In this document: piece after piece, positions 1 to 64,000 of the stretch | How the letters are laid out: every line of letters begins with the position of its first letter | How positions within the stretch are numbered: position 1 is the first letter of the stretch | Assembly: GCA_007134735.1 (NCBI GenBank) | Contig: SLKG01000082.1 | Coordinates: forward strand, 2,731-66,730 | From: Kiritimatiellia bacterium | GTDB lineage: Bacteria; Verrucomicrobiota; Kiritimatiellia; SLAD01 | Length of the DNA stretch: 64,000 bases | Direction: 5' to 3' | Notes under the pieces: model-generated | Seen by the model: only the letters and a program-made list of their open reading frames with translations | What the model was told of the DNA's origin: nothing | The model's database searches: none | Position numbers and translations under genes: made by a program

Positions 1-93
1 CGATCCTGCATGCCGCCTTCTGTATACTTCTTGCTGATTCCGTAAAAATAGACGTATTTCTTGCTCGCCCGTTTAGCCGTCATAAGAGAGTCC
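1..93 (-). CDS. 5' end of a gene running off the window edge (first 31 codons; product unknown)
   Basis: ATG at 93 on the minus strand with GGAGAGG Shine-Dalgarno-like sequence 7 nt upstream; open frame to position 1 (MTAKRASKKYVYFYGISKKYTEGGMQD...). Confidence 0.3.
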
Positions 94-220
94 TCTCCTG
101 CGTATGGTTGATTGGTCTACTGGTTAGAAACCGCCACAGGGTATCAGACAAATGCATGCTGTCAAGCGTATGAAGCGGCCCTGGTATGAAACAGCCCTGA
201 TCGGGACGGTATGGGTTTTG

Positions 221-1456
221 TCATGCGGACCGACTGCGCTCTTCTTCCTTTCGCTCAATTTCCGCCTGATCGGCCGCCGTGGTCACTTCCACCGCCACAA
301 GGCAAATATCGTCCAGTACCGGTTCATCCCCGGTAAATTCCGCTATGGCTTTCATGACCCCGTTGAGAATAACCCGTACATCCTTATACATCAGCTTCCG
401 GATCACCTTCTCCAGGCGTTCGTGCCTGAATTCCTCGCCCTCTGAATTGGTGGCCTCATAGACGCCGTCGGTAAAGAAAATGAATACATCGCCATCGACC
501 AGGCGCGCATGCCCGCCGGGATATTCTTCCTCCGGAAGGAGGCCCAGGGCGGCGCCGTGAGAACGCGGCATGGGCAGACGCATGATGCGACCCATGGTCC
601 GGCGCACATGGTAGGGCGACGGATGGCCGGCCGCGGCATAGGTGGCAATCCGGCTCGTCACATCCGGCACAAAATAGAAGGCCGAAGCGAATAGCGGATG
701 TGGAAATCCCTTGAGCAGGGAACAAAACTGCTTGTTCAGTTCCGCAATAAAGTGACGGGCATTTCGGCCATGACCCGACAAATCCCGCAACAACGTTCTG
801 AGCATGGCGGTGATCAGCGCGCTCCGCGCTCCGTGCCCCATCACATCCGCAATAAAAATACCGGCACAATCCGTCGCCAGGGGCAACACGTCAAAGAAAT
901 CCCCTCCCAGCGCTAGGGCCGGTCGATAACAATGATAAAAATCCAATCGCAACCGGCCTTCAAAATGCACTTCCGGGATTTTGGGGAAAGGGCGATTCAA
1001 ATAGGCCTGCTGGAAATCCCGGGCCAATTCAAGATCGCGCTGCACCTCGCGCGCATGGGCGGATATGGCATTCTTCACATCCTCCTCCATGCGCACAATC
1101 CATTTACTCAATTCGGATTCCAGCGATGGCTGGCCGCTCCGACCTTCCTCCTCCATCTCTTCAAAGCTCTTCGACAAAGCGGCCACGCGCACTTCTTCCG
1201 GGGCATGACGCAAGATCCACTCCCCGGCCCGCAAACGTTCGGCATAAGGATCAGCAAACACCGATGCATGGATTTTTCGCACCACACGGACCAACCATAC
1301 AAAAAGGGCGAGACTGACCAGAATGCTCACAAACAACGGCATGTATTGCCCGTGAAACCGCACCCATACCATACCGTTGACCAACACCAGAAATACCAAT
1401 ACGGGGCCAAGCGAAACCCCCGTTATCCACCATTTGATATTCTTCCTGAAATTCAT
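221..1456 (-). CDS. membrane-anchored PP2C-family serine/threonine phosphatase (SpoIIE/RsbU-like)
   Basis: 411 aa; two N-terminal TM helices, coiled-coil linker, C-terminal PPM/SpoIIE domain with DVMGHG and FFTDG metal-binding motifs. Confidence 0.7.
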   Translation of the reverse strand: MNFRKNIKWWITGVSLGPVLVFLVLVNGMVWVRFHGQYMPLFVSILVSLALFVWLVRVVRKIHASVFADPYAERLRAGEWILRHAPEEVRVAALSKSFEEMEEEGRSGQPSLESELSKWIVRMEEDVKNAISAHAREVQRDLELARDFQQAYLNRPFPKIPEVHFEGRLRLDFYHCYRPALALGGDFFDVLPLATDCAGIFIADVMGHGARSALITAMLRTLLRDLSGHGRNARHFIAELNKQFCSLLKGFPHPLFASAFYFVPDVTSRIATYAAAGHPSPYHVRRTMGRIMRLPMPRSHGAALGLLPEEEYPGGHARLVDGDVFIFFTDGVYEATNSEGEEFRHERLEKVIRKLMYKDVRVILNGVMKAIAEFTGDEPVLDDICLVAVEVTTAADQAEIERKEEERSRSA

Positions 1457-1843
1457 ATCCGATACGCTTACACGCTTCGCATTACGCCTCCTGCCCGTCC
1501 GACACGCATCCCCCGCCGCGCTACCTGTTCCACATCAGCACCCCATTCTTCCCGCGCACATCCCCTGTCGATGGAATCCATTATAGCGTCCAAATCGAAA
1601 CCGTACAGTCCTCAAAATGCCCCACCACGCATACACCCTGTCGAACCGCCACGCCCGATTCGGCCTGAAGCACCTATTTTCCCACCACCACCGGCCTTCA
1701 GCCCTTTATTCAAACCCCGCCTACCCATACCCTATATTTTTTAAGATCTGACCCCTTATGGCGCGCACCCCTTGCCCAGCCGCATCAATGCCCCCTTCTC
1801 GCGCCGTACAAACAACACGCAATGAATATCTCCGGGTCGTGGA

Positions 1844-3748
1844 TTATCCCCTGTTTATCCAGATGGACAGAATGGCAATATCAGAGGGATTCACACCGGA
1901 AATTCTAGAGGCCTGGCCTAGATTTTCCGGGTGAATTTTCTTCAACTTTTCCCGGGCTTCATACCGCAACGCACGAATGGCATCGTAGTCCAGATCGAGA
2001 GGGATACGTTGGTGCTCGAGCTTTCCCGCTTTTGCAATTCTCTTTTTCTCTCGATCTATATATCCCGAGTATTTGATATTAATCTCAATTTGGGCGACGA
2101 TTTCCGCATCCAAAGATGTATCGTGACCAGGGAGATCATGATACGCAACACCTTGCCTTCGAAGCATTTGTGACAATGATGCGCCGCTCACCCTCGTTGT
2201 TTCCAGTCGATTAATCTCCTCTTCTATTTCCTTTCTATGACTCTTTGTTTCCAGAATTTCCTCATGTGAACAAATTCCAATCCTCTGTGCATGATCTAAA
2301 AGACGAAAACACGCGTTGTCCTGCCTTAATACAAGCCGGTGCTCAGCTCTCGAGGTGAACATTCGATAAGGTTCATCAGTTCCCTTTGTGACTAGATCGT
2401 CAATCAAAACACCCAGGTATCCCTCATGCCGCGTTATGATGAGCGGCTCCTCGCCACGGATCTTTAGCACGGCATTAACCCCCGCAATAAATCCTTGCCC
2501 CGCCGCCTCTTCATATCCGGTAGTTCCGTTAACCTGGCCGGCAAGATATAGATTTTCAACAAGCATAGACTCAAGCGTATGATAAAGCTGCGTCGGATCC
2601 AGGTAATCATACTCAATGGCATAACCGGGCTTTAAGAATACAGCTCCCTCTAATCCCGGAATCGAATGAATCATCTCCTCCTGGACCTCCTGGGGAAGAC
2701 TGTTGGATGTTCCGTTGGGATAGATTTCAGGAGAAATGCGGCCTTCTGGCTCTATGAAGACATGATGCCGATCCCTGTCTCTGAACTTTACAATCTTATC
2801 CTCAATGGAAGGACAATACCGAACACCCGTCCCTTCGATCATCCCCCCGTACAAAGCGCTGCGACCCAAATTCCTTTCAATGATTTGATGGGTTTGCTCC
2901 GTCGTGTGAGTCAAATAACAGTCAATTTGACGAGTCCCGGGAAACCATGGCTTAAGCGGATTCCCCGATTGTTCCACGTGGAACAATTCATCCGTTGCAC
3001 CCGGTCCGGCCTTTTGTTGTTCCACGTGGAACAACCGCCAATCTCGCTTTGCCGCCCGCGAGAAAAACGGAGGGGGATCATATCCCGGCTGGACTTCCAT
3101 TCGACCGAAATTAATGCTTTCCCGATGCAACCTGGGAGGGGTCCCCGTCTTCAGCCTTCCCATTCGAAACCCCAACTTATTAAATGACTGACTTAATTGA
3201 TACGCCCCTTTCTCCCCAAGCCGACCGCCGGGATAACATCGGTCACCAATGTAGATTTTTCCTCCAAGAAACGTGCCTGTCGCGATTATTACACAGCGGC
3301 CAGCGATTCGAGATCCGCCCTCTGTGATCACACCCCTCACTTTTCCATCTTTTATCCACAGGTTACCAACAAGGACCTCGATAACCTCGATATTGGATGT
3401 CATTTGGATGACAGCCTTGATGCGCTCGGGGTAGGCAGTCTTCTCCGACTGAATGCGATGGGCTTGGACGGCGGGTCCTTTTCGGGTGTTCAGGGTTCGA
3501 AACTGGATTCCCGTATAATCCGCATTCCGAGCCATCTCTCCACCCAAGGCATCCAGTTCGCATACAATATGGGATTTCGCCATTCCTCCGATCGATGGAT
3601 TGCATGACATACGGGCAATGGAATCAAAAGAAGCTGTGACCAGTGCCGTGCGAGCCCCCATGCGCGCGGAAGCCAGAGCAGCCTCACAGCCGGCATGACC
3701 CGCACCCACAACAATCACGTCGTACTCTGTGTCAAGATATTTATTCAT
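1844..3748 (-). CDS. mnmG: tRNA uridine-5-carboxymethylaminomethyl(34) synthesis enzyme MnmG (GidA)
   Basis: 634 aa; N-terminal FAD motif [15 protein letters not shown], conserved [11 protein letters not shown] block, full-length colinearity with GidA; carries a ~28-aa in-frame insertion encoded by two palindromes (see parS features). Confidence 0.95.
2970..2985. other. parS-like centromere site (TGTTCCACGTGGAACA), copy 1, inside mnmG
   Basis: Perfect 16-bp palindrome matching ParB-binding parS consensus tGTTNCACGTGAAACa (Pseudomonas-type variant); read in-frame as LFHVEQ. Confidence 0.6.
3018..3033. other. parS-like centromere site (TGTTCCACGTGGAACA), copy 2, inside mnmG
   Basis: Identical 16-bp palindrome 48 bp from copy 1; also encodes LFHVEQ in-frame. 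Confidence 0.6.
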
Positions 3749-3896
3749 TCTCTCCGGATATCCTGCACCGGCCCCCAGATCGATTTTCTCTCATTCACCA
3801 TCGGGCTTGATGTGATGGTCGGCCGGTTAAACGGGGCAAAGTATATACCAGGTGCGTCATGAAGCAAGCGGCCGGGAAGGGGTCATTTCTAAACTA

Positions 3897-5357
3897 TTAC
3901 TTCCCTATACAGAAGCGCGAGAAAATATGGTCCAGGAGGTCGTCCTGATAGACGCGGCCGGTAACAGAGCCTATCTGTTCCAGCGCCGATCGCATTCGCG
4001 CAGAAGCCAAGGCCGCCATGTCCTCCCGGCCCGCACCCAGCATCTCGCAAGCGGCCCCCATATCCTCTCGGGCCCCCGCAAGAAAACGGCGATGCCGCTC
4101 CGAGATGGTCGCATGCGGCCGGGCGCCCAAATCTAACCGAGACGAAAGCAAACCACCAACTACACCCCTTATCTCGTCAACACCGAAATCCCCAGCAAGA
4201 CAAGCTTCTATGACAGGGTGGGGCGCAAATACCCCTTTATAATGTATATTTCCCAAGTCTATCTTGTTAATTACAATGATACTACGCCCCACCGGAAGAG
4301 ATGAGATCAATGTTTTGTCGGCGGCGTCCAAAGGTTCATTGGCACTGACCAGGTAGATGGGCAGATCGGCGCGGCGCAGGTGGGCGCGGGTCCGGTCGAT
4401 GCCTTCGCGCTCGATATCGCATTCGGAGTCGCGCAACCCGGCGGTATCGACCAAGCGGAGCGGAATGCCGTTGACGACGAATTCCTCCTCGATGGTGTCG
4501 CGAGTGGTGCCCGGGGACGGGGAGACGATGGCGCGGGCGGTGCCGAGGAGCTTGTTGAGCAGGGTGGATTTGCCCACGTTCGGTCGCCCGGCGATGACGA
4601 CCAATGCGCCGTCGCGCAAAAGATGACCCTCATCCCAGGTTGCGATAAGGGATTCTAGGGTTCGTTCTGCTTCGCGAGCACGCCGGACCAGTTCGGGAAG
4701 CACCTGCTCGGGCAATTCATCCTCCGGGAAATCCAGGGTCGCCTCCAGATCGCCGGCCACGAGCATGATCTGATCGTATATCCCGTTGAATTTCCGGCTC
4801 AAGCCGCCCTCCAATTGATCCAGCGCGGCGGTCGCGGCTCGTTCCGAGCGCGCGCAAATCAGATCCAACACGGCTTCTGCCTGTACCAGATCGATCCGGC
4901 CGTTCAGAAAGGCGCGCTGGGTAAACTCTCCCGGTTCGGCGGGTCGGGCCCCCGCGTCCAGCACGCATCGCAATATGCGGCGGGAACACATGGATCCGCC
5001 GTGACCCTGCAGCTCAACGACATCTTCCCCGGTATAGCTATGCGGTGCGCGCATGACAAGCAGGATGGCCTGATCTATAACCTCTTCTCCATCAACGACA
5101 TGCCCAACAACAAAGGTGTTGGCTGATCGAGCGGAGGGCTTGTCACCCTTGCAAATGAAAACCTGATCGGCAACGCCGAGGGCTTCCGGGCCGGATATCC
5201 GCACGATGGAAATCCCCGCCTCGCCCGGCGCTGTCGCAATAGCCGCGATGGTGTCGTCCGGCACGTGGGGCGCATTGGGGACAGGTACCTCGCTGGGGAT
5301 GGGGACAGAGGACGGCTGGACAGATGGACGGTTGGACGGATGAGTATCAGGGTTCAT
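3897..5357 (-). CDS. mnmE: tRNA modification GTPase MnmE (TrmE)
   Basis: G-domain P-loop GRPNVGKSTL, C-terminal CIGK tetrapeptide typical of MnmE; operon order mnmE-mnmG. ATG at 5357 gives a 35-aa Pro-rich extension; a GTG at 5265 (HVPDDTIAAIATAPG) would give canonical length, so the true start may be 5265. Confidence 0.9.
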   Translation of the reverse strand: MNPDTHPSNRPSVQPSSVPIPSEVPVPNAPHVPDDTIAAIATAPGEAGISIVRISGPEALGVADQVFICKGDKPSARSANTFVVGHVVDGEEVIDQAILLVMRAPHSYTGEDVVELQGHGGSMCSRRILRCVLDAGARPAEPGEFTQRAFLNGRIDLVQAEAVLDLICARSERAATAALDQLEGGLSRKFNGIYDQIMLVAGDLEATLDFPEDELPEQVLPELVRRAREAERTLESLIATWDEGHLLRDGALVVIAGRPNVGKSTLLNKLLGTARAIVSPSPGTTRDTIEEEFVVNGIPLRLVDTAGLRDSECDIEREGIDRTRAHLRRADLPIYLVSANEPLDAADKTLISSLPVGRSIIVINKIDLGNIHYKGVFAPHPVIEACLAGDFGVDEIRGVVGGLLSSRLDLGARPHATISERHRRFLAGAREDMGAACEMLGAGREDMAALASARMRSALEQIGSVTGRVYQDDLLDHIFSRFCIGK

Positions 5358-5444
5358 AAGGGATATATTGAAACCAATTCGGCGAAAAACAAGCGTTTAC
5401 GGGCTCTGCAGTGGTACCTGTCCCCCAAGTCCGTGACCTGAATC

Positions 5445-6362
5445 TTACGGGCGATGCCGGCGCCAATCAAAATCATGGGCTTTTTCGGGAAACCCGGGCG
5501 GGGGTGTATAGTCCGGAGGATAGCTCCCGGTGGCCCGGGCATATTCTTCCATGGCGTAGGGCAGTAATTCGTTCAAGGCCTCGTACCGTTCCCGGCTGGC
5601 GGGATGGGTGGAAAATATATGAGCGCGGTCGCGCCGGTCGCCTTCTTCGTATACGCGCCTCCAGATGCGCGGCGCGGCGCGCGGGTCGTACCCCGCTCTG
5701 GCCATGTATAACAGGCCGAGCCGGTCCGCCTCGTACTCGTTCTGACGGCTGTATGATGGCATCCACAATACGGCGCCCACTACGGAAACGGTGCGTAAAA
5801 TATCGCCCAGCTGCGTGTCTTCCCGTCGGCTTTCCACCCCGATCGCAATCAGTTCGGTCGCCAACTGCAGACCCATCAGCCGGCTCAACCGCTCCGTAAC
5901 ATGCCGCGCGTTGATGTGCGCAATCTCATGCGCCATGACGGCGGCCAGTTCGTCCTCGTCCCGGACCAACCCGATTTCGGGGTCATACAATCCCTCGAAT
6001 ACCATCATGGCTCCGCCGGGTGCCGCGGCGGCATTAACTATATTGGTATGGAATAAAGTGACCTCGTAAGGCAGATCGGGATAATCCGACACGTACGCAA
6101 TACGTTCGGTGATTTCCCTCAATTGCGCCACGCGCACGGGGTCGTCATTGATCCGAACTCCCGCCTTCTTCATTTCCTCAATGTTGGCTTCGCTCACCTG
6201 GCGCCCTAATTCCACGTCGTCCTGCAGTGTATAGAGATTGTAGGTGCGCCGCGCGGTTATCGGGTCCATCGTGGCGCAGGACGCCAGGCTGATCGTCATG
6301 GCGCACAAAATGCCGGTCACCACCATATTCCTGGCCACCGATACGACCGTAAGGGCATTCAT
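5445..6362 (-). CDS. M48-family zinc metallopeptidase lipoprotein (BepA/YfgC-like)
   Basis: 305 aa; lipobox LASC after signal peptide; HEIAH zinc-binding motif with downstream E. Confidence 0.75.
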   Translation of the reverse strand: MNALTVVSVARNMVVTGILCAMTISLASCATMDPITARRTYNLYTLQDDVELGRQVSEANIEEMKKAGVRINDDPVRVAQLREITERIAYVSDYPDLPYEVTLFHTNIVNAAAAPGGAMMVFEGLYDPEIGLVRDEDELAAVMAHEIAHINARHVTERLSRLMGLQLATELIAIGVESRREDTQLGDILRTVSVVGAVLWMPSYSRQNEYEADRLGLLYMARAGYDPRAAPRIWRRVYEEGDRRDRAHIFSTHPASRERYEALNELLPYAMEEYARATGSYPPDYTPPPGFPEKAHDFDWRRHRP

Positions 6363-6512
6363 GGCTGATCACTTCCTGTTTTTAATGGACGATTCACTTT
6401 CCATACTATATCAACGTCCCGAATATAAGACGGCATGACCGAAGCGGTTATTCATCCGGAGGCTTTGTACAATACCCCAGGCGTCGCATAGCTCCACTCA
6501 CAAAATATACTC

Positions 6513-9404
6513 ATGACGACCATGTTTACCGATACATTTGAGAATCGGCATATCGGGCCAAGGACGCGGGATCGAGCCGCGATGCTGGAACGTATCGGTG
6601 TCGCCTCGACGGATGAGCTGATCGCCCAGATCATCCCGGAGTCCATACGTCTGCCCGATCCGCCGGGTCTCCCGCCGGCGGAAACCGAGCACGCCTACCT
6701 GTCGCGCCTGCGGTCGGTGGCGGAAAAAAACAAACCCCGGCGCTCCTTTATCGGTACGGGATACCACCCCTGCATCACGCCGGCCGTCGTTCTCCGCAAT
6801 GTGCTGGAGAATCCGGGCTGGTACACCCCCTATACCCCATACCAGGCGGAAATCGCACAGGGCCGGCTGGAAGTCCTGTTTAACTTTCAAACGATGGTCA
6901 CCGGCTTGACCGGCCTGGACATCGCCAACGCCTCCCTGCTCGACGAAGCCACCGCGGCGGCGGAAGCCATGACGCTGATGCACCGGATGCAGAACCGGCG
7001 CCGGAAGGGAACCCTCCGAAACGAACTCTTGGTCTCGGACCGGTGCTATCCGCAAACGCTCGACGTCCTGCGCACGCGAGCCGAGCCCCTCGGGATCGCT
7101 CTCCACATCGTCCCGCTCGAGGAAATGACGTTTTCCGAGTCCGTGTTTGGACTGCTGGTCCAGTCGCCCGACGATCACGGCGCCTTGCACGATCTCCGGG
7201 AACTCTTTACCCGGGCGCGTGAGGCAGACGTGTTGACCGCCGTGGGAACGGATTTGTTAAGTCTAACCCTTGCCGTGCCGCCCGGGGAAATGGGCGCCGA
7301 TATGGCCTTCGGAAACTCCCAGCGTTTCGGGGTCCCAATGGGATATGGCGGGCCGCACGCCGCCTTTCTGGCGACCCGCGAGAAATTGGCGCGGGAGATT
7401 CCAGGGCGGATCATCGGGCGATCCGTGGATGCGCACGGACGCCCGGCCTACCGTATGGCCCTGCAGACGCGCGAACAGCATATACGACGGGAAAAAGCGA
7501 CATCGAACATCTGCACGGCCCAGGCCCTGCTGGCCAATATGGCCGCGCTGTATGCCATGTATCACGGGCCCGAAGGCCTGTGCGCAATGGCCGAACGAAT
7601 TCACCGGCTCGCGCGCTTGTTGGAGGACAAATTGGCAGGCCTCGGTTATGACCGGTCCGTCACGGCGCATTTCGATACGTTACACATCGACCCGGCACCG
7701 GCGGGAGACCGAAAAACGGCCGCTGAAAAAATCCGCGCCCTCGCACTCCAACAGAACATGAATTTCCGTTATTTCGACGACGGACACATCGGTATTTCGC
7801 TCGACGAAACAACCCGGCCGGAAGACGTGAACGATATCGCGGCCGTATTCGCCGAAGCGTCCGGATCGGTACCCGGCGGCAGCGACCGGGAGGAGGCGCT
7901 TCCGGATATCGGTTTTTCCAATGATCTGGTTCGGTCAAGCCGGTATCTCACGCAACCGGCTTTTCATGCGTACCGGTCCGAGACGGAAATGATGCGTTAC
8001 TTGAGACGTATGCAGAACAGGGATCTCGGGCTTGATACCTCCATGATCCCGCTGGGTTCCTGTACAATGAAATTGAGCGCGGCCGCCGAAATGATCCCGG
8101 TAACGTGGCCGGAGTTTTCGAATCTTCATCCGTTTGCCCCGGCCGACCAGGCGGAGGGCTATCATCAGATTTTCCGCGAGCTGGAAAGCGCGCTCGCGGC
8201 AATCACCGGATTGCCGGGTGTGTCGCTGCAGCCGAATGCGGGGGCGCAGGGCGAATATGCGGGGTTGCTGGTCATCCGGGCCTGGCATCGGGATCGGGGC
8301 GAGGGCCACCGAAACGTGGTCCTGATTCCCGCCTCGGCGCATGGCACCAATCCGGCCTCGGCCGTGATGGCGGGAATGAAGGTCGAGGTGGTTGCGTGCG
8401 ATGAACACGGATATGTGGACGTGGAGGACCTGAAGGCCCGGGCGGAGCAACACCAGAAAGCACTGGCGGCCCTGATGATCACCTATCCCTCCACCTACGG
8501 CATATTCGAGGAGCGCATCGGGGAGATTTGCGCGATCGCGCATGCCCACGGCGCGCAGGTGTACATGGACGGAGCCAACATGAACGCGCAGACGGGCCTG
8601 ACGTCCCCGGGACGGATCGGGGCCGATGTCTGTCACTTGAATCTTCACAAGACCTTTGCCATCCCACACGGCGGGGGCGGGCCGGGGATGGGCCCGATTG
8701 CGGTGGCCGAACATTTGACGCCCTATCTTCCGCGCCATGTTGTCGCGTCCGTCGGCGGGGAAAAAGGCATCACGGCCGTATCCGCGGCGCCGTGGGGCAG
8801 CGCCGGCGTCCTGCTGATTTCTCATGCGTATATTTGCATGCTCGGCGCGGACGGACTGACCCGGGCGGCGGAAACCGCCATTCTCAACGCGAATTATGTA
8901 AAGGCTCGGCTGGAAGAACATTATCCCGGGCATTACACGGGCACGCGCAATCGGGTCGGCCACGAATTGATTTTCGATCTGCGCCCACTGACGGAACAAT
9001 CGGATGTGAATGAACACGACGTTGCCAAGCGATTGATGGATTACGGTTTTCATGCTCCGACCGTGTCCTGGCCCGTGCCGGGAACCATGATGATCGAGCC
9101 AACGGAATCCGAATCAAAAGAGGAGTTGGACCGGTTCTGTGACGCCATGATCGCCATTCGGCACGAAATTCAGGCGGTGATCAACGGCGAAGTGGACCGG
9201 GGCGACAATGTCCTGAAACACGCGCCCCACACGGCCATGGAAATCACGTCGGACACATGGAATCATCCGTATTCGCGCGAACAGGCGGTCTTTCCGCTTC
9301 CGTTCGTGAAAGCCAACAAATTTTGGCCGGCCGTCTCGCGTATCGATAACGCTTATGGCGATCGGCATCTGGTCTGCGCGGAACCGCCAGAACATGGGGT
9401 GTGA
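6513..9404 (+). CDS. gcvP: glycine dehydrogenase (decarboxylating), glycine cleavage system P protein
   Basis: 963 aa single-chain P protein; N-terminus MTTMFTDTFENRHIGP typical of GcvP; PLP-lysine region NLHKTF. Confidence 0.95.
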   Translation: MTTMFTDTFENRHIGPRTRDRAAMLERIGVASTDELIAQIIPESIRLPDPPGLPPAETEHAYLSRLRSVAEKNKPRRSFIGTGYHPCITPAVVLRNVLENPGWYTPYTPYQAEIAQGRLEVLFNFQTMVTGLTGLDIANASLLDEATAAAEAMTLMHRMQNRRRKGTLRNELLVSDRCYPQTLDVLRTRAEPLGIALHIVPLEEMTFSESVFGLLVQSPDDHGALHDLRELFTRAREADVLTAVGTDLLSLTLAVPPGEMGADMAFGNSQRFGVPMGYGGPHAAFLATREKLAREIPGRIIGRSVDAHGRPAYRMALQTREQHIRREKATSNICTAQALLANMAALYAMYHGPEGLCAMAERIHRLARLLEDKLAGLGYDRSVTAHFDTLHIDPAPAGDRKTAAEKIRALALQQNMNFRYFDDGHIGISLDETTRPEDVNDIAAVFAEASGSVPGGSDREEALPDIGFSNDLVRSSRYLTQPAFHAYRSETEMMRYLRRMQNRDLGLDTSMIPLGSCTMKLSAAAEMIPVTWPEFSNLHPFAPADQAEGYHQIFRELESALAAITGLPGVSLQPNAGAQGEYAGLLVIRAWHRDRGEGHRNVVLIPASAHGTNPASAVMAGMKVEVVACDEHGYVDVEDLKARAEQHQKALAALMITYPSTYGIFEERIGEICAIAHAHGAQVYMDGANMNAQTGLTSPGRIGADVCHLNLHKTFAIPHGGGGPGMGPIAVAEHLTPYLPRHVVASVGGEKGITAVSAAPWGSAGVLLISHAYICMLGADGLTRAAETAILNANYVKARLEEHYPGHYTGTRNRVGHELIFDLRPLTEQSDVNEHDVAKRLMDYGFHAPTVSWPVPGTMMIEPTESESKEELDRFCDAMIAIRHEIQAVINGEVDRGDNVLKHAPHTAMEITSDTWNHPYSREQAVFPLPFVKANKFWPAVSRIDNAYGDRHLVCAEPPEHGV

Positions 9405-9426
9405 CGGACTAAATCAATCCACCCCG

Positions 9427-9447
9427 GCGGTCGCAGCGCGACCGCCC
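9427..9447 (+). terminator. GC-rich stem-loop downstream of gcvP (possible terminator, weak T-tract)
   Basis: ggcggtcgc-agc-gcgaccgcc perfect 9-bp stem 23 nt after gcvP stop; followed by second inverted repeat cgccctacc...ggtagggcg. Confidence 0.3.
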
Positions 9448-9572
9448 TACCTTTCCCGCGGTTGATTGGGACGGGTAGGGCGGAGCCGCCATGTCACGGC
9501 GTAGCTTCCGAGCAAAGCCGGACGGACCCGCCGGAATACGGAACACTGAATACTAAATACTGAATACCGCCC

Positions 9573-10520
9573 ATGCCCACCGCCCTCATAACGGACGACA
9601 TATTCCTGCAGCACGATACGGGTTGGGGACATCCCGAATCGCCCGCCCGGTACGATGCCGTCATGAAAGCATTGCGCCATGAGGGTCTCCTGGACCGGCT
9701 GTCCCGGATTCCGACGCGTCGGGCGACGGATGACGAGATTGCGTTGTGTCACACGCGTGAGTACATCCGGTTGGCGCGCGAAGAAATCGAGGCAGGTTAC
9801 AGCCAACTCTCCACCGGGGACACGATGGTTTCGCGCCGCTCCCATGAGGCGGCGTGTTACGCCGCCGGCGCCGTGATGTGTGCCGTGGATGCCGTCATGG
9901 AAGGCCGGGCGCGCAACGCGTTCTGCCCGGTTCGTCCGCCCGGTCATCATGCCACGTCCGATCACGGCATGGGCTTCTGTATCTTCAACAACGCCGCTAT
10001 TGGCGCACGACACGCACAGATCCGGCACGGCATCGAGCGCGTTCTAATCGTGGATTGGGATGTTCATCACGGGAACGGAACACAGGACATCTTTTATGAG
10101 GATCCTTCTGTATTCTATTTCAGCACGCACCAGTCGCCGTTGTATCCGGGTACCGGGGCGCCGGACGAAACCGGACGGGGCCACGGGGCAGGAACCACAC
10201 TCAATTGCCCGTTTCCCGCCGGAGCGGGGCGGGATGATATTTTCGGCGCATTCGAGCGGCAACTGGCGCCGGCCATGCAGGCGTTCAAGCCCGGGCTTGT
10301 GATTATTTCCGCGGGATTTGATTCACGCGTGGAGGATCCCCTGGGTGCGTTCAAGCTGACTGATGACGATTTTGCCGATCTTACCCGGTTGATGATGAAG
10401 ATCGCCGCGCGGTATGCGAAGGGCCGCGTGGTGTCGGTCCTGGAAGGCGGATACAACCTGCACGGTCTCGCCTCCGCCTGCGCCGCTCACGTTGGGGCAT
10501 TGATGGTGGAAATGGATTGA
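9573..10520 (+). CDS. histone deacetylase-family protein (AcuC/HDAC-like Zn-dependent deacetylase)
   Basis: 315 aa; HDAC fold motifs (DVHHGNG, GFC.FN, catalytic His pair region). Confidence 0.85.
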   Translation: MPTALITDDIFLQHDTGWGHPESPARYDAVMKALRHEGLLDRLSRIPTRRATDDEIALCHTREYIRLAREEIEAGYSQLSTGDTMVSRRSHEAACYAAGAVMCAVDAVMEGRARNAFCPVRPPGHHATSDHGMGFCIFNNAAIGARHAQIRHGIERVLIVDWDVHHGNGTQDIFYEDPSVFYFSTHQSPLYPGTGAPDETGRGHGAGTTLNCPFPAGAGRDDIFGAFERQLAPAMQAFKPGLVIISAGFDSRVEDPLGAFKLTDDDFADLTRLMMKIAARYAKGRVVSVLEGGYNLHGLASACAAHVGALMVEMD

Positions 10521-10570
10521 TCCGGATTGCGATACCGGCGGAACTGGCGAAGCGGCAGCACATGTAGGGG

Positions 10571-10598
10571 ATTCGCTTGCGAAGCCCGTGCGCAAGCT
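10571..10598. repeat. REP-like hairpin element, family 3 (CATGTAGGGGaTTCGCTTGCGAAGCCCG)
   Basis: Near-identical copy at 12134-12161; imperfect 9-bp stem gggattcgc/gcgaagccc. Confidence 0.6.
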
Positions 10599-10704
10599 AT
10601 GGTAGCCCGCAAACTTTTCGGGTCGGCGTCGCATAGCTCCGCCCTCCACCCTTGCTCAGTTTCTCCTCATAAAGCTCACGCGCATCCCTCATAACGGCCG
10701 TTTC

Positions 10705-11166
10705 TTATTCCAACGCCGCCAGCACTTCGTCCGGGTGCGTTTCCGCGTTCTTCACGGATTTCCAGTGCTTCACAACCTTGCCGTCCGAACCGATCAGCAC
10801 GGTGGACCGGATTGTCCCTTCCACTTCCTTCCCGTACATCATCTTCTTTCCAAACGCACCGTACTTCTTCATCACCTTGGCGTCCGGGTCGGATAACAGA
10901 ATGAACGGCAATTTGTATTTCTTCCGGAACTCCTCATGAGACGCACGCCCGTCGCGGCTCACCCCTAAAACAACGGCGCCCTTTTTCTGAATGTCCCGGT
11001 TTCGATCGCGGAAACCGCAGGCCTCCTTTGTGCAACCCGGCGTATCATCCTTGGGATAGAAATAAAGCACCACGGTCTTTCCGGCATACTCCTTCAGGCT
11101 GTGTTTCTTTCCGTCGCTTCCCTCCAACGTGAACTCCGGGGCCTTCTGTCCTTCAAGTCTGCTCAT
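10705..11166 (-). CDS. bcp: peroxiredoxin Bcp (thiol peroxidase, 1-Cys/atypical 2-Cys)
   Basis: 153 aa; FTLEGSDGKKHSLKEYAGKTVVLYFYPKDDTPGCTKEACGFRD peroxidatic Cys motif. Confidence 0.9.
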   Translation of the reverse strand: MSRLEGQKAPEFTLEGSDGKKHSLKEYAGKTVVLYFYPKDDTPGCTKEACGFRDRNRDIQKKGAVVLGVSRDGRASHEEFRKKYKLPFILLSDPDAKVMKKYGAFGKKMMYGKEVEGTIRSTVLIGSDGKVVKHWKSVKNAETHPDEVLAALE

Positions 11167-11373
11167 GAATCTTTCTCCTTTTGTACAAAGTCGGACAATA
11201 TGCCGGCGCCTTACAAGTGATTAAAAGCCGACGCGGGGATTGCATCGGCCGGAACCGCTTACGTTCGGACATTGACGGGCAAAATTGATTGACCCAGACT
11301 ATTATTCGGAAAACGTCTCAACTTCGCCGCCCGTGGCGGGCGTCTGAACGATGAGCATGGCAAGGGTAGAGGA

Positions 11374-12141
11374 TTGAGCACGACCTTGAACATACCAGAC
11401 GAGCTGATCCAGGCGTTGCAACAGACCGCGCGTGTAACCGTGATGACCGGCGCGGGCATCTCGCAGGAGAGCGGAATCCCGACGTTTCGCGACGCGATGG
11501 AAGGGCTTTGGGCGAAATACGACCCTGCCGAATTGGCCACGCCCGAGGCGTTCGAGCGGGATCCGGAGCGGGTGACCCGATGGTACGATGAGCGGCGCAT
11601 GAAATGTCTGTCGGCCCGTCCGAACGCGGGACACCACGCCTTGGCACGCATGGAGTCCGCGTTTCAAGATCGCGGCGACTATTTTGTGTTGATCACCCAG
11701 AACATCGATGGACTGCACCGGTCGGCGGGCAGCCGGGACGTCATCGAATTGCACGGGTCGATACGCCGATGGCGCTGTGTTGCGTGCAACCGCGCGCGTG
11801 ATGAGGACGGCGGACTGTTTGAAACGTATCCGCCCCGTTGTGAATGCGGAGGCATGCGGCGCCCCGATGTCGTGTGGTTCGGAGAATTTCTTCCGGAAGC
11901 GGCTGTACGGCGCGCAACCGCGGCGTCGCTATCCTGCAATCTTTTTCTATCTGTGGGAACCAGCGGAGTTGTGTATCCGGCGGCGGATTTATTGAATACC
12001 GCGAAGGTTGCGGGCGCGAAAATTGTGGAAGTAAATCCCGAACCGACGCCCGCCTCCGCCTTTGCGGATTGGATGTTGCCCGGCCGCGCCGGGGATGTGC
12101 TCCCGAAACTGGCGGAGATAACGGAACGAAAGCGCATGTAG
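11374..12141 (+). CDS. cobB: NAD-dependent protein deacylase, sirtuin (CobB-type)
   Basis: TTG start; GAGISQESGIPTFRD NAD-binding motif, CVAC...CECGG zinc ribbon, 255 aa typical of housekeeping Sir2. Confidence 0.85.
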   Translation: MSTTLNIPDELIQALQQTARVTVMTGAGISQESGIPTFRDAMEGLWAKYDPAELATPEAFERDPERVTRWYDERRMKCLSARPNAGHHALARMESAFQDRGDYFVLITQNIDGLHRSAGSRDVIELHGSIRRWRCVACNRARDEDGGLFETYPPRCECGGMRRPDVVWFGEFLPEAAVRRATAASLSCNLFLSVGTSGVVYPAADLLNTAKVAGAKIVEVNPEPTPASAFADWMLPGRAGDVLPKLAEITERKRM

Positions 12142-12161
12142 GGGCTTCGCTTGCGAAGCCC
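12134..12161. repeat. REP-like hairpin element, family 3 (CATGTAGGGGCTTCGCTTGCGAAGCCCG); overlaps cobB stop codon
   Basis: Second copy of family-3 element; perfect 9-bp stem gggcttcgc/gcgaagccc. Confidence 0.6.
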
Positions 12162-12176
12162 GGAAGCTATTTTTTG
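12142..12176 (+). terminator. rho-independent terminator of cobB (family-3 hairpin plus T-tract)
   Basis: gggcttcgc-ttgc-gcgaagccc followed by ggaagctATTTTTT. Confidence 0.5.
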
Positions 12177-12209
12177 ACTTGGGATGCCGTGCGTAATATC
12201 CTGTCGATC

Positions 12210-12869
12210 ATGTTTCACTCACCGATACCCGCACTTCCCCGGCGCGCCTTGACAACAGGCGAGGAGATTGCCAACAGCGCCAGTCACGGCGTGGCCGCCT
12301 TGGCCATATCGATCGGCATCCCGTTTCTCATGGTACACGCGGTCCGGGTCCGGGACACGGGATACATTGTCGGCGCCGCTATTTTTTCGGCTACCGTATT
12401 CTTGTTGTTCCTCACATCTACGATCTACCACGGCCTGCCCCTCAACCGGGCCAAAAAGGTATTTCGGCTGTTGGATCACAGCGCCATTTACCTTCTGATC
12501 GCCGGCACGTATACGCCGTTCACGCTCGGTCTTCTGCGCGGGGCATGGGGCTGGTCGCTCTTTGGGGTCATCTGGGCCATGGCCTTTCTCGGCATCATGT
12601 TCAAGACCGGCGGGCGGCTGCATCACCCGGTCCTGTCCGCGTCTCTGTATCTGGCCATGGGTTGGCTGGTGCTTATCGCCATTTTCCCCCTTTGGCATCG
12701 GATGACCGGCATCGGCTTCATGTGGCTTTTGGCGGGCGGACTCTGCTACACCGTCGGGATCGTCTTTTATGCGGCGCGCTCGTGGCCTTATCATCATCTG
12801 GCATGGCATTTGTTCGTAATGGGAGGCGCCGCCTGTCATTACTTCGCCGTACTCTGGCACGGCGTGTGA
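12210..12869 (+). CDS. hemolysin III / PAQR-family channel protein
   Basis: ATG at 12210 inside the longer 11844 ORF (upstream part overlaps cobB and is non-coding-looking); 7 TM helices, conserved HSAIYLLIAGTYTPF and HLFVMGG motifs of the HlyIII family; ~219 aa. Confidence 0.8.
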   Translation: MFHSPIPALPRRALTTGEEIANSASHGVAALAISIGIPFLMVHAVRVRDTGYIVGAAIFSATVFLLFLTSTIYHGLPLNRAKKVFRLLDHSAIYLLIAGTYTPFTLGLLRGAWGWSLFGVIWAMAFLGIMFKTGGRLHHPVLSASLYLAMGWLVLIAIFPLWHRMTGIGFMWLLAGGLCYTVGIVFYAARSWPYHHLAWHLFVMGGAACHYFAVLWHGV

Positions 12870-12890
12870 ATCGGAGCCTGTAATCAATTT

Positions 12891-13436
12891 ATGAAGGATA
12901 ATATCCACATACGCAAAGCGGTTGCATCGGACCTGGACAAGGTGCTGTCCGTCGAACGCGCGGCTTTCGAAACCGACGGTGAAGCAAAACTGACACACGA
13001 TCTCCTGCAGGATCCCGAAGCGCAACCGGTCGTTTCACTTCTGGCCATGGAGGGGGACGAGGCAATCGGCCATATCCTGTTCACCCGGGCAGGCGTGGAA
13101 TCCGATCCATCCCCGTCGGCGTATATTCTTGCGCCGCTGGCCGTGATTCCCCCGCGCCAGAAACAGGGTGTCGGCGGAAAACTCATCCGGCACGGCCTGC
13201 GGATGCTTTCGGATTCCGGCGTGGATCTCGTTTTCGTGCTCGGTCATACCGACTATTACCCGCGTTTCGGATTCAAACCGGCTCTACCACTGGGGTTCGA
13301 GCCCCCTCAGCCGGTCGAGGAACGACATGCCGACGCCTGGATGGTCTTGGAGCTTACGCCCGGGACCATCGAGCAATCCGGCGGACGGGTGCACTGTGCG
13401 CCCGCCATGAACACACCGTCATGCTGGCGTGAATAG
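12891..13436 (+). CDS. GNAT-family N-acetyltransferase
   Basis: 181 aa; acetyl-CoA binding motif A RQKQGVGGKLIRHG. Confidence 0.7.
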   Translation: MKDNIHIRKAVASDLDKVLSVERAAFETDGEAKLTHDLLQDPEAQPVVSLLAMEGDEAIGHILFTRAGVESDPSPSAYILAPLAVIPPRQKQGVGGKLIRHGLRMLSDSGVDLVFVLGHTDYYPRFGFKPALPLGFEPPQPVEERHADAWMVLELTPGTIEQSGGRVHCAPAMNTPSCWRE

Positions 13437-13459
13437 ACGTGGGCCGGCTATACCGGAGG

Positions 13460-14899
13460 TTACGCGTTTCGTCTTCTCAACCGCATGGCCAAACGGCCAA
13501 AGGTGAAATAGCCGAACACAAGCCAGAACAGGGTAATGCCGCCGGTCAGCATCAGGACAAAACGCGGGCCGAATTCGACAATGAGCGGCAGGGATGCCGC
13601 GGTGAACAGGCCCCCGCCCACGACCGGCTCGAAAAGGAGCTGTTTGTAGCCGAAACTCTCCAGCGAACCGGACCGGTTCGGCGGATCGGCCATGCGCATG
13701 AGCAGTAGACCGGTTACGGTGACCCCCATCGATTGCCCGAAATCGCCGATTCCGCGCTCGAACCAGTCGTACGGGATAAGCCGGGGCGCCAACACGATCA
13801 CGGCCGTCACGTTCCACAATATCCCCGCCGCGGCAAGGGACAGGAACGGAACCAGGTGCTCGCCGAGCGCCATAATGGACAGTGTGCCCAACGCCGAAAC
13901 AATCGTAAAATCAAGTGCCATGCCGGAAATGCGGTTCATCAGACGTCGACTCAGATGATGCCCCATGCCCGTGCGATCCAGAAAGATCTGGATGATGACA
14001 CCGCCAATCATGGCGAGGGGAAACAAGGGTATGTGACGAATCAGTTCGGGGCCGTCGTTACGCGCCCAGGTGGCCTGCTCAAGCCCGATCAACCCTTCCT
14101 TGATCAGCCAGCCGATTCCGATGGCGAGCGCAACCACGCCGAGATGAATGGACAGTGGATCCGTGGATTGCTCTTCCTGTGTCCGGTTTCGTTCCAGTTC
14201 TTGAATCTGTTCGCGCGTCAGATCTTTGGGGTCGACCGAACACGTAACGTCGGGCTCGGATTCGACCTCGATATATTTCCGCCGCGCGGCCCAGTTGATC
14301 AGGATGGTCCCGATGACCACGCCTGAAACAAGGCCGATGGTGGCGAGACCAAGGGCCAGGTCCGCGCCTTCCGCAAAACCGAGTTCGCGGAAGGATGCCG
14401 CCATTCCGGCGGCGGTGCCGTGCCCGCCCTCAAAGCCGATTTCGATCAGCGCTCCCGCCATTGGATGGATCCCGAATACCGGGGTCAGCACCAGCAGGCA
14501 CAGGGAAATACCGACCACGTATTGTCCCCAAGCCAGCGTTTGTCCGAACACGACCTGCGGTCCCGCGCGCACCCAGATTTCCCGGATGCCGGGAATGGCC
14601 TTGCCCAGGAACAGCGCGGCAAACACCACGTTGATCAACAGACCGGGCAAACCGCGCCACGCGGTCAGGATGGATTCCGGAAACAGGCCGTTTGCCAGCA
14701 GGGCTTCCTCCCCGGCCGCCGACGTGACGGCCACACCCAACACCTGCGGGCCCAGAACCAGTACGAGAAATCCGGCGATGATGGAGCTTGGCAGAAAAAG
14801 CGCTTGTATCCAGCGGGTTCGCGCACGCAGCACGTTTGAGACGAGCAGAAACAGCCCGATCAGAACGATCGCCCAAAATACGTTCGGCAAGGAAACCAT
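13460..14899 (-). CDS. gltS: sodium/glutamate symporter GltS-family transporter
   Basis: 479 aa polytopic membrane protein; IEIGFEGGHGTAAGMAASFRELGF matches GltS signature (SGGHGTGAAW...); two-domain repeat architecture with charged central loop. Confidence 0.7.
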   Translation of the reverse strand: MVSLPNVFWAIVLIGLFLLVSNVLRARTRWIQALFLPSSIIAGFLVLVLGPQVLGVAVTSAAGEEALLANGLFPESILTAWRGLPGLLINVVFAALFLGKAIPGIREIWVRAGPQVVFGQTLAWGQYVVGISLCLLVLTPVFGIHPMAGALIEIGFEGGHGTAAGMAASFRELGFAEGADLALGLATIGLVSGVVIGTILINWAARRKYIEVESEPDVTCSVDPKDLTREQIQELERNRTQEEQSTDPLSIHLGVVALAIGIGWLIKEGLIGLEQATWARNDGPELIRHIPLFPLAMIGGVIIQIFLDRTGMGHHLSRRLMNRISGMALDFTIVSALGTLSIMALGEHLVPFLSLAAAGILWNVTAVIVLAPRLIPYDWFERGIGDFGQSMGVTVTGLLLMRMADPPNRSGSLESFGYKQLLFEPVVGGGLFTAASLPLIVEFGPRFVLMLTGGITLFWLVFGYFTFGRLAMRLRRRNA

Positions 14900-14915
14900 C
14901 GCTTCTCCGGCCGGC

Positions 14916-17876
14916 TTATTCTTCCTCCGGCATCTCTACCATGATGCGGAAATACGCTCTCGCGGCCTTATCATCGTCAAAGATGAAAGAATCTTCGTCG
15001 CCCGCCCCGGGGCGCCGATCGACGCCGGGAACATTGCTCCAGATACCGTCCACCAGGTCTTCCACAAACTGGAACGAATACACCCGCCCCGTCGAACCCG
15101 GCTCGAAATAGACGGTCATCGGCGGACCGGGCTCCACATCCAGTATCCGGAATATCGAAGCGGGATTGGTCGGATTCAGGTCGGCGATGAATTGCTGCGT
15201 AAGGGTCATGCGTTTGTCGGGATCGTAACGCTGATCCACATCGCTCCAGTCTTCTTCTACCTCAGGCTCAATCTCATGCACGGTATACCAGTCAATGGCT
15301 ACGCCGCCCACGCTTTGGAAGAAGGCCGTATAGGTTCCGGACTCTTGCACCCCTTGTTCCGTACGCGCCGGAGCCATATGGCCATCGTCCCAATGCCGGA
15401 ACTCCGCCCCGGCCTCGGGGTCCGCGATAACTTCCTCGCCGTCCTCGCCGTCGCGCACCACTTGGGTTGTCGGACCCGCCAGTTCCCCGCCTGCACCCGC
15501 GATATAGGTCAGGGCATGACCGACCGTGTAGGCATGGAGTGTGGCCCGGAATTTGGCAACGCCGAATGCAATCCCGTCGTCGTTATCTATCTCACCCAGG
15601 GCATGCGCGAAAATAATCCCGCCCAAATGGTCGCCGACCTCTTTCTCGATCGGGCCGTAAGTGGTTTGCTCCAGATTGTCCAGCAGGACCGTATCCTCGT
15701 CATCCGCGGGGATCACGGCAATGGTGTTGACGTCGGGGTCGGTCAACGCCTCCCAGGTGATCAGAACAGGGCTTGCCAACAGATCCTCTTGAAGGGGTTG
15801 TGTGATGACCGGTTGCTGCGCGGGCATCGGCAACGGACTCACGCGGTCCGCGGCGCCGAACCAGAAAGGCGTGCATATCGCCGTTTCGGAGTCCGGGCGC
15901 AGGACCAGCACATGCCAGCCATCCCCCGGCAGGTCGTCCGGATCGTCGGCGTCAATTTCGAACAGGATTTCGTTGTCATGTACCGGCGACAGGTCGGCAT
16001 GGTGCAAATAATGTGCGTCGCCGTCTTGCGATCGCAGTATGACCTCGTAAAACAGGGAGGCAACCGAATCGGTGAAATAAGTTTCGAAGGAAAAAACGTG
16101 AACCGGATCGTCCCCGTTCGCCTCCAAGACAAATCGGCCGAAGTCAACGCGCTCGATTGAATCAAACCGGTCCGGATCGGTATTCGTCGAAAATATGGAT
16201 TCCGTCACATTCGCGCGCAGGAGCAAATAGATCGTCTCCACTTCGCCGCTCGTGTCGTCCTCTTCCGCATTGATGAAGAGGACTTCACATCCGTACACGC
16301 GATCCGGTGTCAGCGCCTCCATTGTAATGTTTGTCGGGAAGGGATCGCCGGGCTCGATTTCGATGAATTCTTCGTACTCCTCATCCTCGGCGAATTCCTC
16401 CCAGTAAAACGCCAAAATGACCCCGAAGTTGGGATCCGGCACGAAAGCCCACTCGAGGTTGGCTTCCGGTGCGGCAACATCCGACTGACCCATGGCGGGT
16501 GATACGATTTGCGGCATGGCGTTGGGCATCTCCGGCGTCTCGGCAAAATCCACAATGGCGGTGGACACACCGTTGTAATGCGTGATCTCCACCAGATATT
16601 CGCCCGCCTCGAATTTGGCATCCAGTGCTGCGATGCTTTCGCCCTGCTCTCCATACTCCCACCACTCAAGTTCCCAGTCGTCAGGCTCCAATTCATACCA
16701 TTGGTCCGACGGCGCCTTAAAGCGGGCGCCCAGGATGCCTTCCCCTAAAACTTCCAGCAAAAAGAAGTGAAACCGGTCGTCCCATGTCACCCAAATCAAC
16801 GCAATCTCTTCAACGTCCAGTGTGGCGTAGCGCCAGAAAATATACGTGGAATGATCGTGTTCATCGTAAAAGTACACGTACCCTTCTGTACCCTCCTGGA
16901 TATTGATTCCTTCCGCACCCAAGTTGGCCGTCCACTCCCCGTCGTTGTTCGCCTGGGCTTCAACCGTAACTTCGCCGACACGCACCAGCACCCAGACATT
17001 TGAGGGGCCGACGCCGCTGAGCGTGTCGGCGTCCATGTCCGCGCCGATGACGGACAGGCCAACCACTGTCATGGAGCGCAGATATGTCCCGTCGTCCGCC
17101 GTGATCACGTCGCCGGCCCGAATGCGGTAATCCTCACCGGGATCAAACCACCAGTATCCATGGTAATCGGCGTATACGGTGGCGAACACATCCGGATCGC
17201 CGGGATCGCCGATGGTAATTTCGATGACGGCCCCGGCCGGCCATCCTTCACCCCTGATATAGTTGCGAAAAGGATTAACCCGAATGACGGGATCCGGCAG
17301 GCGCCAGTAGATGTGCGTTTCATCCCCGTCCTCATCAAACTGGGCGGCGGCGCCCCCCATACCCGGTTCAAGGTCGAACGCCCGTTCCCAATACTCTCCA
17401 CCCGCAGGTTCATTGAAATCCACCAGCCACTCGCCATGTTCATCCACTTCTACATCGCGACTGATATCTTCGTCCCAAACATTCACATTTACCCACGTTC
17501 CCGTCTGCGCCGTTCCCTGTATAGTGTTGTTCGAATAATTGACTTCCGTGATCTGCAGATCGGTCACCACATGCTCTCTCAATACGCTGTCGGATTCGGC
17601 CCGGATCAGGTCATGCGCCTGGATGTCGAGAGGGCTGTCCACCCACCAATCCCCCCATTCATTGACCACGGTGGTGCCCAGCGTTTCATCCGGCGATCCC
17701 ACCCGCGTCACGGTCACCGTTTCATCGACCGGCCATTCGTGTCCCCACACATGATCCGCCATGGGATCCACCATGAAACGGGGGTCTTCATCGGCTTGCG
17801 CGGGTATGGCCCATGCCGTACCGATCAATGCAAGAGTTACCAAACGGAATGAAAACATGATCCTCTTCATCATCAT
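14916..17876 (-). CDS. large secreted acidic Trp-rich protein of unknown function (986 aa) with C-terminal module shared with the GH57 giant
   Basis: Start placed at MMMKRIMFSFRLVTLALIGTAWAIPAQA signal peptide (ATG 17876, AGGGGG RBS 8 nt upstream; longer 18008 ORF start lacks signal); very D/E/W-rich, no recognisable catalytic motif; 14 bp upstream of gltS on same strand. Confidence 0.6.
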   Translation of the reverse strand: MMMKRIMFSFRLVTLALIGTAWAIPAQADEDPRFMVDPMADHVWGHEWPVDETVTVTRVGSPDETLGTTVVNEWGDWWVDSPLDIQAHDLIRAESDSVLREHVVTDLQITEVNYSNNTIQGTAQTGTWVNVNVWDEDISRDVEVDEHGEWLVDFNEPAGGEYWERAFDLEPGMGGAAAQFDEDGDETHIYWRLPDPVIRVNPFRNYIRGEGWPAGAVIEITIGDPGDPDVFATVYADYHGYWWFDPGEDYRIRAGDVITADDGTYLRSMTVVGLSVIGADMDADTLSGVGPSNVWVLVRVGEVTVEAQANNDGEWTANLGAEGINIQEGTEGYVYFYDEHDHSTYIFWRYATLDVEEIALIWVTWDDRFHFFLLEVLGEGILGARFKAPSDQWYELEPDDWELEWWEYGEQGESIAALDAKFEAGEYLVEITHYNGVSTAIVDFAETPEMPNAMPQIVSPAMGQSDVAAPEANLEWAFVPDPNFGVILAFYWEEFAEDEEYEEFIEIEPGDPFPTNITMEALTPDRVYGCEVLFINAEEDDTSGEVETIYLLLRANVTESIFSTNTDPDRFDSIERVDFGRFVLEANGDDPVHVFSFETYFTDSVASLFYEVILRSQDGDAHYLHHADLSPVHDNEILFEIDADDPDDLPGDGWHVLVLRPDSETAICTPFWFGAADRVSPLPMPAQQPVITQPLQEDLLASPVLITWEALTDPDVNTIAVIPADDEDTVLLDNLEQTTYGPIEKEVGDHLGGIIFAHALGEIDNDDGIAFGVAKFRATLHAYTVGHALTYIAGAGGELAGPTTQVVRDGEDGEEVIADPEAGAEFRHWDDGHMAPARTEQGVQESGTYTAFFQSVGGVAIDWYTVHEIEPEVEEDWSDVDQRYDPDKRMTLTQQFIADLNPTNPASIFRILDVEPGPPMTVYFEPGSTGRVYSFQFVEDLVDGIWSNVPGVDRRPGAGDEDSFIFDDDKAARAYFRIMVEMPEEE

Positions 17877-18024
17877 TCGTTCCCCCTTGGAAGTAGGCAT
17901 GGCTTGCGACTCCGGGCCTTTAGCGATGTAACGGATGCCCTTGCCAATTTCTTTCCTGATTACCTGCATTCTGTCAATAATGTCAACAATAATATTCCCG
18001 ATAAGCACCCGGGAAAGTACAAAA

Positions 18025-18057
18025 GTACCTGTCCCTCAGGACCAAAGTACCTGTCCC
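18025..18057. repeat. two tandem copies of 13-mer GGGACAGGTACTTT (reverse orientation) upstream of the acidic giant / Lpd-like genes
   Basis: AAAGTACCTGTCCC at 18022-18035 and 18044-18057, 22-bp period; same core as clusters at 28.0-29.2 kb and 35.0 kb. Confidence 0.7.
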
Positions 18058-18065
18058 TGGTTTTC

Positions 18066-18080
18066 TTCCAACGATTGGAA
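18066..18080. promoter_or_regulatory. 15-bp palindromic operator-like site TTCCAAcgaTTGGAA
   Basis: Perfect inverted repeat; second copy 32 bp downstream; third copy upstream of Fe-ADH at 44195. Confidence 0.45.
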
Positions 18081-18097
18081 ATGTGGATGCAAAAAGG

Positions 18098-18112
18098 TTC
18101 CAATGATTGGAA
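18098..18112. promoter_or_regulatory. 15-bp palindromic operator-like site TTCCAAtgaTTGGAA
   Basis: Perfect inverted repeat, 123 bp upstream of the Lpd-like oxidoreductase start. Confidence 0.45.
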
Positions 18113-18234
18113 AATCGGGTCGGAAACGGCTCAATTCCGGCGGCGCTTGCGCCCGGTGGGGTCCGGCGGTACGATGACGGTTCGATCCTCATCAACGGTG
18201 ATGTTCGTACCGTTCAATAACAGGTGGATGAATC

Positions 18235-19656
18235 ATGAAAGAACGACAGGTTGAAGTGGCCGTCATCGGCGCCGGGACGGCCGGCCTGGTGGCATTGCGC
18301 GAAGTGCGCAATGTGACCAATGACTTTGTGCTGATCAATAAGGGGCCCTATGGAACCACTTGCGCGCGTGTGGGGTGTATGCCCTCCAAGGCCTTGATCC
18401 AGGTGGCGCACGATTTTCATCGCCGGCGCCAGTTTGGACGGGAAGGCATCCTCGGTTCGGACGGGCTGGCCGTGGATGCGGCACAGGCGATGCGGCATGT
18501 GCGTGCCCTCCGGGATCATTTCGCGGGCGGCATGGTCAAGCGCACGGAACGGTTCGGCGACCGGAACATCCGGGGACACGCGCGGTTCGTGGAACCCGGC
18601 GTGCTGGACGTGGACGGACAGATCGTGCGCGCCCGACGCGTGATCATCGCCGCCGGATCGCATCCAGCCGTGCCGGACGCCTGGCAGGCGCTGGGCGAAC
18701 GTATCCTGACGAGCGACACGATTTTCGAGGAAGAGACCCTGCCGGCCTCCGTCGCGGTAATCGGTCTGGGCGTAATCGGCGTGGAGTTGGGCCAGGCGCT
18801 CGCGCGGCTGGGCGTGGAGACGGTCGGCGTCAGTCATTCCCACAGCCTGGCCGGCCTGACGGATCCCGATATCCGGAATGCGGCGGGGGAATTGATGAAA
18901 GAGGACTTGGAGCTTTGGCAGGGGGAACCCGCGGAGTTGACGGAAGAAGGCCATGGCGTTCGGGTAACCGCCGGGCCGAATTCCCGCAACGTGGACAAGG
19001 TGCTTGTCAGCATAGGGCGAAATCCAAACACGGAGGGATTGGGACTTGAGAATCTCGGTGTTGAGATTCGGGAAGACGGCTTGCCGGTATTCGATCCGGA
19101 CACCTTGCAGGTCGGTGGCTTGCCCGTCTTCATCGCGGGCGATGTGAACAACGAGTATCCTATTCTGCACGAGGCGTGGGACGACGGTCGGATCGCAGGG
19201 TACAACGCGATGCAGGACCGGCCCGTCTGTTTCAGAAGGCGGACGCCGCTGGCCATAACCTTTTCCGATCCGAACATCGCGATGGCCGGACGTTCGTATG
19301 CGTCATTGAAACCGGATACCTTCGTGGCCGGAGACGAGGATTTTGCCCGACAAGGCCGGGCGCTCATCAAGGGCGAGGCGCGCGGCCGATTGCGCATCTA
19401 CGGCGATCCTGAGTCGGGTCGTCTTCTGGGCGCGGAGATCGTCGCGCCGGACGGCGAACATCTCGCGCATCTGCTGGCATGGGCCATACAGAAGAACATG
19501 ACCGTATTCGAGGCGTTGCGCATGCCGTTTTATCATCCGGTCACCGAAGAAGGCGTGCGCATGGCCCTGCAGAGCCTGGCGACGAAGATGCCGCACAAGC
19601 CGGCCCCGATGGACATGGCCTTTTGTGAAGAAACGCCTCCGGACGCGTTGTCCTAG
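18235..19656 (+). CDS. FAD-dependent pyridine nucleotide-disulfide oxidoreductase (dihydrolipoyl dehydrogenase / mercuric reductase-like)
   Basis: 473 aa; FAD motif VAVIGAGTAGL, redox-active disulfide GTTCARVGCMPSK, C-terminal dimerisation domain with HP.(T)..E. Confidence 0.8.
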   Translation: MKERQVEVAVIGAGTAGLVALREVRNVTNDFVLINKGPYGTTCARVGCMPSKALIQVAHDFHRRRQFGREGILGSDGLAVDAAQAMRHVRALRDHFAGGMVKRTERFGDRNIRGHARFVEPGVLDVDGQIVRARRVIIAAGSHPAVPDAWQALGERILTSDTIFEEETLPASVAVIGLGVIGVELGQALARLGVETVGVSHSHSLAGLTDPDIRNAAGELMKEDLELWQGEPAELTEEGHGVRVTAGPNSRNVDKVLVSIGRNPNTEGLGLENLGVEIREDGLPVFDPDTLQVGGLPVFIAGDVNNEYPILHEAWDDGRIAGYNAMQDRPVCFRRRTPLAITFSDPNIAMAGRSYASLKPDTFVAGDEDFARQGRALIKGEARGRLRIYGDPESGRLLGAEIVAPDGEHLAHLLAWAIQKNMTVFEALRMPFYHPVTEEGVRMALQSLATKMPHKPAPMDMAFCEETPPDALS

Positions 19657-19657
19657 T

Positions 19658-19706
19658 GGAGGGTCACGTTTCCGCGTGACCCGGACGCGCGGAAGCGCGT
19701 CCCTCC
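19658..19706. repeat. REP-like hairpin element, family 2 (GGAGGGTCACGtTTCCGCGTGACCCGGACGCGCGGAAGCGCGTCCCTCC)
   Basis: Imperfect ~22-bp inverted repeat immediately after lpd-like stop, between convergent genes; second copy at 53188-53236. Confidence 0.65.
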
Positions 19707-19743
19707 AACCCGCGCCGGGGTCATGTGAAACAACGACCCCACT

Positions 19744-21102
19744 CTAGCCCGTGATTTCCAGCAGGGCGTTGGCGATGGAGAGGTAGATCAGCACACCCCC
19801 CACATCCGCGACGGAGGTTACCAGCGGGGCGCTGGCCGTCGCGGGATCCATCTTGAATCGGCCCAGGATGAACGGCAGGGACATGCCGAGCAGGCTTCCG
19901 AAGATCACAATGCTGACCATGGAAGTCGAAACAACCAGGGCCACCCGCATATCGGTTCGGTACAGGGCCAGGAAGAACACCGCGACCGCCATGGAAATAC
20001 CCAGCGTCAGCGAGACGGCGATTTCGCGGAATAACAGGCGAAGATAATCGCCGGTTCGCACGTCACCCGTGGCCAGACTGCGCACAATCAGTGTGGCCGC
20101 CTGCGCCCCCGAATTGCCCCCGCTGTCGATCAGCAACGGTAGAAAGAATACAAGCGCCACTACGGATTCGATCAACTCCTCAAAATGCGCGATGCCCGCC
20201 CCGGAGAAAATGTTTACGAAGACCAGCAGGACCAACCAGCCGACCCGCCGCAGATAAAGGGTGGCATACGGAGCGTTCAACACGCTGGTGTGCAGGGGAA
20301 GCACCGACCCGATTTTCTGCATGTCCTCCGTGGCTTCCTCTTCGATGACGTCGATAATGTCGTCGGTCTTGATTCGACCGATCAAGACACCGCCGTGTCC
20401 GACAACCGGAATGGCGCGAAAATCGTATTTCTCGATCAGGTGCGCCACTTCCTCCTGGTCGGCATCCGCGCGCACGCTGATGACATCGCGCGTAGCGATG
20501 TCACCCAGCCGCATGCGTTCATCATCGGCCGTTATGAGCCGCTTCAACGGCATCACGCCGGTCAGGCGCCGTTCCCGGTCGGTGACATACAGATAGGAAA
20601 TGCCTTCGACCTCTTCCAATGCGCGGAGCGCCTGGATGGCCCCGGCCACGGTGGTGTCTTCGTCCAGCGCGAAAACGTCCGGCGACATGATGCCGCCCGC
20701 GCTTTCCGGGCTGTAGGCCATCAGTTCCTGAATTTCGGCGGATTCCTCCAGCGTCATGTGGCCAAGCACGGAATCCACAACGTCTTCGGGCAACCCGCCC
20801 AGAATATCCGCAACCTCTTCGGGGGGCAGGGTGCGCAGCGCGTCAGACGTCGTTCGCGGATCAAGCAATTCGGCGATTTCGCCGCGCACCACGGGATCCA
20901 GTTGATACAACACGCGGCCGGCGACGTCCGGCGGGAGAAGATCAAGAATGCGCCGGCACTCATCCGCGTGCAGGGTATGGCAAGCGTCCGCAATGTCTTC
21001 CGGACGCTCTTTGCGAAGAAGGAAACGCAGTTGTTCGACGTTATTTTCCTCCAACGCGGCCTTGATTTGTTCGGCCAGTCTGTTGTCTGTCGGTTCGGTC
21101 AT
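19744..21102 (-). CDS. mgtE: magnesium transporter MgtE (copy 1)
   Basis: 452 aa; N domain, tandem CBS domains, C-terminal 5-TM MgtE domain ending ...GFLLK/ GRFKMDPA..PLVTS.DVGGVLIY. Confidence 0.9.
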   Translation of the reverse strand: MTEPTDNRLAEQIKAALEENNVEQLRFLLRKERPEDIADACHTLHADECRRILDLLPPDVAGRVLYQLDPVVRGEIAELLDPRTTSDALRTLPPEEVADILGGLPEDVVDSVLGHMTLEESAEIQELMAYSPESAGGIMSPDVFALDEDTTVAGAIQALRALEEVEGISYLYVTDRERRLTGVMPLKRLITADDERMRLGDIATRDVISVRADADQEEVAHLIEKYDFRAIPVVGHGGVLIGRIKTDDIIDVIEEEATEDMQKIGSVLPLHTSVLNAPYATLYLRRVGWLVLLVFVNIFSGAGIAHFEELIESVVALVFFLPLLIDSGGNSGAQAATLIVRSLATGDVRTGDYLRLLFREIAVSLTLGISMAVAVFFLALYRTDMRVALVVSTSMVSIVIFGSLLGMSLPFILGRFKMDPATASAPLVTSVADVGGVLIYLSIANALLEITG

Positions 21103-21129
21103 GTTGTCCCGAAATGATACGACATTACA

Positions 21130-22536
21130 CTATATGAAAATCCATGGCACACACACCGCCCGCGCTTCTTCGATGACGGCCGCGGGGTCCATGATGTCCA
21201 GCAAAGCCGTCGCAATGCCCAGATAGATCAGCACGCCCGCGATATCCGCGATCGATGTCACCAACGGCGCGCTGGCGGTGGCCGGATCCATATTGAATTT
21301 CTTCAACAGGAACGGAAGGGATATGCCGATCAAACTTCCGATCACCACAATCGTGATCATGGATATGAAGACCACCAGGGCGACTTCGGGGCCGGCGCGG
21401 TACCAGGCGATCATGTACACGCACACGGCCATGGTGGCGCCCAGCGCCAGGGACACACCGACTTCGCGCAGCAGCAGGCGCGCGTAATCGCCCGCGTTGA
21501 CATCCCCCGTGGCCATACTCCGCACGATGAGGGTTGAGGCCTGCGCGCCGGAATTGCCCCCGCTGGCAATGAGCAGGGGCAGGAAAAATACCAGGGCCAC
21601 CACGGATTCGATGAGATGCTCATGATAGGCAATGCCCGCGCCGGAAAAGATGTTAACGAAGACCAGCAGGATTAACCAGACGACCCGCCGCGCGTATAAG
21701 GCCGTGAAGCGCGTCTTCAATACGCTGGTTTCGAAGGGCATGACCGATCCGATCTTCAGCATGTCCTCGGTGGCTTCTTCCTCGATGACGTCCATCACGT
21801 CATCGGCCGTGACCCGGCCTACCAGTGTGCCGTTCAGGTCGACGATGGGCAGGGTTCGAAAATCGTATTTCTGGACCAGGTGAGCCACCTTTTCCTGGTC
21901 GTCGTCCACGCGGGCGCTGATCACGCCGCGGGTCATGATCTCGGAAAGCGCCTGATCGTCCCGGGCGGCAATTAACCGCTTTAGGGGCATCACCCCGATC
22001 AATCGGCGATTCCGATCCGTGACATAGAGATAAGAAACCTGTTCGAGGGTTTTATCTTCGCGGAGCGCCCGGATCGCCTCGGCCACTGTGATATGGCCTT
22101 CGAGGTTGTAAACGTCCGGCGTCATGATGCCGCCGGCCGTGTCCGGCGGATAGGTCATCAATTGTTCGACGTCTTCGGCGGCTTCCGACTCCATGCGCTC
22201 GATGGTGGCCTCGGCCAATTCTTCGGGGATATTTTCGAGAATGTCGGCGGCTTCGTCGGACGGAATGGTATCCAGCGCATCGGCCACGACTTGCGGGTCC
22301 ATCATTTCGATCACTTCGCCGTGAATGACCGGATCGAGATCGGCCATCACCGCGCCAATGGCTTCGGGTTCGAGCAGGCCGAGGACGTGCTTGATTTCTT
22401 CGGCATGAAGGTTGCGGCAGAGTTCGGCAATGTCTTCGGGGCGTTTCTTGTGCAACAGGAACCGGACGCGCACGTCGTCGTTCATTTCCAGCGCGGTTCG
22501 GATTTGGGGGACCAACCGGTTATTGGATTTTGCCAT
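21130..22536 (-). CDS. mgtE: magnesium transporter MgtE (copy 2, tandem paralog)
   Basis: 468 aa; collinear with copy 1 over full length (~55-60% identity by eye). Confidence 0.9.
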   Translation of the reverse strand: MAKSNNRLVPQIRTALEMNDDVRVRFLLHKKRPEDIAELCRNLHAEEIKHVLGLLEPEAIGAVMADLDPVIHGEVIEMMDPQVVADALDTIPSDEAADILENIPEELAEATIERMESEAAEDVEQLMTYPPDTAGGIMTPDVYNLEGHITVAEAIRALREDKTLEQVSYLYVTDRNRRLIGVMPLKRLIAARDDQALSEIMTRGVISARVDDDQEKVAHLVQKYDFRTLPIVDLNGTLVGRVTADDVMDVIEEEATEDMLKIGSVMPFETSVLKTRFTALYARRVVWLILLVFVNIFSGAGIAYHEHLIESVVALVFFLPLLIASGGNSGAQASTLIVRSMATGDVNAGDYARLLLREVGVSLALGATMAVCVYMIAWYRAGPEVALVVFISMITIVVIGSLIGISLPFLLKKFNMDPATASAPLVTSIADIAGVLIYLGIATALLDIMDPAAVIEEARAVCVPWIFI

Positions 22537-22647
22537 AAGGAATCTCCGCGTTGAAGAGCAGTCCCTGGTTCAACATGCTGAAAGGCTAAGGAATTAACAT
22601 GATGCGGTCAAACTTCAAGCGCCCCTGAATGGTCTTTCTGTTCTTAT

Positions 22648-22725
22648 GGAGGGCGAGGCTCCCGCCGAGCCGGGAAATCACCGACACACCCGGTGCTCCA
22701 CGGCTCGGCGGGAGCCTTGCCCTCC
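22648..22725. repeat. REP-like hairpin element, family 1 (GGAGGGCGAGGCTCCCGCCGAGCCG ... CGGCTCGGCGGGAGCCTTGCCCTCC)
   Basis: 25-bp arms around a 28-nt loop; related copies at 30668-30691 (half element) and in the 42.6-kb tandem array. Confidence 0.65.
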
Positions 22726-22919
22726 AGTATCGATCACATTGTTCACCCGTGGAGTTGAGTAAGACGCTGCGCTGAGCCGCGCATCAACGGATGGTCTGTC
22801 CGGAAATATTCCGGGGAGGAGACATTGAGCGTGTTCCCGGGAGCGCCCCCCCCCGAAAGCACGGGCCGGATGGGCCGAACCCCTCCCCCTCGCAGGGAGG
22901 GAGGGGAGGCCACCGCGGA

Positions 22920-23549
22920 TTACGCCTTGGCTTGGGCGTACAATTGGCCGACTTTCTTCCAGTTCACCACATTCCAGAATGCGTCGATATAGTCCGGGCG
23001 ACGATTCTGGTATTTGAGGTAGTACGCGTGTTCCCACACGTCCAGTCCCAGGATGGGTGTGCCCGAACACTCGGCCACGCCCTTCATGATGGGATTATCC
23101 TGGTTCGGAGTCGAACAGATGCACAGCTTGCCGTCGTTGTTCACGCACAGCCAGGCCCAGCCCGAACCGAAACGGGCGACGGCCGCCTCCTTGAACTTTT
23201 CCTTCAAGGCGTCCAACCCACCCAGTTCGGCGTCGATGGCTTTCGCCAGATCGCCGTCCGGCTCGCCCCCTCCTTCGGGTGAAAGGAGCTGCCAGAAGAA
23301 GGTATGGTTTACGTGTCCGCCGCCGTTGTTGCGAACCGCCGTCCGGATGTCCTCGGGAACACCGGACAGGTCCGCGATCAGCTCTTCGGCGGATTTCGAC
23401 GCCAGGTCGGCGTGTTTTTCCAGCGCCGCGTTCAGCTTGCTCACATAGGCGCCGTGATGTTTTCCATGATGGATCTCCATCGTCTTCGCATCGATATGGG
23501 GTTCCAACGCGCTGACGTCATACGGCAACGTGGGTAGTTCGTGTGCCAT
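22920..23549 (-). CDS. Fe/Mn-family superoxide dismutase
   Basis: 209 aa; HHGKHH, metal ligands and DVWEHAYY signature. Confidence 0.9.
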
Positions 23550-23708
23550 GGGTTATCCTCCTTTTCTATGGTTTGATCTATGTACTCCGCCCAATATAAT
23601 CAGGCCATTCGAAATATCAAGGGTAGCCCCCGATATTTGTCCGGCCACCCGTTCCGTGTACAATCGACAAGCGTGCGGTCCTGGGGTAATCTGTGGATTG
23701 ATTGGAAA

Positions 23709-24152
23709 ATGGGTATGGATTTCTTCACCAACATAACAATCTGGTGCGCCTTTCTCGCGTGGCTGGTGGCCCAGTTCTTGAAATTTATTTTTCATTATAT
23801 CAACACCCGCGAGATAGACTTCTACGTCTTTGTCAGCACGGGGGGCATGCCGAGTTCGCACTCGGCCGCGGTAAGCGCTCTGGCGATGTCCGTCGGGCTG
23901 GTGGTCGGTTTCGGAAGCCCGGTCTTTGCGGTGGCGCTTCTCTTTGCGGTCGTCGTGATGTTCGACGCGCAGAGCGTGCGGCGGGCCGCCGGGATGCAGG
24001 CGCGCCTGCTCAACCAGATCGTGGATGAACTGGTGAAGGAACATCATTTACCCGAAGAGAAACTCGTGGAGTTGCTCGGCCACACGCCCTATGAAGTTCT
24101 GTTCGGCATGGTGTTGGGCATTCTGATGACCCTGCTGATTCATGCAATATAG
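23709..24152 (+). CDS. divergent PAP2-family membrane protein (DUF212/YuiD-like)
   Basis: Start at MGMDFFTNITIW (ATG 23709) within longer ORF; 4 TM, conserved GGMPSSHSA motif. Confidence 0.6.
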   Translation: MGMDFFTNITIWCAFLAWLVAQFLKFIFHYINTREIDFYVFVSTGGMPSSHSAAVSALAMSVGLVVGFGSPVFAVALLFAVVVMFDAQSVRRAAGMQARLLNQIVDELVKEHHLPEEKLVELLGHTPYEVLFGMVLGILMTLLIHAI

Positions 24153-24265
24153 TATTGCCTTTTTCTGCGCGGCCGCTATCTTCCTGCACAATTTGACACC
24201 GAACGGGGCCATGACGGCGCCGTCACAAGGTTCAATCAAACCCCTCAAACAAGGAGAGGAAGTAT

Positions 24266-24544
24266 ATGGCAAAACCTAAAACGAAGTCGCAGATCATCGG
24301 CCAGGTAGCGGAGGATGCGGAAATCACAAAGGCGCAAGCCAAGGCCGCCATCGAGTCGCTTGTGGCGCAGGCATACAAGGGCGCCAAGGACGGATTTACC
24401 ATCCCGGGACTCGGCAAGATCGTCGTGGTCAAACGTAAAGCGCGTATGGGCCGAAACCCGGCCACCGGGGAATCCATCAAGATCCCCGCGAAGCGCGTTT
24501 TGAAATTCCGTATTGCCAAGGCGGCGAAGGACGCGATTCTTTAA
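24266..24544 (+). CDS. hup: DNA-binding protein HU
   Basis: 92 aa; KAAIESLVAQAY...GFTIPGLGKIVVVKRKARMGRNPATGE..IKIPAKRV.KF HU/IHF fold; AAGGAGAGG RBS. Confidence 0.9.
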   Translation: MAKPKTKSQIIGQVAEDAEITKAQAKAAIESLVAQAYKGAKDGFTIPGLGKIVVVKRKARMGRNPATGESIKIPAKRVLKFRIAKAAKDAIL

Positions 24545-24570
24545 GCGATTCCATCGGAATGACTCTGCAT

Positions 24571-24602
24571 CGCGCCCTCTTCGGAGGGCGCGATTCTTTT
24601 TT
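24571..24602 (+). terminator. rho-independent terminator of hup
   Basis: gcgccctc-ttcg-gagggcgc stem followed by gattcTTTTTTT. Confidence 0.8.
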
Positions 24603-24684
24603 AGGGGATCCTGTTTCAATCATCGCCCGCGGATCGGGACAAGCCCGCTTGCGGGCACCCTCCATATGCGGTATAAGCCAACCC

Positions 24685-25581
24685 ATGACAATGACATCGC
24701 CCCTGATCAGCGAGATTCTGGCGGCCGCGCGACGCCCGGTTTTGTCGTATGAGTTTTTCCCCCCGAAAACCAAGGATCGGTTGGATCAATTGAAACGGGT
24801 GGCGGAGGAACTGAAACCGACCCGACCGGATTTTGTTACCGTGACCCATGGCGCGGGGGGATCTTCTCAAGGCCGCACGCTGGAGGCGTGTGCCCATCTT
24901 CGATCCGCCGGGTTCGCCGTGGTGATGCCCCATCTGACCTGTATCGGCGCAAGCCGGGAGGAACTGTGCGAGACCATTGACGCGTATTACGAGGAGGGAT
25001 ATCGCAACATCATGTGTTTACGGGGCGATCCGCCGCGAGGGGAGTCGCATTTTCAAAAGCATCCCGACGGACTGGCACACGCGAACGAGTTGATCGCGCT
25101 GGTGAAGAAACGGCATCCCGACATATGTTGCGGAGCCGCGGGTTATCCCGAGGTGCACCAGGAAGCCCTGTCTCCGGAATCGGACCTGTTGTATTTGAAA
25201 AGCAAGGTGGAAGCCGGCGCTTCGTTTATCACCACCCAGTTGTTTTTCGATAATCGCGCCTATGCCGGCTTTGTAAAGAAGTGTCGCGAGTGGGGAATCG
25301 CGGCGCCCGTCGTTCCCGGATTGCTTCCCCCCACCTCGTTGAAGCAAATTCAGCGTATGGCGGGCATGTGCGGAGCGTCTCTCCCTCCGCCACTGGTGAC
25401 GCACTTGATGGAGGCCGGAGAAGACAGGACAAAGGCAAAGTCCGTTGGTATTGAATGGACCGTGAAACAGGTCCGCGGGCTTCTTGAGCGCGGCGTTTCC
25501 GGGATCCATTTATATGTTCTCAACCAATCGGGGGTAGCGCTGGCCCCCGCCCTCACGGCATGTTTCAAGGAATATACATAG
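24685..25581 (+). CDS. metF: 5,10-methylenetetrahydrofolate reductase
   Basis: Start at MTMTSPLISE (ATG 24685; upstream part of ORF covers the hup terminator); SYEFFPPKT N-terminal motif, ~298 aa. Confidence 0.85.
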   Translation: MTMTSPLISEILAAARRPVLSYEFFPPKTKDRLDQLKRVAEELKPTRPDFVTVTHGAGGSSQGRTLEACAHLRSAGFAVVMPHLTCIGASREELCETIDAYYEEGYRNIMCLRGDPPRGESHFQKHPDGLAHANELIALVKKRHPDICCGAAGYPEVHQEALSPESDLLYLKSKVEAGASFITTQLFFDNRAYAGFVKKCREWGIAAPVVPGLLPPTSLKQIQRMAGMCGASLPPPLVTHLMEAGEDRTKAKSVGIEWTVKQVRGLLERGVSGIHLYVLNQSGVALAPALTACFKEYT

Positions 25582-25588
25582 TGCCGCC

Positions 25589-27463
25589 ATGAACCGGAAA
25601 ATCATCTTGGGAGCCTTCGCACTCTACCTGATGGGGGCCTTTCTTCACCTCGAATTGTTTCGACAGCCACCCGGAACGATCTGGGGCGATGCCGGGGACG
25701 GTTTTTTCAACCTGTGGGTGCTTCATCATGTCACCGAATCTGTTGCCCGTGGCGATTGGAACGTCGCCGATGGCCGAATCTTCTGGCCGGAGACAAACCA
25801 TACGCTCTTTTTGTCCGATAACCTGTTTGCCATAGCGCCCTTGTTTGCCGTGGGCCGGTTTCTTACCGCCGACCTGTTTGACGCTTTCCGGCTTACGGGA
25901 ATATTCCTGTCCATGCTGCATTTCAGCGCACTGTTATTTCTATGGCATCAAGCGTTCGCGCTGGTGCGCGATCAATATCCCGGCCTTTCTCCGCGTGCCG
26001 CCTGGCTGATCCCGGTCTTTGCCTATCTGGCCCATTTCTCACCCGCCGTTCTGATCAATCACTTTCTTCATATTCAGAACCTGAGCTCTTTGGGCATATT
26101 CGTCCTTTTGGGGGCGATCCTGGCCTATATCCGAAATCCGGCGGAGCGATGGATCGGTGTGATGGCCGCATCACTGGTCTTCATGTTGTATTCCACGCCG
26201 TACTTTGCCGTGGCCGGGTTCATTCTTCTGTCGGTCGGGCTGGGTTTTCAGGCGGCGCGAAACCCCGGTCGTGTATTTCAAACGCTATGGGGGGCACGAT
26301 GGCTCCTGGCGGCCTTCTTTGTTCCCGCTTTGTTTCTGGCTGTTATGTATCTCCGGGTGGAAGGTCCGGCATACCGGCCTTCGGATATAAGAACATTCTC
26401 CATACAATGGAGTCATCTGGTAACCCCGGCGTACAGCCTGACCCAGCAAATGATTTCCGGATGGATCAATAATTATCCCCGGCCGCATAATGAGAAGATT
26501 GCCTGGCTGGGCCCCGGCCTTCTGATCGGCCTGATTGTCATCCTGGGCGACACCGCAAGGCGCGCACAACTGCTTCGTTCTTTGTGGATTCGATCGCCCC
26601 TGTTCTGGATCGTTATTCTGACCATCATTCTCCTGCATGCAAAAATTCGTGAATTGCGGCCGTTTCTTACCGTGTGGACCGTGCTCCTGATCGGCGTCGC
26701 GGGTGTGGCATACATCCGCTTCTTCTCCCGTCAATACCGGGATGACACCATAATCTCGGCGGCCGCATATCTGGTTATGGCCGCGGCGCTCATGTACGGC
26801 ATTGCGTTCGGACCGCTCACGTATTACCTGTACGAACCCGTCAATCCATCGCTCTGGGGTTTCCTCACGTTGTGGGTTCCGGGCATGGTCAGTATCCGCG
26901 CGGTCGGCCGCATGGCATTCATCGGCCAGGTCCTGCTCTATGCTCTCGCCGCTTTGTGGATCTGGGTCACCCTGGCCCGTTCGGGCCGGACCCAAAAGCG
27001 AATGGTATGGACAGTGGTGGTGTTGCTGTGCGTTCTACAGGGGCTGGATGTATTCACCGTGCGTGCGCGCCAAGGGCGGTATGACGAATCGATCATTCGC
27101 CCGACACAAGAGGAGCACGCGTTTTTTGAGACGATTCATGGATCCCTGGTGTCCATACCGGCGCATCCTTTTTCCCGGAACACGGTGCCGATGTTGTACT
27201 TTGTCGGCTATCCTGAATTGCGCCTTATGAACGGTTATTCGGCCGTGTCCACGCCGGTATGGGATGAAGTGATGAGGTTGGAGCGTCAACACGGCGCATG
27301 CAGTCCGGAACAAGTCCAGTACGTGGTGAGCCAGGGCGTGGATTATATCGCGGTGCGCCTGGATTTCATACGCGCGTCTCGGGTCGCATGGCTAACGGAG
27401 TGGGCGGGGGCGCCCGTGTTTGAGAATCATCGATGGGCGGTGTATGCCACCGCAAACAGATAA
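25589..27463 (+). CDS. large polytopic membrane protein of unknown function (glycosyltransferase-C/YfhO-like topology)
   Basis: 624 aa, >12 predicted TM helices, starts 8 bp after metF stop; no catalytic motif recognised. Confidence 0.5.
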   Translation: MNRKIILGAFALYLMGAFLHLELFRQPPGTIWGDAGDGFFNLWVLHHVTESVARGDWNVADGRIFWPETNHTLFLSDNLFAIAPLFAVGRFLTADLFDAFRLTGIFLSMLHFSALLFLWHQAFALVRDQYPGLSPRAAWLIPVFAYLAHFSPAVLINHFLHIQNLSSLGIFVLLGAILAYIRNPAERWIGVMAASLVFMLYSTPYFAVAGFILLSVGLGFQAARNPGRVFQTLWGARWLLAAFFVPALFLAVMYLRVEGPAYRPSDIRTFSIQWSHLVTPAYSLTQQMISGWINNYPRPHNEKIAWLGPGLLIGLIVILGDTARRAQLLRSLWIRSPLFWIVILTIILLHAKIRELRPFLTVWTVLLIGVAGVAYIRFFSRQYRDDTIISAAAYLVMAAALMYGIAFGPLTYYLYEPVNPSLWGFLTLWVPGMVSIRAVGRMAFIGQVLLYALAALWIWVTLARSGRTQKRMVWTVVVLLCVLQGLDVFTVRARQGRYDESIIRPTQEEHAFFETIHGSLVSIPAHPFSRNTVPMLYFVGYPELRLMNGYSAVSTPVWDEVMRLERQHGACSPEQVQYVVSQGVDYIAVRLDFIRASRVAWLTEWAGAPVFENHRWAVYATANR

Positions 27464-27470
27464 AGGGTCG

Positions 27471-27890
27471 TTATTCCGCCGGCTTGGGCGGTAACTTCGC
27501 GAGAAAGCGCATGGACGCATACACATACAGGCCACACAGGATGGCCATAATGGAGCGCGTCACCACGGCGCCCGGTTGCGGCACATGTTCGGGTCCCACC
27601 GACATCATGTAGAGCAAGAAACGCATCTGTCCAACGGTTGCCAGAAGAGCTATGGCGGCCAGCGCTGTTGCGGCATACAGGGGGCGTTTCTGCACTTGCT
27701 CATGCATTGACGCCATCACGCCGCACACCAGAATGAAAACTCCGAAGAAAGCGCCCATCAGCAGCGTGGCCGGTCCGGCGCCCGTTAAGAAATATCCGCC
27801 CGCGCCCGTCAGAACCAGCGCCACGCCCAGCCCTATCGTGTATTTCGGCACAACAAAATCCTCCGCAGAATCTCCGTTTGCCTGAAGCAT
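27471..27890 (-). CDS. small 4-TM membrane protein, unknown function
   Basis: 139 aa hydrophobic ORF filling the gap between convergent/divergent neighbours; no homology recognised. Confidence 0.35.
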   Translation of the reverse strand: MLQANGDSAEDFVVPKYTIGLGVALVLTGAGGYFLTGAGPATLLMGAFFGVFILVCGVMASMHEQVQKRPLYAATALAAIALLATVGQMRFLLYMMSVGPEHVPQPGAVVTRSIMAILCGLYVYASMRFLAKLPPKPAE

Positions 27891-27912
27891 AACCGACGTT
27901 CATAATAGCGCA

Positions 27913-28881
27913 ATGAAGTTCTTAAGCGATTATCCCCAAAAAACTCAAGAGTTTCTCCCGCCCGGAAGCCGATGGCAACCTGCCGGATTAACCGATTTCA
28001 ACAAGACAGACCATCTTTTGTGGCAGGCGCTTGGTCGCGGGGGACAGGTACAGGTATGCGATGTTGCCGACCCGGCGGGATTCGTATCCACGGATCCGAG
28101 AATCGTACTGATTTCCCATGCTCCGGAATCACAGTTCATGGCCGCTACCCGCATCCTTCGGCAGGGGATCTCCCTGCCGGATTCCGTGTTCTGCCTCGCC
28201 TTGGAGGGAAAAGGCTTCCGGGGACAGAGAAACCGGACATGGGAAGCCCTGGCCGGAAATCTACATTTAACCGTTGTGTACCAGGCCGACATCCCCGCAC
28301 GAAACGCCGGCGCGGAGCTAACCATGCTACCCGCCGTGGCCGCTGCCGAAACCACCCGTACCGCCTTGGAGGGACAGGTACCGGAGGGACAGGTACCTGT
28401 CACCATCAAATGGATTAACGACATCCTTATTGACGGCCAGAAGGCGGCTGGCGTGCTGACATCCACACAGATTCGCGGGGATCGGATAACCGGGGTTGTG
28501 TTTGGGGTGGGTATAAATGTCGCGCAGGCGCCTTGTATCGACCCCACCCCGTTTGCACCCTCGGCCACGGCCATTTCCCGTCATGCCCCGTCGCGCGCCC
28601 ATCAATTACCCGATATTTTCCGGGATATAGCCGTCCGAATAGACCGGTATTACAGGAATCTTCAGACTGGCGGACCCTCGACTCTATTTGGGCGATATCG
28701 CAAATATACCGATATTGTGGGCCACCGCGTGTGTATCTGGCCTGAAAATATCTCGGATTGGAAGAAATCCGAGCCATTTGCCTCAGGCACGGTTACCGAA
28801 CTGAAACCTGATCTTTCACTCATATTGGATCACCACCCCGAACCCATCACAAAAGGGCGCCTCGCCTATGAGTCCGCTTGA
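27913..28881 (+). CDS. biotin--protein ligase-like protein (BPL/LPL catalytic domain)
   Basis: GKGFRGQRNRTW (cf. BirA GRGRRGRKW) and KWINDILIDGQKAAGVL (cf. KWPNDLYL.GKKLAGIL); N-terminal 50 aa uncertain; contains three in-frame copies of the GGGACAGGTAC 13-mer (GGQVQV, EGQVPEGQVP). Confidence 0.6.
   Translation: MKFLSDYPQKTQEFLPPGSRWQPAGLTDFNKTDHLLWQALGRGGQVQVCDVADPAGFVSTDPRIVLISHAPESQFMAATRILRQGISLPDSVFCLALEGKGFRGQRNRTWEALAGNLHLTVVYQADIPARNAGAELTMLPAVAAAETTRTALEGQVPEGQVPVTIKWINDILIDGQKAAGVLTSTQIRGDRITGVVFGVGINVAQAPCIDPTPFAPSATAISRHAPSRAHQLPDIFRDIAVRIDRYYRNLQTGGPSTLFGRYRKYTDIVGHRVCIWPENISDWKKSEPFASGTVTELKPDLSLILDHHPEPITKGRLAYESA
28039..28051. repeat. 13-mer GGGGGACAGGTAC copy inside BirA-like gene
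   Basis: Read in-frame as G-G-Q-V. Confidence 0.6.
28371..28398. repeat. two adjacent copies of GGGACAGGTACC inside BirA-like gene
   Basis: gagGGACAGGTACCggagGGACAGGTACCtgtc encoding EGQVPEGQVP. Confidence 0.7.
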
Positions 28882-28882
28882 A

Positions 28883-28893
28883 GGGACAGGTAC
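28883..28893. repeat. 13-mer copy GGGACAGGTAC 2 nt after BirA-like stop codon
   Basis: tgaagGGACAGGTACtgcc. Confidence 0.55.
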
Positions 28894-28930
28894 TGCCACA
28901 TACGTACCCGTTCCCTCGAATCCAACAAAA

Positions 28931-28971
28931 CCACAAATTCGTGGTTGACACTTAACTATATATGGTATAAT
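28931..28971 (+). promoter_or_regulatory. putative promoter and palindromic operator of the XRE-family regulator gene
   Basis: CCACAAATTCGTGG near-palindrome (28931-28944) abutting TTGACA (28945-28950), 15-nt spacer, extended -10 TGgTATAAT (28963-28971); gene start 28997. Confidence 0.4.
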
Positions 28972-28996
28972 TTCTACCACAGTTGGGTTTTTTTAT

Positions 28997-29389
28997 ATGA
29001 ATTTTCCGGAAATTATAAAGGGGCTACGGGTTAAGCGGGGGCTCACATTGCGCAAGTTTTGTTTAGGAAACGGGCTTGATCCAAGCAACTGGAGCAAGCT
29101 CGAGCGCGGTCTTCTGGCCCCGCCCCGGGATTCGGAGACATTGGATAAATGGGCGTTATTACTTGGCCTGGAAAGGGATACAGAGGAGTGGCAGGAGTTC
29201 ATGGATGCCGCAGATCTGGAGCGGGGACAGGTACCGCATGATCTTCTCGCCAGCCCGGATCTTCGGGACCGGATCATGTCTTTCCTTAAGGCCATCCGCG
29301 CGGAACAACAAGCGGGGCGGGAAATCCGCGACAGGGAACCTGTGCCCCGCTTTTATGCGCCCAGCTCCAATGACGACTTCATTGATTGA
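28997..29389 (+). CDS. XRE-family helix-turn-helix transcriptional regulator
   Basis: 130 aa; N-terminal HTH_3-like segment LRVKRGLTLRKFCLGNGLDPSNWSKLERG; contains one in-frame 13-mer copy (RGQVP). Confidence 0.6.
   Translation: MNFPEIIKGLRVKRGLTLRKFCLGNGLDPSNWSKLERGLLAPPRDSETLDKWALLLGLERDTEEWQEFMDAADLERGQVPHDLLASPDLRDRIMSFLKAIRAEQQAGREIRDREPVPRFYAPSSNDDFID
29223..29235. repeat. 13-mer GGGGACAGGTACC copy inside XRE regulator gene
   Basis: Read in-frame as G-Q-V-P. Confidence 0.6.
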
Positions 29390-29418
29390 CCCAGAATATG
29401 TTCTTCATGTCCGATTCA

Positions 29419-30627
29419 CTACACCGCTTTGAGAATGTTTAGCAACCCGGCGCGGAAAATATCGGACGGTGTGATCAATGAAACCGCGATATGCGGAGCG
29501 GGTGTAACGGCTTGCATATCGAAAAAATAGCCCGGTTGGACCAACACGCCCTCCTGTTTCAGAAAGCGCTCCGCCCATTCCTGGTCGTCTTGAGTGGCGG
29601 GCAGTTTCAGCAATAGAGTCCATCCCCCCTCGACATCCAGAACGGTTGCGGACGTATCGCGTGTTGCGTGCCGGGCGAATTGCGCATTGTCCATGCACCG
29701 TTCACGGATGCGGTCCTGCATGGCCGGTGCGGCCTTCAGCAAGGCGGGCAAGGCCTGTTGCGCGACGGTGGACGCATTGAGAAAGGTGTCGGAAATCAGT
29801 TCCGCGCGGGCCAAAGCCTCGTGACGCATGGCGTTCGGGCCGGAAATGACGGCCCAGGAGAGTTTAATCTGCGGGAGTGCGGCGGCCTTGGACAATCCGG
29901 ACAGCAGGAAGGACAGCATAGGGGGTTCGCCGGCTGTGTTGCCCGCATGTTCGGGATCCCGGCGAAGCACAAAATCGGAAAATACTTCATCGACAATCAG
30001 CGCCCAACCATTCTCAACACATACCCGTTCCATGCGTTTTATGTCGTCATATTTCAGACAATGTCCGGTTGGATTACCCGGTGACACGGCGATCAAGGCG
30101 CGGATTTTCCGCGCCGCTTCGCGGTTTTGTTCAACGGTATCAAAATCGATTCTCCATTGATCGTCATAGACCAGGTTGTATGTCTCAAGACGCACCCCGC
30201 ACAGTTCGGCTAAATAGGAGAAAAGGGGGTAGCCCGGTTGCGGCACCAGTACCGTGTCGCCTGGATCACACAACAACCAAAGTATTTGCGCATATAACTC
30301 GCTTGTCCCCGCCCCGATCCAGATATGATCCGGCGCAATACGTATCCCCCGTCCGGCATAATATGCGGCTACGGCGGCCCGCGCTTCGGGCAAGCCCAAC
30401 GGGCCGGGATCGTAACAAGCGGCGTTAGGTGTGATGAGCGAAGCATAGACCTCGGGTCCGTGAGTGAAACCGACCTGCGCGGGATTCGAACAGGTCAAAT
30501 CCATGAGCGTTCGCCCGGACCTCCCGAATTCGCCTCGCAACGCTGCAAGGTTGTTGATCTTTCGTTCCCAGGCTGTCCGTTTGGAAAACATGTTCCGAGT
30601 GTAACCGATAGGCCGGAATACATCCAC
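29419..30627 (-). CDS. class I/II PLP-dependent aminotransferase
   Basis: 402 aa; aminotransferase fold-type I features (N-terminal FSKR.., PLP-lysine region SGLSKAAALPQIKLSW); alternative ATG at 30591. Confidence 0.8.
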   Translation of the reverse strand: MDVFRPIGYTRNMFSKRTAWERKINNLAALRGEFGRSGRTLMDLTCSNPAQVGFTHGPEVYASLITPNAACYDPGPLGLPEARAAVAAYYAGRGIRIAPDHIWIGAGTSELYAQILWLLCDPGDTVLVPQPGYPLFSYLAELCGVRLETYNLVYDDQWRIDFDTVEQNREAARKIRALIAVSPGNPTGHCLKYDDIKRMERVCVENGWALIVDEVFSDFVLRRDPEHAGNTAGEPPMLSFLLSGLSKAAALPQIKLSWAVISGPNAMRHEALARAELISDTFLNASTVAQQALPALLKAAPAMQDRIRERCMDNAQFARHATRDTSATVLDVEGGWTLLLKLPATQDDQEWAERFLKQEGVLVQPGYFFDMQAVTPAPHIAVSLITPSDIFRAGLLNILKAV

Positions 30628-30667
30628 TGCGGGGAAGCGTCCGAGGTCACGCGGGAGTCTGCTTCAC

Positions 30668-30691
30668 GGCTCGGCGGGAGCCTCGCCCTCC
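30668..30691. repeat. half copy of REP-like family 1 element (CGGCTCGGCGGGAGCCTCGCCCTCC)
   Basis: Downstream of GH57 giant gene / upstream of aminotransferase. Confidence 0.5.
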
Positions 30692-30726
30692 ATGCAAATA
30701 AAGCGGTTATTGCCCTATTCTCGCGC

Positions 30727-33700
30727 TCATTCCATGTCATGGAAACGCACACGATAGAAACGGCGCGGGGCGTCGCCGTTATCCATAATGTCCTCGCCGA
30801 CGGAGATTATGTGCAGATTCGACCATACCGGATGCATCAAGTCGTCCTTGTATTGCACCTCATACACACGGCCCGTAGGCGCTTCAAAGGTGAATTTCCT
30901 GTCGCCGTTCATGAGCATCCGGAACGGGGGAATCGTATCGTCATCCGGATCCAGGTTCATGAAGTAGGAATCGCGATACGTGTATCCGTTTGGCGCCATG
31001 GTCTGTCCCACGTCCGGGTCCGTGTGATCCAGACCGTGCCCGATATAGAAGGAATCCGGCACCCCGTCGTCGTTGCTGTCGGGATCGTCATCCGTCTCGC
31101 GCGTGATCGTTACCGTCACACTCGTCCATACCCCTTCACCCGTGCCCGGCTTCACGATGGACAGGTTGTTGAAATATAGATTTCTTTCGTCGTCCGAACC
31201 GGGGGCATTGCCCGTATAGAGCCGGAAACCACCGAGTTCCTCACCCGTGACGGTGGTGCTCCACGTGTCCGACCATGCCTCGCCCGCACTTGAGCCGCTT
31301 ACCAGAATATCCAAATCTCCCCCGTCCTGCGTGATCTGGAAGTTCAGCACCATGTCGGAATAATAGTCAAAAGGCGATCCTCCATAACCGTCCCCGGTGA
31401 TGTCGAAGTTCCAGATTTCATTCTCATTCGCGAACCCGTCAGGATCAAAGAGGCTCACTCCACGAGCGCCTTCACGCCATTGTACGGCCAGGCTGATGGA
31501 AAACGTGTGCCCATCGCCCCACTCCGTTATACTGCGTTGGGCGTTGGCCCACTGTCCGGAATGCCCAAACAGGCCAAAGGCCACGCCGACCGAATTAATA
31601 TCTCCATGTCCATCCGCCGTGCTGTCACCGATAAAGAAACCGGAATCCGCTCCGTCATCCCACATGTTCCACGCACCGAAGCCGGATCCCTGATTGGCGT
31701 CGGTTTCCCATGCGGGGGGATCGTAGTTATCCGCCCGGTCTTCGCCCACAACTTCTTCCCCGCTGCCCGGAATTTCGCCGGATACGGTAATAACGTTCTG
31801 GCCCACATCCAATGCGATCTCCGGAATGCTCCACGGCGTCGCGACCGGGAGGCTGCCCGACGCCCCGGTCAGGGCGTTGGTCCAGTACAGGTCGCCCTCG
31901 ACATCCTCGGCGATGCCCTGCAGCGTGTAGTTGTCCACTGCGTGCCCCACCACGATATCCGACGGCGGATTCGTGATGACCAGTCCGCTGGGGGGTGGGG
32001 GTTCGTCTTCACAATTTGTCACAGTTACATTCCAGTTGTTTCCGTCGTTGTTGTCCCAACCCTCCGCGCCGTCGTTGAACACAAAGTTGATTTCCTCGGT
32101 TCCCGGCGGGGGGTGGTATGTATACGACCAAACTCCTCCGTCCAGCGTCATGGCCGGGTCAGGAGATAAGACATCCTGCCAATCGTTGCGGCCCACATGG
32201 ATGTACACCTGGGCGGCGCCCGAGATCGGGCGGCCTGACGGATCATAGTAGATGGTGATCGGGTCGCATCCATCCGGGGCCGGCGGATCGGTCCAGACGG
32301 GGCCGTCCGGCGCGCTACAGTCGCGTAGCGTTGTGGACCAGTTGTTGTCGTTGTTGCTGTCCACGATCGACCCGTCCGTGTTTTCAAACCAGACGATCGC
32401 GCTCGGCGCGCCTTCGGGGGGCATGACCGTATAGGACCAGACATTGGCAACCGTCTGCGTCATTTCATACCTAGTCCATGTAATATCCTCGTCAAAACTG
32501 ATCTGCATGAATGCCGGATCAATTCCCTCCAGATCCCCTCCCGTTGCGGAGTAGGTGATGGTCAACGGGGAGCAATCGTTGGGGTCGGGAGAGAAATTGA
32601 CGGTCGGCACGGTTACGCCCTCGCCGTCGTCTTCGACATAGACATGCTGAATGTCCGTCCGGTTGGTATTGCCGCGGGTATCCACGGCTTCGACATAGTA
32701 ATCAAAGAGATTATCGCGGAAGTTCGGCAGGACGGAATCATCAATCCGGACGTAGTACTGATCGGCAATCTGTGGATCAGACCAAAACGCCGGGTCCATC
32801 GGCCAATAGTCAATCTGAGGATTATTAGCGCGCGCATTCAGTTCCGCCCTTGTGCTGGGCAGTACGCGCCTTGTCATCGGGATCCGCACCCAGTCCTCCA
32901 CAGTCGGGCCGCCGGCATAGGTTTCGTTGTCCGTATTGTCCAATGACCGATAACCCGTCTTGGAGCGACGGATCATCAGGTCCGCGCTTTCGATGCCCGA
33001 AATATCGTAGGCCAACGTCCAGATATAGAATTCGGAGGGCATTTGCTTGAGGTAATTGCCGTTTTCGGGTGTCGGATTGAACCAGCCGAAGGTGTAGCCG
33101 CCCGGATTATACGGGAAGCGCTGCGGCACCAGCACGGTCGGAGGCGTACGATCCTCTTCAATGCGCGGTATGACATAACCCTCAAGAGTTTGAACCGTGC
33201 GCTTGGCGGCCAGCGGGGGTTTGACTTCATCGTCGTTCCCCAATCCCCCATAGTATTGGAACCCGGAATCAAGACCGGTCAGGTAGATGTGCCAGCCCAA
33301 CTCCGCCACGTTGGGCGCCCCATCACCCCAGTTCCCCTGCCCGTCCCAGTCGTTCGGATCTTGAATCACCCACGGGCGGACTACGCCGCCGTCATCCACC
33401 CATATCTGTTCGGCGGTCTCCACCCAGTTCGCGCCCGCCATTTTCGGCGCATATGCGAAGAATTTCAGCGCCCACCCATTCTCAATGTCCACTTGCGTGT
33501 TCGGATACATCGTCGGACTGCCCGGCTCGCCGACCGGCGGCTCAATCCATTTCAGGAAGTACGGCGATCCGTAGCACATCTCCGGGAAGATCCAGGCGCC
33601 GTCTTCAATATGCGAAAGCGGCGCGTTGCCGCCGTGTGCATTGACAAAGTCCTGGATCGCGGTGATTTGATAGCCGGAATTCTCCGCATCGCCAAACATT

Positions 33701-34848
33701 TGCGGTGTCGCATTTATCCAGGAATCAAACCCGCCGCCCCATGCATTGTCGCCGTCGGAGGACGGCATCACGATGACAGGCCGACCGGGGTCATTGGCGT
33801 GCGGGGAAATTTGACTGTGAATATGGCCTATGCCCGCATTGGCATAACCGTATTCGTAACTCAGTACATCATCCGACGGGACGGCGATGATGCTGTATTC
33901 TTGTCCGGTTTCGGGATTGACGTGTCGTACGCGATGCAACTGATAGGCGTACGGCGCCACGTTCCATGCTCCCATGCCGGGATTCGGTTCTCCGTACCAC
34001 CACTGGTCCGCATTATTGAATTCCGGGCCGATCTGATCGGCGCGATTCGGCGGGCTGGAGGCAATCCCAAAACTGTCGGGATTGACGAAGTTGTTATAGG
34101 AAGGACTGGTGCGGCTCAAATGGTGACTGGCCACGATGACCCACTCGTATCCCTCTTCGACCAACACATCAATAATACGTGAGGAGAAGGCCATTTCCGT
34201 CGGGAAAAATCCCTTGGAGTGATCGCTCAGATCCATATTGCCGCCCCACGCTTTCCACCAAGCCTGTTTGAATAGCTGGATCTCCTTGCGCAAGACCGAG
34301 CGCGGAAGCAATGGGGTCAGCGAGTGATGATAGGAAAAGCCCACGAGATCCAGGCGCGGGCTACCGGAAGGCGTGGTCCAACCGCGCGCCTGGGTGTTGC
34401 CGGAATTCCAGTCTCCGCTGTACCAGGCACCGTTGGCCGCCAGGTTACGGATATTGTCAATCAGCGAACCGGTATAGCTCATGGCAAAGCCGCCGGCCTC
34501 TCCGATATTCTGCAATGCATCCCGCGGACGGCCCTGATAGGCCGCAATACGATCATCCAGGCTGAAAATCTGGACGAGGTCATTATCCGGATGGCCGCCA
34601 CTATAGGATGTGAGGCCGCCATACGTTTGCCCCGGCTTCCGCTGTATGGAATCGTGGGCATATTGGACACGCAGATACGGACCGGCGCCATCTTCCCAGT
34701 CCGGCCAGTAGATCGGCTGGTGGTTATGCCAGAACCGGGTTACGTGGACATTGCTGTTTGCCGCTGAAATCAAGGGAAAAAAGAGAAACAGGCCTATCAG
34801 AAAGAGTCGGCCCGGCAGGGACGGGAAGCAGAGGGATATCCTTTTCAT
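30727..34848 (-). CDS. giant secreted GH57-family glycoside hydrolase (1373 aa) with long C-terminal beta-rich extension
   Basis: Signal peptide; GH57 signatures FWHNHQPIYWP, FSYHHSLTPLLP, nucleophile-region GFFPTEMAF (cf. WLTERVW) and acid/base-region VMPSSDGDNAWGGG (cf. HDDGEKFG); C-terminal ~70 aa homologous to tail of the 986-aa acidic protein. Confidence 0.75.
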   Translation of the reverse strand: MKRISLCFPSLPGRLFLIGLFLFFPLISAANSNVHVTRFWHNHQPIYWPDWEDGAGPYLRVQYAHDSIQRKPGQTYGGLTSYSGGHPDNDLVQIFSLDDRIAAYQGRPRDALQNIGEAGGFAMSYTGSLIDNIRNLAANGAWYSGDWNSGNTQARGWTTPSGSPRLDLVGFSYHHSLTPLLPRSVLRKEIQLFKQAWWKAWGGNMDLSDHSKGFFPTEMAFSSRIIDVLVEEGYEWVIVASHHLSRTSPSYNNFVNPDSFGIASSPPNRADQIGPEFNNADQWWYGEPNPGMGAWNVAPYAYQLHRVRHVNPETGQEYSIIAVPSDDVLSYEYGYANAGIGHIHSQISPHANDPGRPVIVMPSSDGDNAWGGGFDSWINATPQMFGDAENSGYQITAIQDFVNAHGGNAPLSHIEDGAWIFPEMCYGSPYFLKWIEPPVGEPGSPTMYPNTQVDIENGWALKFFAYAPKMAGANWVETAEQIWVDDGGVVRPWVIQDPNDWDGQGNWGDGAPNVAELGWHIYLTGLDSGFQYYGGLGNDDEVKPPLAAKRTVQTLEGYVIPRIEEDRTPPTVLVPQRFPYNPGGYTFGWFNPTPENGNYLKQMPSEFYIWTLAYDISGIESADLMIRRSKTGYRSLDNTDNETYAGGPTVEDWVRIPMTRRVLPSTRAELNARANNPQIDYWPMDPAFWSDPQIADQYYVRIDDSVLPNFRDNLFDYYVEAVDTRGNTNRTDIQHVYVEDDGEGVTVPTVNFSPDPNDCSPLTITYSATGGDLEGIDPAFMQISFDEDITWTRYEMTQTVANVWSYTVMPPEGAPSAIVWFENTDGSIVDSNNDNNWSTTLRDCSAPDGPVWTDPPAPDGCDPITIYYDPSGRPISGAAQVYIHVGRNDWQDVLSPDPAMTLDGGVWSYTYHPPPGTEEINFVFNDGAEGWDNNDGNNWNVTVTNCEDEPPPPSGLVITNPPSDIVVGHAVDNYTLQGIAEDVEGDLYWTNALTGASGSLPVATPWSIPEIALDVGQNVITVSGEIPGSGEEVVGEDRADNYDPPAWETDANQGSGFGAWNMWDDGADSGFFIGDSTADGHGDINSVGVAFGLFGHSGQWANAQRSITEWGDGHTFSISLAVQWREGARGVSLFDPDGFANENEIWNFDITGDGYGGSPFDYYSDMVLNFQITQDGGDLDILVSGSSAGEAWSDTWSTTVTGEELGGFRLYTGNAPGSDDERNLYFNNLSIVKPGTGEGVWTSVTVTITRETDDDPDSNDDGVPDSFYIGHGLDHTDPDVGQTMAPNGYTYRDSYFMNLDPDDDTIPPFRMLMNGDRKFTFEAPTGRVYEVQYKDDLMHPVWSNLHIISVGEDIMDNGDAPRRFYRVRFHDME

Positions 34849-34966
34849 ATTCTAATCTTTCATAGGTTTTGACACCATAGAATACACGGCACCCGAAACA
34901 AGGTAAAGCGTTTTTTCTCTATATTTTATTCGTTTTTCTTCTTATTCCTCACCGGAATAAACATTA

Positions 34967-35080
34967 TGGGGACAGGTACACTGGCCCACTGGCCGGGCGA
35001 TGGGGACAGGTACCCGGGTGGGTTATCCGGGGGACAGGTACCCGGCCGGCCGTTATGGGTTCCGGGGCGGGGACAGGTAC
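34967..35080. repeat. four tandem copies of 13-mer GGGGACAGGTACC plus one degenerate copy
   Basis: Copies at 34967, 35002, 35030, 35069 (spacing 35/28/39 bp), degenerate GGGGCAGGCTATCC at 35089; between divergent GH57 giant and PUR-like genes. Confidence 0.75.
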
Positions 35081-35217
35081 ACATTTTAGGGGCAGGCTAT
35101 CCGAAACTTGACAGGCGGTGTATTTATACGACGTTAGCGAGGAGAGTGCAACGAGCGCGGCATGCGTACCGGTTCGGGTGACGTGGGCATGATTACCATA
35201 TAGGGAGGTGGGGGTAG

Positions 35218-35436
35218 ATGGACAAGGAACTGGCAAGTGAAAAGATTCAGGTTGAACGCAAACAGTTTTTCTTTGATCTGAAAGAAAACCCGCGTGGGCG
35301 GTTTCTTCGAATTACGGAAGATGTTGGAGGGCGGCGGGATGCCATCATCATTCCTGCTCCGGGACTGAAGTTATTTCGGGATTCGCTGGACCGCGTAATT
35401 GCGGCCAACACAAACGGGGACGAAGACAGCGCGTAA
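35218..35436 (+). CDS. bacterial PUR-alpha-like nucleic-acid-binding protein (DUF3276 family)
   Basis: 72 aa; KIQVERKQFFFDLKENPRGRFLRITE...GGRRDAIIIPAPGL matches PUR repeat pattern; strong GGGAGGTG RBS. Confidence 0.55.
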   Translation: MDKELASEKIQVERKQFFFDLKENPRGRFLRITEDVGGRRDAIIIPAPGLKLFRDSLDRVIAANTNGDEDSA

Positions 35437-35440
35437 CGGT

Positions 35441-37000
35441 TCAGTTCCCCAGCAATATCCCAAGGGATAAGTCATTCAGGATTCCGTGACCTGTTTCAGG
35501 GTTCCATTCCGTTTGCGTGGTTTGCGCAACGGCTTTCTTTAAATCGTTCAGGGCTTGTTCGATAGAGGCTCCCGGGTTTTGCATGAAGTATAAGCCAAGC
35601 GCCCTTGTTACATACGCGCTGGAGATTGAAGTGCCCGCGTATTGACCGGGCGGCCCTTGGTGCCCCACCGAAAACTGCGCCACTCCGGGGGCGGCCAAGT
35701 AAATATGTGCCCCCCGATTGGATTGCGCCCAGGGGGTCCCGTCCGGGTTGGTTGCGCCGATACCGATTACGCCGGGATACGCGGCGGGATACATGGGCTG
35801 TTCGACCCCGTCGTTTCCGGCCGCGGCCACGGGCAACACCTCATTCGCGCGCGCATAGCTCAGCGTATCCGCGAGAAACCGGCTTCGGGTTTCCGACCCC
35901 CAACTTAAATTGATGACGCGCGAACCCTGTTCGATGGCATACACAATACTGCGCATGAGGTGATAATTAGACGTGGCTCCGCGGTCATCAAATATACGAA
36001 CGGCCACAATAGGCAATCCTTGAACTTCTTCCGTCTCGAACCCACCGAACGGCAAAACTGCGCCCGCGGCAATCAGCGCCATTTGTGTTCCGTGCCCGGC
36101 CGGATCCGTCAATGCGCGCCCGGGATCCAACGCATCCAACCCGCCCGCAATCAAGCCTGCGAGTTCCGGCCGAGCGGTCAAACCGGAATCCAATATGGCT
36201 ACCGGACCGACGCCTTCGACCGGAGCCGGCATGCGCCGCGTCTCGGATGCCGCGGGGCTTCCAGGCCGGAAGACATGCGGCGCCGGATCCGGCGCCCTGT
36301 ATACATAATTGGGCTCGGCAACGGCAACCAGCGGATTTCGACCGAGCTGTTCAACCACATCCGGGATATTCGCGCCGGCCGGGAGCCGAATGCGATAGAT
36401 ACCCAATTCCGGAATCCCGCCCAGCACCGTACCCCCCAGTTGGGACAGAAGGCGTTTCAGATCTTCCAGGCTCGCGTCCGGAGAAAAGCCGATCAGGATC
36501 TCGTCCGGTACATACAGGGGTCCTATTCCGTCCGGCCAACGGGCGATCCGCACGTTTCCATCGGCAGGGCCGACATGGCGGACCTTGCCCTGCCGGCCGG
36601 GTTTAAACACATGAAGTTCGGAAAGTTTTGGATAGGCTCCCAGCGGCCCGTTCAATACGTCCCATATCAGTACGTATCCCAAAGGATCCAACAGGATATC
36701 GAGTGCCTGTTCGATATTCGCGTTCTGTACGGTTCCGTTTACCATTCCCGATAATTCCGGATCCGCCTTCACCCGCACCCCGGCCCGAACAAACGATTCG
36801 AGGACGTTCCGTACGGACGCCCCATCGGCATTCAGCCAAAGCCGATCACCGTCGAGCCGAAGCTCCACGGCTGTTTCCCCATACAGCGGCCCGGTCCAGA
36901 GAGAAACCAGGCACAGAACCAGCGCGCAGATTCCCACCGGACATGACCCGCCCGGCTGGGCGCGCAACCCGAAAAAAGAACTCCAACCGCTTTGTTTCAT
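35441..37000 (-). CDS. secreted subtilisin-like S8 serine protease with N-terminal secretin-N/STN-like domain
   Basis: Catalytic triad motifs AILDSG (Asp), GHGTQMA (His), GTSISSAYVT (Ser); signal peptide; residues ~45-115 resemble Secretin_N/STN beta-alpha domain (VRNVLESFVRAGVRV...IEQALDILLDPLGYVL). Confidence 0.85.
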   Translation of the reverse strand: MKQSGWSSFFGLRAQPGGSCPVGICALVLCLVSLWTGPLYGETAVELRLDGDRLWLNADGASVRNVLESFVRAGVRVKADPELSGMVNGTVQNANIEQALDILLDPLGYVLIWDVLNGPLGAYPKLSELHVFKPGRQGKVRHVGPADGNVRIARWPDGIGPLYVPDEILIGFSPDASLEDLKRLLSQLGGTVLGGIPELGIYRIRLPAGANIPDVVEQLGRNPLVAVAEPNYVYRAPDPAPHVFRPGSPAASETRRMPAPVEGVGPVAILDSGLTARPELAGLIAGGLDALDPGRALTDPAGHGTQMALIAAGAVLPFGGFETEEVQGLPIVAVRIFDDRGATSNYHLMRSIVYAIEQGSRVINLSWGSETRSRFLADTLSYARANEVLPVAAAGNDGVEQPMYPAAYPGVIGIGATNPDGTPWAQSNRGAHIYLAAPGVAQFSVGHQGPPGQYAGTSISSAYVTRALGLYFMQNPGASIEQALNDLKKAVAQTTQTEWNPETGHGILNDLSLGILLGN

Positions 37001-37120
37001 TCCGTAAACCTACAGCGGAACAATTCTCGCTTCAACGGGTTTGACGCAGATTGATACCGAAGGTAAACTGGGGCATAGATTCCAGTAGTATTTGTATCCT
37101 TTTTTTCATTCAGGCGACTG

Positions 37121-38269
37121 ATGAAAACCCGCTTTATAACGGCAAGCGCATGGCTTTGGGTTGCCGTGTTGCCTCTTGAGATTCCGGCCGATAACGCTGA
37201 TTCGGCCGCCGGTCGTTCCACCCGGCATCAGACAAGGCCGGCGGAAATGCATGAGATCCACATCCATAGCTTTCCGGCCGCCCCCGGGGAAGAACGGGAA
37301 CCGCGAACACGCATACGCACAGATCGGGGTCATACCGACGACATGCCGGCATTGCCGTCTTTTCGACATGGCCATTTCATGCCTCCTTCGGCCCGGCCGC
37401 CCGGGGAACGCCCCAGGAGAAATTGGATCCTTCCCCCGCCGCTTGACGACGTGGAGGAGCGCGAGGAAAGCATACCCAGCGGATGGGGCTGGCTGGCCGA
37501 CGAGATGGCACACCGCCGTGAACTGGAGGATGCCGAACGACTCGAAGAGGAGGCGCGTGAAGAAAGCGAATTCTGGGAATCGCAATTCATGCCGGAGCAA
37601 GGCGAACAACCTCCGGACAGCTTGATTTTTGAATGGCCCCTTTGGATTACCGATATCGAGCAGGCTGGAACAGGACAGGATGACCGCGTAATCGACGTAT
37701 TCGACATGGACGCCGACTTGGCGGATGACGATGAACGAGATGTGGAACGGGCGTCCTTTCTGGAAATGAACTCCTTTTTCGACCCGGCGCTTCAAGAGGC
37801 CATTACGCGCGATGGAGGGCGAGAGCAGGATTCGCACGATAATCGCTGGGGAATGGATCGCATCTGGGGTGTTTCCGATGATATGGCCCGCAGGCCCTTC
37901 CTGTCCGAGGCACCCGTACAATCACGCATTCCAATGGTTCCGGAAAACATCCCCAGTCCCTTCGGATTGCCGGACGGTCCGGCCGCCCGAGGCGAGACCG
38001 CCGCAACCCGTGAATCCGTTCCGGGTGAAGCGGACGTCTCCAGCGGCGATGCGTTTCAGGAGGGGTGGGGATCGCCCGGTTCGTTCGATCCGGGCGGCAT
38101 GGTCTTCGAGTATCGCCCCTTCTATCCGGAGTCATCCGGCATCTCTGCGCGCCACACAGAGGACACACCGCGTACCGGCGGCTCTTTGGAGGAGCGATCC
38201 TCATTTCAGCCCGTATCCGAACGCACTCCGTCCATTTTCCGGAACGATGGATGGGCGGAAGACTGGTAA
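37121..38269 (+). CDS. secreted acidic low-complexity protein, unknown function
   Basis: 382 aa; signal peptide MKTRFITASAWLWVAVLPLEIPA; E/D/R-rich, no recognisable domain; divergent from S8 protease. Confidence 0.45.
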   Translation: MKTRFITASAWLWVAVLPLEIPADNADSAAGRSTRHQTRPAEMHEIHIHSFPAAPGEEREPRTRIRTDRGHTDDMPALPSFRHGHFMPPSARPPGERPRRNWILPPPLDDVEEREESIPSGWGWLADEMAHRRELEDAERLEEEAREESEFWESQFMPEQGEQPPDSLIFEWPLWITDIEQAGTGQDDRVIDVFDMDADLADDDERDVERASFLEMNSFFDPALQEAITRDGGREQDSHDNRWGMDRIWGVSDDMARRPFLSEAPVQSRIPMVPENIPSPFGLPDGPAARGETAATRESVPGEADVSSGDAFQEGWGSPGSFDPGGMVFEYRPFYPESSGISARHTEDTPRTGGSLEERSSFQPVSERTPSIFRNDGWAEDW

Positions 38270-38384
38270 GCATCCAACGCGTCCGGCTCTCTCCCGTATC
38301 TACTTTTCTGTTTCCGGAAACACGGTCTTTTGATATCGTCTGCACGAGCCTGCAAAACATCCATTACCAAGGCGAGAACGTGCC

Positions 38385-39704
38385 ATGATACCGCGATACA
38401 CCCGCCCCGAAATGGGGGCCATCTGGTCCGATGAGAACAAATACCAAAACTGGCTGGCCATCGAGGTGCTGGCTTGTGAGGCCATGCATCGACGGGGTCA
38501 GATCCCCGGACCGGATCTGAAGCGGATACAAAAGAAAGCACGTTTCGACATTCAACGAATCGAGGAAATCGAGCAGAAAGTCGATCATGATGTAATCGCC
38601 TTTCTGACCTGTGTGGCCGAACATGTGGGTCCTTCGGCCCGGTATATACACAAGGGGTTGACCAGTTCCGACGTGTTGGACACAGCGCTTGCGGTTCAGA
38701 TGGTCCAAGCGTCCGACCTGCTCATTCAAGGGGTGAAAACCGTGCGACGGGCCGCCGCTCAAAAAGCGCGGAAATACCAATACACCCCCATGATCGGACG
38801 CTCGCACGGCGTACATGCCGAACCCACGACGTTTGGGCTAAAAATGGCTCTGCTGTACGACGAATTCGGCCGCGCCCTGAAGCGCCTGGAGGCTGCGCGT
38901 GAAACCGTGCGCGTCGGGCAGCTTTCCGGCGCGGTCGGCACCCATGCGCACCTGGATCCCGCCATAGAAAAATACGTGTGTACGCGGCTTAAATTAAAAC
39001 CCGCCACGCTTTCCACCCAAATCCTCCAAAGGGATCGTCATGCGGAATTTGTATCCACCCTGGCACTCGTCGCCTCGTCCGTGGAGCGGTGGGCCCAGGA
39101 ATTCCGCCATCTTCAGCGTACCGAGGTGCTCGAGGTGGAAGAACATTTCGGAAAAGATCAGAAGGGTTCCTCCGCCATGCCGCACAAAAAGAATCCCATC
39201 ATTGGAGAACGGCTTTGCGGCATGGCGCGCCTGGTGCGGGGTTACGCGTTAACCGCCATGGAGAATGTGGCCTTGTGGCACGAACGCGATATCTCCCACT
39301 CCTCCGCCGAGCGCGTGATCCTGCCGGACGCCTGTATCGCCCTCGATTACATGCTGGCCAAACTCGAACACCTGGTGCGCACGTTGAAGGTGTATCCGAA
39401 GCGTATGGAACAGAACCTGAACGCCACACACGGACTCGTGCACTCGCAGTCCGTGTTGCTGATGTTAACCGAACAGGGCGTGTCCCGGGAGATGGCCTAC
39501 CGATGGGTTCAACGTAACGCGATGAAGGCCTGGGAGGACGGAAACGATTTCAAGACCCTGCTCGAAAACGATCCCGATATCAAGCGGCGGATCAAGCCGG
39601 AGGCTCTGGAAGCGGCGTTCGACCTGAAGAAACATTTCCGGCACGTGGACCGGGCCTTCCGGGCCTTGGGACTGGGCAAGAGAGCGGGCCGATCTTCAAC
39701 ATAA
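38385..39704 (+). CDS. purB: adenylosuccinate lyase
   Basis: 439 aa; MIPRYTRPEMGAIWSDENKYQNWL N-terminus and fumarate-lyase signature GSSAMPHKKNP. Confidence 0.95.
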   Translation: MIPRYTRPEMGAIWSDENKYQNWLAIEVLACEAMHRRGQIPGPDLKRIQKKARFDIQRIEEIEQKVDHDVIAFLTCVAEHVGPSARYIHKGLTSSDVLDTALAVQMVQASDLLIQGVKTVRRAAAQKARKYQYTPMIGRSHGVHAEPTTFGLKMALLYDEFGRALKRLEAARETVRVGQLSGAVGTHAHLDPAIEKYVCTRLKLKPATLSTQILQRDRHAEFVSTLALVASSVERWAQEFRHLQRTEVLEVEEHFGKDQKGSSAMPHKKNPIIGERLCGMARLVRGYALTAMENVALWHERDISHSSAERVILPDACIALDYMLAKLEHLVRTLKVYPKRMEQNLNATHGLVHSQSVLLMLTEQGVSREMAYRWVQRNAMKAWEDGNDFKTLLENDPDIKRRIKPEALEAAFDLKKHFRHVDRAFRALGLGKRAGRSST

Positions 39705-39739
39705 TCAACAACCACCGCTTAAATGGTTAAGGAACCGGT

Positions 39740-41374
39740 ATGAACAAAATCCAACGAGCCATCATTAGTGTCAGCGACAAAACAAACATGGTGGAGTTTG
39801 CCTCCGCATTGGCGGAAATGGGCGTTGAAATACTGTCCACCGGGGGAACGGCCGGCGCGTTGCGCGATGCCGGCATCGCCGTCACCGATGTGTCTGAATT
39901 CACCGGGTTTCCCGAGATGCTCGACGGGCGCGTCAAGACACTTCACCCGCACGTGCACGCCGGCATCCTTTTTCGCCGGGACCGGGCGGAGCATGTGCAA
40001 ACCATGAAGGAACACCGATTGGCGCCGGTTGACCTGGTTTGTGTCAATCTGTATCCCTTTGAAGACACGATCGCCGATAAAACCGCCTCGTTTGAGGACG
40101 CGATCGAGAACATCGACATCGGCGGCCCTGCCATGCTTCGGTCCGCCGCCAAGAATTTCAGTGCCGTCACCGTCGTCGTCGATCCGGCCGATTATACCCG
40201 CGTACTGGAGGACATGAAGACCCACCAGGGGCAAACCACGGAAGCCCTTCGGATGGAACTGGCGCAAAAAGTGTTCGCACGGCTGGCGGCGTACAATGCC
40301 GCCATCGCGCACTATCTCTGCGAACACATCCCGGCGGAGAAGCAGGCGCCGCCCTTTGTGTTGGCCTATGGCGCGGGAACCACCCTGCGGTACGGGGAGA
40401 ACCCACACCAGGAAGCGGCGCTCTACCGGGATGCGCACACCTCCGGCGCAACGCTGGCCCACGCGGAGCAATGGCACGGGAAGGAGCTTTCCTACAACAA
40501 TTATCTCGATGGCGACGCCGCCCTGGAAGCGGCCCGGGAGCTGGCCGATCAAACCGGTGTGGCCATCATCAAGCATTCCAATCCCTGTGGCTACGCCACG
40601 GGAAAGAATCTTTCCGAAGCGTTTGAAGCGGCCTGGGCCGGCGATCCGGTTTCGGCGTTCGGCAGCGTGATCGCGGTTACACGGCGGGTAACGCTCGACA
40701 TGGCCGAGCAGTTGAAAGGGCGTTTCGTCGAGGTACTGATCGCGCCGGACTTTGACAAAGACGCGCTGGAATACCTCAAGCAAAAGAGCGCCAGCCTGCG
40801 CCTCCTCAAGCTCACGCGCCCCCTGGCCCCGCTTCCGCCGGGAAATACGGTTCGCCCGATTTCCGGCGGATTGCTTGTCCAGAGCCGCGATATCGGGCTG
40901 ATGGATAACTGGTTTGTGCCGACGGAAACACCGTTTCCGGAAGAACGCCGCGCATTGGCTGAATTCGGCATCGCCGCCTGTAAACACGTCAAATCCAACG
41001 CTATTGTCATCGTACGCGAGTACGCGCCGGGCCAATTCATGCAACTGGGCATGGGGGCCGGCCAACCGAACCGGGTGGACGCCCTGCGCAAACTGGCGCT
41101 GGCACGTTGTACCGAAAACATGGAAAAATTATTCGCGACCGAGAAGGTATATGGAAAAACCCTTCCGGAATATCAAATGGAGATTCTGCACGATTGCGTG
41201 TTGGTGTCCGACGCCTTCTTCCCGTTCGCCGACAGCATTGAATACGCGGCGGAGGCCGGCATCCGCAATATCGTTCAACCCGGCGGATCAAAACGGGACG
41301 AAGAAGTAATCTCCAAGTGCGATCAATACGGCATTGCCATGGCCTTCACCGGGATGCGCCATTTCCGGCATTAA
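39740..41374 (+). CDS. purH: bifunctional AICAR transformylase / IMP cyclohydrolase
   Basis: 544 aa; MGS-like N-domain ISVSDKT...LSTGGTA and AICARFT domain; ends MRHFRH. Confidence 0.95.
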   Translation: MNKIQRAIISVSDKTNMVEFASALAEMGVEILSTGGTAGALRDAGIAVTDVSEFTGFPEMLDGRVKTLHPHVHAGILFRRDRAEHVQTMKEHRLAPVDLVCVNLYPFEDTIADKTASFEDAIENIDIGGPAMLRSAAKNFSAVTVVVDPADYTRVLEDMKTHQGQTTEALRMELAQKVFARLAAYNAAIAHYLCEHIPAEKQAPPFVLAYGAGTTLRYGENPHQEAALYRDAHTSGATLAHAEQWHGKELSYNNYLDGDAALEAARELADQTGVAIIKHSNPCGYATGKNLSEAFEAAWAGDPVSAFGSVIAVTRRVTLDMAEQLKGRFVEVLIAPDFDKDALEYLKQKSASLRLLKLTRPLAPLPPGNTVRPISGGLLVQSRDIGLMDNWFVPTETPFPEERRALAEFGIAACKHVKSNAIVIVREYAPGQFMQLGMGAGQPNRVDALRKLALARCTENMEKLFATEKVYGKTLPEYQMEILHDCVLVSDAFFPFADSIEYAAEAGIRNIVQPGGSKRDEEVISKCDQYGIAMAFTGMRHFRH

Positions 41375-41463
41375 GACCGAAGAGGGTCGTGCGGCGCTTC
41401 GCATACGCTCGTCCCTTTGTTCCGGCATCCTTGCGCACGGACCGAAACCTCCGTGGCTCCGGG

Positions 41464-42114
41464 TCACCGCTTCCGCCGAGTTCGGGCAACATCTCGCGAC
41501 AGGGTGATGATCGTCTTGGGAAGAAAAGGCGCCGCTTCCTTGGGAATGACGATATGGAGCCGGTGCATGGCCCCCGACAAATACGGCAAGTCCGGCGTGT
41601 GGCCGGCATCAAAAATAGATTGCAGGTCGTCCATGTCCTTGGCTCGCAGGCGCGTCGAGGATAAGGCATGCAGCTTGGAGAGAATGACATCTTCGAGCGT
41701 GAGCACCGGCACCGGGCCAAAACCGAAATTCACCTGGTTGAATTGCGCGCGTGTTACGGCCTCCCCAGCCCAGGGAATGGCCGGTAGAAGGATATCAACG
41801 CCTTCTCCGGACGTGTCGTCCTTGGCGCGCCCAAACACCATGAGCGGTTTCGTGCTCTTGCGACGGATAGCGAAGAGCGGGCCGCCCGCCAGATCGGCCT
41901 CGCGGGCTATGCCCGCGTGCAAACCCAATGAACGGATGATTTCCGCGGCCGTTCGAAGTCCCTTCGTCCCGGTTGCTATGACCAAGTCCACATCCATGGT
42001 CAGCCGGGGCTCGCGCCGGTACAGGTCGGCGGCAAACCCGCCGGCCACGGCGAAGGGGACCTTTCTCCTGCGTAGTTCAGCCACGGCCGATTGGAACAGC
42101 TTATCGAGCTTCAT
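41464..42114 (-). CDS. minimal nucleotidyltransferase (AbiEii/DUF1814-like, Pol-beta superfamily)
   Basis: 216 aa; VAGGFAADLY...RLTMDVDLVI = G[GS]..x9-13 DxD NTase motif; overlaps upstream wHTH gene by 14 nt. Confidence 0.5.
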   Translation of the reverse strand: MKLDKLFQSAVAELRRRKVPFAVAGGFAADLYRREPRLTMDVDLVIATGTKGLRTAAEIIRSLGLHAGIAREADLAGGPLFAIRRKSTKPLMVFGRAKDDTSGEGVDILLPAIPWAGEAVTRAQFNQVNFGFGPVPVLTLEDVILSKLHALSSTRLRAKDMDDLQSIFDAGHTPDLPYLSGAMHRLHIVIPKEAAPFLPKTIITLSRDVARTRRKR

Positions 42115-42484
42115 CCTTCGATCTCCTTGCGTGCGCGCGGATTTTGTTCGCCCGGTTCAACAACGGTAGAATACGACGCGCCGTGCGATTCAAGGAACGG
42201 CTCCGCATTTTGATGAAGCCGCGTTCCGAAGCCTCAAATACCGGCATGAGCACCTCGGCATGCGGATGGTTCCGGTTCAGATGGTATAATGCGCGGGAGC
42301 CCCTTCGTTTCCTCTTCACCATTCCCGCTTCGACCAGTGAGGACAACGCCAATTCCGCTGAATGCGGGTGTACGTCTGCGAGTCTCGCCGCCTGCCGCAA
42401 ACCGATGGGATCCGCATGATGCGACAAGGCCCTCAGGATCTCCGCCTGGCTTACCGTACTAAATAATGTTCCCCAATTAGCCAT
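42101..42484 (-). CDS. winged-helix DNA-binding protein (MarR/ArsR-like), putative partner/antitoxin of the NTase
   Basis: 127 aa; predicted wHTH SQAEILRALSHHADPIGLRQAARLADVHPHSAELALSSLVEAGMV; translationally coupled to NTase. Confidence 0.5.
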   Translation of the reverse strand: MANWGTLFSTVSQAEILRALSHHADPIGLRQAARLADVHPHSAELALSSLVEAGMVKRKRRGSRALYHLNRNHPHAEVLMPVFEASERGFIKMRSRSLNRTARRILPLLNRANKIRAHARRSKDEAR

Positions 42485-42525
42485 AATTATATGTACAACT
42501 ATTTAGACACTTATTGCAACCGAAA

Positions 42526-42556
42526 AATGCCCGCACCGGATCCTGTGCGGGCTGTG
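42526..42556 (-). terminator. hairpin plus T-tract (minus strand) between repeat array and wHTH-NTase operon
   Basis: gcccgcac-aggatccg-gtgcgggc followed by aTTTTT on the minus strand. Confidence 0.4.
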
Positions 42557-42595
42557 TCAAGAAACCGCTCATACCGCAACCGCGGGATTCGCCCC

Positions 42596-42885
42596 CCCCA
42601 TATCAACGAATAACCGTTAATTTTAGGTGGAGGGCGAGGCTCTCGCCGAGCCGGGATCGCTCCGCACGCATCGCCTGTCTCCCGGCTCAGCAGGAGCTTC
42701 GCCCTCCATACCAACGAATAACTGTTGCTTTGTTGTTAAGGGCTGGGGCGAGGCTCTCGCCGAGCCGGGATCGCTCCGCACGCATCGCCTGTCTCACGGC
42801 TCAGCAGGAGCTTCGCCCTCCATCACCAACGAATAACAGTTGCTCTGTTGTTAAGGGCTGGGGCGAGGGTCTTGACGAGCCAGAA
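42596..42885. repeat. tandem array (~116-bp unit x 2.5) of long REP-like hairpins (family 1-related)
   Basis: Units begin CA(T/C)(A/C)CAACGAATAAC(C/T)GTT...; each contains GGAGGGCGAGGCTCTCGCCGAGCCGGGA / TCCCGGCTCAGCAGGAGCTTCGCCCTCC arms around a 25-nt loop; unit-to-unit identity >90%. Confidence 0.75.
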
Positions 42886-43004
42886 ATCGGTTTTGATACA
42901 GCCCCAGGACGGCGCTTTGTTGAACTACAGACGTGTTCAAGACGAGCTTATCACTCACGGCGATATTGCACGACAAGTTGTGTAATATCCGGGCTAAAAA
43001 ACCC

Positions 43005-44156
43005 CTACAACGCGCGATTCAAGATCGCACGTAATTCCTCATCGGTCAGTTCGATGGGATTGCCTTTCATGCTGCTCGATCGGCGGGATTTGGGGATGAT
43101 GTCGGCAAAATCCGTTTCGGCGATGCCGTATGCCGCCAACGGCGGAACATCAAGGGTTTCGCACAGGTCCCGCACCCAGGCAAGCCCGTCTTCGGTTCCG
43201 GCGCCGGGCCGTCCGGTCAGCATTTTCGCGATTTCTTCATAACGACACAACGACGTGTGATCCGGATCGCGCGCCTGCAGGGCCGTGATATTGGCTTCCA
43301 TGACAAACGGCAACAGCCGAGCGCACACCGCGCCGTGCGGCGCCGGGTACATGCCGCCGAGCGGTCCGGCCAAGCCGTGTACGGCGCCCAGCCGCGCGTT
43401 GGCCAGCGCCATCCCGCTGAAGAGTGCCGCAAGGCACATGTCTGAACGCGCCTTCGCGTCCCGCCCGTCTTCCCACGCCGTGCGCAAACTCCCCGCACGT
43501 CGCAAACCCTCGCGGCACACCGCGTCGGTGACCGGGTTCGCATTATCGCTCACGAAAACCTCCATAAGCTGGGTCAACGCGTCCAATCCCGACGCGGCCG
43601 TCGCCGCGCGCGGAAGATCGTACGTGAGTTCGGGATCCACCACGGCATATCGCGGCAGCATAAGATGACTTCGCATGCTGACCTTGACCCGGTGTTCCGG
43701 GGACCCCACCACGGCGTTACGGGTCACCTCGGCGCCGGTCCCGGCCGTGGTCGGAACGGCGATGAACGGCGCGGCGGGGCGCGCCAGCGGTTTGCCCCGG
43801 CCGATGATCTCAAGATAATCCGGCACATCGCCCTCGTTCGTCATCAGCGCGGAAATCATTTTGGCCGTATCCATTACGCTTCCGCCGCCGATGCCGACGA
43901 CCACATCGCAACCGGCTTCGCGCGCCCGATTCAAACCCTCCGCGATCGTTTCCGTGGTGGGTTCGCCGGAAACGCTGAACTCGGTTGCGCGGGTATTCTG
44001 ATCCTTAAGCCGACCGAGAAGCGCGGACGCGTATCGACGGGAACGGCCGGTTACGAGTAACACGTGTTTTCCCGATTCGGCCGCCAGGGCCGGCACGGTT
44101 CCGACGGTCCCTTCCCCGAAGATGATTCTTCCGGCTGTGGCAAATTCAAAGTTCAT
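43005..44156 (-). CDS. iron-containing alcohol dehydrogenase
   Basis: 383 aa; Fe-ADH signatures GGGSVMDTAK and metal-binding His cluster. Confidence 0.85.
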   Translation of the reverse strand: MNFEFATAGRIIFGEGTVGTVPALAAESGKHVLLVTGRSRRYASALLGRLKDQNTRATEFSVSGEPTTETIAEGLNRAREAGCDVVVGIGGGSVMDTAKMISALMTNEGDVPDYLEIIGRGKPLARPAAPFIAVPTTAGTGAEVTRNAVVGSPEHRVKVSMRSHLMLPRYAVVDPELTYDLPRAATAASGLDALTQLMEVFVSDNANPVTDAVCREGLRRAGSLRTAWEDGRDAKARSDMCLAALFSGMALANARLGAVHGLAGPLGGMYPAPHGAVCARLLPFVMEANITALQARDPDHTSLCRYEEIAKMLTGRPGAGTEDGLAWVRDLCETLDVPPLAAYGIAETDFADIIPKSRRSSSMKGNPIELTDEELRAILNRAL

Positions 44157-44194
44157 GCTTTTTCCCAGTCGTTGGAACTATTTCGCGCCTTTGC

Positions 44195-44209
44195 TTCCAA
44201 TCATTGGAA
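44195..44209. promoter_or_regulatory. 15-bp palindromic operator-like site TTCCAAtcaTTGGAA upstream of Fe-ADH
   Basis: Same palindrome family as 18066/18098; plus half-site tcgTTGGAA at 44169-44177; 39 bp upstream of ADH start. Confidence 0.45.
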
Positions 44210-44222
44210 ATCGCGTGGCGGG

Positions 44223-44543
44223 TCACCACCCCTGATCATCCGGAAAGAGGTTGACGTATTTCACGCTGTACCGCGGTTCGGCCATCATGTCCGCGACGGC
44301 ATCCCGCCATTGGGCGTAGTGCGCGGTTTCCTTGTGCGCGGCGGGGGCGTCGGGTGTTTTGTAGGCCTCGACCAATACAAAGCGGCGGGGATCATCTTGT
44401 TGTTGGACCACGTCAAAACGGGCCACCCCCGGCTCCTCAAGACTGCAACGTGCATTTGCGAGCGAGGCGGCTTTGAAGGCCTCCACGCATTCCGGCTTCA
44501 CATGAACATGCACGTGCACCACCAATAAAGACATCTGGATCAC
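44223..44543 (-). CDS. antibiotic-biosynthesis-monooxygenase (ABM/Dabb)-family protein
   Basis: ~100 aa ferredoxin-like ABM pattern ([13 protein letters not shown]....A....EPG...F.V.Q...DP..F.L.E.Y); likely co-transcribed with Fe-ADH. Confidence 0.5.
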
Positions 44544-44928
44544 CTCCCGGAACTACTTCTTTCTCCTGTATACCGTCCCCGGGGAAATATGACAATGAAG
44601 ACCCGTTCCCAGCCCCCTGAGAGGAGAAAAAAATGACCGGATTATCCAATATTCCTTTGAAATACGGAGTCCTTCGAAAAAAATTTATCCCCCGTGTAAG
44701 GTTGGTCTGGGATATACGACTCCAGTGATGGGAGGTCGGTCCGCGGCATTAACCCTGTGCCCCTGTCACCCGCCGGACACGGCCTCCCCCTTTTTTGTGC
44801 CGGCACCGCGATATGGCGGTATTCCCGCCGCGATTCCTGCTGTGAAGGAGATGCCCCCCCCAAGCAGGCCCAAGCGGGCCGTGTGGCAGGGTTAGGCTAT
44901 GCTTTGTTGGAAACCGAAAACCCGCGCA

Positions 44929-46728
44929 TCAGGCTTTTTTCAGTCGTTCTTCAAGCTTCTCAAGCTCTTCCCGAAGCTCGTTCGGCAATTTTTCTCCGAA
45001 TTGGTCGTAGTGCTTGGCCATGTCGGGTAATTCCTTGAGCCATTCTTCGGTGTTGACCTTGAGCAATTCGTCCAGTTCCTGTCCGGATAGATCGAGTCCT
45101 TCTACATCGATGGCTTCCGGCGTGGGAAGGTAACCAACGGGGGTCTCCTGGGCTTCCGCCTTTCCGGCGCAGCGTTCGCAGATCCATTTCAGAACCCGGC
45201 TGTTTTCGCCGAATCCGGGCCAGAGCCACTTTCCGTCGTCGCTCTTGCGGAACCAGTTCACGTAGTAGATTTTCGGAAGCTTCGTTTCGTCGGCGGATCG
45301 GCCGATCCGGATCCAGTGCGCGAGGTAGTCGCCCATGTGGTATCCGCAGAACGGCAGCATGGCCATGGGATCGCGGCGGACTTCACCGACCTTGCCCGCG
45401 GCGGCGGCCGTCTTTTCAGAAGACATCACGGAGGCCAGAAACGTTCCTTGCTGCCAATCGAAGGCCTCGTTGACCAACGGGATCGTGGTGGCGCGCCGGC
45501 CGCCGAAGAGGAAGGCGTCGATGGGCACGCCCTTCGGGTCTTCCCATTCGTCCGCAATCACGGGGCACTGGCGGGCCGGGGTGGTAAACCGGGAGTTGGG
45601 ATGCGCGGCTTTTCGTCCGCACTTCGGCGTCCAAGGTCTCCGCAGCCAGTCGAACAGTTGTTCCGGCTGTTCGTCGGTCATTTCCTCCCACCAGATATCG
45701 CCGTCCGGCGTGATGGCGCAGTTGGTGAAGATGCTGTTGGCGTGCAGGGTGCGCACGGCATTCGGATTGGAAGCCATACTGGTACCCGGCGCCACGCCGA
45801 AGAATCCGGCTTCCGGATTGATGGCATACAAACGGCCGTCCTCACCGAATTTCATCCATGCGATATCGTCGCCTATGGTTTCCACCTTCCAACCCGGAAT
45901 GGTGGGCTCCATCATGGCCAGGTTGGTCTTGCCGCAGGCGCTGGGAAACGCGGCGGCCACATATTTCACATCACCCTCGGGCGAGGTGATCTTCAAGATC
46001 AACATATGCTCAGCCATCCAGCCCTCATCGCGGGCCTGGACGGAGGCGATGCGCAGGGCATGGCATTTCTTACCGAGCAGGGCGTTTCCGCCGTAGCCGG
46101 AACCGTAGGACCAGATCTCCCGTGTTTCCGGATAATGGGTAATATACTTGTTTTCGGCGTTGCAAGGCCACGGGACATCCGGGGTTTTGGGTTCCGGAAG
46201 CGGCGCGCCGATGGAATGGATACCGCGCACGAAGTCTTCGCTGTCGCCCAGCACTTCGAGGACCTTGGTTCCTACGCGGGCCATGATATGCATGTTGACC
46301 ACCACATAGGCTGAGTCGGTCAATTCGATCCCGACCTTGGCAATGGGGCTTCCAATAGGACCCATGGAATAGGGGATCACATACATGGTGCGGCCCTTCA
46401 TGCATCCGTCATAGAACTTACGGAGGGTCGTCTTCATTTCCTTGGGGTCGGCCCAATTGTTGGTCGGCCCGGCGTCTTCTTCCTTTTCCGAGCAAATGAA
46501 GGTAAATTCCTCGACCCGGGCTACGTCGGCCGGATCGGAACGGCAGAAAAAGCTGTTGGGGCGAATTTCGTCATTCAAGCGGATAAACGTGCCGCCCTTG
46601 ACCAAGGCATTGGTGCACCGATCGTATTCCTCTTTGGATCCATCGCACCAGACCACCTCGTCCGGCTGGCACATGGCGGCGACTTCATCCACCCAATCCA
46701 GTAATTTTTTATTCTTTGTAGCCGTCAT
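44929..46728 (-). CDS. pckG: phosphoenolpyruvate carboxykinase (GTP)
   Basis: Start at [15 protein letters not shown] (ATG 46728, GAGGAGG RBS); GTP-PEPCK hallmarks incl. kinase-1a loop and C-terminal domain; ~599 aa. Confidence 0.9.
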
Positions 46729-46807
46729 TCCGACCTCCTCGGTTTGTTTGCATGAAAGTTGATTGCCGAATATACCGATGACGTTCCGGATGTAAATAGG
46801 AATTGAA

Positions 46808-47428
46808 TTATTTCCCCAGAATTTTCCGCGTGCGGGCGATGGTTTCCTCGGGATTTGTGTATAAAATCGAACGAATTCCAAAAAGTTCCGCGCTTTCCAC
46901 GTTTTCGGGCCGATCATCGATGAACAGGCACGTATTGGCCGTGACGCCGAATTGTTTCAGGGTCCGTTCATAGAAAGCGGGTTCGGGCTTGGTGGCACGG
47001 AGCCGGTACGAAAAAGCCGCATCCTTGTAGAAGCAGAGGGACGGAAAGGCTTCCAGCACATACGGAATATGCAAATCGCTGGCGTTGCTGGCCAGATAGA
47101 CGTCATATTTCCTCGAAAGTTCCCGGGCGAACCGGATCATCGGTTCGTTTTCGATAAAAATATCCCGCCAGATTCCTACAAATTCGTCGTGCGTTCCCCG
47201 AAAACCCGTTTTCTTTACAAAATGTTGAAAGAATTCTTTCCCCGTGATGTCTCCTCGTTCGTACCGATCAATGGAGGGATCCCGCCCGATCAGCGTGAAG
47301 AATTCCTCCGGAGAGGAGCCGACGGCCCCATCGAAATATGGCATCGCGCGCTTGAAGGCCGGGCCGTAATCGATATGCAACAGCACCATTCCGAGATCAA
47401 ACAAGATGTTGCCATACGGTTTCGTCAT
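46808..47428 (-). CDS. HAD-superfamily hydrolase (subfamily IA-like)
   Basis: 206 aa; motif [10 protein letters not shown], motif [14 protein letters not shown]. Confidence 0.65.
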
Positions 47429-47840
47429 GTTTTTGCAAGATTCCTTCGATTGACGTACTCCGACAAGCTATCCTGTTGCGACCGGTTTCATCAATCCCGG
47501 AAATGCCCGAACGGGGCCCGATCCCCGTCTGTGCCGCCCCCTGCTTCGGGAGGACGCGGAATCCGGCCACATACCGTATCGATGGGACAGAAGAAGGCTC
47601 TGCTGGAGCAGGGGCCGAAAAGACGCGGGGGGAATCCCGGCGGGGAATTACGGCCTTAAACGCACGGGTGACAGGCAGGAATGCCTGTCTTACTGTAGTA
47701 AGTCGGTCATTCTTGGCCGACTTGATCATGGTCACGGCACCATCATTAGAATTGCTGGACTCCGGCGGGCGGAGCTTGACTCATCCCGGCGGCTACGACA
47801 TAAAGTATAAATCCTCAAGTCCAGTTTATCGGGAGTCATC

Positions 47841-48737
47841 ATGGCGAAACATATCGGTCTGGGACGCGGTCTGAACGCGTTGATCAAGGACGCCCCCGCG
47901 GCGGAAACCGGCAAAGCGGCCGGCCAGGGCGTCACGCGAATCCCGCTCAACACCATCCACAAGAGTCCGTGGCAACCGCGCCGCCGATTCGACGCGGGGG
48001 CACTGGCGGACCTGGTGCAATCCGTCCGCGAGCGCGGCCTGTTGCAACCCCTGCTGGTTCGAGAAGTGGAAAACGGATATCAACTCATTGCCGGGGAGCG
48101 CCGGTTCCGCGCCGCACAGGAAGCCGAACTCACGGATGTGCCGGTAATTGTGCTGGAGGCATCGGACCGGGACGCACTGGAGCTGGCCCTGATCGAGAAC
48201 CTGCAACGGGAGGATCTCAACCCGATTGAAGAGGCGGAGGGCTACCAGTCGCTGATCGATAAATTCGGGTTGACCCAGGAACAGATCGCGGAGCGGGTCG
48301 GCAAAGGCCGCGCCACGGTCGCCAATGCCCTGCGCCTGTTGAGCTTGCCCGACCCGGTTCGCGCGATGATATCCGAGAGCCGGCTCTCCACCGGACACGC
48401 CAAGGTATTGCTCGGCGTGGACATCCCGCGCGAACAGGAACTGCTTGCTGACCGGGCCGCCAAGGAAGGCCTGTCGGTACGGACGCTGGAAAAAATCGTG
48501 GAGAAACTCAAGAAACCGACCCGAAAAACACGCAGCGATCATTCGGATATTCCCGCGTCCCATCTCCAGCATTTGACGGATGAACTGCATGCGCGATTTG
48601 GAACCAGTGTCCGCATCACACCGAGCCGGACGTTGGCAAACGGGAAGAAAGTCCGCGGACGCATAGAAATCGATTATTACTCCCCCGACGATCTGGACCG
48701 CCTGTTGGTCATCCTGGGTTTAACCGAATCCCTCTAG
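47841..48737 (+). CDS. parB: chromosome partitioning protein ParB (Spo0J)
   Basis: 298 aa; ParB box GERRFRAA, HTH domain, C-terminal dimerisation domain; no parA upstream in this window. Confidence 0.9.
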   Translation: MAKHIGLGRGLNALIKDAPAAETGKAAGQGVTRIPLNTIHKSPWQPRRRFDAGALADLVQSVRERGLLQPLLVREVENGYQLIAGERRFRAAQEAELTDVPVIVLEASDRDALELALIENLQREDLNPIEEAEGYQSLIDKFGLTQEQIAERVGKGRATVANALRLLSLPDPVRAMISESRLSTGHAKVLLGVDIPREQELLADRAAKEGLSVRTLEKIVEKLKKPTRKTRSDHSDIPASHLQHLTDELHARFGTSVRITPSRTLANGKKVRGRIEIDYYSPDDLDRLLVILGLTESL

Positions 48738-48741
48738 TATC

Positions 48742-49896
48742 ATGGATGACCAACCATCCAATCCTTCTTCGGACGAAGGCGCTGATCGGTCGCGCCAGGA
48801 ACAAGCCCGCGAGTACGAATCCATTCACAATCGACTATTCGTGGTCCGGATCGCGCTTACCGTATTATTGCTTGTCCTGTACCTGTTCACAGGCCTTTCC
48901 GCCCAACTGACCGAGGGGCTCGAGAATCGGTTCGGCGACGCATGGTGGATGGTTAACACGCTATACATCCTGGTCACCCTCTTCATCTTTTCGGCCATCA
49001 TGTTTCCGATCAGCCTGTACGGCGATTACCACATCGAGCGCCGCTACGGGTTGAGCAAACAGGGCATGAACAGTTGGTTCGCGGACTACCTCAAGGGACT
49101 GGCGCTGGAATTGACGTTGATGACGCTGTTTTTGAGCGTCATCTATGCGTTGTTGCGGTGGTATCCCGACATCTGGTGGATTTGGGCCACGGCGGTGTAT
49201 GTCCTGCTTTCGGTGGTGTTGTCCTCCGTGGCGCCTGTCCTGATCATGCCGCTTTTTCACAAATTCGAACCCCTTGAGGATTCGGAGCTTACGCAAGCCG
49301 TCCGCGATTTCGCGGAGCGAGCGGGCTTGCGGGTCATCGGCGTATTCAAGTGGGGCCTGGAGGAGAAAACGGAGACGGCCAATGCGGCCTTGGCGGGCTT
49401 GGGCCGAACACGGCGCATCATACTTGGGGACACCATGCTCGGTGATTACAGCCGGGACGAAATCCTGTCGGTACTCGCGCACGAGGTGGGCCATTACAAG
49501 AACCGCGACATGTCCCGCTTGCTTGTGGTCAGTACCGTGCTGGCCGCCCTGGGATTTTATGCGGCGCACCTGGTACTTCGCGTGCTGGCGGATTATTTCG
49601 GATTCGCCGGGGTTCAGGACATCGGGGCATTTCCGATTTTCATTTTCTCCCTGTTTGTGTTTTCGCTGATCGCCATGCCGCTGGCCAACACCTATTCGCG
49701 GGTGCGCGAATACGCCGCCGACGCCTATGCGGTCCGGGCCGTCGGCACGGCTGAACCGCTGGTCGGCGCGCTTGAAAAATTGGCGGACCAGAACCTGGCG
49801 GACCGGCAGCCTCCGGCCTGGATCGAATTCCTGCTGCACAGCCACCCGTCCATTTCCCGGCGGATCGATCGCGCGAAGCGGGTTCTCGGGAATTGA
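48742..49896 (+). CDS. M48-family zinc metallopeptidase (Ste24/HtpX-like), integral membrane
   Basis: 384 aa; multiple TM helices; HEVGHYKNRD zinc motif. Confidence 0.8.
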   Translation: MDDQPSNPSSDEGADRSRQEQAREYESIHNRLFVVRIALTVLLLVLYLFTGLSAQLTEGLENRFGDAWWMVNTLYILVTLFIFSAIMFPISLYGDYHIERRYGLSKQGMNSWFADYLKGLALELTLMTLFLSVIYALLRWYPDIWWIWATAVYVLLSVVLSSVAPVLIMPLFHKFEPLEDSELTQAVRDFAERAGLRVIGVFKWGLEEKTETANAALAGLGRTRRIILGDTMLGDYSRDEILSVLAHEVGHYKNRDMSRLLVVSTVLAALGFYAAHLVLRVLADYFGFAGVQDIGAFPIFIFSLFVFSLIAMPLANTYSRVREYAADAYAVRAVGTAEPLVGALEKLADQNLADRQPPAWIEFLLHSHPSISRRIDRAKRVLGN

Positions 49897-49906
49897 GCTT
49901 CCGGTA

Positions 49907-50323
49907 TCAGGCTCGGGGCCATGCGTCCAAAAAGGCGCGCGGCGACAGCACCTCCACGTTTCGCCGAACGGCGGAGGGGTAGTGCCGAAGGTTGCCGGTG
50001 ATCAACGGCGCGGCAAGGGCGGCGGCCGCCGCAAGGAATTTTTCATCGTCCGGATCGGGCAATCGCAGAGGCCATGGTTCGGTCACCACGCGCTGTCCAT
50101 ACATCTCGCATAATCGCAACACATCATCCCCCCGGCCCGCATCCAGATCGAGTTCCGGTCGGTGCAACACGTCCGTATACTCCGCGAGAATGCGTTCATC
50201 GTATCCGAGAGAAAGGTGACCGGCCAACGCAAGGTCCATGATATGACCCGGGGCCCCCAACTCGGAAAGCAGGCCGGACACCAGCTCATTCGTGTCCAAA
50301 ATCACGCATGACCGACTATTCAT
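49907..50323 (-). CDS. PIN-domain ribonuclease toxin (VapC-like)
   Basis: 138 aa; N-terminal VILDTNELVS acidic PIN motif, further conserved Asp; 4-nt overlap with upstream antitoxin gene. Confidence 0.7.
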   Translation of the reverse strand: MNSRSCVILDTNELVSGLLSELGAPGHIMDLALAGHLSLGYDERILAEYTDVLHRPELDLDAGRGDDVLRLCEMYGQRVVTEPWPLRLPDPDDEKFLAAAAALAAPLITGNLRHYPSAVRRNVEVLSPRAFLDAWPRA

Positions 50324-50628
50324 CGACCGGTTTCTCGCGCCTTTGCACCGCGCCGGCGTCGGGTTGTTGCGACGATATCATTAATTTCCTCCATGCGCAT
50401 CCGATCCACGCCCGATTCCTTTGCCCCGCGCCGGATCTCTCGAAGTGCCAATTGCGCGCGCGCCATTCGAAAGGCGCGGACAACCTCTTCGTAATCTTCA
50501 TCGGTGACAGATGTCACCAAAGCAAACGGTCGTCCATTGGCTGTCAATAATGCTTCAGAATCCTTTGATATTTGACTTCGCACCTTCGCCGGGCGGGTTC
50601 GAAAGTCTCGAATGGATATTGTTTTCAT
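50320..50628 (-). CDS. type II antitoxin (Phd/YefM-like)
   Basis: Start at MKTISIRDFRTRPAKV (ATG 50628); ~103 aa; ...GRPFALV... pattern of Phd/YefM antitoxins. Confidence 0.55.
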   Translation of the reverse strand: MKTISIRDFRTRPAKVRSQISKDSEALLTANGRPFALVTSVTDEDYEEVVRAFRMARAQLALREIRRGAKESGVDRMRMEEINDIVATTRRRRGAKARETGR

Positions 50629-50806
50629 GAAGATAATATTACGATATTGTAGACAATTGTCAACAATCATTCACAGGAATGATAATGTGGGCGCCACCGG
50701 GATGATCGGGGTCGGCCCGGAATGGCCGACATACCGGCGTTAGATAGGCCTTCTTGCCTGTCTTTTCGTGCGTTAAAGGCCATCGTGAGAATCCTGATCG
50801 TGCGCG

Positions 50807-51256
50807 CTATAACGGACGACGGCGGGGATGGAGGCGGGTGAGGAGCCATTCCTCCTTGAGCACGATGACCGCGAGGAACATGTAGCCGAGATTGCGGAAT
50901 ACGTGGCCCCAGCTGATGAGGTCTTCCGTGGGCGCTGTTGTGGTGCATCCGCACGCAATTTCCAGCCCTCGAATGAGATTGATGGCGATGCCCAGGGTAA
51001 ACACGGTCAGCATTCCGAGTATGAGCGCGGATGCGGCATCGCGAAATCGATACGAAAAGATAATGGCCATGGCGGCCGTCAGTTCCATCCAGGGCAATGT
51101 AATGGCCACCGGGTTGATCGCGGAATGGGGCAAAAGGCGGTATCGGAAAATCGCCATCGCAAAATCGTGCGGAAACAGGATTTTTTCCACGCAAGCGAGC
51201 AGAAAAATGACGCCCAGTACAAGGCGGCACATCATGATGAGATATCGCGGATTCAT
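50807..51256 (-). CDS. MauE/DoxX-family membrane protein
   Basis: 149 aa, 4 TM helices, conserved CGC motif; 4-nt overlap with upstream rhodanese gene. Confidence 0.55.
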   Translation of the reverse strand: MNPRYLIMMCRLVLGVIFLLACVEKILFPHDFAMAIFRYRLLPHSAINPVAITLPWMELTAAMAIIFSYRFRDAASALILGMLTVFTLGIAINLIRGLEIACGCTTTAPTEDLISWGHVFRNLGYMFLAVIVLKEEWLLTRLHPRRRPL

Positions 51257-51765
51257 GGTTCCCCGTTCACTTTAACGCCTTCCACCGGATATCCGGCCGC
51301 CCGCCACTCCGACATTCCGCCCGGAAACAGCACCACATTGGTGTACCCGTGATCGCGCAGGAAGAAGGCCAGAAGCAGCGCATCATCGCATGTCGGATCG
51401 GAACAATAGGTCAGCACCGGCTGTTGCGGCGTCAGAAAGATCCGGGCATCGAGAAAGGCGTATTCAATTTCGTGATACGGCACGGAAATGGCGCCCGGGA
51501 GGGCCCGGGCGAAGTATTCGGGGGCGGGCCGGGCATCGAAGATGACGTGCGTACCCGCTTCCAGAATGCGTCGAACCTGTTCCGCGTTTACGAGTTCGAT
51601 GCCCTCTCGCCGGGCGCGCGATTCGACATGATGCGCCCAGTCTTCCGTCCAGGGCAGGCCGCCGTCGGGCCGGAGGGCATTTACAATCGCACCCGTCAGC
51701 ATCGAAAGCACAACCAGCCACAGTATGCGCGTGGCCAAATTTCCAGGTCGGTTGGCATCAGGCAT
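51253..51765 (-). CDS. rhodanese-domain sulfurtransferase with N-terminal membrane anchor
   Basis: 170 aa; rhodanese fold with catalytic Cys in YCSDPTC loop. Confidence 0.7.
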   Translation of the reverse strand: MPDANRPGNLATRILWLVVLSMLTGAIVNALRPDGGLPWTEDWAHHVESRARREGIELVNAEQVRRILEAGTHVIFDARPAPEYFARALPGAISVPYHEIEYAFLDARIFLTPQQPVLTYCSDPTCDDALLLAFFLRDHGYTNVVLFPGGMSEWRAAGYPVEGVKVNGEP

Positions 51766-51813
51766 GGATTCACCCGGTTTCGCACAAGCATTTCCCGGAG
51801 AGGGACCGGACGG

Positions 51814-52230
51814 TTACAGGTGATAGTCTCCGGACGCTTCGGGTTGATACAGAATTTTCTCGATCTTGATGCGGCGTTTGCCGTCGGGGACTTCCCATTC
51901 TATGATATCGCCTTCGGAATATCCCAATATCGCGGTTCCGATGGGGGACATAACCGAGATGGCGCCTTTTTCGATATCCGCGTCGCGGGGAAACACGAGG
52001 GTATAATCCATCACTTCATCCGCCTCCAGGTCACGCAGGCGGACGCGGGTGTTCATGGTCACAACGGTCGGCTCCACCTCCTTGGAGTCCACCAGTTTTC
52101 CCCGCTCGAGTTCTTCTGCAAAGCCCTTGAGATCGCCCCGGTTTCGGTACTCGAAATCCCCCGCCACCGCAAGAAGCTCTTCCAGCCGCTGGCGGTCGAA
52201 TTCCGTGATGGAAATAACACGTTTTGCCAT
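51814..52230 (-). CDS. rnk: GreA/GreB-family regulator, Rnk-like (regulator of nucleoside diphosphate kinase)
   Basis: 138 aa; C-terminal FKBP-like Gre domain ISVMSPIGTAILGYSEGDIIEWEVPDG; no N-terminal coiled coil. Confidence 0.65.
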   Translation of the reverse strand: MAKRVISITEFDRQRLEELLAVAGDFEYRNRGDLKGFAEELERGKLVDSKEVEPTVVTMNTRVRLRDLEADEVMDYTLVFPRDADIEKGAISVMSPIGTAILGYSEGDIIEWEVPDGKRRIKIEKILYQPEASGDYHL

Positions 52231-52249
52231 TATTTTGTCTCCAAGAAAA

Positions 52250-52320
52250 TTGCCGGACTAGGATTCGAACCTAGACTCACAGATCCAGAGTCTGCTGTGC
52301 TACCATTACACCATCCGGCA
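52250..52320 (-). tRNA. tRNA-Gln (anticodon CUG)
   Basis: Cloverleaf foldable by hand: acceptor UGCCGGA/UCCGGCA with U1:A72, D-arm GUGU-AAUGGUA-GCAC, anticodon arm GCAGA-CUCUGGA-UCUGU, T-arm CUAGG-UUCGAAU-CCUAG; CCA not encoded. Confidence 0.8.
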
Positions 52321-52490
52321 TGGTTTGCTTCTGGGGGGACAATGTATCAACTGGGCCCGCAAAATCAAGCGTCTCCGTGAAGGGTGGCCTATGCATGGAC
52401 GACGTGGAGCGGCTTTCCCGGCCGGGCATTTAAACTTGGCATGAACTTCGGCATCGGGCATAGTCCACACTTTTTCCGGAGGATTGGAAT

Positions 52491-53057
52491 ATGTACAACG
52501 CGTCGGATTTGAGAAAAGGGTTGAAAATCGAAATCGATGGCGATCCCTGTGTGGTCGTGGATTTTCAGTTTGTGAAGCCCGGCAAGGGACAGGCGCTGTA
52601 TCGTTGCAAGATCAAGAACCTGATCACGGACGCCACCACGGACAAAACCTACCGATCCGTGGATAAAATCGACAAGCCAAACCTTGAAGAACGGGACTTG
52701 ATCTATTCGCATCCGGAAGGCCACCACCATGTCTTTATGGATACGGACACCTACGAACAGGTCATTATCGGGGAGGATATCCTGGGGGACCAGCGCTATT
52801 TCCTGGTGGAGGACATGGACGTCCAGGTGCTTTTCCACAACCATCGGCCGATTGAAATCACCTTGCCCTATTTCATTGAAAAGCGGATCGCGAAGACCGA
52901 ACCCGGGGCGCGGGGCGACACGGCGACGAACGTCTTGAAATCCGCGAAGCTGGACAACGGATACGAGATCCAGGTTCCTCTGTTCATCAATGAAGGCGAC
53001 CTGGTCCGAATCGACACACGTACCGGCAAGTACGCGGACCGGGTCAGCAAGGGGTGA
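52491..53057 (+). CDS. efp: translation elongation factor P
   Basis: 188 aa; KPGKGQA loop (modifiable Lys), three OB-like domains. Confidence 0.95.
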   Translation: MYNASDLRKGLKIEIDGDPCVVVDFQFVKPGKGQALYRCKIKNLITDATTDKTYRSVDKIDKPNLEERDLIYSHPEGHHHVFMDTDTYEQVIIGEDILGDQRYFLVEDMDVQVLFHNHRPIEITLPYFIEKRIAKTEPGARGDTATNVLKSAKLDNGYEIQVPLFINEGDLVRIDTRTGKYADRVSKG

Positions 53058-53187
53058 GGCCGCACGGCGGCTGAACCCAAGTTCGACAGTAGTTCTTTAA
53101 CGAAAGGAACATCTACTGTCGGGTCGATGCCCCATCGTACCATGTGGGTGGGTCTCGGTCGGAGAGGCCGCCGACCCTCCCGAAGAT

Positions 53188-53236
53188 GGAGGGTCACGCT
53201 TCCGCGTGACCCGGACGCGCGGAAGCGCGTCCCTCC
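53188..53236. repeat. REP-like hairpin element, family 2 (second copy)
   Basis: GGAGGGTCACGCTTCCGCGTGACCCGGACGCGCGGAAGCGCGTCCCTCC; preceded by additional hairpin gaccctcc-cgaagat-ggagggtc. Confidence 0.65.
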
Positions 53237-53498
53237 ATTATTCAAGAAACGGGCTTATCCGGCGGGAGAGACCGCGCGAGTCAGGGCGAAGCCGCAGGCG
53301 AAGACTGGGCCTCGCGGTCCTGAAAATGTAGTGGAGAAAAAGAGGAGCAAGGGAGTGCCTTTCTCGGAAATATCGCATTTTTTGCCTCGTAACCTTGGGT
53401 TAGAATTCAATATTCAATAGCCAGCCAACATGGAATGCCCAAGTTTTCAAATTGATTCCCGGGTTATTCCTTGTTGGATATTGGATATTCCATAATGC

Positions 53499-54425
53499 AT
53501 GTCTAAAACCGAATCCAACCATTTGGGGCCGTATCAACGCGCGCTGTTGATTCGCAGTACTCTATTGCGGGTCACGCGTGCGTTCTTTCACGAGCGGGAT
53601 TTTCTGGAAGTTGAAACCCCGGTGCGCCTTAAGTACCCGGCGCCGGAACCCCACATCGACGCCATGGCGAGCGAGGATCATTATTTGCGCACGTCCCCGG
53701 AGCTGCACATGAAGCGCCTGCTGGCCGCGGGATACGAACGTCTTTTTCAGATCGGCCCGTGTTTCCGGCGGGGTGAGCGCGGTCCCTATCATCAGCCGGA
53801 ATACACCATGCTCGAATGGTACCGCGCGCATGCGGATTACGAGGATATCCTGTGTGACACACGGGATTTGTTTGCCCGGATTGCGGACGCGCTGCTGGGC
53901 GGAAAGGCACTGGTACGCGGCGGACGACGTATCGATTTGAGGGGCGACTGGGAGCGCCTGACGGTGGCCGAGGCCTATAGCCGGTGGGCCGGATGGAACC
54001 CGGTCACCGACTACGATCCGGACCGGTTCGACCTGGACATGGCGGACCGCATCGAACCCGCGCTCGGCGCGCTGGACGCGCCGGTCGTATTGACGGATTA
54101 TCCCGTTGAATCCGCGGCGCTGGCGCGCCGGAAGGGAACGCGGCCCGATGTGGCCGAACGGTGGGAGCTGTACGTGGGCGGCATGGAACTGGCCAACGCG
54201 TATTCCGAGTTGACGGACGCGGACGAACAGGAGGCGCGTTTCATCGCCTGTAACCGGGAGCGGCGGGCCCGGGGCGCGGCATCGTATGAACCGGACCCGG
54301 ATTACCTGGCCGCCTTGCGGGCGGGCATGCCACCGTCCGGGGGGATCGCGCTCGGGGTGGATCGGCTGGTCATGCTGCTTGCCGGCGCCGACACACTGGA
54401 CGGGGTTCTTCCGTTTCGGGAATGA
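53499..54425 (+). CDS. epmA: EF-P--(R)-beta-lysine ligase EpmA (PoxA/GenX)
   Basis: 308 aa truncated class-II LysRS paralog: SPELHMKRLL, FRRGERG..HQPEYTMLEWY, ELANAYSELTD, GIALGVDRLVM. Confidence 0.85.
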   Translation: MSKTESNHLGPYQRALLIRSTLLRVTRAFFHERDFLEVETPVRLKYPAPEPHIDAMASEDHYLRTSPELHMKRLLAAGYERLFQIGPCFRRGERGPYHQPEYTMLEWYRAHADYEDILCDTRDLFARIADALLGGKALVRGGRRIDLRGDWERLTVAEAYSRWAGWNPVTDYDPDRFDLDMADRIEPALGALDAPVVLTDYPVESAALARRKGTRPDVAERWELYVGGMELANAYSELTDADEQEARFIACNRERRARGAASYEPDPDYLAALRAGMPPSGGIALGVDRLVMLLAGADTLDGVLPFRE

Positions 54426-54656
54426 TTCCGGTTCCCTCATCCATTCCCGGGCCGCCGTTGCGACGTCGTATCTCTCGACGCGCCGCGTGTTACCTTTCCG
54501 GCAAAGCCGGTTTCCCCCGCCACGCGAACGATATGAATTTCATTTCATGGGCGCTCTTCCCGCGATATCATGGCCGGGTAATGGCAAACCGTCGAACGGC
54601 GGTTTGAAGCCCGGGCGCTTCGGACGTAGAATAGGGCAAGGAAGAAAGGAAACCAG

Positions 54657-55538
54657 ATGACACATACGATGCGAACGCTTTTAGCGGCCGTAGTTCTCGC
54701 GGGAATGGTGTCGGGCCCGGTTCGGGGCCAATATGGGCTGGCGCCTTATTGCCAGATTCTCGACCGGATTGAAGATCCGATCTGGGAGGTTTATTTCGGG
54801 TATATGACCAATGAGGACGCGAAGGAGCCCGACGCCGGGCATTTCGGACTCACCGAGATCGGGGCACGCGCGGGCCTTTATTATTACCGGACGGCGGGCG
54901 GCGACCTGGACATTCAAGCCGGTTTCGACACCATGTATTTTACGGGCGGCGGCGGGATCGGCCTGCCGACGCAGGTGACGGCCGCACGACTGGATCTTGA
55001 CTATATCATGCGTTTCGACGACGGGTATGCCCTGCGCCTCAAGATGGAGCCGGGCTTATATTCCGATCTACGGGATCTTGGATGGCGGGACATGTATGTG
55101 CCGTTTGCCTTGTCAGGCATTCACGCCGTTCGTTCGGACGTATCGCTGGAAACGGGCGTCGCGTTCTTTCCGGGGTTTGACCGGCTGGTGGATCCCCGGA
55201 TTCTGCTTCGCTGGGAGCTCGGCGATTTCTTTCTCCTGGACGCGGGGTATCCCGGCTCGCGCCTGGTGTATCGTCCGGCCCTGCACTGGGGTTTCACGGC
55301 CGGGTTTGATGTTCAGCAACACATGCAGTATCGACTGAAGCGCAGTGACGACCGTCGTTCCTTGCGCTACGAGGAAGTGCGGTTTCACCTCGGGGTCGAA
55401 CGCATTTTTGCCGAGAACCTTCTCTGGCGGTTTGAGGCCGGGCATGCGGTAAACAGGAGCTTGAATTTCGAACGCGGCGAAGATTATAAACTGAACGACG
55501 CATATTATTTCCGCATCGGCGTCGGGGGCCTCCTGTAG
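54657..55538 (+). CDS. predicted outer-membrane beta-barrel protein, unknown function
   Basis: 293 aa; signal peptide, alternating amphipathic beta-strand pattern rich in G/Y/F/D/R, C-terminal aromatic. Confidence 0.45.
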   Translation: MTHTMRTLLAAVVLAGMVSGPVRGQYGLAPYCQILDRIEDPIWEVYFGYMTNEDAKEPDAGHFGLTEIGARAGLYYYRTAGGDLDIQAGFDTMYFTGGGGIGLPTQVTAARLDLDYIMRFDDGYALRLKMEPGLYSDLRDLGWRDMYVPFALSGIHAVRSDVSLETGVAFFPGFDRLVDPRILLRWELGDFFLLDAGYPGSRLVYRPALHWGFTAGFDVQQHMQYRLKRSDDRRSLRYEEVRFHLGVERIFAENLLWRFEAGHAVNRSLNFERGEDYKLNDAYYFRIGVGGLL

Positions 55539-55558
55539 GACGGGGGAATCAGCACATC

Positions 55559-56539
55559 ATGCGCCTGGCCGTTATTTCCGATATTCATGTTCTGGGGCCC
55601 GGCGAGTATGAGCTGTACGTGGACAGTGCCCGGGCGATCGGGCATGGGGTGTCATCGGTTCGCCGGTCCTGGCGGCGCCTGCTATATACCGTGCGCCGCC
55701 GGTTCTGGAACTGGCATCCGGAAGCCCGCCAAGCGTGTTTCATGAAGGCCTTGGAGCATACGCTGGAGTATGCCCCGGACTGGGTCATTGCCAATGGGGA
55801 TTACGCGGGGGATGCCGGCGGTACCGGTTTGAGCGATATTCACACCTTTGAGAGCGCGGCGCAGGCGATTACCCTTATTCGCGAGTTATTCCCCGGACGA
55901 TGTCATTTTGTATTCGGCGATCACGAACTCGGAAAATACAGCACATTGATTCGAAGCGGCGGCATCCGGCTGGAAAGCCTGTACCGGGGAGAGCGGGACC
56001 TCGGCATCCAGTCTTTCTGGCATGAACAGGATGGGCCATATCATCTTATCGGGATCAATTCCTCCTTATTCACACTCGATATGTTTTTTCCCGAAGCCCG
56101 CGAAGAGGAGATACCGGAGTGGAAGCGGATCAGCGCCGAACACAAGGAACGCGTGAATGAAACCTTTTCCGGTCTTCCCGATACCGCGCGCATTCTCTTG
56201 TTTTGTCATGATCCCGGCGCCTTGACCGCCTTGTACGAACTGGCGGCTGTGCGTGAGCGCATGCACCAGATTCATCAGACCATCCTGGGACACCTGCACG
56301 CGCCAGGGTTATTGACACTCGCCCGGATTGTATCCCGCATGCCCCAGTGGAAACCCAAATATCCGGTTGCGCGAATCCTGGCCGACGCCACGCGCGGCGC
56401 GCGCACCTGGTCGAAATTCAATCCGATCGTATGTCCATCCACCTTTGGAACAGGCCGGCATTTCCACGGGGGTATTCTATTCATCGAAGACGGTCCCGGA
56501 GGGGGTATTGTGACGCGGCGGCATCCCATCAAACTCTGA
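55559..56539 (+). CDS. calcineurin-like metallophosphoesterase
   Basis: 326 aa; motifs ISDIHV, GDYAGD, GDHE, and C-terminal GHLH. Confidence 0.7.
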   Translation: MRLAVISDIHVLGPGEYELYVDSARAIGHGVSSVRRSWRRLLYTVRRRFWNWHPEARQACFMKALEHTLEYAPDWVIANGDYAGDAGGTGLSDIHTFESAAQAITLIRELFPGRCHFVFGDHELGKYSTLIRSGGIRLESLYRGERDLGIQSFWHEQDGPYHLIGINSSLFTLDMFFPEAREEEIPEWKRISAEHKERVNETFSGLPDTARILLFCHDPGALTALYELAAVRERMHQIHQTILGHLHAPGLLTLARIVSRMPQWKPKYPVARILADATRGARTWSKFNPIVCPSTFGTGRHFHGGILFIEDGPGGGIVTRRHPIKL

Positions 56540-56671
56540 TGGCGGTTCGATCCCAAACATGAAGATTCCTGCCGGGCGCCTTCCTTTGAAACGCAATTTT
56601 CCCGCCCGGAAGAACTGTGGAAGGAATGGGTATTATTTTGTCAATTATAATAATTTTGATGCGCTCTGTAA

Positions 56672-59353
<2,682 letters not shown>

Positions 59354-59354
59354 T

Positions 59355-61835
59355 ATGTACAATCCCAACGAGCGAATTGAGCCGGTCAATATTGAAGACG
59401 AAATGCAGCGCGCGTACATCGATTACTCGATGAGCGTAATTGTGGGGCGCGCCCTTCCGGACGCGCGCGACGGCTTGAAGCCCGGCAATCGGCGCATTTT
59501 ATACGCCATGCACGAGCGCGGCTGGACGCACAACAAACCGTTTGTAAAATGCGCCAAGGTCGTCGGCGAAGTCATCGGTAATTTTCATCCGCACGGCGAT
59601 GCCGCCGTGTACGACACCATGGTTCGCATGGCCCAGGACTTTTCCATGCGGTATCCCCTCATCCACGGTCAGGGCAATTTCGGCAGTGTTGACGGCGATC
59701 CGCCCGCAGCCTATCGCTACACGGAATGCCGCCTCAACCGCATGGCCGGGGAAATGCTGGCCGATATAGATAAACGGACGGTTGATACGCGCGCCAATTT
59801 TGATGAAACCCTGCAGGAACCCGTTGTGCTGCCGGCCCGCCTGCCCAACCTGCTGGCTAACGGGAGCACCGGGATCGCGGTGGGAATGGCTACCAATATC
59901 CCGCCGCACAACCTGGGGGAGTTGACGGACGCGTTGATTCACTTGATCGATCACCCCGAGGCCTCCATAGCGGATCTGATGCAGTACGTCAAGGGACCCG
60001 ATTTTCCGACCGGCGGCGTGGTCTGCGGACTGGCCCCCATTAAGAGCATGTATGAAACCGGCCGCGGCCTGATCAAGTTGCGGGGAAAGGCCGGCATTGA
60101 GTCGGATCGTCACGGCAAGGAAAATATCGTCATCACGGAAATTCCTTATGCGCTCAACAAATCCTCTCTTATCGAGAAGATCGCGCACCTGGTACAGGAG
60201 AAGAAACTGGAGGGTATTTCGGATATCCGGGACGAATCGGACAAGGACGGCATCCGCATCGTGATCGAGTTGAAACGCGGAACGATCCCCCGCGTCTTAC
60301 TGAACAACCTTTTCAAGCAGACCCCGCTGGCGATGACGTTCGGGGCCATTCTGTTGGCCATCGACCGGGGCCAACCGCGCGTGATGAATCTCAAGCAGAT
60401 CATGCAGTGCTTTCTGCATCATCGCTTCGATGTGGTTACCCGCCGGGCCCGGTTCGACCTGGAAAAGGCCGAGGCGCGCGCGCATATCCTGGAAGGATTG
60501 AAAATCGCGCTCGACCATCTCGACGAAGTGGTCAAGACCATCCGGGGCGCGCGGGACCGTGACCAGGCGCGCGCGGATTTGATGAAACGGTTCGGCCTGA
60601 CCGAAATACAGGCGAACGCCATTCTGGATATGCGGTTGTATCAGCTGACCAATCTCGAGCGGGCCAAAATTGACGAGGAATACCTGGAAATCATCAAGCT
60701 GATCAACTATCTGCGGGATCTCCTGGCACAGGATCAAAAGATCTACGAGGTGATCAAGGAAGATTTAAAGGATCTGAAAAAAACGTATGCCGATGAGCGG
60801 CGAACGGAGATTACCCCGGACGAGGACGAGATTAACATTGAGGATCTTATCGCCGACCGCAGTTATGTCATCACGATCACCCATAGTGGTTACATCAAGC
60901 GGGTCCCCGTAAGCACCTATCGTAACCAACGGCGGGGCGGAAAGGGTGTGGTCGGCATGGGAATGCGGGATGAAGATTATGTGGAACATGTCTTCATGGC
61001 GTCCACGCACGATTACATCCTGTTTTTCACCGAACGGGGCCGTGTGTACTGGAAGAAGGTATACGAGATCCCGGAAGGCGCGCGCGCCACCAAGGGAAAG
61101 GCCATCGTAAACCTGCTGGAAATCAGCAATGATGAAAAAATCGCGGCCATGATCCGGGTCCGTGAATTCTCGGAAACCAACCACCTGGTCATGGCGACCG
61201 CGCGCGGCGTGGTCAAAAAGACCAACTTGTCGGCGTTCAAAAATCCCCGGGCGGGGGGCATCATCGGCATTGCCATTGATGAGAGTGACCGGTTGATCGG
61301 CGTGCGGTTGACGAACGGCGATGACGACCTGATGCTGATCACCCACAAGGGCATGAGCATTCGCTTCAACGAGAATCAACTGCGCGACCAGGGCCGCGCG
61401 ACCCGCGGTGTCCGGGGCATTACATTGGGCCGGGAAAACGACCAGGTGGAGAGCATTGAGGTCGTGGCTCCGGACGAACAAGCCTCGCTGCTCGTCATTA
61501 CGGAAAACGGGTACGGGAAACGGACACTTTTTTCCGAATACCCGGTTCAGCGGCGCGGCGGGAAGGGGGTCATTACGATCCGGGCCTCCGAGCGGAACGG
61601 TCCGGTGGTCGACGCCCATACCGTTCGTTTCAACGACCAGTTGATGTTGATCACGGAGTGGGGTCAGATGATTCGCATATCCGTCGGGGATATCCGCACC
61701 ATCAGCCGCAATACGCAGGGGGTGCGATTGATTACGCTGTCGGAAGAGGACAAGCTGGTATCGGCCACCCCGGTTGAGCCGGAAGGCGACGAATCGGAAT
61801 CGGGGGACGAGGAGGAAGCTCCGGAAGGGAGTTGA
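59355..61835 (+). CDS. gyrA: DNA gyrase subunit A
   Basis: 826 aa; [16 protein letters not shown], active-site Tyr region AAYRYTE (QRDR-like), six C-terminal pinwheel blades, acidic tail. Confidence 0.95.
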
Positions 61836-61872
61836 ATTTCCGCGGCGCCGGGTTTGGGCGCGGAACCGGTCG

Positions 61873-62295
61873 CTATGGTTTTTCCGGCCGCTCGGGCTTC
61901 GTTCCAGGATCCACTTGGCTGACGATTTCCTTCAGCAGTGTGTCATACCCCTTGCCCTTGGAAATCTCTTCTTCCATTTCATGAAACGCCGTGGTGGCGC
62001 CCTTGGGCTCGCTATCCGATTCGAACACCATGACTATGGAGCCGATTCGAATGCGGTCGCCGGGAGACAGTCGCGCCGAATCCACTTTTTCGTTGTTGAC
62101 GAATGTGCCGTTCTTGGAATTGAGATCCTTGATGGTGTACCCGTCGGGCTCCTTGCGGATACCGCTATGCAGGCGCGACGCCTTATCGTCCTCTATCACC
62201 AGGTCGGCCTTGGGGCTGCGACCGATGGTGATGGGGTGCTCGCCCAGCCGGAAAACGACGGGCTGCCCCGCGGGATTTGAATATCTCAAGCGCAT
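61873..62295 (-). CDS. FHA-domain protein
   Basis: 140 aa; FHA signature GR...DLVIED..ASRLHSGIRKEPDGYTIKDLNSKNGTFVN. Confidence 0.75.
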   Translation of the reverse strand: MRLRYSNPAGQPVVFRLGEHPITIGRSPKADLVIEDDKASRLHSGIRKEPDGYTIKDLNSKNGTFVNNEKVDSARLSPGDRIRIGSIVMVFESDSEPKGATTAFHEMEEEISKGKGYDTLLKEIVSQVDPGTKPERPEKP

Positions 62296-62352
62296 CGGTT
62301 CGCCTTTCTTCCGGTTGACAGCATACCTGATCGGACCACTCCGCGCAACGCC

Positions 62353-63321
62353 CTAAATTTCATTTTTTTCTACGAGCGCTTTAAAATAATCGATCGTCGC
62401 CTGCAGTCCTTCCTCCAGGCCGGTGCGGGGTTCCCAGCCCAGGAGTTCCCGGGCCTTGTCGATATTGGGCTGTCGGATTTTCGGGTCGTCTTCCGGAAGG
62501 GGTTTGTGTTCGATGCGGGACTCGCTCCCGCAGGCGCGAATGATGGTATGCGCAAAATCCATAACGCTCATTTCGGCGGGATTTCCGATATTGACCGGCT
62601 CGGCGCAGTCGCTCATGGCCAGCCGGTAGATGCCGTCAATCAGGTCCGCCACATAGCAGAAACTGCGTGTTTGCGAGCCGTCCCCGAATACCGAAACGGG
62701 TTCGCCTTTCAGTGCCTGCACGATGAAGGTCGGAACGACGCGTCCGTCGTGCGGCCTCATTCTCGGTCCGTACGTATTGAAGATGCGAACGATGCGGGTG
62801 GATAAATTGTGATAACGCTGATAGGCCATGGTCATGGCTTCCGCGAAACGTTTGGCTTCATCGTACACCCCGCGCGGGCCGATGGGATTGACATTTCCCC
62901 AATAGGTTTCCGCCTGGGGATGTTCTAGCGGGTCGCCATAGACTTCGGACGTGGAAGCAAGAAAAAAGCGGGCATTTTTTGCGCGCGCAAGGCCGAGCGT
63001 CTTATGCGTGCCGAGTGCGCCGACTTTAAGGGTTTGAATGGGCAATTCGAGATAATCGATCGGACTGGCCGGAGAGGCAAAATGAAACACATAGTCAATG
63101 GATCCGGGCAGGTAGATATATTCGGTCACATCGTGTTCGATAAAATGAAACTTCCTGTTCCCGGCCAGGTGTTCGATATTGGCCACATTTCCCGTAATCA
63201 GGTTATCCAACGCGATGACCTCGTGCCCATTTCCGAGAAGATAATCGGCCAGATGCGATCCCAGAAAGCCCGCGCCGCCGGTGATCACTGAAACCGGCGC
63301 TTCTTTATTGTTGGTTCCCAT
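62353..63321 (-). CDS. UDP-glucuronate decarboxylase (UDP-xylose synthase, SDR family)
   Basis: 322 aa; [11 protein letters not shown] Rossmann motif, catalytic YDEAK, UXS-typical RSFCYV..L and high collinearity with UXS1. Confidence 0.85.
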
Positions 63322-63549
63322 AATGTCTTCTCCTTCTCAAACAAGCACAGCGTACCGGTGCGATATGGCGCGGACGGCTCGCCTCATCCGCCAATGTTCC
63401 CCGGTCTTGGGCCGGATCGGCATCCACCGCCGGCCCGCAACGATCGACACGATGACACAGGGGGGACGGTGTGTACACTGTAAATGGAGCGCACACCGGG
63501 AGTGCATGCGCTCGTTTCCGCGCGTGGTGAACGGGAATCCCGCAACGAC

Positions 63550-63972
63550 TCAATTCATGACCATTTCGGGATAGAACTCAGAGACAAACTGCCGGATTTG
63601 ATCCAGGTAGGTTTCGTCCTCGTGATCCACCCGCGCCCCGGACACCGCAATATAGGCCCAGCGGTGTGCCACCCGGTTGAAAATACTGTCGAACCCCATC
63701 CAAATCATGCGCTGAATGTGATGCGGCGTTTCCCGTCCTTTCCCGACAAACCAATAGGCATAATAGGTCAGAAATTCATGCGTGGTGTTGTTCGGCCCGG
63801 GAACGGTACGGCGAAGGGTGAGCACCATGACGTCGAGATCGTCCCGGCCTTCCAGGGGAATGGAGATCACACGGCTTCCCGTAATTCTCTGGTTTTGTCC
63901 CTGCAAACATACCTCGGGCCGGTGAATACTGGAGCGTTCGGCACCGCTCAATACAATGGATGCCAGCACCAC
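63550..63972 (-). CDS. EpsI-like (exosortase-associated) domain protein, tentative
   Basis: 140 aa; HRPEVCLQGQNQRI resembles the H.PE.CLPG.GW motif of EpsI-family proteins; next to window edge so context unseen. Confidence 0.3.
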   Translation of the reverse strand: MVLASIVLSGAERSSIHRPEVCLQGQNQRITGSRVISIPLEGRDDLDVMVLTLRRTVPGPNNTTHEFLTYYAYWFVGKGRETPHHIQRMIWMGFDSIFNRVAHRWAYIAVSGARVDHEDETYLDQIRQFVSEFYPEMVMN

Positions 63973-64000
63973 CTCTTGCGAGGGATGTTGATAGCGTTTC

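Follow-up and report, generated by a model that had tools for sequence, protein, structure and literature searches.

The 64-kb window, by which we mean the whole stretch of DNA analysed here, holds a single strong tandem array according to Tandem Repeats Finder (42632–42881, period 114, 2.2 copies, 94% matches, 0 indels, score 451), and all of the genes neighbouring it are encoded on the minus strand (Table 1). The array lies downstream of, and co-directional with, the gene for a Fe-dependent alcohol dehydrogenase (ADH), in its putative 3' UTR, at about 123–124 nt from the stop codon. On the other side, it is followed by an intrinsic-terminator-like hairpin, with an 8-bp stem at 42552–42529 (7 GC, tail ATTTTTCGGT, -17.5 kcal/mol), and a short AT-rich stretch then leads to a bicistronic operon in which the genes encoding a wHTH protein and an AbiEii-family nucleotidyltransferase (NTase) overlap by 14 nt. 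A sequence-only reading of this DNA had described, on the minus strand, an array followed by a terminator hairpin with a T-tract and then by protein genes; both the terminator-like site and the order of the elements are borne out. The NTase scores above the gathering score of Pfam AbiEii (37.8 bits against a cut-off of 22.5), and the 127-aa wHTH protein matches the PDC-M05A and Csa3 wHTH models of PADLOC. With a wHTH gene followed by a DUF1814/AbiEii NTase gene, a pairing that recurs in homologues, the operon is a candidate toxin–antitoxin (TA) module of the AbiE-like type IV pattern.

Table 1. Features of the array, its flanking genes and the solitary REP copies in the window
Feature	Position	Strand	Basis or remark
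AbiEii-family NTase (putative toxin), 216 aa	41464–42114	-	Pfam AbiEii 2.5e-9; PADLOC AbiEii 1.8e-7
wHTH protein, 127 aa, presumed antitoxin/repressor partner	42101–42484	-	Pfam HTH_IclR 9.8e-5, MarR_2 4.4e-4
Intrinsic-terminator-like hairpin GCCCGCAC-AGGATCCG-GTGCGGGC, then AUUUUUCGG	42519–42552	-	between array and TA operon
Spacer copy 0, degenerate (CCCCCCATATCAACGAATAACCGTTAATTTTAGG)	42594–42627		76% and 67% to the other two spacers
Hairpin 1, REP dimer	42628–42708		inverted-repeat search and folding
Spacer 1 (TACCAACGAATAACTGTTGCTTTGTTGTTAAGG), unstructured	42709–42741		42709–42745 folds at -3.6 kcal/mol, z -0.1
Hairpin 2	42742–42822		arms 42742–42770 and 42794–42822; 99% identical to hairpin 1 over 78 nt
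Spacer 2	42823–42856		repeat search
Decayed third left arm (GCTGGGGCGAGGGTCTTGACGAGCC), ADH-side array end	42857–42881		91%; 4 mismatches to core
Fe-dependent ADH gene	43005–44156	-	Pfam Fe-ADH 2.7e-48, ADH_Fe_C 3.7e-37
Solitary REP dimer	22647–22726		26-nt arms, 96% complementary, 28-nt loop; -75.6 kcal/mol
Solitary single REP arm, no hairpin	30667–30692	-	intergenic; follows the stop of a 1373-aa GH57-like gene and precedes the next, co-directional gene

Anatomy and variation of the array

Considering that a degenerate third spacer copy was found at 42594–42635, the full extent of the array is 42588–42881. This copy forms the TA-proximal edge and is preceded by a C8/G8 run. Each full unit consists of an 81-nt hairpin (29-nt arms, 23-nt loop) and a spacer of about 34 nt; in the repeat search, the arms of each full unit were 86% complementary over 29 nt, and a 78-nt core was 99% identical between units 1 and 2. 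In hairpin 1, the left arm TGGAGGGCGAGGCTCTCGCCGAGCCGGGA (42628–42656) and the right arm TCCCGGCTCAGCAGGAGCTTCGCCCTCCA (42680–42708) enclose the 23-nt loop, and the sequence CCAACGAATAACNGTTGCTNTGTTGTTAAGG makes up the inter-hairpin spacer of about 34 nt. The base of the left arm of hairpin 2 has decayed (GCTGGGG versus TGGAGGG), and the third 'unit' consists of nothing beyond its decayed left arm. The sequence-only reading had reported about 2.5 tandem copies of a unit of about 116 bp, each with an inverted repeat of about 28 bp around a 25-nt loop; array and hairpin are real, while the period, copy number, arm length and loop length take the values given above. Its estimate of more than 90% identity between units agrees with the 94% of matches overall and the 99% across the 78-nt core. 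Unit 1 folds at -58.4 kcal/mol on the minus strand and -59.0 on the plus strand (z about -7) and unit 2 at -43.4 and -44.7 kcal/mol on the two strands (z -2.5), so that the folding of the array hairpins is without strand asymmetry.

The array is base-for-base identical in an independent NCBI assembly, GCA_003567595.1 (locus L003), which argues against an assembly artefact of the window. Short-read assemblies do break or differ at the array: the Logan short-read contigs L001 and L004 end inside it, and the ENA contig L002, which comes from a different sample and carries one flanking SNP, has exactly one 114-bp unit fewer, with the junction inside the arms. However, unit-specific SNPs and distinct spacers fix the order of the units unambiguously, and an artefactual origin of the tandem structure is hardly credible. 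The difference in L002 suggests copy-number variation between strains, for which the sequence-only reading had proposed to look. It could also represent an assembly collapse; given that the longest exact inter-unit repeat (about 50–60 nt) is shorter than the k of 141 indicated by the contig name ('k141_'), a true copy-number difference is plausible.

In a sister species, represented by short Logan contigs only, the ADH-TA-purH synteny is shared (ADH, 87% at the protein level; TA module and purH, 91% and 85% at the nucleotide level). On the ADH side, the contigs of this species break off in a spacer-like sequence, 112 nt past the stop codon, and on the other side they start exactly at the array edge nearest the TA operon, as would be expected of an unassemblable repeat at the same position. 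The sister species thus appears, from these contig ends, to keep a repeat there, and this persistence of position could hint at selection. The window and the sister species show no conservation in the 123 nt that lead from the ADH stop to the array, and downstream of a more distant ADH homologue (74% identity) we found neither the TA operon nor REPs.

A dispersed 26-nt core

The arms of the array belong to a 26-nt core, GGGAGGGCGAGGCTCC(C/T)GCCGAGCCG. A search of the window with the 24-mer arm GGCGAGGCTCYCGCCGAGCCGGGA, allowing up to 3 mismatches, returned 4 matches against 0.00 expected from 100 shuffles, two of them in the array and one at each of the two solitary copies listed in Table 1. 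Both of the additional copies that had been read from the sequence, as solitary ones at 22648 and 30668, therefore exist, the former being a full hairpin and only the latter a lone arm. All three REP loci of the window are intergenic, and both solitary copies adjoin unrelated genes. Within 64 kb, then, a short imperfect palindrome is dispersed over three loci, all of them extragenic, and at one of these its inverted dimers are reiterated in tandem together with flanking DNA, an arrangement described for REP clusters (PMC3733652).

Scanning one genome per species with the 21-mer GGGCGAGGCTCYCGCCGAGCC, we found at least 120 stretches, in MAGs labelled as more than ten phyla, the labels being those given for the MAGs. 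The majority of these stretches are from Planctomycetota MAGs. Among the matches listed, several MAGs each are labelled Verrucomicrobiota, Kiritimatiellae, Acidobacteriota and Armatimonadota (Chthonomonas, Fervidibacter), and single MAGs Nitrospirales, Binatia, Gemmatimonadaceae, Anaerolineae, Hydrogenedentota, Ignavibacteria, Victivallales, Alphaproteobacteria and Alcaligenaceae. In these other genomes, the core occurs on several contigs per MAG. No copy was present in 482 kb of control loci, which include loci from a metagenome scan with the ADH protein (relatives at no more than about 63% identity). The core is rare in IMG/VR (15 stretches) and was absent from PLSDB plasmids when these were queried with the consensus dimer, which gave chance-level partial matches only. 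In a crude test that covered 120 loci, the arms showed an approximately 2-fold depletion in long open frames (0.38 versus 0.71).

Depending on the mismatch cut-off, 227–248 arms from the at least 120 loci of the 21-mer scan were analysed. The conserved unit is a sharply bounded 26-mer, with a flank consensus limited to a weak YY before GGGAGGG, and overlapping internal palindromes can be read from the sequence of the core. The arms form 62 inverted dimers, with 2–87 nt (mostly 17–34) between the matched 21-nt arm cores and with loop sequences that are mutually unrelated. The core is also found as singletons and as tandem arrays. In locus L032, from a Kiritimatiellae MAG, a 103-bp array of hairpin plus spacer is built like the one at 42.6 kb; L093 holds a complex array, and L055, L105, L107 and L061 hold same-strand arrays in which the core alternates with 21–60 nt, the single-arm arrays in L055 and L105 having periods of 58 and 60 bp. 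The exact 114-bp unit, sought by its unit-specific spacer, had 0 matches in JGI metagenome contigs. The sequence-only reading had named identical arrays at many unrelated loci as a result that would speak against an ncRNA role; the arms and the array architecture do recur in this way, although the exact unit does not. The core is a dispersed repeat, and arrays of this architecture turn up at unrelated loci of other genomes; the REP-family, BIME-like character proposed from the sequence alone is supported by its dispersed copies, dimers and tandem arrays.

The genes near the REPs are unrelated to one another, and the only recurrent families, DUF1501, PSCyt2/PSD1 and PQQ, are multi-copy Planctomycete paralogues. 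No association of REPs with toxin–antitoxin genes was seen across the 120 loci. ORF clustering at the same 120 loci revealed neither a recurrent family of small genes nor a RAYT-like gene within 2.5 kb of the REPs, which is a weak test, considering that RAYTs are single-copy per genome. The core ends of 227 arms do not carry a GTAG or CGTC tag: within 20 nt, GTAG occurs upstream of 7 and downstream of 8 of these arms, and CGTC upstream of 7 and downstream of 14.

For the covariation alignment, we used the 62 dimers with their arms and 6 flanking nt, a fixed linker replacing the loops. No compensatory covariation was detected in the core, contrary to what a structured RNA of the kind considered in the sequence-only reading would lead one to look for in the hairpin. 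Double-sided changes numbered 0 at 23 of the 26 pairs, and the 8 cells that did contain them all fell in the three outermost pairs. Position 13 (C/T), the sole polymorphic position of the core, is Watson-Crick paired in 21 of the 62 dimers, fewer than independence predicts, and most dimers join a canonical arm to a variant one (T13, or A7/T13/T16). The A7/T13/T16 variant forms the right arm of both array hairpins and recurs in Planctomycetaceae, Fuerstiella and other MAGs. Given that core pairs are either invariant or changed on one side only, and that the dimers are mismatched, the family conserves its sequence, mismatches included, and not its base pairing. The sole covariation signal lies 3–6 nt outside the core, where the sequence is locus-specific and complementary above shuffled partners, with a mean consecutive-pair run of 1.18 versus 0.54 +/- 0.10 and 107 cells with double-sided changes versus 78.7 +/- 7.9 (reached in 0 of 500 shuffles). 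These complementary flanks could result from insertion into small palindromic targets or from the generation of arms via local inverted duplication.

Several other types of repeat were considered for this family. A MITE with target-site duplication was rejected because, at 60 dimers, such duplications were no more frequent than with shuffled partners. Integron attC sites were rejected because the copies are dispersed rather than set in a cassette array, and no R'/R'' consensus was visible on inspection. A CRISPR reading of the 58–60-nt arrays in L055 and L105 fails on two counts, given that the 'spacers' are themselves repeated and that the arrays end in an inverted arm. As a separate observation, REP sites give rise to recurrent spurious peptides in six-frame translation (for example ...GSAGASPS..., ...LGGSLALP... 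and ...ARREPRPP...), and similar peptides presumably appear in the annotations of PVC genomes.

Relation of the array to the wHTH-AbiEii operon

Since the wHTH protein yielded one homologue cluster only (83% identity), the NTase was chosen to sample homologous operons. It has 218 homologues at E<=1e-5, of which the 120 listed are 57–91% identical. The operon comparison covered eight loci in five distinct genomic contexts, and at each of them a small gene of 120–141 aa, in some cases an uncalled ORF, overlaps the NTase start. No tandem repeat or REP arm was found upstream of the small-gene and AbiEii operon in any of the eight loci and five contexts. The array does not, therefore, belong to the conserved parts of the wHTH-AbiEii operon beside it.

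In type III TA loci, the gene for a ToxN, CptN or TenpN toxin is preceded by a terminator and, before it, by tandem repeats, with units of 31–62 nt in 1.9–5.6 copies (Table 2 of PMC3401426). The sequence-only reading had found the present layout reminiscent of these loci, in which a repeat RNA acts as the antitoxin. An explanation along these lines would have the repeat RNA neutralise or regulate the AbiEii NTase, or would make the array a dedicated cis-regulatory ncRNA of the TA operon. It draws on the one-strand succession of repeats, palindromic terminator and protein genes, on the apparently conserved position of the array in the sister species, and on the published criteria, which do not strictly require a recognisable promoter (PMC3401426). 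However, the gene next to the terminator encodes the wHTH protein and not a toxin of the ToxN/AbiQ, CptN or TenpN families, the AbiEii NTase being the second gene. The AbiEii toxin family has a protein antitoxin, AbiE being a bicistronic type IV TA system (PMC3985639). Moreover, the unit measures 114 nt, against 31–62 nt in toxIN, cptIN and tenpIN (PMC3401426), and is built from a dispersed REP with copies beside unrelated genes rather than from a short locus-specific repeat. Nor are the repeats conserved across homologous systems, the five operon contexts being without them, and the core shows neither covariation nor a strand preference in folding. A consensus scan of 42000–43300 detected 0 sigma-70-like promoter sites. 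Considering the size of the unit, the wHTH gene in the next position and a toxin family with a protein antitoxin, the likeness to type III loci is a coincidence of layout, and we regard an RNA role of this kind in the TA system as very improbable.

Searches of Rfam agree with the result of the covariation analysis. At the gathering score, the array matched no family, and the single match in the window was a tRNA; at a relaxed E-value, the array gave only chance-level miRNA, snoRNA and sRNA matches, the best being a plant miRNA model at 26.9 of 168 bits. Neither a covariance-model match nor compensatory covariation, by which a structured ncRNA might have been recognised, was thus obtained.

Origin, possible effects and known systems

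In our interpretation, a REP dimer has been amplified locally and in tandem, along with about 34 nt of its flank, giving a structure that resembles a BIME or a REPIN cluster; we assign this reading a probability of roughly 80%. The identity gradient along the array and the variant that is one unit shorter point to a duplication of the dimer and its flank in which the directly repeated arms recombined unequally or slipped during replication, and units would still be gained and lost in this way. Units 1 and 2 would be young or homogenised, with the outer copies decaying. Between the ADH stop and the array, the scan detected neither a terminator nor a promoter-like site, a layout in which the 3' UTR of the ADH mRNA would most probably include the array. 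If transcribed, the array would ride on this mRNA, which would end at the terminator-like hairpin at 42552–42529. This hairpin, and not the array, would separate ADH transcription from the TA operon and so insulate the latter, which is preceded by an AT-rich region and presumably has a protein antitoxin of its own. As RNA, the stems of 26–29 bp may block exonucleases or be cut by RNase III, altering 3'-end processing or the stability of the upstream mRNA in the manner of REP, Correia and ERIC elements. Any such function of the array is probably incidental rather than that of a dedicated RNA gene.

Two further explanations accept the REP nature of the array and give it a role in expression or in the history of the locus. 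In one, selection maintains the array as a 3'-UTR element of the ADH mRNA, its hairpins serving as exonuclease barriers or RNase III sites and setting, with the terminator, the read-through into the TA operon. REPs of Escherichia coli stabilise upstream mRNA, and the Correia hairpins of Neisseria are RNase III substrates, and this general knowledge, the very stable stems of 26–29 bp, the position of the co-directional array directly 3' of the ADH stop with the terminator after it and no terminator or promoter-like site between, and the seeming retention of a repeat in the sister species are all consistent with such an element. Against selection, conservation with the sister species is lacking over the 123 nt that separate the array from the ADH stop, decay is under way in unit 2 and in the third arm, and the copy number of the unit seems to vary. 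This explanation, which we consider rather unlikely, is moreover a sub-hypothesis of the amplification reading, concerned with effect rather than origin. In the other, the array marks a mobile-insertion junction, a TA cassette having integrated into or beside a REP cluster whose REPs act as hot-spots or as the ends of a mobile unit. AbiEii operons do occur in unrelated contexts across genomes, nucleotide identity to the sister species is higher for the TA genes (91%) than for the flanking purH (85%), and homology to the TA module of that species starts exactly at the array edge. However, this last point merely reflects a contig end, no REP arm is found on the other side of the cassette (41375–41463), and REP dimers lack target-site duplications. 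Any insertion would have to be old, given that the ADH-TA-purH synteny is shared with the sister species. We therefore judge a junction of this kind improbable and retain local amplification of a REP dimer as the preferred reading.

The array itself is ordinary, a local amplification of a selfish-looking palindromic repeat. The core merits a separate look, given that the same 26-nt sequence, with the same mismatched arm variants, is found in genomes assigned to more than ten phyla. Its sharp edges, the recurrence of mismatched heterodimer subtypes across taxa and the locus-specific complementary flanks lead us to suggest, tentatively, that it may be an undescribed, untagged, REP/REPIN-like mobile element that is spread or maintained across distant phyla by some mobilising or recognising enzyme. 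The phyla concerned would, with the same reserve, be Planctomycetota, Verrucomicrobiota, Kiritimatiellota, Acidobacteriota, Armatimonadota and others. If this is true, the element would have undergone one of its local amplifications at 42.6 kb, giving rise to the array. Rfam has no match to the core, string searches of the searchable literature returned no paper with the core sequence or its pseudo-peptides, and this untagged cross-phylum REP family appears to be undescribed.

The Correia elements of Neisseria and the ERIC/IRU elements of Yersinia are likewise dispersed intergenic inverted repeats, which are co-transcribed and form long RNA hairpins that alter mRNA processing or stability. They are, however, MITE-like units of 100–160 bp with TIRs and TA target duplications, whereas the conserved part is here the 26-nt arm alone, the loops are unrelated and target-site duplication is undetectable.

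Type III loci (ToxIN, CptIN and TenpIN; Blower et al. 2012, PMC3401426) share the one-strand order, and the 2–3 or so copies of the array fall within their range. Their repeats, however, are locus-specific pseudoknot units, in contrast to the 114-nt repeats of the array with their long perfect-stem hairpins of a dispersed family; their toxins are ToxN/CptN/TenpN endoribonucleases, where here an AbiEii NTase is present with a wHTH gene as the next gene, and the operons homologous to the present one are without repeats. The AbiE type IV TA and MenAT systems (Dy et al. 2014, PMC3985639; PMC11375011) have the same bicistronic overlap of a wHTH gene followed by a DUF1814/AbiEii NTase gene, although canonical AbiEi is a longer, two-domain protein and the wHTH protein here has only 127 aa. 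This family is not known to involve an RNA repeat, which places the array outside the TA system.

The closest counterparts are the REP clusters and BIMEs of Enterobacteria and Pseudomonas and the REPIN dimers (Bertels & Rainey 2011, PMC3116915; Di Nocera et al. 2013, PMC3733652). The present core has no GTAG or CGTC tag at either end, and there is no support for placing it in the REP superfamilies that carry such a tag and are mobilised by RAYTs. No RAYT gene was seen near the approximately 120 sampled loci, by the weak test noted above. Descriptions of REPIN-RAYT systems have them confined to a lineage and passed on vertically, whereas this core is sequence-identical across MAGs assigned to many phyla. 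Against that lineage-bound pattern, a REP-like element that crosses phyla would raise the question of what moves or preserves it. Like REP clusters, BIMEs and REPINs, the core is about 26 nt long with internal palindromes and is dispersed over numerous intergenic sites; most copies form inverted dimers with spacers of 20–35 nt and long hairpins, others are singletons, and arm subtypes pair as heterodimers.

A 26-nt REP core apparently shared across phyla

The REP core GGGAGGGCGAGGCTCC[C/T]GCCGAGCCG, which builds the hairpin array beside the TA operon, was found as an identical 26-nt sequence in MAGs labelled as belonging to more than 10 phyla, with at least 120 loci listed from a scan of one genome per species. 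In these loci and in the window copies (see table), its edges are sharp and no GTAG/CGTC tag is present. The arms fall into discrete subtypes (canonical, T13 and A7/T13/T16), which join as mismatched heterodimers in differing taxa. No match to the core was detected in Rfam or PLSDB, and no mention of it was found in the literature searched.

Aligning 62 inverted REP dimers, with arms and 6 flanking nt retained and loops replaced by a fixed linker, showed that the 3–6 nt bordering the core (columns 1–6 and 63–68) differ by locus, yet are mutually complementary above the level of shuffled partners. Consecutive flank pairs amounted to 1.18, against 0.54 with shuffled partners, and the observed level of double-sided flank changes was reached by 0 of 500 shuffles; the flank consensus, TTYC...GRAA, is weak. 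This complementarity points to insertion at a palindromic target or else to local inverted duplication.

Six-frame ORFs through the core yield recurring pseudo-peptides (...GSAGASPS..., ...LGGSLALP..., ...ARREPRPP... and ...GGRGSRRAVA...), seen at L007 3643–4904 and other REP-bearing loci, and genomes bearing the core are likely to have them annotated as spurious hypothetical proteins.

REP cores and other palindromic elements in the window
Feature	Window position	Context
Core-bearing site	22647–22726	
Core-bearing site	30667–30692	
Core-bearing site	42628–42881	
Second REP-like element	53186–53238	downstream of ORF 52491–53057
Perfect 18-nt palindrome TTGTTCCACGTGGAACAA, two copies 51 nt apart	2966–3037	

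The second REP-like element consists of two neighbouring mini-hairpins with 8-bp stems, GGTCACGC-TTCC-GCGTGACC and GGACGCGC-GGAA-GCGCGTCC, enclosed by the same termini as the array's REP family, ATGGAGGG...CCCTCCAT. The operator-like pair of 18-nt palindromes lies within, or at the 5' end of, a long − strand ORF (1844–3748) on a crude ORF map.

Unit number and array edge

Compared with window 42596–42885, an independent assembly of the array locus (ENA ERZ27301261 k141_876696) lacks exactly one 114-bp unit and carries one SNP near the array; either the copy number is truly polymorphic or the assembly has collapsed one unit. A C8 homopolymer (G8 on the − strand; 42592–42599) lies exactly at the TA-proximal edge, and one sister-species contig (L125) begins with the base directly after this position.

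The TA operon and its relatives

In the sister species (L230), purH and the NTase gene are convergent with ~4 nt between them, and the ~84-nt intergenic segment between their stop codons (window 41383–41465) is missing (L230 911–916). Nucleotide identity to this contig is 90.9% for the TA genes (41466–42374) versus 85.2% for adjacent housekeeping purH (40729–41382), a difference hinting that the TA module was recently exchanged or is under stronger constraint. In one homologue context (L126 1946–4663), a canonical AbiEi_1 and AbiEii pair stands immediately ahead of a small-gene and AbiEii pair related to the operon studied here, giving a tandem of two AbiE-type pairs.
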